Positions 1 to 48,492 of a stretch of 48,492 bases of DNA are shown in pieces. This DNA is from Catajapyx aquilonaris (taxonomy: Eukaryota). The notes beneath the pieces are model-generated. The model was not told where the DNA came from, did no database searches, and saw only the letters and a program-made list of their open reading frames with translations. Location: positions 1 to 48,492 of the forward strand of contig JYFJ02002952.1 of NCBI GenBank assembly GCA_000934665.2. Direction: 5' to 3'. Made by a program: the position numbers and the translations under genes. Within the stretch, counting starts at the first letter, position 1, and each line of letters opens with the position of its first letter.

Positions 1-190
1 ATACAACACCGATGAATTTCCAACGTTTTATTAACCAGCATTGTACAATCGAATCAAATTAACTGTGTAATGGGAGCTATAAACATTGCAATAAAAAGTG
101 CCAAATAAGCTGGTTCATCACTTACATGCTTTTTAAAGACGTGTGAGTCACATTGTTTTATGCCAATTTTTATAACCGACTCATTCGGTT

Positions 191-525
191 TTAGGGCGTC
201 GTTGGAGTCGTCAAGCCGCACTTGGTATGACACACTCGGTACAGATCTGTGAAAAATTTATATTGCATCAAACATTTGGTCTGTCTATAACAATGGATAT
301 GACAATACCTTTGTTGCATTCGGCTGCACAGTCGAGCAGACATGGATTGTTGAATATCTGGTATGTCTTTTCCTTCTTATCATATCCGCAAACAGGACGG
401 TACTCCTTGGTGCAGTTGCAGCCTTTCGGTTGACAACTGCATTTGTCAGGGTTGCAGAATCCATTTGCGACGACGGACACCACCAGAGCAGAGGCCAAGA
501 CAATGGCGATGATTGTATGACGCAT
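191..525 (-). CDS. Secreted Kazal-type protease inhibitor 1 (90 aa, 2 exons, P1=Lys)
   Basis: Exons 525-309 and 246-191, phase-1 GT..AG intron. Signal peptide MRHTIIAIVLASALVVSVVA; Kazal core CNCTKEYRPVCG..FNNPCLLDC; exon 2 DLYRVCHTKC supplies the last Cys; AATAAA (minus) at 32-27. Confidence 0.88.
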
Positions 526-880
526 TGTTGCTTGCTGGAGATGAGCAGAGAAGACGTGCGATGCAGTCGAGAGTCGGTTCTACGAGTGATATTAAACCCG
601 ACCTTTCATATGTGTTTTTCAGAGTGGCAAATTCATCTGGTTGAAATGGTGAAATATGCGCGCAAAAACATCTCATGAATATTGGAAGATAGTGTGGAAA
701 TAATTTTACACGTTTGAACTGCACAGAGTTCACAAGTGCACGACCAAATGTGCACTTTAGTACAACGGTGGTGCATTTGCCAAGTTGTAAGGCACAATTT
801 ATTTGAAATTTCATTTCATTTCAATAGGTGAAACGATTAATACTCGTTTTAAGCACATTTAAAACTCTCTCTTCGATGCA

Positions 881-980
881 TGAGACGTATGACGACGCAT
901 GACGACCCATGACGACGCATGACGACGTATGACGACGCACGACGACGTATGACGACGCACGACGACGCATGAAGACGTAT
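881..980. repeat. 10-bp tandem repeat (TGACGACGCA/TGACGACGTA), about 10 copies
   Basis: Directly visible. Confidence 0.9.
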
Positions 981-1495
981 GAGATGAAAGACCTTTGTAG
1001 ACTTTGAGGATTAAAAAAAAAACTGAATAAACTTATAGTAATTAATGCAGAAATTGAACTAGACATATCCCATTAATACAGTTGATTTGAATACTTTTTA
1101 TATACCAACATGTGCAGCTGTTCTTTTGTTATGAAAAAATAATTATGCAGTTGAATAATGCAGTTCAGTCGCATATTTAAAAAAATATGTATCACCATAT
1201 TTCAGCAATATTTTACAATTATTCTACGCCACAAACTCGGGGAATTTATGCCAACAGCATATAGTTTTTGAAACAATTAGACACAAAAAACCACTTTCAG
1301 TTGTATGCTGAAAGTGTCTTAATGTATCCTCCATGGGTCATTGCGTTTAGTTGTCATAAATTTGGGCTCATATTATTAAACACTCAAAATTGTCATCCAA
1401 TTTTTTATTGCACATAATTATAACATTTTGAACTTCAAATTTTATATCATTCCAATCTAGTCGTAAAGGGCTGGGGTCATCTGATGTCCAGCATC

Positions 1496-1839
1496 TCACT
1501 CATCGTCTGCGTCTCTGATGATGTTGCACTTGGTGTGACACACTTTGTCCAAATCTGTCCAATGAAATTTTTTTTAAAAAATAGCATCAAACTTCAAAAT
1601 GAATCACAACGTCCATACAACTTACCTCTATTACAATGAGCAATTGTGCAATCCAAATAACACTCATTCTGATAGGTGACCCCATCCGACCCACAGACAG
1701 GATAATCATCATCTTTGCAGGAATCACAATGCTTCGCCTGCAGGACACACTCATCCTCAGGACAATACCCAAATTGACACTTCCTGCAGTTTCCTAGGAC
1801 CACCAACAATGCCATCATGATCAGTGTCACACGCAGCAT
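1496..1839 (-). CDS. Secreted Kazal-type protein 2 (90 aa, 2 exons, P1=Asp)
   Basis: Exons 1839-1626 and 1554-1496 (G|GTAAG..ACAG|AT). Signal [43 protein letters not shown]; exon 2 DLDKVCHTKC; TATAAA (minus) at 1899-1894. Confidence 0.9.
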
Positions 1840-1944
1840 CGTAAACCTGCCAAAATATGAGATCCACAAAGGTCATAAATAAAAAACCAGTTGTTTATAC
1901 ACCCCTCCAAGTTTTAATCGCACTAATCACACTACATAGTTTAA

Positions 1945-2354
1945 CTAATCTTCCATCTCATCGCTGTCGGGTCTAGTTATGTTGCAAAGAGAGTTGCACA
2001 CTCTGCTCAGATCTGTCAAAAAGAAATTTGCAATGAGGCTTATATCCAAAAAGTTACGGATGATCTTTACTACGCGACGCAGTGGGAAAGCCACAATAAC
2101 GTCACTTTCGTATAAGTAAAGATCAGTCAGCATATTTGTATACCTTTGTTGCATCTGGCCACCCATTTCAACTCGCATTCGCTGCTGTATATATTCATGT
2201 CTGATCCGCAGACTGGTTTGTTGTTATCAGGACAATTGCTTAATTTACGAGGTGCGCATGTACACAAGCACTTGTTATATTTCCTGCCATCTTTGGAGTT
2301 GGATTGGACCAATGTGATGACCAACAGGAGGACTATCAGGCAACGAAGCATCAT
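1945..2354 (-). CDS. Secreted atypical Kazal-type protein 3 (92 aa, 2 exons, P1=Asp)
   Basis: Exons 2354-2144 and 2012-1945. Signal MMLRCLIVLLLVITLVQS; CPDNNKPVCGSDMNIYSSECELKW; exon 2 DLSRVCNSLC; TATAAAA (minus) at 2538-2532. Confidence 0.87.
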
Positions 2355-2531
2355 GATGGCTCTAATTGTGCAGAAATAAAGTTAAATAATTTTTTAAAAA
2401 AAAATTAAAGTGAATGGAAATACCTCATTGCGCAAGATCTGGCGTAGTGTGTACCAAAGCCAAAAGTACTTACAGTGTTAGGTACGTCTATTCAGCAGGA
2501 CTTGAAGCCAGAATGTGAGCTGGATCTCAAC

Positions 2532-2991
2532 TTTTATACACATCTGTTTGGTTCAGTTACCACGTGATTTGATATGTTAATTAATGTACATGATGTACTG
2601 ATGTTTTTAACAAGAATATGCAGGTGTTTAGTTGAAAAATATTTTTCAGAAATTACTATTTAACAATTCAAATTTGTCAAGGTGTTGACCAGTTCAAAGT
2701 CGAGGACACCACTTTGGCAGCAGTGAACACATGTGAAATGTAGCTATTCAAATGCAAATTAGCAACAATTGATCCCCCCCAGATGTACTGTACGTACACG
2801 ATATTCATATCGCACTTGGCCTTGTGGGATTAACTAATTTAATTTTAAACAGTATGCCCCCCTGTACAACAATCTCATAACGCAAATTCTGCTGCTTCAA
2901 CAACTATTAACAGCCAGAAATAAAAAAAAAAGAAAGGGAGTGAGTCACATTGTTGACATGTACCGATCACGTAGCCAAGTCCCGTATAAAA
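2532..2991. promoter_or_regulatory. Divergent promoter region of Kazal-3 (-) and Kazal-4 (+)
   Basis: TATAAAA on minus at 2538-2532 and on plus at 2985-2991; AP-1-like TGAGTCA at 2941-2947. Confidence 0.55.
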
Positions 2992-3026
2992 GCCGGCTGA
3001 CCTTTCAAAAGTTCCAAGTTGACACC

Positions 3027-3332
3027 ATGGCTCTCTCAATAAGGATCGTCGTGGTCACGCTGGTCATCTGGGCGACCTCATCAGCCACGAAGAGGTGTGA
3101 CAAAAACTGCCATTGTCCACCGAACCAACAATCGGTGTGTGGATCTGACCTGGTCACATATGACAGCCTGTGTCACCTACGATGTGCTCGTGCTTGCAAT
3201 CCTGGTATGGTACTTATTATTAAATTAATTATTAGTAATATTAATTATATTAAATATATAATTGCAGGGTTGTGCCAGCTGACTGATGACGAATGTGGTG
3301 GTGGTGGGTACGACGAACCTTATCCGTACTGA
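3027..3332 (+). CDS. Secreted Kazal-type protein 4 (80 aa, 2 exons, P1=Pro)
   Basis: Exons 3027-3204 and 3268-3332; the 63-nt AT-rich intron is in frame and stop-free, so the ORF track reads through it. Signal MALSIRIVVVTLVIWATSSA; CHCPPNQQSVCGSDLVTYDSLCHLRC; AATAAA at 3359-3364. Confidence 0.88.
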   Translation: MALSIRIVVVTLVIWATSSATKRCDKNCHCPPNQQSVCGSDLVTYDSLCHLRCARACNPGMVLIIKLIISNINYIKYIIAGLCQLTDDECGGGGYDEPYPY

Positions 3333-4281
3333 GCTTGTGGCAACAATGGAATTGACAAAATAAATTGTTTAAAAAATTATTCCACGTTTATTATATTATA
3401 TGTCAGTACAATAATGGGTGTGACCACCTCTACGCTGGCGTTATGGTTCGATGACTTTCGGAGACAGCTGCGACCTCGGGGTGCCAAGGTCTTATCGCAT
3501 TGTTGGTGCAAAAAAAAAAAAGTCGAGGTTACTAGCATCATACAATGAGACTTGTCTGCACTTAGGACTCCTGCAAAATGTCACTTGATATGACGCAGTA
3601 ATTGCAAAAAAAAAAATATCTTAATAGGTGCAGTGGTACCAACAATTGTGCGCCTGAAATGCGCACGAGGTTTTCTCAACAAGTTTCGGTCTAGTAAGTA
3701 CGCAAACCAGTTCAGCTACTTGTTATGCAGTCATGGTTGGTTGTAATGATTGACAGTGAATGGACAACAAATTGTTCAACACTGAGCCAATTATGCCAAT
3801 TATGCAGCGGACTTTCGGGATAATTGGTTGCTGGAAGACAATTATTATGTACGAGTATAGCTCTCAATAAGGAATATTTAAAAATCGCATATAGGTTGCA
3901 TAATAGTATTATGATTAATAGTGAAAAGTCAAGTACTGACCAATTGTTTCAATATTATAATCAATGGAAGAAAAATTATGTTACAATTTTATGCACTATT
4001 TTATATGCAATATATTATAATATTCATCATTCATATACTATACTACATCACGCCTTTTGCCTAATATATAATATAATTATGTTATAAATGAATAAATAAA
4101 ATCTAAATACTGTGTATAATAAATATGATAAATACAAAAATATATATAATGCGATGCAACATACAGTAGATTAAAATAAGATATTTAAATTGCATAAATT
4201 ACAATGAATACAAAATTATTCATATTAGGCTATACAAGAAATCGATATTAAAATTTACTAACATTAATTAATATTAATATG

Positions 4282-4516
4282 CAGTTGAATCCGGATATAA
4301 CAGCCTCGGCTATAGCAGACTTTCGGTTATAACATACTTGAAAGGCCCGTCCTGTCTGTTAAAATAGCCTATGCAGGCCTATGGAAGTATATGGCCGTAT
4401 ATGGCCATATATGCCCTGTGTATTTAGGGAATTATAGGCTATAACATACCTCGGTTATAACAGACTGATTTCCGCGGTCCCTTGAAGTTGAAGTCTGTTA
4501 TATCCGGATTCAACTA
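4282..4516. mobile_element. MITE with about 21-bp TIRs (Tc1/mariner-pogo-like CAGT.. ends)
   Basis: AGTTGAATCCGGATATAACAG (4283-4303) is the exact reverse complement of 4495-4515; internal CTCGGTTATAAC-type subrepeats; no coding capacity. Confidence 0.75.
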
Positions 4517-4899
4517 TATTATAATAGCATACGAATTAAATTAATACAGGGTTATATACCATAAAATAAATAGACACTTTCAACATTTTATATATACCAA
4601 AATATTATTGATAGAACCAAAATACTTACATGGCTTTTTAAAGTCTATAGATGTCTTTAAGTTAAACGCGAATAAATGCATACCAAACGCAATGCGGTAT
4701 AAAACTTTGATATATGTCCACGGCTTCAGTACGACTTTGAGTAGTCATAACTCCAGCAGAAAACAATGTGTAATGTACGTTATTAAACCCCCAATGACTA
4801 ATACGCAACAGCATCACGCTGACTCTTGTCTTTCGCACCATTTAACACCTTAGTATATAAGCCATCAGGTGAGCATCGCCCTCCACCTATAGCATCACC

Positions 4900-6823
4900 A
4901 TGCCTTCGAGAAGCGCCATACTGATGCTGCTGACCCTCACCCTCCTGATGGTGACCATGACCTCATCCGGACGTCCATGTCACCATCACTGCAACTGCAC
5001 CGAAGAATACTTCCCAGTGTGCGGCTCGGACGGAGTGACCTACAGCAACCCATGTCATCTACGCTGTGCCCAACGCTGCAACCCTCGTAAGTTTAAACAC
5101 CAAATTATTATATTATCGAAGTCATTACATAAAAATAATGCGGTTAGCACAGATGACATGCGTTGCGTGTTAAAAAGGGCCCGCTTTCTGATTTATCTGG
5201 ATCGGCGGTGCTCTAACTCCGGTACCGTTTCATGCTCTGCAGCTCGGTCTCTCTGTGCTGCTGTGTGTGGTCAGTGTTGATGGCATCCTCCCATAAACCG
5301 CAATGTAGAAAGTATAACGCCAAAATATTATCATAATAATGGTCGGGACATTGCTCATTGGTAATCTCGCGGGCAATCTGCTCTTCATCCGTATACTATA
5401 CAGTGTCTATACCTAAATTTTGATCAAAATGTGACTTGGCTGCATTATTTTGAATATGGGACTAATGTTCAATGCTATACGTGTCAGTGGAGTTGAAGCT
5501 TTCTTCGTGGCACACATCGCAATATGTCGAGGTCTCTTTCGCTTTATTGTTGTGCCAACTGTATACGGTACGCACTCTGATTCACAGTAATGTGTGGAAA
5601 ATTGCTTCACCTCCAACATCAGTCACAAGAAGTAGTGTAGCATTTTTGCACTTTTACCTATTTTCTCGCCAACTAGGCTGTCACCTTAGCAGCACAATAG
5701 TCGACTGCGAAAGTCACCTCATGATAGGCCTGCGACAGGGAATCTCGCGGACGCTCGTCTCCTATTTTCAAGGTCGCCTCGTTGACTGTATAGCCTTCAA
5801 GTGGGCTTGTGGTGTCAAAATGTCGACAATTTATAAAATCACGAGACTACATTAATTTTTATTTCATAACCATAATTTATTGCTGAAGTGACATGCATGT
5901 CTGACAATTAAAATTACAGTTTTTTAAAAATTACACTGATCTAGGAATTAATATCAATTATGGTACTATATGAAATCATCAATAAACTGCTTTATTAATT
6001 CGATTTATTATTATTATTACAGAAAATAATGCAATATGGTATCAGTTATTATTTCGTAATGTAACCATAATTTATTGTTTAATTTAGATACATTTTAGTA
6101 CTAATAGTTAATATTTTAATTCTTTTCTAAATACTGTATTATTATTTATTAATATTATGTTACATTCTCATTTAATTACGTTCATATTATGATATGAAAA
6201 TTATATTATTGGACACATTAATATAGTGGATTATTAATAATCCACTCTATTAATGTGTCCAATAATGTAATTTTCATAATTTCATAATAATAATAATTAT
6301 TAGTAGCATTCTAAATGGTATCTAATTATTAGATACCATTTAGAATGCTACTAATAATTATTATTTAATTTATTGATACATCATATTACATAACAAATGC
6401 ATTCAATTATTTTATAAATTTATATTATAGGAAACTTTAATTACAGTCCTATTCTGGTCTGTAATTCTTATATAATATTAATTTAATTCAATTTGTTTTA
6501 ATTTCGTTCATCATGTGATGGTGTTGTTGTTGTTAATTACAGTGAATTGTTAATGCGACACAATTTAATTGCAATTACTGCTGTACCGCGCATTGTTATA
6601 ATATGACGAATATTTAATTAATATTATAAGTATAACAAATTAATTCTATTTGAAATTGCTATTACGCGTTATAGAGCGACTTATTGATTCCACAAAATTT
6701 AATTGTAACAATTACTCCAGAACTCGTGTATGACGATTACTTAATTAATATTTAACAAATTTTATCTTTCCAGGTCTGTACAAGGCTCACGATGGCCCCT
6801 GCGCATCCTGGGCCGATGACTAG
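4900..6823 (+). CDS. Secreted Kazal-type protease inhibitor 5 (78 aa, 2 exons, P1=Glu)
   Basis: Exons 4900-5086 and 6774-6823 (C|GTAAGT..TTTCCAG|GT), giving [46 protein letters not shown] with the classic HxGxC end; TATATAA at 4854-4860. Confidence 0.92.
6194..6363. repeat. Two adjacent long AT-rich palindromes in the Kazal-5 intron
   Basis: 6194-6277 (centre GGATTATT|AATAATCC) and 6291-6363 (centre TCTAAT-T-ATTAGA) are each near-perfect inverted repeats. Confidence 0.85.
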
Positions 6824-8021
6824 ACCCTGCGAATCGGAGCACACACGATTTTTTTTTTTTTTTTGAGCATTAAAAAAAAAGCCATGCAAGCTGTACCGTA
6901 ACATAATAAAAAGAGGGGGAGTCTCTCACCATTGTTACGGGCTTCTGCTCCTCGTAACGGGAGTTGTCTGCTTGTTTCCTTTATACATTTTTTTTTCATT
7001 TTTTTTTTTCATATCATATTGTATTCCCTCCTCCACCCCCCTACCACCTTCCCTCACCATGTACTACCTTTCTTAGCGCTAACGAATCGTTAAGATGGAT
7101 AGAAAGTCAGCTCGCAAGAGGTTCCTTGACCCAGTGTTACAGAAACACACTTTAAGCTGTGTGTGCTGCTGCCATGGCTTGGCTATATGGGCACCGCTAC
7201 TTTCTCTCTTCTTGATTCGGAGGAACCTGCGATTTCACTCCCATGTGATATATTCAGGAGCCATACCCACATTTATATGCATCTTTAAAAATATATATAT
7301 AATTATTTTCAACAAAAAAAAGTGCTGCAACAATATGGGCTGACAACAATGCTGCATATTGTTACAAGGCGGACCTATAAAGCCGGCGCGTAATTACAGC
7401 TGTCATGCCGGTCTGTCCGTTTAAAAAACCAAATTTTCGTACATTAATTGCAATTAAAAAAACATTTCAACCAACAATACCGACTGCCTGTGCCAACATG
7501 GCTGCCCGATTCGCCCAGTGTGTGACTATATCTGGATCAATGGCCGTGCTTGTGTATCCTTCCGCCTAGTTCCGCCCAACCTGAGCAGGATTTAGACTAG
7601 AACCGAGTTTAATTGGGATTAACTGGGGTTTGATCAAGGCGGGTTAATCATATTTGGTTGCAGATTGAGACGTGGTTTTGGTTTAAGACGGGGTTGAAGC
7701 GGGTTTTCCCAGGGACTACTTGTCACGTGACCCCGTGTTTACCTGTGCTTGAAAATGGGGACAGTAGCTTTTTGGAGTAACTGCTAGTCGATAGCGGCTA
7801 TTCTCGTAGCGGCTATTAGAAGTTTTATTATTAAATAAATTATTGCAATATATTAAAAGGCACCCTCAAGAAGATTGCATTTGACATTACATGTCTGACG
7901 CACTGTGAGTGTAGTACCATATCCCTCACAGAGATGGCGCACGCTGCTGCACCTAGACTACTGATGACTCACCGCGGACAAACGGCTACCCGCTCTTCGC
8001 ACGGCCAACTACATATAATAT

Positions 8022-8378
8022 CAGGGAGCATATACTGCATAAGAGGCGCAAACTTCTGTCGGCGCCTTTGATGTCCGCGTCCCTCTGTTTGGGGGCCGTT
8101 GCCAAGGCTGGCGGCCATTTTAAAGTGTGGTCAACGCCAACGAGGTATAAATAGGGTACAGGCAAAAATAGGGTTTGCTATCTTTGATGGTTTTGGCGGC
8201 CATGGCAACTACACGGCAAGAACACGCGCGCATCAAAGATGGCGGACCCTATTTTTGCCTGTACCCTATTTATACCTCCTTGGCGTTGCCCCCACTTCAA
8301 AATGGCCGCCAGTCTTGACAACGCCCCAAACAGAGAGACGCGGAAACCGAATGTTAGCGCGTCTTATGTTGCTCCCTG
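8022..8378. mobile_element. Foldback/MITE-like element with about 150-bp inverted arms (CAGGG..CCCTG ends)
   Basis: GAGGTATAAATAGGGTACAGGCAAAAATAGGGT is mirrored by ACCCTATTTTTGCCTGTACCCTATTTATACCTC; the arms extend to CAGGGAGCA/TGCTCCCTG; flanked by about 115-bp direct repeats (7895-8011, 8381-8517). Confidence 0.72.
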
Positions 8379-9644
8379 GCCTGACGCACTGTGGGTGTAG
8401 TATATCCCTCACATAGATGGCGCACGCTGCTGCACCTGATGACTCACCGCGGACAAACAGAGGCACATATCCAAGACAATTGTACGTGTGGCTACCCGTT
8501 ATTCGCACGGCCAGCTATACAAATATTGTGAAGACCCATAGTATGGCTGCCATGGTATGCAAACCTGGACAAACGAACGAACGAACTTTGCATTATAGAT
8601 GAATTATTTTTAAAAAAATAAAAAAAGGAGGCAACGGAGTGCGCACCCACACTCGCGCAGCTCCAGCATTGCTCTAAAGTTCTGACAACAACGTTGCCAG
8701 AGTATGACCACCACAATATATCTGACCAAGCCGATATCATTGATAATGCCAACCCTGCCGGGTTGCGCGAACTGTGCTGCGCATTCGTTTGAGCTAGTTA
8801 AAAAAAAAATAAAATTGGCAGAACTTGCACCGAGCAACAACCGGTAAGGTTAACACAGTAACGTTATTCCAATTAAAAAATTTTACGTGTCTAAAATTAT
8901 AATTATTAATTATTGCCCTGCACTGTTCCTGGCGCCGATCGCTGCTTTATTCAATCTCCAGCAGCTGTGCTACATCCGGCCCCCCTGTCCCTCTTCCCCC
9001 CCACCTCTGCCATCCATCCCCCTCCCTTCTTCTTCCCCCAGTCAGAATATTCCAAAAGAAGAAAATGCTGGAGTGAGAGTCGTTTCCTTTTGGTCCGTGG
9101 ACAGCAGAACTACGGGGGGCCCCCCCGAAGGAACTGTGGCGTGTGTTGTTATGAGGGCGGAAGGACAGCAGAAGAGGAAGCAGCGGATGGGACGGGCAAG
9201 GGGCGCGTAGCCCCTACACGATAGACCCAAGAGGCACAGCCCCACCACCACCAGAGAAGAAGAAGAAGAAGAAGGGAAGGAACAGGGGAAAAGGAGAAGG
9301 AGGAACAGACACTGGAACCAAGGAACAGCTACGGGTCATGGGTGAGGAGGAACATCAATAGGGGGGGAGATAGAGAGAGATGGAAATCATAATAACAACA
9401 ATCATTATCGGTCGTGCTTGGTCGGATGCTGGTCAAAGAGTACGTTGCACGCACCTCTAGGGGGACACTGGAATAATCATCATCATCGTAATGCTTGGTC
9501 AGACGCTAGACGAAAAGTACATCCTACACACCTCTGCGGGGACACTAGAACAATAATAATCATCATCATCATCATTAGGCGTTTCCTAAACAGATGTGGG
9601 GTTGCCAGCGGATATTGAGGATGAGGTCCTTAATATCTCATAAG

Positions 9645-10063
9645 TAATATAATAATAATAATTATAATAATAATAACTATAATAATAATAATTATAATAA
9701 TAATAACTATAATAACAATAATTATTATTATTATAATAACTATAATAATAATAATTATTATTATTATAATAACTATAATAATAATAATAATAACAATAAT
9801 AATAATAAGAATAACAATAAGAATAACAATAATAATAACAATAATAAGAATAAGAATAACAATAATAATAACAATAATAATAACAATAATAATAACTATA
9901 ATAATAACTATAATAAGAATAACAATAATAATAACAATAATAATAACAATAATAATAATAAGAATAACAATAATAATAACTATAATAATAATAAGAATAA
10001 TAAGAATAACAATAATAATAATAGTCATGCTTGGTTGGATACTGGCCAAAAGGGGGGATGCTG

Positions 10064-10116
<53 letters not shown>

Positions 10117-10391
10117 TCTTACCCCGTTATCAGCCATTTTTGGCTCTTTAGGGGGGATTTTTTTTGTTTTGTCTGGAACTCTTGCGTACATTTTAACTTT
10201 GCTTTTTGGGAGCGGATAGGGAAGGAAGGAGGCGGCTGTGGCCTATTAATTTAGGAAACAACTCCGGAATTCTTCTGGAGGGACCGTGGGAAACCACAGA
10301 AAACCACGGTTAGAGTTGCCGGCCCCAGGGATCGAACCCAGGACCTTCCGATTAGCAGTCGGACCTTATAGCCACTCCACCAAACTGCTTC

Positions 10392-10448
<57 letters not shown>

Positions 10449-10548
10449 TCATTACGCTCACGGCATATTCCCAAGATGGGGTTACCAGCGATTACCAGGT
10501 ACAATCCACCTGACCATCTCGAACGACCATCTCGACGAATCCTTTGGT

Positions 10549-10581
<33 letters not shown>

Positions 10582-10602
10582 TAATAATAATAATAATAAT
10601 AA
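9645..10602. repeat. Interrupted (AAT/AAC)n microsatellite field
   Basis: Arrays at about 9645-10022, 10065-10115, 10395-10447 and 10549-10602. Confidence 0.95.
10201..10394 (-). mobile_element. tRNA-derived SINE
   Basis: Minus strand: A box TGGTGGAGTGG, anticodon-like arm TCCGA-CTGCTAA-TCGGA, B box GGTTCGATCCC, then body GTGGTTTTCTGTGGTTTCCC..AGGCCACAGCCGCCTCCTTCC resembling arthropod Lm1/Talua-type SINEs (from memory, not searched). Confidence 0.8.
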
Positions 10603-13098
10603 TTCACAACAACAATAAGCATGGTCATGCTTGAGTAAAAAGCATATCTCACTGACTGTATTTCACGATATGACAACTGGCTGCCGAGTCGTTTCGCTGT
10701 GGTCACTTTCTGTTGCATTGGTGTATATGTATGGCTTTGGGGTGACCGCAATGGTACTGGCCATCTTGTGGCCATGACAGGCTCGGTCTGTCGCATTGCT
10801 TGATTTTAGCTAATTGCGAGGGTAGCGCTGGGTTTAGTATCCGCAGTATTTACTGTCCGTCTTGTGGCATTGCAGGCAGGCGAACATTATTGTGGCTTTG
10901 CCAAGCTCCAAGCTTGCAGTCGCATTATATCGATTTGCGGTTTCAAGCTACTGACACGTCTTGCCAACCGGCGGTCCAAAACAAACCAATCATTTGACCG
11001 CAGCGAATTGACCGGCAGTGAAAAGTTGTAGGTTGTAGGCAGGTTTCCGCAATTATAGTCATTGTAATCATAGTTGTAATTGCTTTGCCACGGAAATAAC
11101 ATGGCAGTGAAAAGTTGGGCACCGAAATAATAATTCATTGAAATCCTTGGCACCTTGTCTGCCTCGACATATTGGCCGATATGTCCTTGAGCTAGGAATA
11201 GGAGTGAACGATGTTAGGAGGTGCGGTGGGTCGTGCCAGAATTATTGCAGAGTTAGGTTGGGTCTTGCTGTACAGGCATTCACCGAGTTCTGTACCGGTA
11301 GTTACGTCAGTAGCTTCGACCTAGAGAGAGTCGATTATAAACATGCAGACTGTGTAATCCTGGAGAAAATGAACAGCCCTAAAGGAAGAGGAAATACATC
11401 ATAAATATCTCATGACTGTCACACCAGGCAGTTCAATGAACCGCATCACATAATAATAATGTAGGTTGTGTTAAAAAAAAAACTGCCTAATAATCCGGCA
11501 ATAAATACATGCAAGATCAACCATGATAAACGCTGCAAGTTGTCCGTGCGTCTGGTTTCCACATTTACACTATCGGCACTTGTTTAGTCCATTAGATCTA
11601 ATCTCTTTATAAGTTTGTTATCAACCACTTAGCATGTAGTTTATCAAGGGAGAAAGAGCACTTTCAGGTGATGTTCGGTCGGAAGGTGACTCATGCGGGC
11701 TTTGTAGTCAGGTGGATAACACAGGGTGGTGTACACTACAAAGCCGGACTGATGGTTGTCATGCGACCATCTGGAATGAACAGAAGTGCACGTAGCAGCT
11801 GGTACAGGCCAAGTCACAAAAGCGGGTCAAAAGCATACCATTGTCGACAAGCGTACGATTCAGTCGCTTAATGTTGCTTCTCCCAACAGCAAAGGTAGGC
11901 ATGACGACTTAACCGTCTTGGCATTTCGTTGATGGTGGTCAGTGACAGTAGGTCAAAGCTCCGACGGTTTAAATGTCAGCTCAAATGTCACCTTTTCTCA
12001 ATTTGTGATGTTCAGCCATGCAATAATTTAACCGAGGTGCATTCATCGGTTCGAGCCGTAGCATAGTTCATGTAATTGAAATAGGAGGCGAATTCGGTAT
12101 GGATTTTTATAAATCGTGACATTTGCTAGTGCTGATAAGCCAAAGAAATGTTTTTAACACATATCGGCCTTTGATAACCATAATATCAGCAGGCCGAGGA
12201 TGTTGCCGTATCATTAAGACCACGTGTAGTTGTATCGACCAAAAAAATATTGGCTAAATATTTTTATTGCACGAGTCATAATTTGGCAATCGTATTTGCA
12301 AAAATGTGTGACCCAGACATATTGCGGATCTTCCTCCCAGACAGACATCTCGGGAATGTTGCAGTTCGATGGCATATTTACTGATACCGTCGTACTATGA
12401 AAACGTCAACACATTTTTTGGCGTGATTGCCTAGAATTCTTGCCCTTTTGTCTATTCAAGCTTGATATTCGTGTTGTTCGTTCATGACATGCTAGCCACA
12501 ATGGCGCCCTGAATTTTTCAAACCCATTATTTACCCTCTATTCTAAATCTATAATTCAGTTAGACACAGGCCCATTGTTCAGGTCGCCACAATTGGAACA
12601 CATCATTTTTGCAAAATTTCTGAGGTTCTTTTTTTTTTGTTACAGTAATCTAGTTTCCAAGCAAATTGGTCCTGGCTTATTATTATGTTGACCACCGGAC
12701 AAGCATGAAGATCAGGTCTAGACACAGTTTTTCATATCGCCGGGCTTCCGTATACTAATCTGCATGCCGATTCATTAGGCAATATACCCGTTTGGTTTCC
12801 TTTTTTTTTTTTTTTTTTTGTAATTCCTCTTCCCTTGGCTCCCACCACCTCTCTCTTGAATGCAACTTTCACCTGACGTCTAAAAATCCTGACGTAACCA
12901 AGAACTTTCACTTCATCCGACCCTCATTGGCTGCCTATTAGAAAACTGCATTAAATTGCGGTTCTGTGTTTATAAGCACGGCAGATTATAAACGCTTGTT
13001 AACCGCGGTGAGTGCTAATGCAAAAGTCGTTTGTGGGGGAATTTACGAGCAGATTTGGCTAACAAGGTGTGGCTGAAAAAAATGCAGCTGTTTCGTTA

Positions 13099-13337
13099 GT
13101 TAATACAGGGCAGAAATTTCAGTTCAACAATCAACGATGCAGGTTTTTAATCGCTTGTTATTCGCTGTGTAATTCGACTCAATGCTACAAATAAATTCGC
13201 AATGTATGGTGACGAGGCTTATTTTTTAAAACAGTCGTTAATACGGGGCAGGATTTTCAGTTAAACAGACAATCAACGATGCAGATTTTTAATCGCTTAT
13301 CGCTTATAATTCGACTGAATGCTACAAATAGATTCAC
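13099..13337. repeat. Diverged local duplication of about 100 bp upstream of SPPL3
   Basis: GTTAATACAGGGCAG..CAATCAACGATGCAG..AATTCGACT..AATGCTACAAATA at 13099-13199 and 13237-13337. Confidence 0.75.
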
Positions 13338-13738
13338 TGTTGCAAACGTTTATTTTTAGGCTCATCCTTTTGGCTATTGTTTCTATCACGACGCTGGGTT
13401 TCGGCATGCTTATTGTGCCTGCATTTTTGCAGGGATGCCGGAGACGAATCCAGCAGCTGCCGGAGCGCACCTAAAGACAATGCAGTATCACTTCCTGGAT
13501 ACGTGTCTGGCACCCCATTATGTTCCTCTCCGCTCCCATTATCCATTGTCAGAGTGACATGCCAGGCAGGTAGAGGTCACAGAGTCAGTAATGTTTTGTT
13601 TTCTCCTCTTTTTTTCGTCTAGTGCGATCTTGATCTCCCCTCTCCCCTCTCCTCCTTCCCCCTCCAGTGTCCTGGGGATACCTGGGCCACCAGCCCCTGG
13701 GCCACCTGTCCCCGGGTCCCCACCCCCTGGAGGCAGAG

Positions 13739-15832
13739 ATGGCGACAAGCGCAGAGTACCAGTGGGCATACACCATTATGGACTCGTCGCGCGTGTCCAC
13801 CTTCCTGATCTCCATCCTGCTCATCGTCTACGGCAGCTTCAGGTAAGTGCACATTGGTTTTATTATAGTGACCTAGTGACTAAATACGCTTTATCCACAG
13901 GTCGCTGAACATGGAGCAGGAGGCGAAGGAGAGGGAGCGAGAGCGTGAGAAGGAGAGGGTGAAGGCTGGTCTGGTTGCGGGCGTGGGTGGGGTGGGAGGC
14001 GTCGCAGCGGCAGGGTCGTCCGTTGCGGGAGGGGGTGGAGCGGAGAGTGGGGTGCAGACTCTGGACACCATGCAGGCCCTGTGCTTGCCCCTGGGCGCCT
14101 CCATCTCCCTCCTAGTCATGTTCTTCTTCTTCGACTCCATGCAGATGCTATTTGCAATCTGCACTGCAAGTAAGTCGATTCAGAGGTTAAAACTGCAGGA
14201 TATGAATGCTCATTCTCGTTCCCGCCCCCCAACCAGTTATAGCCACGGTAGCCCTGGCGTTCCTCCTGCTGCCCATGTGCCAGTACATCATCAGGCCCTG
14301 CTCAGATGGGACCAAGTACGTAGAAAGCATTTCCGTCGACTTTAAATTATTTCCCCCCTCCCACTGATACGTTTTAACATTGTTGCTCTCGTTCCCAGGA
14401 TCTCCTTTGGAGTGTGCGGACGCTTCACAGGTGCAGAGCTTATGTCCTTCTCGCTGTCCATCACTATCGTGTGTGTCTGGGTCCTCACAGGGCACTGGCT
14501 GCTAATGGATGGTGAGTAACACTCCGGAACTATTGGCGATGCTAATAGTCGACACCACTCCGGTCCTGTTGGTCATACAGTAGAACCCTGATTATCCATC
14601 ACCCACAGACCAGGGCACGGTCGGATAATCCGAGGTCAGATAATCAGGGTTTTCTACTGTACCTACATTGCCCTTTGATGACTTGCTAAATTCTCTGCAT
14701 GCAGCTCTGTTCATGGTTCAACGCAGAAGGCCTACAAAGCCAATCGAAATTTATTACACTTCGATGTGTGTGTGTGCTAGTTACCCTCTAGCATGTATGT
14801 GACAGATTAGAGAAAGGGCAGGGTTAGTTTAAACGATTCGAAGACTGGAATAGCACAGTTTCCACTTAATCTGTCGAGGTAATGCCAGCAGCAAATTCAA
14901 GTAATTGACAAACTGTCAGAAACTGGGAGGTTTGCCCTGAATCTCTCTCCAGCCGTATCGGATACGGCTTAAGGCTCAGGTGTGAGCAATTTATGTGTCG
15001 GATGAACCACCTTAATGTGTACAATGCTACATTTCAGCGATGGGAATGGGGCTGTGCGTGGCGTTCATTGCATTTGTGCGGCTGCCCTCCCTGAAGGTGT
15101 CGACCCTTCTACTGACCGGCCTGCTGATCTACGATGTGTTCTGGGTTTTCTTCTCCTCGTACATCTTCAATGCCAACGTGATGGTTAAAGTAGCCACCCG
15201 CCCTGCAGACAACCCCATGGGAGTGGTGGCCCGCAAGCTCCATCTCGGCGGGGTGGTGAGAGAACCGCCGAAGCTTTCCCTTCCGGGGAAGTTGGTGTTT
15301 CCATCGATGCACAATGCGGGACACTTCAGCATGCTGGGACTCGGGGACATCGTCATGCCCGGACTGCTGCTCTGCTTCGTACTAAGGTCAGTGTTTGTGG
15401 TGATGGATTTGCTGGCAACAACTGGTAACTTGTCCTTTCCGTGCAGGTATGATGCTTACAAGAAGGCTCAGGCCCTCTTGGGAGTGGCGGTGGACGACAG
15501 CGGCGGGACTGGTGGGGAGCAACTGACAGTGCCGGTGACTCCTCACCTGATGCGCATATCCTACTTTCACTGCTCCCTTATCGGTTACTTCCTGGGGCTA
15601 TTGACGGCCACAGTGTCCTCAGAGGTGTTCAAGGCGGCCCAACCTGCCCTGCTCTACCTTGTGCCGTTCACCCTCCTGCCGTTGCTGACCATGGCATACC
15701 TCAAGGTAAAGACACCGCATGTGACAGGTTTAGCAGATTAACCGCAAGCCATTTCTCTCGCAGGGTGACTTGAGGCGCATGTGGAGCGAACCATTCATCC
15801 CACCTGTTCCTCCAAAGTATCAAGACGTCTGA
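13739..15832 (+). CDS. SPPL3: Signal peptide peptidase-like 3, GxGD intramembrane aspartyl protease (413 aa, 7 coding exons)
   Basis: Exons 13739-13842, 13901-14169, 14237-14315, 14399-14511, 15038-15386, 15447-15705, 15764-15832, all phase-compatible (1242 nt). N-term [33 protein letters not shown]; catalytic IYDVFWVF and [17 protein letters not shown]-term [11 protein letters not shown] typical of SPPL3. Confidence 0.96.
14578..14659. mobile_element. 82-bp mini-MITE in SPPL3 intron 4, TA target duplication
   Basis: TA|CAGTAGAACCCTGATTATC ... GATAATCAGGGTTTTCTACTG|TA. Confidence 0.8.
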
Positions 15833-17544
15833 CGCTGGCGGCCAATCACACGTACGTGGTAGTTTGAAAAAAAAAGTTCCCTGCCCCTCCGTTGTGTTTT
15901 TTTAAAATAATTGTGGCGCATACACACGTTACATCCCATACTTTTCATCTTCTACTTCCAAGTAGCAAAACATTTTTTTATTACGATATTCATTTACTTA
16001 ACGTGTGTCTTCATCTCTGGGACAAGATGTGCGTCAGTGCGGACAGACTATGAAATATATATATTAAAAAATTGTGCGTGGCTAGTGGACTAGGCTGAAG
16101 AAACGAAGGCCTCTAAATAACGTTTTTCTTTTTTGGTGCATTTAAATGTGTCCAGGAAAAAGACTGTACATAAGTGAACAGTGGAATACTCAGTTAATTT
16201 TTTATTTTTTTTCTGCCATCCCCCGACTTCCTTCACTCCCTTCTTCCAAAAAAAAAAAATGATCAGTGACAATCTCATGGTTGCAGATTTATCTTTGGAC
16301 AAAATCAATTGCAAATTTGTAAGATAAAACAAGTGTATGTCCTTTTCTTTTTTATGATTTGTGTAAACTGTTTTTTTTGCAGGAATGATAATGTGATTTT
16401 AGTTTTTTAAGGTAGAAATGCGATGATAATTGTGGGGAAAGGAAAAATAATGTGGAATCACATGGACCGGTTTTTTTTCTCCTGACTGCCAAGATTTGGG
16501 TCTAACCTTTTTTTCTGCATTTTTTGTGTGTGCGTACGTCCCATTGCGTGTTTGTTTCGTCTAGTCCCATTTTTGCACATTTACTTAATGTGGACAGTTG
16601 CGAGATCCATCGGATGCACAGCCGTCCTAAATCGACGGGGAAATTGTCAAATTTTTTGTACTGCATAGGGGGACGTTCAGGGACTTCCGCTTCCGGACCA
16701 ACAGATCCGGACAAAATGTGTTACCCGTTTTTTTGATAAATATATCAAACATAGTGCTGCAGTTGTATGACTGAAATCTGACTTGACTGATTGTCAAAAC
16801 AGCTAGGTTGTCACCAATTTTTTATAAAGCAAAAAAAGTATTGTAGCAATAATGTAGTGTAAAATGCACCAAATTTTTTTTTGTTCCTGGTAGTTTTTTT
16901 TTTGCACGTTGGTTTGGAAAAAATATTTATGCAGAGCCTTTGATGCAACGCTACCAAGATTTATGTTGGCTCATTTGGTCGGCATGGTATTTTTTTTTTA
17001 ATTTAAAAAAAAAAATGTATTACCCCCGTCACAAGTCTTCCCGCGTTTGCAACAACAGGGACATGTGATTCCATTCGCTGGTTGTGTGTCTAGATTTTTT
17101 GGAGGAAAAAAAATAATAATTTGTAATGTTAGATGACTGGAAAAATCTGGGCTCTATTTCCTCTCCTGTAGTACACTAGGGAAATATTTTGGCGTTGTGG
17201 TTACCCCCCCGTTTAAACGAACTAAACAGTTAAAAAAGAAGACTCACAAGCTGCATAACTGCCTCAGGAGATGTGTTTGTTTTCCCCGCCCCCCTCTCCC
17301 GCCCGAAATGAAGAAATTTTCATTTTTTGATTTTATACTCACAATGGTGTTGATGCAAAAAATATGGATGATAATGGCGTAACTCCCATTTTTTTTCCGC
17401 CCCTCCCTGATCCAGTGATGGAAAAATACATGTGTGAATGAAGTTTTTTGGGTTTATTATTGGTGGGAGTGACAGACGTACTCTTCAGTAAATTTATTTT
17501 GATAAGACATTGCCGCTGAATTTAATCACAAATGTTTGACAGAA

Positions 17545-18644
17545 TTAGTCCAGGTCAATGTCGTCGTACTGGTTATCCAAAGGACTGGTGATGTGCTTGA
17601 GCTTCTTGGCCAGAAATCGTGGGCTGCACAGAATCTCGTACTCCTCAGGGGCCGTTGTGTTGTAGATGTTGTCATCACAGCAACCCAGTGGCCACCTGGA
17701 AAGTGATGGATTAGCCGATTGCAACATATGCTGAAGGTGTCTTACTTGAAGACGTTGCATCCTGTAACGGGGTATTCCATCCTGAAGCATCGAGAACGGA
17801 GTATGTCGAAGTAAAGTGTGCCCACGACGCTGCTTACGAGGTCGGACGAGTTCATCAGGCACTTGTAAAATGCCATATCGCACTCGCAAGCACTCCTAAA
17901 GGGTTAATCCGATTGTGTTAAAAAGTGTGCCAGTTTCATTTTACTTGTGATCTCTCCACAGTCTGACTCACATGGTGTAACTCATAGGATTGCAGATAGT
18001 GTAGTTGCAGCCTCCTGCTGGAATGCTGTCCGGACAGTGGTCGTGAGTGCGGCAGCAGCTGTCCGTTGTGTTGTAGAAGCCCAGCTCATCGTATTTCTTG
18101 GCCATTGATCCATCACCGCACCAGAAGGTACCTGTTGTGCACATACTGTGAGTGACCAGCAGAGAATTTTTATGCAGGGAACGACCATGAACAATGAGGT
18201 GATGTCACTTTATGTGCATGGATAATAGCAGTAATAGTCGGGCAATGAACTGCTGTTAGATAGCAAATGATTTTGCAACATGCACAATGTACGATGAATT
18301 TTTTTTTGAACAAATTCAACGATAATGTGTGTACCTGGGAAGATGAATCTGAGATCCAGGAACTGGATGTTGAACGATAGCAGGTTGTGTTTGATGATTG
18401 CCTTGACATAAAGGCAGATGATCTTGTTGAACGGTTCTACCAGCTTATCCGGGAAGGGTTCCTGGATGTCCTTAACAATCCTGCCAATCAGAGTGTCCAC
18501 CAGTCTCTGGTAGATGAAGTTGCAGCTGTCATCTTCAAGGTCGACCAGGTCTTTCGGGACATCCACAATGCCCTTGGGGACAACGTTGATGGCACCGGCA
18601 AGGGCCAAGCTGGACACGACAATCACCACTACGTTGACCTTCAT
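17545..18644 (-). CDS. Secreted group III (bee/scorpion-type) phospholipase A2, paralog 1 (256 aa, 4 exons)
   Basis: Exons 18644-18335, 18131-17972, 17895-17746, 17695-17545. Signal MKVNVVVIVVSSLALAGA, propeptide, then FIFPGTFWCGDG, CCRTHDHC, CECD, VGTLYFD; TATATAAA (minus) at 18684-18677. Confidence 0.93.
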
Positions 18645-18900
18645 TGTAGGACTGCTGATGTTGCAAATGTGATGCGTTTATATACCTGCCGTTACGCAAT
18701 GGTAATTTTGTAACTAATCTCTATCGGTAGATACAGCCAGTGGGGACAAAGAGGACAGTGAGTGTCGCATGTGAGCGAAGGTTATGCTAGCAGGAAAAAA
18801 AGTGATAAGTCATTACCGCAGATGGAGTGAGACCTTGAATGATACACCAAGTCAGACCTAGATAGCTTTATTTCCCATTGGTTTTATACCGGGTTAATCT

Positions 18901-19543
18901 CTAGCGCCGGAAGAACCTGTCTGCAACGGAAATAAATCAACGTCCACATCATGTTTTGGGATTTTTCGTCCTTACCAGAAGCGGGAATTTCCTGCAGCTG
19001 ATTGTTGGGAGTGTAAGTGAAGCTCTGCAGGTAGTTGCAGATTGCTTGGCAATGGGCAGGCAACATGTTCCCACAGTTGATCAAGCTGCAGGGCCTGGAA
19101 GTTACGTAATGTTACTACGCAGGTATTGGGATAGGTCATGCAATCTGCGGGGTGATATCCTTATCAATCTCTCGCACACTCAGCAAGGGGGTTGCAATAA
19201 ATAATTCAGGCAGCCTGAGGATACAAGCATGGTTACCCATGGGTAGTCGTGCGCTACTCTGCCAAGTCATATGTCTGGAGGGCAAATGATGCTGAATTGT
19301 AATAATCAAACCTGGATCTCTGCGGCTGATAACAGACACTTTTTTGTAGGCAGACCTGGTAATAATTTTGCAATGATGAATCTCTGTTTTCAGGCTCATC
19401 TGGCTTGGTACCGGTTGGTCCCATCTCACCCCTACATTTTTGATTTGTACTGAACTAATGAGTACTTACCATACATTGCCGAGTTTGGGTTCAGGTTCGG
19501 CCATAGCGGTTACGAGCAATACAAAAGCTACGAACACGATCAT
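18901..19543 (-). CDS. Small secreted cysteine-rich prepropeptide of unknown family (70 aa, 3 exons)
   Basis: Exons 19543-19470, 19094-18976, 18920-18901 with GTAAGT/GTAAGG donors, TTCCAG/TTGCAG acceptors and matching phases: MIVFVAFVLLVTAMA-EPEPK-LGNVWPCSLINCGNMLPAHCQAICNYLQSFTYTPNNQLQEIPASDRFFRR*. TATATAAA 19593-19586, Inr TCAGTT 19560-19555, AATAAA 18872-18867. Confidence 0.8.
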
Positions 19544-19666
19544 CGTAGGGTACCAACTGATCCGGTATCACAAAACACCACCCTTTTTATATAACCATTC
19601 TGAATTCCAGACATTTATTACATGTATAATTTTATCGTATGACGCATTTTAAAGGAATTTTGTGTA

Positions 19667-21340
19667 CTAGTTTTCCACAAATGACGGGTTGCAAAACATC
19701 TGGATTATCTTAGTTGCATTGTTGTCGTAGATGTACTCTTTGCAACAGCCAGTTCTGGAATGAGGGGTAATTAATTGGTTGTAAATTGTTGGGACCGAGA
19801 ATGTGTGTAATTACGGTTGTTTCTCCTTGCAGCCGAGAGTCGGATGGGTGTATCTGAAGCACTTCATACACATGAAGTCGAAGCACACGTAGCCGACCAT
19901 AAACGCTGCATCCTCTTTACACCGTTTTAAACAACTGTAGAAACTGTCATCGCATCCACATTCGGACCTGCAGATTACATATTATGCAAACGGTGGATGA
20001 ACACGCAAGAATGTACTCACACAGTGTACGACTCGTTGTTGCAAAACCCTTGCTTGCACTCGCCTACAGCATAGTTCTCCTTGCATTGGTCATGTTCACG
20101 ACAACATGCATCAGTCTCGTTGAAGATACCAAGTTTCGAAGGGTCAGACGTGCTGTTGCCATACCCGCACCAGTACGTGCCTGGAAATATGCCGTCGTTC
20201 TTCTTCATCCAGTCCACGCACGATAGACCGGGGTGATTTGACTCCAACTGGGCGAACTTCTTGCACACCATGTTCGCAGCCATCATTCTAACCGTAGGCG
20301 ACTGTACCTTCTCTTGGAAATCATTGGGTATGCGATATTTGCTGTTTCTGAAAAGGACATTGTCATCCCAGATGGTCACCCCTGTGGTCAGGTTACTCCA
20401 TGGGTCAACTTACCCTATTTGTCAACTTATTTGACGGGCCAAGTTACCCCACTGGTCAACTTTACCCCACAAATCAACGTAGCCCAATTTGTCAACTTAT
20501 CCCACTGGTGAACTTACCCCATGAGTCAAGTTACTGATGGCCAACTTACTCCTTGGACCAACTTACCCTATTTATCAACATTACCTCAAGCAATGGCTAA
20601 CTTATACCACGTGCCAAGATATTCCGCGGTTCGAGTTACCCCACTGGTCAACTTACCCCATGTCCAATTTACCTTGCCAACTTATCCCACAGGACAGGTC
20701 ATCCCACTGGTAAACTTATCCTATTTAGCAACTTACCCCACGGGTCAACTTGCCCCATCGTCCAACTTACCCTATGTCCAATTTACCTTACCAACTTATC
20801 CCACAGGACAAGTTACCCCACTGGTAAACTTACCCCATTGAGAAACTTACCCCATGGCTCAAATTACCCCACGGGTCAACTTACCCCATGTCCAATTTAC
20901 CTTGCCAACTTATCCCACAGGACAGGTCATCCCATTGGTAAACTTATCCCATTTAGCAACTTACCCCATGGCTGAAATTACCCCACGGGTCAACTTGCCC
21001 CATCAGCCAACTTACCCCATGTTCAATTTACCTTGCCAACTTATCCCACATGACAAGTTACCTCAATGGACAACTTATCCCATTGAGCAACTTACCCCAT
21101 GGCTCAAATTACCCCACGGGTCAAACTTGCCCCTTCGGCCAACTTACCCCATGTCCAATTTACCTTCCCAACTTATCCCACAGGGCAAGTTACCCCCAGT
21201 TGTCAGCTTATTTGACGGGCCAAGTTACCCCAATGGTCAAGTTACCCCGGTTGGACTTACAGCATGAAGTCGACACATTCTTCTGGTGTTACTAAGACGA
21301 CGGTCATAAGTACCGTAGTTAGTACGACCAGAAATTGCAT
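19667..21340 (-). CDS. Secreted group III phospholipase A2, paralog 2 (215 aa, 4 exons)
   Basis: Exons 21340-21261, 20347-20021, 19967-19815, 19754-19667. Signal [48 protein letters not shown] in place of GxxYFD; AATAAA at 19619-19614. Confidence 0.92.
20385..21250. repeat. Degenerate satellite of (GT)CAACTTACCCCA units filling PLA2-2 intron 1
   Basis: Dozens of CAACTTACCC/AAGTTACCCC/AACTTATCCC motifs at roughly 15-18-bp spacing, with higher-order duplication (e.g. 20645-20745 vs 20874-20970). Confidence 0.85.
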
Positions 21341-21522
21341 GTTGCTCGTACCTGTGCACATTCTGACTGGACTGCAGGTGTTTTGAGCACAGGTGTTAAA
21401 CACCTGCTAATGATATTTCGCAAAATATGTCTAGTGAAACCTGGTATACTGACGTGTACTGAGTTGATGCATATGTGAATTAATAATTAGATGGTTACAT
21501 ATATTTTTAAATTTATTTATTT

Positions 21523-22949
21523 TTATTTAAGCTGATTGGTGCTTGTGATGTTTTGCGTGAAGGATGGGTTGCAAAACAGCTGGATTGTCTCGGGGGCATT
21601 GTTGTCGTAATTGTAGTCTGTGCAACAGCCGGTTCTGAAATTAACCTTCTTGTTAGTTAACCGCTTGTTAAAATATGTTAATGTTAATATTACGGATGTT
21701 CTTCCTTGCATCCTAGTGTCGGATGGGTGTATCTAAAGCACTGTATGCCAATAATGTCGAAGTACAGGTACCCCACAAGCGTCGTTGCGTCGTCATTGGC
21801 TTGCTTCAGACAACCGTAGAACTTTTCGTCGCAACTGCATTCGGATCTGTCACAACAGTGTTGGCATTGTAGTCAACAATGTTTCTATAGAACTGGTAGA
21901 CACATGACCTTGACGCAGTACCTTTGAACACACATGTTGCTGTAATTAACTCTTAACAAATACTCACATAGTGAATGGCTCGTTGTTGCAAAACCCCTGC
22001 TTGCACTCGCCTGACATAAAGTACTCCTGACATTGGTCGTGTTCGCGACAACAATAGTCAGTCTCACTGAAGACACCAAGTTGGGTTGCGTCGGACGAAG
22101 AGTTACCGGTACCGCACCAGTACGTGCCTGGTAACATTGCGTCGTCCTTCTTCATTGAGTCCACGAAGTACAGACCGGGGTGCCTTGACTCCAGGAAGTT
22201 GAACTCGTCACACACCAGGTTCAGAGCCAAGGTTCTGAGAAAGGAGATGGTCACCTTCTGGAGGAAGATCCTGGATATGAGTGTGTCGTTTTGTCTGGAA
22301 AGGAAGGTGGATGAACCCTGCTGGTGGTCAAGTTAACCCCATGGCCAACAGTGAGCAGCAAATGGCACACACAAAAAAGTCGGGTCCTCGGAAAGGTTTG
22401 TGTTGGTGTATCTGTATGGCTTTTGGGTGACTGCACCAGTACTGTCCGTCTCATGGCCCTGCCAGGCACGGTCTGTCCTGCCGGATAATTTTACTTAAAT
22501 GGGTTCTGTTCACGCTCGTCTTCAGGTCAACGAATGTTAATGTGTCGCCCTGCCAGGCACGGTCTGTCCTGTCCAATAATTTTACTTGGGTTGCGTTCAC
22601 GCTCGTCTTCAGGACAACGAATGTTATTGTGGCCCTGCCAGGCACGGTCTGTCCTGTCCAATAATTTTACTTTGGTTGTGTTTACGCTCGTCTTCAGGTC
22701 AACGAACGTATTGTGGCCCTGCCAGGCACGGTCTGTCGCTTTGTCCTACCCGATAATTTTAATTAAGTGGGATGTGTTCACGCTCGTCTTCAGGTCAACG
22801 AACATTATTGTGGCTTTGCCATGCACAATTGCCAATTTTGCCTAGATTTCCGGTACTTACAGCAGGAATGTCTTGCACTCGTCGAGATTTCCCGTGACGG
22901 TTACGACGAATGTGAGTACGATCCAAAATTTGTGAATACTGACACACAT
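21523..22949 (-). CDS. Secreted group III phospholipase A2, paralog 3 (226 aa, 4 exons)
   Basis: Exons 22949-22861, 22294-21968, 21846-21694, 21634-21523; exons 2 and 3 have the same lengths as in paralog 2 (327 and 153 nt). [30 protein letters not shown]. Confidence 0.93.
22454..22820. repeat. About 85-95-bp tandem minisatellite (4+ copies) in PLA2-3 intron 1
   Basis: Unit GCCCTGCCAGGCACGGTCTGTCCTG..TAATTTTACT..TTCACGCTCGTCTTCAGGTCAACGAA starting near 22457, 22547, 22632 and 22716. Confidence 0.9.
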
Positions 22950-34575: not shown

Positions 34576-36310
34576 ATGGAAGAACCGGAGAGCCAACCGG
34601 AGTCGCCCGAATCTGCGGAGGATGACGAGGAGGAGGTGAAGTATAATTTTTTAAATTACCGTGGATGAAGGCGTAATTTGTATGTAGGTTTGCTGACTTT
34701 GTTGTGGCTTTTCCAGGGGAGCGGAGATACCGGTACGGAGGAAGATGAGGATGTGCCTCTTGAAGATGGTGGAGCGTCTGTACCCACTGATGGCATGGAT
34801 AGGACTGGACGAAGGTCACCATATCCACGTGACCCTGGGGTCGAGATCACCCCAGGGGAGTACCCGCCCCTGTTGGCCCCGCAGATCGCAGGGAGGAAGC
34901 ATGGGAAGCCGTACGTGAAGGTCAAGGTGAAGCCGTCTCCAGTCTCGATGGGGACCCCGAAGTACCAGACTCACATGTCCAGCGGGAGTGTGCTGGGAAC
35001 GAAACCATCTGCCACATCATCGCAGCAGCTGAAGACCAATCCGGCCAAGGTCACAAGGGCCAAGTGAGTCCATCTCAAATCGCTCTGATATTCAATGCTA
35101 CGTTTTGCTGAATCCTTCAGGTACATGGAGCGCATAATGCGCGGGAACCACACGCTGACGGAGAATGCCAACTTTCTGAATGGCTTCTTCGAACGTTACG
35201 TGTTCACCTTACCGGAGGACGTGGTTCAACCGGAAGTCAGGAAAAGGAGGACAGAGGAGATGTGCGCTTGGCTTACACAGACGCACTTTGTGGTCTGTAT
35301 TTATGACTCGTATGCACTTGGGCATTAATCTGTCCCTGGAAATATTTGCTGAGGTCAAAAACGGCCAAGTCCATATGATAAAACTGGTCGGAAAACTTCG
35401 CTGATAATTCGCTCACATGTAAACGCAGCTTTAGACCCCTCATTTAGTTAACGTTTTTTTTTTTTTCTCTCCAGGACATCCGCACTTCCCTGAATGAGCT
35501 GGAAGAACAAGAGCAGGTGGTCAAGAACGTGATCCAATCCAACAAAAACCACAACATTGCGCTGAGGATGCTGGTCAAGAGCATCAGCCTTGTTATCATC
35601 GGATACAACGTAAGCGAGTCGTGTTGAAGCCGTGCCGCAGTTACCGTCTTTTCCTTCTTTGTCCGCAGAGCTACCTAACCCAGATGGAGCTATGGACGTC
35701 CTCGACAGGCCGTGCCATGATGCTGGATGCCCTGGAGTACCTTCTGGAGTTGTCCCGCGAGACCCTGGAGCACTCCTGCTACCTCTGTATCCCATCTGTT
35801 GAGCTGGATGCGGCCCTCGCCAACCTGAGCCACGGGATAACCCTGATGCGACTGAAGGCCAGGAAGCACACCTGGCGGGTAGAGGAGGTCAACTGGTGCA
35901 GGATGATGGAAGAGAAGGCCAGGGAATGGTTCAGGCAGAGGAACGCCGAGCTGATCGAGCCGGACCCTGCGACGGAACCAACAGCTCCCGATAAGAAGAA
36001 GAAGAAGTCGAAGTCGGAGACAAGAGATGGTAACTATTTGTTAATTAATTAAGAGTATGTTTTAATCATGAGCTTCTGTGTAGGCGAAGACGAGGACCAG
36101 TTCACCCCTGGAGACATGTCGCCAGACAAGCGAGTCGCACCAGATAGTCCAGACTCGCCTCTGGTGGATTCGCCCCAGGAACAGCCTGTGGTGGAGCCTG
36201 TGAAGGAGCCTGAAGAGCCAATTCCCGAATCAATTCTGGAAGAGATTCCCGCGGATTCGGAGGACGCAGCAAGTCAAGGAAGTGGAGGATCGGATCCACC
36301 ACCGGAATAA
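34576..36310 (+). CDS. Uncharacterised protein with acidic/Pro-rich termini and a helical core (6 coding exons)
   Basis: Exons 34576-34635, 34717-35063, 35121-~35235 (phase-0 donor uncertain), 35475-35609, 35669-36029, 36084-36310; GC3-rich codons and good acceptors; KKKKKSK basic patch; no family recognised. Confidence 0.72.
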
Positions 36311-36637
36311 TCAGATGCGGTTGTTTTAGGCACGAATAAATACGCATTGAGACTGCGGAATGTAGTTTTGGGTGCATGCTGGAAACGCTGCGGCATGTTG
36401 CAGCTGGTCTTTCTGTTCTGTCATTTGGGAAGGGCGTACTAATAACACAGTGTTGATTCACTGCTTCACCGCAACGTACTGAACACTTGTCGCAGGTGCT
36501 CGCAGGTGAGAAATTTTGCGATGGTATGACATGGTGCACATGGATTTAATTTCTGTCGGATTGTTACAGTTGAGCCGTTGCGCTGAATAATTGCGAACTT
36601 GTTACGGCAACGGACACTTGAATTATTCTTGGCTTTG

Positions 36638-39600
36638 TTACACGGTTTTTACGCTTAAATGCGATGGAACTGCGTTAAGCTCTGGCTCATCACTTGAGCT
36701 CTCGTTTGATTTGTTTGTGCCTTGCTTTCCAGACTTGCTGCCGCCAGATGGTGTGTTCACGAAGGAGCTTCCTGCTGTTTCATCGCTGCTGAACGTCCCG
36801 GAGCTGGGGAAGTCCCCTCGCTTGCTGATTTGGGTGAGCTTGGTGGGATTCGGGAGGGTAAAGTCGACATCGCTTGGTATCGGCTCGATCAACCATTGCA
36901 GCGAGAGATTCTCCTCGATCTCGTCCAAGTAGTAGTCGCGGCTGGTGCTTGGACCGTACACAGACGCGCTCTGCACCAAAAGGTCACTGTCGTCTTCACC
37001 AGTGTCCGATTCGATCACCATTGATTCCGAGTTCGAATCGACTTCGTATAGGCCAGTGAAATTTTGGACCGTCGTTGCTTTTGTCATCAGGTACGGCTGG
37101 AAAGAAGGAAAAGGAAAGAAGCCTATCATGCATGCGCAACTCATATGGAGTTTAACTAATTTCAATTTTTAAGATTGCAGCTCATTGTCAGCACTGATGC
37201 GGGGAAAAAATCATTACGGAATTAGACCTAACTTAATGATAATTTTGACTTTTAATGTCGCGCTTAATGCAACTTTTTTTGGGACTTAGCGGATTCTCCT
37301 ATGTGCTAGCAATGTGCAGTGCGATTAAAAATAGTGGGCGATTAGTACTTAACCGGTGTGGTTATTGGCGGAGGTTGATGCACGATCCAGCGGGCATCGT
37401 TAAACTTTGGATGTGTTTTGTCGCCAAGCATCTTGAAAACGATGGACTCCGCAGTGCTCACGAAACAGCCTATTTGGCGGAGACGCTGCAACACAAGGGT
37501 TCATATCAGGTTCGTTACAGGTAATGTCCGACGCTGTGATTTTCCTCACATCAAATGCCAGCAGCCGGTCGAACTGATTGCGAGAAGAAGTGGCGTCCGC
37601 GACCACATGGACGTTGTAACCACGCTCAAGAAGGTCGATTGCCGTCTGCTCCACCACCACATGCGTCTGGAAAGAATTAACTTGGGTCACGTAATGGTGA
37701 GGATAACTTAAAAGTGTAGTGCAGCCAGTTATGTAATACGGCCAACTTGTTTTTATTTTTCAGTATCAACAACTGACCTCAAAGCCGAAGATGACCAGGG
37801 TGTAGACACGTCCGTCGTAGATGTTCTCCAGCACACTCTCCACCTCAGGCACGACCATGGTGAATTTGGTCTTCTCGAAAACCCCGATCGCATGTGCGAT
37901 GTCTAGCTCAGAGAGAGTGTGTCCGAGAGTCGGCGGATGCTGCTCGGTAACTATCAGAGGAATTTCCAGGATCCTGGAAATGTCTGTCTGGAGCACGGAA
38001 GTTGAGACAAATATCATGTAGTGAGCGTCAGCATTGTTGCTGATGATACTTTGTACAGTAGGAAAAGGAAGAATTGAATTAATTAATTTTAATCAATGTA
38101 ATTAATTTATTCTAATTAATATTAATCGGGTTTAGACAAGCTAATTTTAATTAACCTATTTTAATCGAGTTTAAATAGCTTATTTTAATTGAGTTTAGTT
38201 AATTATATTTTAATTGATTTGAACGATTATATTATAACTGATTTTATTTTAGCTGATTTTTAATTGATTTTATTTTCATTGATTTTATATTACCCAGTTA
38301 TTTGTCTAATGTTATTTATTTTTATCATCTAATTTAATATGCACTATGTTGTAATTAGTTTAAGTTAGGTTAATTAATTTAATGCAATAAATTTTATGAG
38401 TCAGTTCTTTTAATGAAGCTAAGTGAATTATTTTCATGAATTCATTTTTATTTTTATCAATTAATTTTATTTCGATAAATTCGAGTAATTTTAATTTACT
38501 TGTATTGCAATTATTATTTTCGCAGTGTAATTAATCCACTTCGTTTGATTTAATCAATCAATGTTAATAATTGGGTTTTAATTAATTTTTAATTGATATA
38601 TTTTAATGGATTTCATATTACCCAGCTTAATTTTATCTGACTTATGTAATTAGATTTATATCATAATTTAACATATTTTAATTATCATTGCAATTGGTTT
38701 AAGTTACCATATTTTAGTAAATTTAATTACATATATTTCATAAATCCAATTACTTTAATGAAGTTAAGTATAAATGATTTTAATGAATTTTTTTATTTTT
38801 ATCAATGAATTTTATTTCGATAACTGATTAATTTTAATTTAATCATTTTTGTGGCAACTGTTTTCACGTATTAATTAATCTAATTTGTTTTATTTAATTG
38901 ATTTACTTTTATTCTTATCGATGGATTTTGTTACGATAAATAATAATTAGAGTATTTTGTAATAAATCATTTTCATCGCAATTGTTTTCGCATATTAATT
39001 GTAATCCACTGTTTGATTTAACTTAATCATATTTTGAGATAATGTATTTTAATTAATTTAATTAAGTTAATTGGTTTTACTGAATTCAATTGATTTGTTG
39101 CACTGAATTCAATTAATTTGTTATGTTAATTGGATTTTACTACTAGGCAGCATCTATTTTTTTTTTTTTTCCGCCCACCCACAGAAGCAATGTGCTATTA
39201 ACCGCAAAAGTAATGTCGCTTGTCGCACTGTTATGTGATGGCGCCTACGATGTATTGTTTAGCATGGGCAATGCTCAACAATAAGTCGCGGACACCATCA
39301 CATAACAGTACGACATTACTTTTGTGGTTAATAGTAGCTACTCCATGAGCAGTTGGGACACCAATATACATACCAGCCTCCTGATGACCCTCACGATGTC
39401 GCTGAAGTGGTAGATGGATTCCCTGTACCTCTCCTGCGAGTCGCACATCATGAAGATTGTCGAATCCTGGTAGATGGCCCCTATCCTGCACATGTAGTCC
39501 GTCGTATCATCCTCTTCATCCTCATCCTCATCCCCTTCCCCTTCCTCCTCCTCGTCCTCCTCCCCCTCCCCAACCACCCCCTCCTCATACTCCTCTACCT

Positions 39601-39643
39601 CCTCCTCCCCATCCTCCAGTGGCTCTTGGTTATTGCTCGCCAT
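36638..39643 (-). CDS. ISOC1: Isochorismatase domain-containing protein (ISOC1/2-like), catalytic Cys replaced
   Basis: Exons 39643-39374, 37987-37778, 37666-37550, 37485-37354 and probably 37096-36638 (395 aa); without the last splice it ends VKY* at 37342 (246 aa). Motifs MMCDSQERYR, IPLIVTEQHP..LGHT, FEKTKFTM, GFETHVVVEQTAIDLL, VHVVADATSSR, RLRQIGCFVSTAESIVF, HPKF. Symbol is family-level only. Confidence 0.87.
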
Positions 39644-39818
39644 AACTCGCTCTGAATTTACACTTACCAAGAAAAACAAAACTTCTTAAATATTTATGAA
39701 CCCATGACCATAACGCTTTCGAATTTTATTTTTGCTGCAAATTCCGTTACCGAGGAGACTTACACCGCCATAATTTGTTGTTAATCCTAATTCGAGCGTA
39801 ATAATTATCTCAAACAAA

Positions 39819-39893
39819 GCAATTAAATAATTAATATTCATGGCCCCCCCCAATTATTGGGGGGGGGGGCATGAATATTAATTATTTAATTGC
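39819..39893. repeat. 75-bp palindrome with C-run/G-run centre
   Basis: GCAATTAAATAATTAATATTCATG..CCCCCCCCAAT-T-ATTGGGGGGGG..CATGAATATTAATTATTTAATTGC. Confidence 0.85.
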
Positions 39894-39946
39894 CTTGTGT
39901 TATAGTATATTTCATAATGATTTGGTGTGTTCAAATAGCCCGCCAG

Positions 39947-40054
39947 TGACGTCACGGGGAAAGCGCGGCCATCTTTATGACGTCACAAGAAGGCGGGGCC
40001 ATCTTTATGACGTCATATGAATGCGGGTCACGGGAGGGTGACGTCACTTCCTGT
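39947..40054. promoter_or_regulatory. Array of four perfect CRE palindromes with YY1-like and ETS-like motifs
   Basis: TGACGTCA at 39947, 39978, 40008 and 40039; GCCATCTT before copies 2 and 3; CACTTCCTG overlapping copy 4. Confidence 0.55.
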
Positions 40055-41788
40055 TCCATCATCACTTCCTCTTTTTCTGGTTTGTTTAATTCTGGAACAT
40101 TTTTCTGATAATGGAATGGAATCTGGTCGAATCCTGACCTTTTCCTTGACCTGACCTGACCTGACCTGGTCTTTTCTGCTCTCTTTTGTGTGTGTGTGTC
40201 TGCTTGTCAAACGTTGTTGGTCCGCCTTGCTGGGTTTGCGACTATCTTTTTCTCGGCGGTTTGTGTGATGAGCTGCTCATCTTACACGTTGGTGGTGCGT
40301 CCCAGTCTAAAATTTGGGGGATGGCCACCCATGTCATCTTTCTCTTCCTTGGTAATGGATGTACAGTAACAGTAGGCTACTATAGTCATTATTGACCTTA
40401 TGCCTTCCTGTAGGTGTATCAATTATGTGGTTGTGATAACCTACTGGACGTGCATGACTGCGAAAATAATATTTTTGCAGATGGTTAGGTTCATGAAACC
40501 GATCACATACTAAAGTTATAATTTCTTACATAATTTATTAGAGGGGGGGACAAAGTATGTGAATTTATCTGATTACGGCACTTTGATACTACGCCTTAAA
40601 GTGCTGCGTAATTACATTATGTAATCTTGATTCAAGTATTACCTTTGGTTTGAACCAGTTTGTGCTGGATTATTATCAGACATAATGTCGATGTTACTGT
40701 TGAATTGTATATTTCGTCACGCTGTGGTCACTATTATCAAATGCTGTGAAAGTTGAAACGTCACAAAATTGTCTGGTGTTTTGGAAATATGTAGGCTATG
40801 GTTTCACTTGTAAAATGCTACCTTCGATTTTTACATGGAGAAGGATACTGTCCGCTACTAGTACATTTCAGGTCGACGGTTTCAAGTTTCGACCGTTTTA
40901 AGAGAACGATTACAGTTGTTCTTTGTCCTCTAACTGTGATATTTCGTTTTTATTACTGATGCGTGTTACTTCCCCTGAAATAGTAGGCCTAATACTTACA
41001 GTAGACTATGTGTATTGTTGTGACGATAATTAAAGAGTATTAAATGTATGGGGTGTAGTTGATTAAGTGTGTGAGAAATGGCTTTAATAATACTTATCAG
41101 TTTTCTCTCTCTCTCTTTTGCGTCTTCTTACTTGTTTACGTTGCGGAAGCCTTTTGTTTGAGACTACGTTTCTCTGAGATGCTGTGTGCATGATGAGTTG
41201 CTCTTACATGTTCGTGGTAAAGTAGATAAAGTAATTATTGAGAATGACAAGCGGTCCTTCGCAGCATGCTTGACGGCTCTCTTCGCGGTTGTTAGTCCAG
41301 CACATTGGTGATGGTTGTAAATGGGCAATTTTATGATGGACAATCTGATATTGTTGTGGTTTTTCCATTGGGAACATTTGCCAACTATGAGTATTCGGTG
41401 ACTGTCATTATGCAGAACATGAGTGTTTGTGACTTATCCTCTCAAATGTATGAGATGTGTTGCTCGTTATGACCGTCGAAGGCTTTCCTCGCTTGCTCGG
41501 ACTGATTCAAATTTCGTACATTTTCAGTTGCAACACTTGAAGGTTCGTGTGTAATGTACGGTTGTCTCTATGCCTCTAAATAAGAACACAATTTTCCGGT
41601 ATAGGATTGGAGCAATTTGGTGTTCACTTATTGCTGTGTAAGGCATGTTTCACTGAACGAGGCGGAGGCTGCTCTTCTCCTTTTGATGCCTGATGATGGG
41701 TCTCATAATTTTTCCATGCAGGTTGCTACCATATTCATATCTATTTGTATCATATATATACATTTTTTGATTATTTATCCATTTTACT

Positions 41789-44700
41789 ATTTTAGTGTAC
41801 ATAAATGAAAGTCCTCTTACTGACTTGAAAACCATTATACAAATCTGCGTTTTATTGATTTCTTCGTAAACCCGAGTGTACATGTTTAAAGTGTGACTGA
41901 TCGTCTGATTGTAAGATACACATGGTTTTGTTGCCAATGGATCTCGACAGGTTTTTTTTTTTTCTGCTTCAGATGCCCCTAAACGGAATGGTTCGCTGTT
42001 ACACATTCGTGAATAAGGTTTTTGTACTGTGCATTCCAGTACACTTGCTTATTGCGTCCCTTAATCTGACTATATCAGCTGAGAGAAACTCAATATTGCC
42101 TCTTCGCATGTTTAGGTTACAACTTGTTCAGAAGGTAGAGAGTGTTTCCTGGTCTCCAAATATGGGCAAATTAATAACCCACATGAAAATTGGCTGTGTT
42201 AAGGAGCTGTATGCAGTAGTTTTAGTGTTTTATTGTTTTCACCAAGAGTATCCCTGCCAGAAAACGATTAAGTTTTTTTTCTAGCATCTCATAGACAGTA
42301 GACTATTTACAAGTCACACACTGTACCATAGGCAGCTAGTGTTATATTTTATGCTAGTTCATATATTATTTTTATGTGTCTGTGACTTTATTTAGTGTGT
42401 TTGACAGCAACTGCATAGCGACACAAGTAGTGCAGAGGTATCCTCGCCTACATGATACTGGTAACAACAACGAGAGATTCCTTTGACTTAATGATGTGTG
42501 TACATCCTAGTATTTGGTTGCATATTGTCTCTCTCCACTTTTGCTTGCAGAATTTGGACCTGCAGTTTTTTGAAGGCTCATGGGAGTTATGCTGATGGAG
42601 TTCAATAACGTTGCTCTCTCTTTCAGTGTCGGTGGGCATTCAATTTGGTGTTCATTACTAGAGGCTTCAATGGGTTTTCAACCAATAAGAGACATTTGCA
42701 TGGGATTGCAACTACTTTTCTCGGCGGTCTCTGCTGGACATATTCTTCGGGCACTTATGCCATGGTGTCTCCGACTCTCTCGGAACCAAACCGTGAGCAA
42801 TAATTAACAACAACTGCTTACATAAAAATAATTTTTGAACATTGTTGTTGGTCGAGACTAATACTTAAAGCATATGGAGCCGCAAGCCGACGGTTTAATA
42901 TTTGCATTGACACATGAAACTGCAAGCTCGTAATGCATCATCAACAGGTATGTTCATCTCGATGGTCCTGTTCGGATGTCCTGGGAACCAACCGCTACAC
43001 GGCTGTTCAAGAATGACAACCAGGTCGTTCTACAATTTCCTTGATTATTCTCTCACAAGTTCAGGTTGCCCTATAGCTGCACTTGACATGTATACTCGGC
43101 TGTCTGTGTACTTTTTCATGTTCATCGCCAAAATGGTTTTGTTTGAATCGGCTCTGTACCGAAATTATGAGGGGAACCAGAATATTATGGCATTTGAGAG
43201 TCAAATCTGCTGATTCGCAGTATTAACTACAGCTCTTCGTAGTCTGTGATCACTCACCCGGGTTTACTCTGGTTGTCAAGTAATAACATTCGTCATTATA
43301 CCGCATAGGACAATTATTTCCTAATAATTATTCATGCAAATATTATCCAAAAATTAACAAATTATGATAATAATCTGTTACCTAAAAATAGTGCCATATG
43401 TAGCACAATGGGAGCTTAGCCTGCATAACTGACTGGGTGGTTCCAGTCGAAAAAGAATACACAGCGGTTGCCAATTTTGTGTCAAAATGTCCCGGTCTGC
43501 TAATAACAGACTGTCCATCGTATTAGGCGAGCGGTCACTCGGCCTTCTGAGAGGTCCAGTGACCAGCACTTCGGGTATAACAAGCAAATGACCCCCTTTG
43601 TTTGGTATTCTTTCACAGATGGAACCACAGCACCTCCATGTCTGTGGCCCACAATAGACTGAGACTCTAATGTTTATGGATGGTGTGTGACAACGTGTTC
43701 CAGCACTGATATGAAGGCTACAGAGACAGCTTTTGAGAACTTTATCAAGAACACGAACTTAATTGTTAATAACATTGGTAATCTAGAGCATTAAATTAGC
43801 GTCCTGCTGCTCATTACGTATCCTTCGACGGTCCTTGGTATTGCTAATATGGCGTTTTGCATGATTCATTTCCGTCCTTGGTTGTTGCCTGTTAGTGCTC
43901 ATTGTAACTATAGCCATTGTCGCTGCGCTTTTGCTTTACTATACTGTTCGTATAATATCTGTTATTCAATATCATGATACACTTATGGGATGAGGCATCA
44001 TCGCACCATGCACATTGGCAATGTCTCTCTCCGCTTTTGCTTGCAGAATTTGGACCTGCAGTTTTTTGAAGGCTCATGGGAGTTATGCTGATGGAGTTCA
44101 ATAATGTTGCTCTCTCTTTCAGTGTTGGTTTGGGCCTTCAGCAATTTGGTGTTCATTACTAGAGGCTTCAATGGGTTTTCAACCAATAAGAGACATTTGC
44201 ATGTCATTTTCCCATGACTGGAACACTGTTGAAATGATCTCTGTGGTGAAAGTTACGTAACTGCCCTCCTTCGTGGTACAGTCGTCCTGCACTGGAAGTT
44301 TTCGTCTTGAAATGTGATGAACTCTTTGAATTGTTATTAATTAGATCGCAGCTTAATTTCAGAGCTATTCTTACTCTGGGCAATTGCAATGAGTGAAAGG
44401 TCACATTTGATACACACTTATGTTGTTCAGCATGCTGAGATTAAAATAGTCATGTACTTGTCAGTTTTCTCTCGTTTTTTGCGTATTGTTAATCAGCTTG
44501 TCGGACGTTACCGGTTTCCTACATGGGCTGGGAAGTCCTTCTGGCTGTTGCACTGGAATGGCAGTGACAGCCAATTACTGAGTGATGCACCCACCACGTT
44601 GGGATTGCTACTAATTTTCTTGGCGGTCTCTGCTGGATATATTCTTCAGGCACTTGCCATATGGTGTCACCGACTCTCTCGGAACCAAACCGTGAGCAAT

Positions 44701-47700
44701 AATTAGCAACAAATGCTTACATAAAAATAATTTTTGAGCATTGTTGTTGGTCGAGACTAATACATATCAGCCTCTTTCGTCGCTGTGGAGTGTTAAGTGT
44801 TAGTAGTTATTTTTTGAACTTATTCGCAACCATTCAAACTCCGGCCTTATGCGATGTGACAGGACATAACATAAGACGCCCTTATCTGCCCTTACGATGA
44901 ATAGTACTAAAGTGTAAGGTGAGTGTAGTAGATTAAGTGTCGAGAACTTATTATTTCCGTAGCGTCATTTATAATTTTCCTGTGATGAAATTAATTGTAT
45001 AGTCATGAAACTATCACTCACCCGGGTTTACTCTGTTTGTCAAGTAATAACGTTTGTCGTTATACCGCGTAGGACATTATTTCCTAATTATTCATGCAAA
45101 TATTATCCAAAAATTAACAAATTATGATAATAATATGTTACCTAAAAATGGTGCCATATGTAGCACAATGGGAGCTTAGTCTGAGTGGTTCCAGTCGAAA
45201 AATACATAGTGGTTGCCAATTTTCTGGCAATTACCTTCTCATTTTTAAGTATAGTAGTTACTTTTGCATTGTTACGCTTATGGGTTATCAAATGATCCGT
45301 TAGAAACGATACGGTATGCTTATAGCTGGAGCTCGTCTGACTGTGAACTACAAATCCGTATTCATATAGTCTTCACCACAATAAGGCACTGCCAACATTG
45401 CCCATTTTTATTCTGCTCAGCACAGCACGTAACGTTGCCAGCACTGATGCGTAATACGACACTGAAATAATAATGCACTTGTTTATGTGAATTGTGAAGA
45501 GATTGTGAAGTATGTATTGTGGGGCAAGTTGATTAAGTGTTTGAAGCGTCCATATTTAAATTGAAACCATTCCATCGGAATATTCGGATTTGACATATAG
45601 ACTAATTTAATTGTCACATATTTTTCATTTGCAGCACAATGGAAGTTTACTGTCATTTACTGCTGGAAATATTTTTCAGGCGTTTGGCGTGGTAACTCGA
45701 TCTTCTCCTCCAACAAGCAAGCCATGAGCAATAATTAACTTCAATGAATGCTCACGTCGAAATATTTTTTGATTAGCACAGTTGCATGTAGTCGGCTAAT
45801 GTTATAGTGGTAAACCTCCCGACCCACTGCAACCGTGGCGTTGCATGATAATCTGTTGACTCTTGCCTCTTGCCGACTTGTAGATCAGTTGTGTAAGTGT
45901 CAGTTGACACCTGCTTCCTCTTTTATGAAAGGAAATTGCAAATGTATTACTGCGTACATTATTGAATATAATATTAGTGGACATTTGTATTTTATTATAT
46001 ACACGACTTTCACTTTCATCGCAGGTGTCAGGTCATTTCTAATAATTTCTGTTGCAGTGTTGCGAGAAGAGTAACTCTGATGGCCATCCTTTTGATTCTA
46101 ATTGTGATGTGTATATGGATTGTGTGCGACAACGTGTTCCAGCCAGGTTCCAGCACTGAAGGCTACAGAGACAGCTTTTGAGAACTTCATCAAGAACACG
46201 AGCATAATTGTTAATAACATAGGTAATCTAGAACATTAAATTAGCGTCCTGCTGCTCATTACCTATCCTTCGACAGTCTGTGCCTGTTAGTGCTCATTGT
46301 AACTAGCCATTGTCGCTGCGCTTTTACTTTACCATACTGTTCGTATAATATCTGTTGTTCAATATCATGATATACACTTATGGGATGAGGCATCCTCGCA
46401 CCATGCACATTGGCAATGTTACTATTGCATTTGGTTTTGTTTAATTATATTTCTTCACGCTATGGTCATTATTTTCAAATGCTGTGAAGGTTGAAGGGTC
46501 ACAGAAGGTAAATTGTTTCTCTTGTAAATTTCTATCACATATACTGATATGAAATTTCGCAAACTTGAAGGCCTTGATATTAGGCATTTTTTCGTTATAG
46601 TTCCTGCAGGTTGTGGCGATGGTATGATCCAGCACTTCCTCCTCTTGTGGGGCTGGTGCAGAGACATCTTCATGAATTGTAGATATCAGCTAGATGTCCA
46701 TTAGGTTACTTGCAGCAGATCAAAGTCATTGCAATTAGCCGTCCTCTTGGCCGACTTGTACATTGTTTCATTGTAATTAATTAAGGAACGCAAAGCTGAT
46801 ATTATAGGCGTATATTATATTTCATTTAGTGTACATAAATGAAAGTCCTCTTACTGACTTGAAAACCATTATGCAAATCTGCGTTTTAATTATTGATTTC
46901 TTCGTAAACCCGAGTCTACATGATACTGGTCACAACAACGAGAGATTCCTTTGACTTAATGATGTGTGTACATCCTAGTATTTGGTTGCATACTGTCTTT
47001 CTCTGCTTTTGCTTGCAGAATTTGGACCTGCAGTTTTTTGAAGGCTCATGGGAGTTATGCTGATGGAGTTCAATAACGTTGCTCTCTCTTTCAGTGTCGG
47101 TTGGGCCTCCTTCAATTTGGTGTTCATTATTACTAGAGGCTTCAGTGGGTTTTCAACCAATAAGAGACATTTGTATGTCATTTTCCCATGACTGAAAACT
47201 GTTGAAATGATCTCTGTGGTGAAAGTTACGTAACTGTCCTCCTTCGTGGTACAGTCGTCCTGCACTGGAAGTTTTCGTTCTTGAAATGTGATGAACTCTT
47301 TGAATTGTTATTAATTAGATCGCAGCTTAATTTCAGAGCTATTTTTACTCTGGGCAATTGCAATGAGTGAAAGGTCACATTTGATACACACTTATGTTGT
47401 TCAGCTGAGATTAAATAGTCATGTACTTGTCAGTTTTCTCTCGTTTTTTGCGCTTGTTAATCAGCTTGTCAGACGTTACCGGTTTCCTACATGGACTGGG
47501 AAGTCCTTCTGGCTGTTGCACTGGAATGGCAGTGACAGCCAATTACTGAGTGATGCACCCACCACGTTGGGATTGCTACTAATTTTCTTGGCGGTCTCTG
47601 CTGGATATATTCTTCAGGCACTTGCCATATGGTGTCACCGACTCCCTCGGAACCAAACCGTGAGCAATAATTAGAAACAAATGCTTACATAAAAATAATT

Positions 47701-48492: not shown

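What the first reader, a model, noticed from the sequence alone, without database searches (positions are those of the whole stretch)
18901..19593. Hidden 3-exon gene for a toxin-like prepropeptide between PLA2-1 and PLA2-2
Seen: a complete transcription unit (TATATAAA, TCAGTT initiator, three phase-matched exons, AATAAA) that the ORF track catches only in part. Product: 15-aa signal, EPEPK spacer, core LGNVWPCSLINCGNMLPAHCQAIC (C-x4-C-x7-C-x3-C), and a tail ending DRFFRR. Its TATA box lies only about 20 bp downstream of the PLA2-2 polyA signal. Known: X-Pro dipeptide propeptides are trimmed by dipeptidyl peptidase IV in hymenopteran venom precursors such as melittin; apamin has C-x-C-x7-C-x3-C; terminal basic residues are removed by carboxypeptidases. 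Inference: an undescribed two-disulfide bioactive peptide co-secreted with the PLA2s. I recognise no family; the apamin likeness is spacing only.
Basis: partly seen in the sequence, partly recalled or inferred. Interest (0 to 1): 0.85.

Follow-up and report, generated by a model that had tools for sequence, protein, structure and literature searches.

The report
Orphan secreted two-disulfide peptide gene
A tiny three-exon gene for a secreted, cysteine-stapled peptide very probably does sit between two phospholipase genes of this arthropod, but it has no detectable relatives, no spliced transcript was seen, and nothing specific marks it as a venom toxin.

Summary
The DNA model is right. On the minus strand, TATA (19593), initiator, three in-phase exons and AATAAA give a 70-residue precursor. 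The promoter-plus-signal layout is rare in shuffled DNA (4 in 150 windows, against 2 here), exon 2 scores as coding in the predicted frame, and its acceptor ranks first of 37. Splicing is not shown: the one public run (X1) has spliced PLA2 contigs, but over this gene only a low-depth contig that crosses the exon-2 acceptor unspliced. The gene is single-copy, with no relative in any database searched; this scan has not noted it on other DNA. The toxin reading is weak. The host is an arthropod without an insect odorant-receptor repertoire, so not a bee, wasp or ant. X-Pro propeptides also occur in fly immune peptides, and group III PLA2s in non-venomous insects. The core lacks apamin's spacing, arginines and amidation. 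Best reading: a lineage-restricted secreted effector, a neutral disulfide-stapled helix that acts by binding a partner, in a cluster of TATA-driven secretory genes. A weaker acceptor 9 bases on would give the alpha-hairpin cysteine pattern. Modest interest.

The parts
19586..19593 (-). TATA box (TATATAAA), overlapping the expected 3' end region of PLA2-2
   Evidence: initiator A lies 33-35 bases downstream; null counts
19555..19560 (-). Initiator TCAGTT
19470..19543 (-). Exon 1 coding part: 15-residue signal-like peptide ending AMA, EP-EP dipeptide spacer, start of mature peptide; phase-2 donor GTAAGT
   Evidence: hydropathy rule only; SignalP not available
19095..19469 (-). Intron 1, 375 bases; its 5' part (19388-19465) is a decayed dispersed repeat also found at L002 and L003
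   Evidence: part of it is covered unspliced by an X1 contig
18976..19094 (-). Exon 2: four-cysteine core and polar tail; phase-1 donor GTAAGG. In-frame alternative start at 19085
   Evidence: coding score, GC3 0.69; acceptor ranks 1 of 37; helix over Cys3-Cys4
18921..18975 (-). Intron 2, 55 bases, like the 50-76 base introns of the neighbouring PLA2 genes
18901..18920 (-). Exon 3 coding part: RFFRR and stop
18867..18872 (-). Polyadenylation signal AATAAA, 28 bases after the stop
17545..18684 (-). Neighbour PLA2-1 (group III secreted PLA2) with its own TATA box at 18684
   Evidence: Pfam PF05826; two introns seen spliced in X1
19614..21340 (-). Neighbour PLA2-2, four exons, stop at 19667, AATAAA 19619-19614
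   Evidence: (loose end matches exon 1)

Best explanation
A real, single-copy, lineage-restricted gene for a small secreted effector peptide that is not a venom toxin. Shown at DNA level: promoter, three in-phase exons, polyA signal. Inferred: it is transcribed from its TATA-initiator promoter in a secretory tissue (gut, gland or fat body), like the Kazal and PLA2 genes of this contig. The signal peptide is cut after AMA, a DPP4-type peptidase removes EP-EP, a carboxypeptidase removes the terminal RR, and two disulfides staple the N-terminal loop onto a short helix that carries Cys3 and Cys4. The resulting peptide of about 49 residues is neutral, so it most likely acts by binding a protein or surface partner in host defence or exocrine secretion, not by lysing membranes or blocking a potassium channel the way apamin does.
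For: Layout far above shuffled nulls. Exon 2 coding-like in the predicted frame, GC3 0.69 against 0.68 in neighbouring coding exons. Acceptor 19094 ranks 1 of 37 and 18920 joint 4th under a matrix from 13 neighbouring acceptors. Two of the 3 G|GTRAG donors in 18690-19620 are the predicted ones. The 4 TATA+signal starts in the window are this gene, PLA2-1 and two Kazal-type genes. Single-sequence AlphaFold2 puts a helix over residues 12-22 of the exon-2 peptide, with Cys3 and Cys4 in it (pLDDT 79.8). Charge -0.2 after trimming, no charged residue in the core. DPP4-family domains on 5 contigs. XA/XP motifs in fly immune peptides; non-venom group III sPLA2s.
Against: No spliced contig for either junction; the one contig over the gene (19006-19311, depth 3.9) runs unspliced through the exon-2 acceptor. 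Exon 2's coding score (7.8 bits) is below the 10th percentile (9.5) of 49 training windows. No orthologue or paralogue, so no evidence of selection. The promoter has only 73 bases between it and the PLA2-2 stop codon and overlaps that gene's 3' processing signals. The role (defence or exocrine) rests on neighbourhood and analogy; tissue and target are untested.
Confidence: 0.5

Rival explanations
1. A hormone-like or paracrine signalling peptide: the secreted, trimmed, disulfide-closed product acts on a receptor of the animal itself.
For: Signal peptide, terminal basic residues, single copy, neutral charge. The stretch C-x4-C-G-N-M looks a little like CNMamide.
Against: No internal dibasic site and no Gly-basic amidation site. 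CNMamide precursors are 127-179 residues with KR before and an amidation site after the peptide. Neuropeptides usually have relatives across arthropods (general knowledge); none was found.
Confidence: 0.15
2. A silent, decaying or never-functional unit: the elements are a remnant, and the RNA over it is run-on transcription past the PLA2-2 polyA site.
For: The only RNA-like evidence is unspliced, at a depth similar to the PLA2-2 contigs (3.9 against 2.5 and 8.4; the tool warns that contig depth cannot rank genes). A repeat fragment begins a few bases after the donor. The GT-rich stretch after the TATA box also fits a downstream element of the PLA2-2 polyA site (inference).
Against: Every element is intact and in phase, and the joint layout is rare in nulls. 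PLA2-1 exon 1 is uncovered in the same run although that gene is spliced there, so holes prove nothing.
Confidence: 0.12
3. One reading: a venom or salivary toxin precursor, processed like melittin and secreted with the PLA2s.
For: EP-EP spacer; C-x7-C-x3-C shared with apamin; three exons as in the apamin gene; predicted helix over the last two cysteines; PLA2 neighbours.
Against: Host not a hymenopteran; apamin family is bee-restricted and defined by other flanking genes; no Bee_toxin match over cut-off in the genome; no RXCQ motif, arginines or amidation; single copy where toxin genes often multiply (general knowledge); no similar gene beside the PLA2 genes of five other contigs.
Confidence: 0.1
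4. A dedicated cofactor or inhibitor of the neighbouring PLA2s, binding the enzyme or its lipid interface.
For: Tight packing between PLA2-2 and PLA2-1 on the same strand and the same promoter type as PLA2-1.
Against: No sequence relation to PLA2 prodomains; no copy beside other PLA2 loci; weak amphipathicity of the helix (moment 0.27); no sign of joint expression in X1.
Confidence: 0.08
5. Exons 1 and 2 are alternative 5' exons of PLA2-1: the exon-2 donor splices to the PLA2-1 catalytic exon and gives an enzyme with another prodomain.
For: Both junctions are phase 1, so the splice is in frame (read by hand); X1 does not cover the 5' part of PLA2-1.
Against: Phase agreement is a 1 in 3 chance; a good acceptor, a stop and AATAAA lie 55-110 bases on, and PLA2-1 has its own promoter and signal exon; no similarity to PLA2 prodomains.
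Confidence: 0.05

Closest known systems
Apamin / MCD peptide / tertiapin (Anthophilin1; Pfam PF17454 Bee_toxin)
   Same: Small secreted precursor from a three-exon gene (PMC10591384, passages); four cysteines with the C-x7-C-x3-C end and a helix over the last two (PMC9523135, passages).
   Different: First gap is 4 residues, not 1; no RXCQ motif or arginines; no amidation; a 26-residue tail after the last Cys; other flanking genes; host not a bee; no profile match.
DPP4-trimmed precursors: melittin-type 'aculeatoxins' and fly immune peptides (Diptericin, Attacin C)
   Same: X-Pro dipeptides directly after the signal peptide (PMC10591384; bioRxiv 10.1101/2022.12.23.521774; passages).
   Different: Only two dipeptides; the product is neutral and disulfide-closed, not a cationic lytic helix or a glycine-rich peptide. 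PMC10591384 itself warns that shared DPP4 processing can make unrelated propeptides look alike.
Cystine-stabilised alpha/alpha hairpins (scorpion kappa-KTx, conotoxins vil14a and flf14, plant alpha-hairpinins)
   Same: Two disulfides on a helix with C-x3-C. If the acceptor at 19085 is used, the core becomes C-x3-C-x7-C-x3-C, the family's motif (PMC7191063, PMC11722136, passages).
   Different: With the better acceptor the first gap is 4 and the model has one helix only. The buckwheat hairpinin 2LQX appears only at Z 2.1, rmsd 3.0, 30 aligned, tied with unrelated rows.
CNMamide neuropeptide
   Same: C-x4-C followed closely by Asn-Met.
   Different: An extra Gly before Asn-Met, two more cysteines, no KR before and no amidation site after, precursor half the length (PMC7179676, passages).

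Membership tests
Anthophilin1 (apamin family) | Cysteine scaffold C1, C3, C11, C15 (C-x1-C-x7-C-x3-C) | tested here: not met
   Cys at 27, 32, 40, 44; apamin numbering
Anthophilin1 (apamin family) | Match to Pfam PF17454 | tested here: not met
   No match of exon 2 at E<=1; 16 genome matches at E<=10, none over cut-off, none at this locus. Only exon 2, not the spliced precursor, was scanned
Anthophilin1 (apamin family) | Bee host and position between MOXD1 homologue 2 and TBC1D30 | tested here: not met
   Flanked by PLA2 genes and SPPL3; 1 weak 7tm_6 match among 15 candidates; definition
Anthophilin1 (apamin family) | Three-exon gene | tested here: met
   Predicted from DNA; not confirmed by RNA
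Apamin-like KCa2 blockers | RXCQ motif in the helix, C-terminal amidation | tested here: not met
   No Lys or Arg in the core, no Gly-basic site; features
Apamin-like cystine-stapled helix (works like) | C-x3-C on a helix, joined by two disulfides to an N-terminal segment | tested here: inconclusive
   Helix over Cys3 and Cys4 in a single-sequence model; disulfide pairing not reported; fold searches gave nothing clear
CS-alpha/alpha hairpins (kappa-KTx, alpha-hairpinins) | C-x3-C-xn-C-x3-C | tested here: inconclusive
   Met only with acceptor 19085, which is outside the top 10 of 37 by the local matrix; 0 of 13 neighbouring acceptors have another AG 3-14 bases upstream; a cruder count put it level with or above 19094
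CS-alpha/alpha hairpins (kappa-KTx, alpha-hairpinins) | Two antiparallel helices, C1-C4 and C2-C3 pairing | not testable with these tools
   The alternatively spliced product was not folded; the exon-2 model has one helix
Venom component | Made in a venom gland, present in venom, toxic | not testable with these tools
   No tissue data; X1 has no library record
DPP4-processed precursors | X-Pro or X-Ala dipeptides after the signal peptide | tested here: met
   EP-EP after residue 15; DPP4-family genes present; cleavage itself not shown
CNMamide | KR-flanked, amidated C-x4-C-N-M at the precursor's C-terminus | tested here: not met
Group III PLA2 prodomain fragment | Similarity to the N-terminal exons of the neighbouring PLA2s | tested here: not met
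   Exon 2 against PLA2-1 exon 1 and PLA2-2 exon 2: 45% and 80% of shuffles score as high; DNA score 68 lies within the 56-69 of unrelated signal exons against PLA2-1

The most novel reading that the evidence does not exclude
The founding member of a new disulfide-stapled peptide family in a non-hymenopteran arthropod that has reached the bee-venom design on its own: a DPP4-trimmed, three-exon peptide gene packed among secreted PLA2 genes and released with them as toxin or enzyme partner. A tandem acceptor 9 bases apart would switch its scaffold between C-x4-C and the alpha-hairpin C-x3-C pattern.
Probability: 0.1. Interest if true: 0.65.

Novelty: new member of a known kind. Interest (0 to 1): 0.3.

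Why it matters
If expressed, it is an unannotated secreted peptide with a cysteine spacing that matched no family searched here, so a new small scaffold worth a bioactivity screen. It also shows how closely a gene can be packed onto a neighbour's 3' end. But lineage-restricted secreted cysteine peptides are common in invertebrate genomes, and without a transcript, a relative or an activity this one does not yet open a question. It would matter more if it proved to be a PLA2 partner or a toxin in a lineage not known to be venomous.

Tried and rejected
Expression: no RNA holder listed; one run of unrecorded kind, X1. Exons 1 and 3 have no cover in X1, but neither has PLA2-1 exon 1, so this is no evidence. 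Homologues of the exon-2 peptide: none among 22-70 residue proteins (longer proteins not searched with that tool). The 13 phmmer hits in 1.84 billion representatives are sums over repeats: best single stretch 9.1 bits; of the 8 of 13 scanned, 6 are bacterial Ig/cadherin repeat proteins, 1 a TPR kinase, 1 has only a weak match under its cut-off. ESM Atlas: top score 0.91 to RHS clusters with 110 of 256 features, low recognition value. PDB sequences: one hit at E 0.26. Pfam: only Hikeshi-like_C at E 0.11. Foldseek: none at E<=0.001; VIA best Z 2.3; a missing match does not show a new fold. Metagenome contigs: 308 pattern matches, 0 confirmed; 3 PLA2-related loci, none with the peptide. Phages: no match. 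Paralogues: only self by protein and DNA; 4 other AEPEPK-coding matches, none behind a signal-peptide start as read by eye, against 2 in the control. A genome-wide scan for the cysteine spacing was not done; in 151 kb held locally it occurs once, here. Origin by partial PLA2 duplication: rejected. Host lineage by SPPL3: arthropod, not resolved further. PLA2-1 word search found nothing. This scan's notes: nothing near, by words or by sequence (few words, weak). No complex prediction was sent: the PLA2 domains are split over exons.

Full report
Observation. The exons join in phase to 70 residues with cysteines at 27, 32, 40 and 44. The first 15 residues are hydrophobic and end in AMA; I tested this with a hydropathy rule, not SignalP. 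The PLA2-2 AATAAA is 20 bases above the TATA box.

Is it chance? TATA, initiator and a signal-like first exon occur together twice in the window, here and at PLA2-1. The same rule gave 0 hits in 40 Markov-3 windows and 4 in 150 Markov-4 windows; with a donor added, 1 here against 1 in 150. I set these rules after seeing the finding, so the contrast is somewhat flattered. Under a codon model from 12 neighbouring exons, exon 2 scores best in the predicted frame (7.8 bits; the other five frames -0.4 to -17.2), and 0.46% of 4596 overlapping stop-free non-coding windows score as high. Against this, 7.8 is under the 10th percentile (9.5) of 49 training windows. With a matrix from 13 neighbouring acceptors, 19094 ranks first of 37 AG sites and 18920 joint fourth. 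A cruder pyrimidine count put 18920 first and left 19094 out of the eight rows shown. Two of the three G|GTRAG donors between 18690 and 19620 are the predicted ones.

RNA. One run held part of the region, X1, of unrecorded kind. Six of its 85,611 contigs were laid. It behaves like RNA of this species: two PLA2-1 introns are skipped at depth 326, and a PLA2-2 contig runs on into that gene's first exon (checked). Over the small gene there is one contig, 19006-19311 at depth 3.9, and it crosses the exon-2 acceptor unspliced. No predicted junction appears. This fits pre-mRNA or run-on from PLA2-2, whose contigs have depth 2.5 and 8.4 (inference). It does not refute the gene: contigs drop variants, and PLA2-1 exon 1 is also uncovered.

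Relatives. The gene is single-copy by protein and DNA search; the two other DNA matches are a dispersed repeat in intron 1. Exon 2 found no relative in Pfam, the protein collection, 1.84 billion representatives, the ESM Atlas, PDB sequences, folds or metagenome contigs. These searches used the 39-residue exon-2 peptide, or frames of 40 and 75 residues that contain it, not the spliced precursor, so distant relatives can be missed. It is not a piece of a PLA2 prodomain. The PLA2 domain matches six contigs; in the stretches fetched around the other five there is no similar gene.

Host and neighbourhood. SPPL3 places the host among arthropods without a close relative. The insect odorant-receptor family gives one weak match among 15 candidates; bees, wasps and ants have large repertoires (recalled), so the host is not one of them. 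The contig holds several Kazal-type genes and three PLA2 genes with the catalytic His-Asp pair. The four TATA-plus-signal starts are this gene, PLA2-1 and two Kazal-type genes. This reads as a cluster of secretory effector genes, with no sign that it is a venom locus.

The toxin arguments. The EP-EP spacer fits DPP4-type trimming, and such enzymes are in the genome. But XA/XP motifs are also described in Drosophila Diptericins and Attacin C (bioRxiv 10.1101/2022.12.23.521774, passages), and PMC10591384 (passages) notes that shared DPP4 processing can explain likeness among propeptides. Group III sPLA2s have venomous and non-venomous subgroups, with roles in immunity and lipid digestion (PMC10328117, passages). 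Apamin has Cys1-Cys11 and Cys3-Cys15, an amidated end and an RXCQ motif whose arginines are key (PMC9523135, passages). This peptide has a first gap of four, no charged residue in its core, no amidation site and a charge near zero after trimming. The apamin family is bee-restricted and flanked by MOXD1 and TBC1D30 genes; its Pfam model has no match over cut-off in this genome. What remains is a likeness of build: a three-exon gene, and a predicted helix that carries the last two cysteines (pLDDT 79.8, pTM 0.44, single sequence).

A second acceptor. An in-frame CAG lies 9 bases downstream, at 19085. Exon 1 ends in TG, so this splice makes the split codon a cysteine and the core C-x3-C-x7-C-x3-C in a 67-residue precursor. 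That is the motif of kappa-KTx, conotoxin vil14a and plant alpha-hairpinins (PMC7191063 and PMC11722136, passages). The splice signals speak against it: outside the top 10 of 37, and none of 13 neighbouring acceptors has an AG just upstream. I give it about 15% as the main form. The exon-3 tail is also open: if intron 2 were kept, the frame would run to 94 residues with a fifth cysteine and stop just above the same AATAAA; that extension scores as neutral, not coding.

How it most likely works. Shown: the DNA anatomy. Inferred: expression from the TATA-initiator promoter in a secretory tissue; removal of the signal peptide, of EP-EP (leaving the lysine) and of the terminal RR; two disulfides that staple the N-terminal loop to the helix; a neutral peptide of about 5.6 kDa that binds a partner outside the cell in defence or exocrine secretion. 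I put this at 0.5, a hormone-like role at 0.15, a silent unit at 0.12, a toxin at 0.10, a PLA2 partner at 0.08 and alternative PLA2-1 exons at 0.05.

Novelty. The sequence matched no family in the searches named. The kind is familiar: a lineage-restricted secreted cysteine peptide with an X-Pro spacer. Earlier notes of this scan list other orphan secreted-peptide genes in the same genome (unchecked), and none like this sequence. Of the eight papers cited or consulted I saw passages only (PMC10591384, bioRxiv 10.1101/2022.12.23.521774, PMC10328117, PMC9523135, PMC5577568, PMC7179676, PMC11722136, PMC7191063), no supplements; supplements on arthropod peptide catalogues could bear on novelty. Interest 0.3.

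Noticed in passing
window 19667-19753 (-) and 21523-21630 (-): PLA2-2 and PLA2-3 each have a fourth exon with a three-cysteine C-terminal extension like that of PLA2-1; a PLA2-3-like contig in X1 skips the matching intron.
   Followed up: partly
window 21261-21340 (-) and 22861-22949 (-): Signal-peptide first exons of PLA2-2 and PLA2-3 lie beyond introns filled with tandem repeats (20385-21196, period about 17; 22454-22826, period 85). The PLA2-2 splice is supported by an X1 loose end.
   Followed up: partly
window 18335-18644 (-): PLA2-1 has a long first exon (about 103 codons) with a prodomain of no Pfam match and an intron inside the PG|TxWCG motif, unlike PLA2-2 and -3.
   Followed up: no
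window 250-6830: A cluster of about five small secreted Kazal-type genes on both strands, read by eye; two have TATA boxes at 2985 and 4854. Not scanned against Pfam.
   Followed up: no
window 19388-19465; L002 1501-1581 and 1162-1240; L003 1501-1541 and 1776-1866: A short dispersed repeat, present twice in each of L002 and L003, starts 4 bases inside intron 1. Possibly the end of a non-autonomous DNA element.
   Followed up: partly
L025 (G000:C453): The only 7tm_6 match in the genome search is a weak one in a long frame that looks like a gustatory-type receptor.
   Followed up: no
window 23350-24900 (-): A chitin-binding-like (peritrophin-type) exon next to PLA2-3, with a duplicated downstream segment around 24638-24895 (family label recalled, not scanned).
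   Followed up: no
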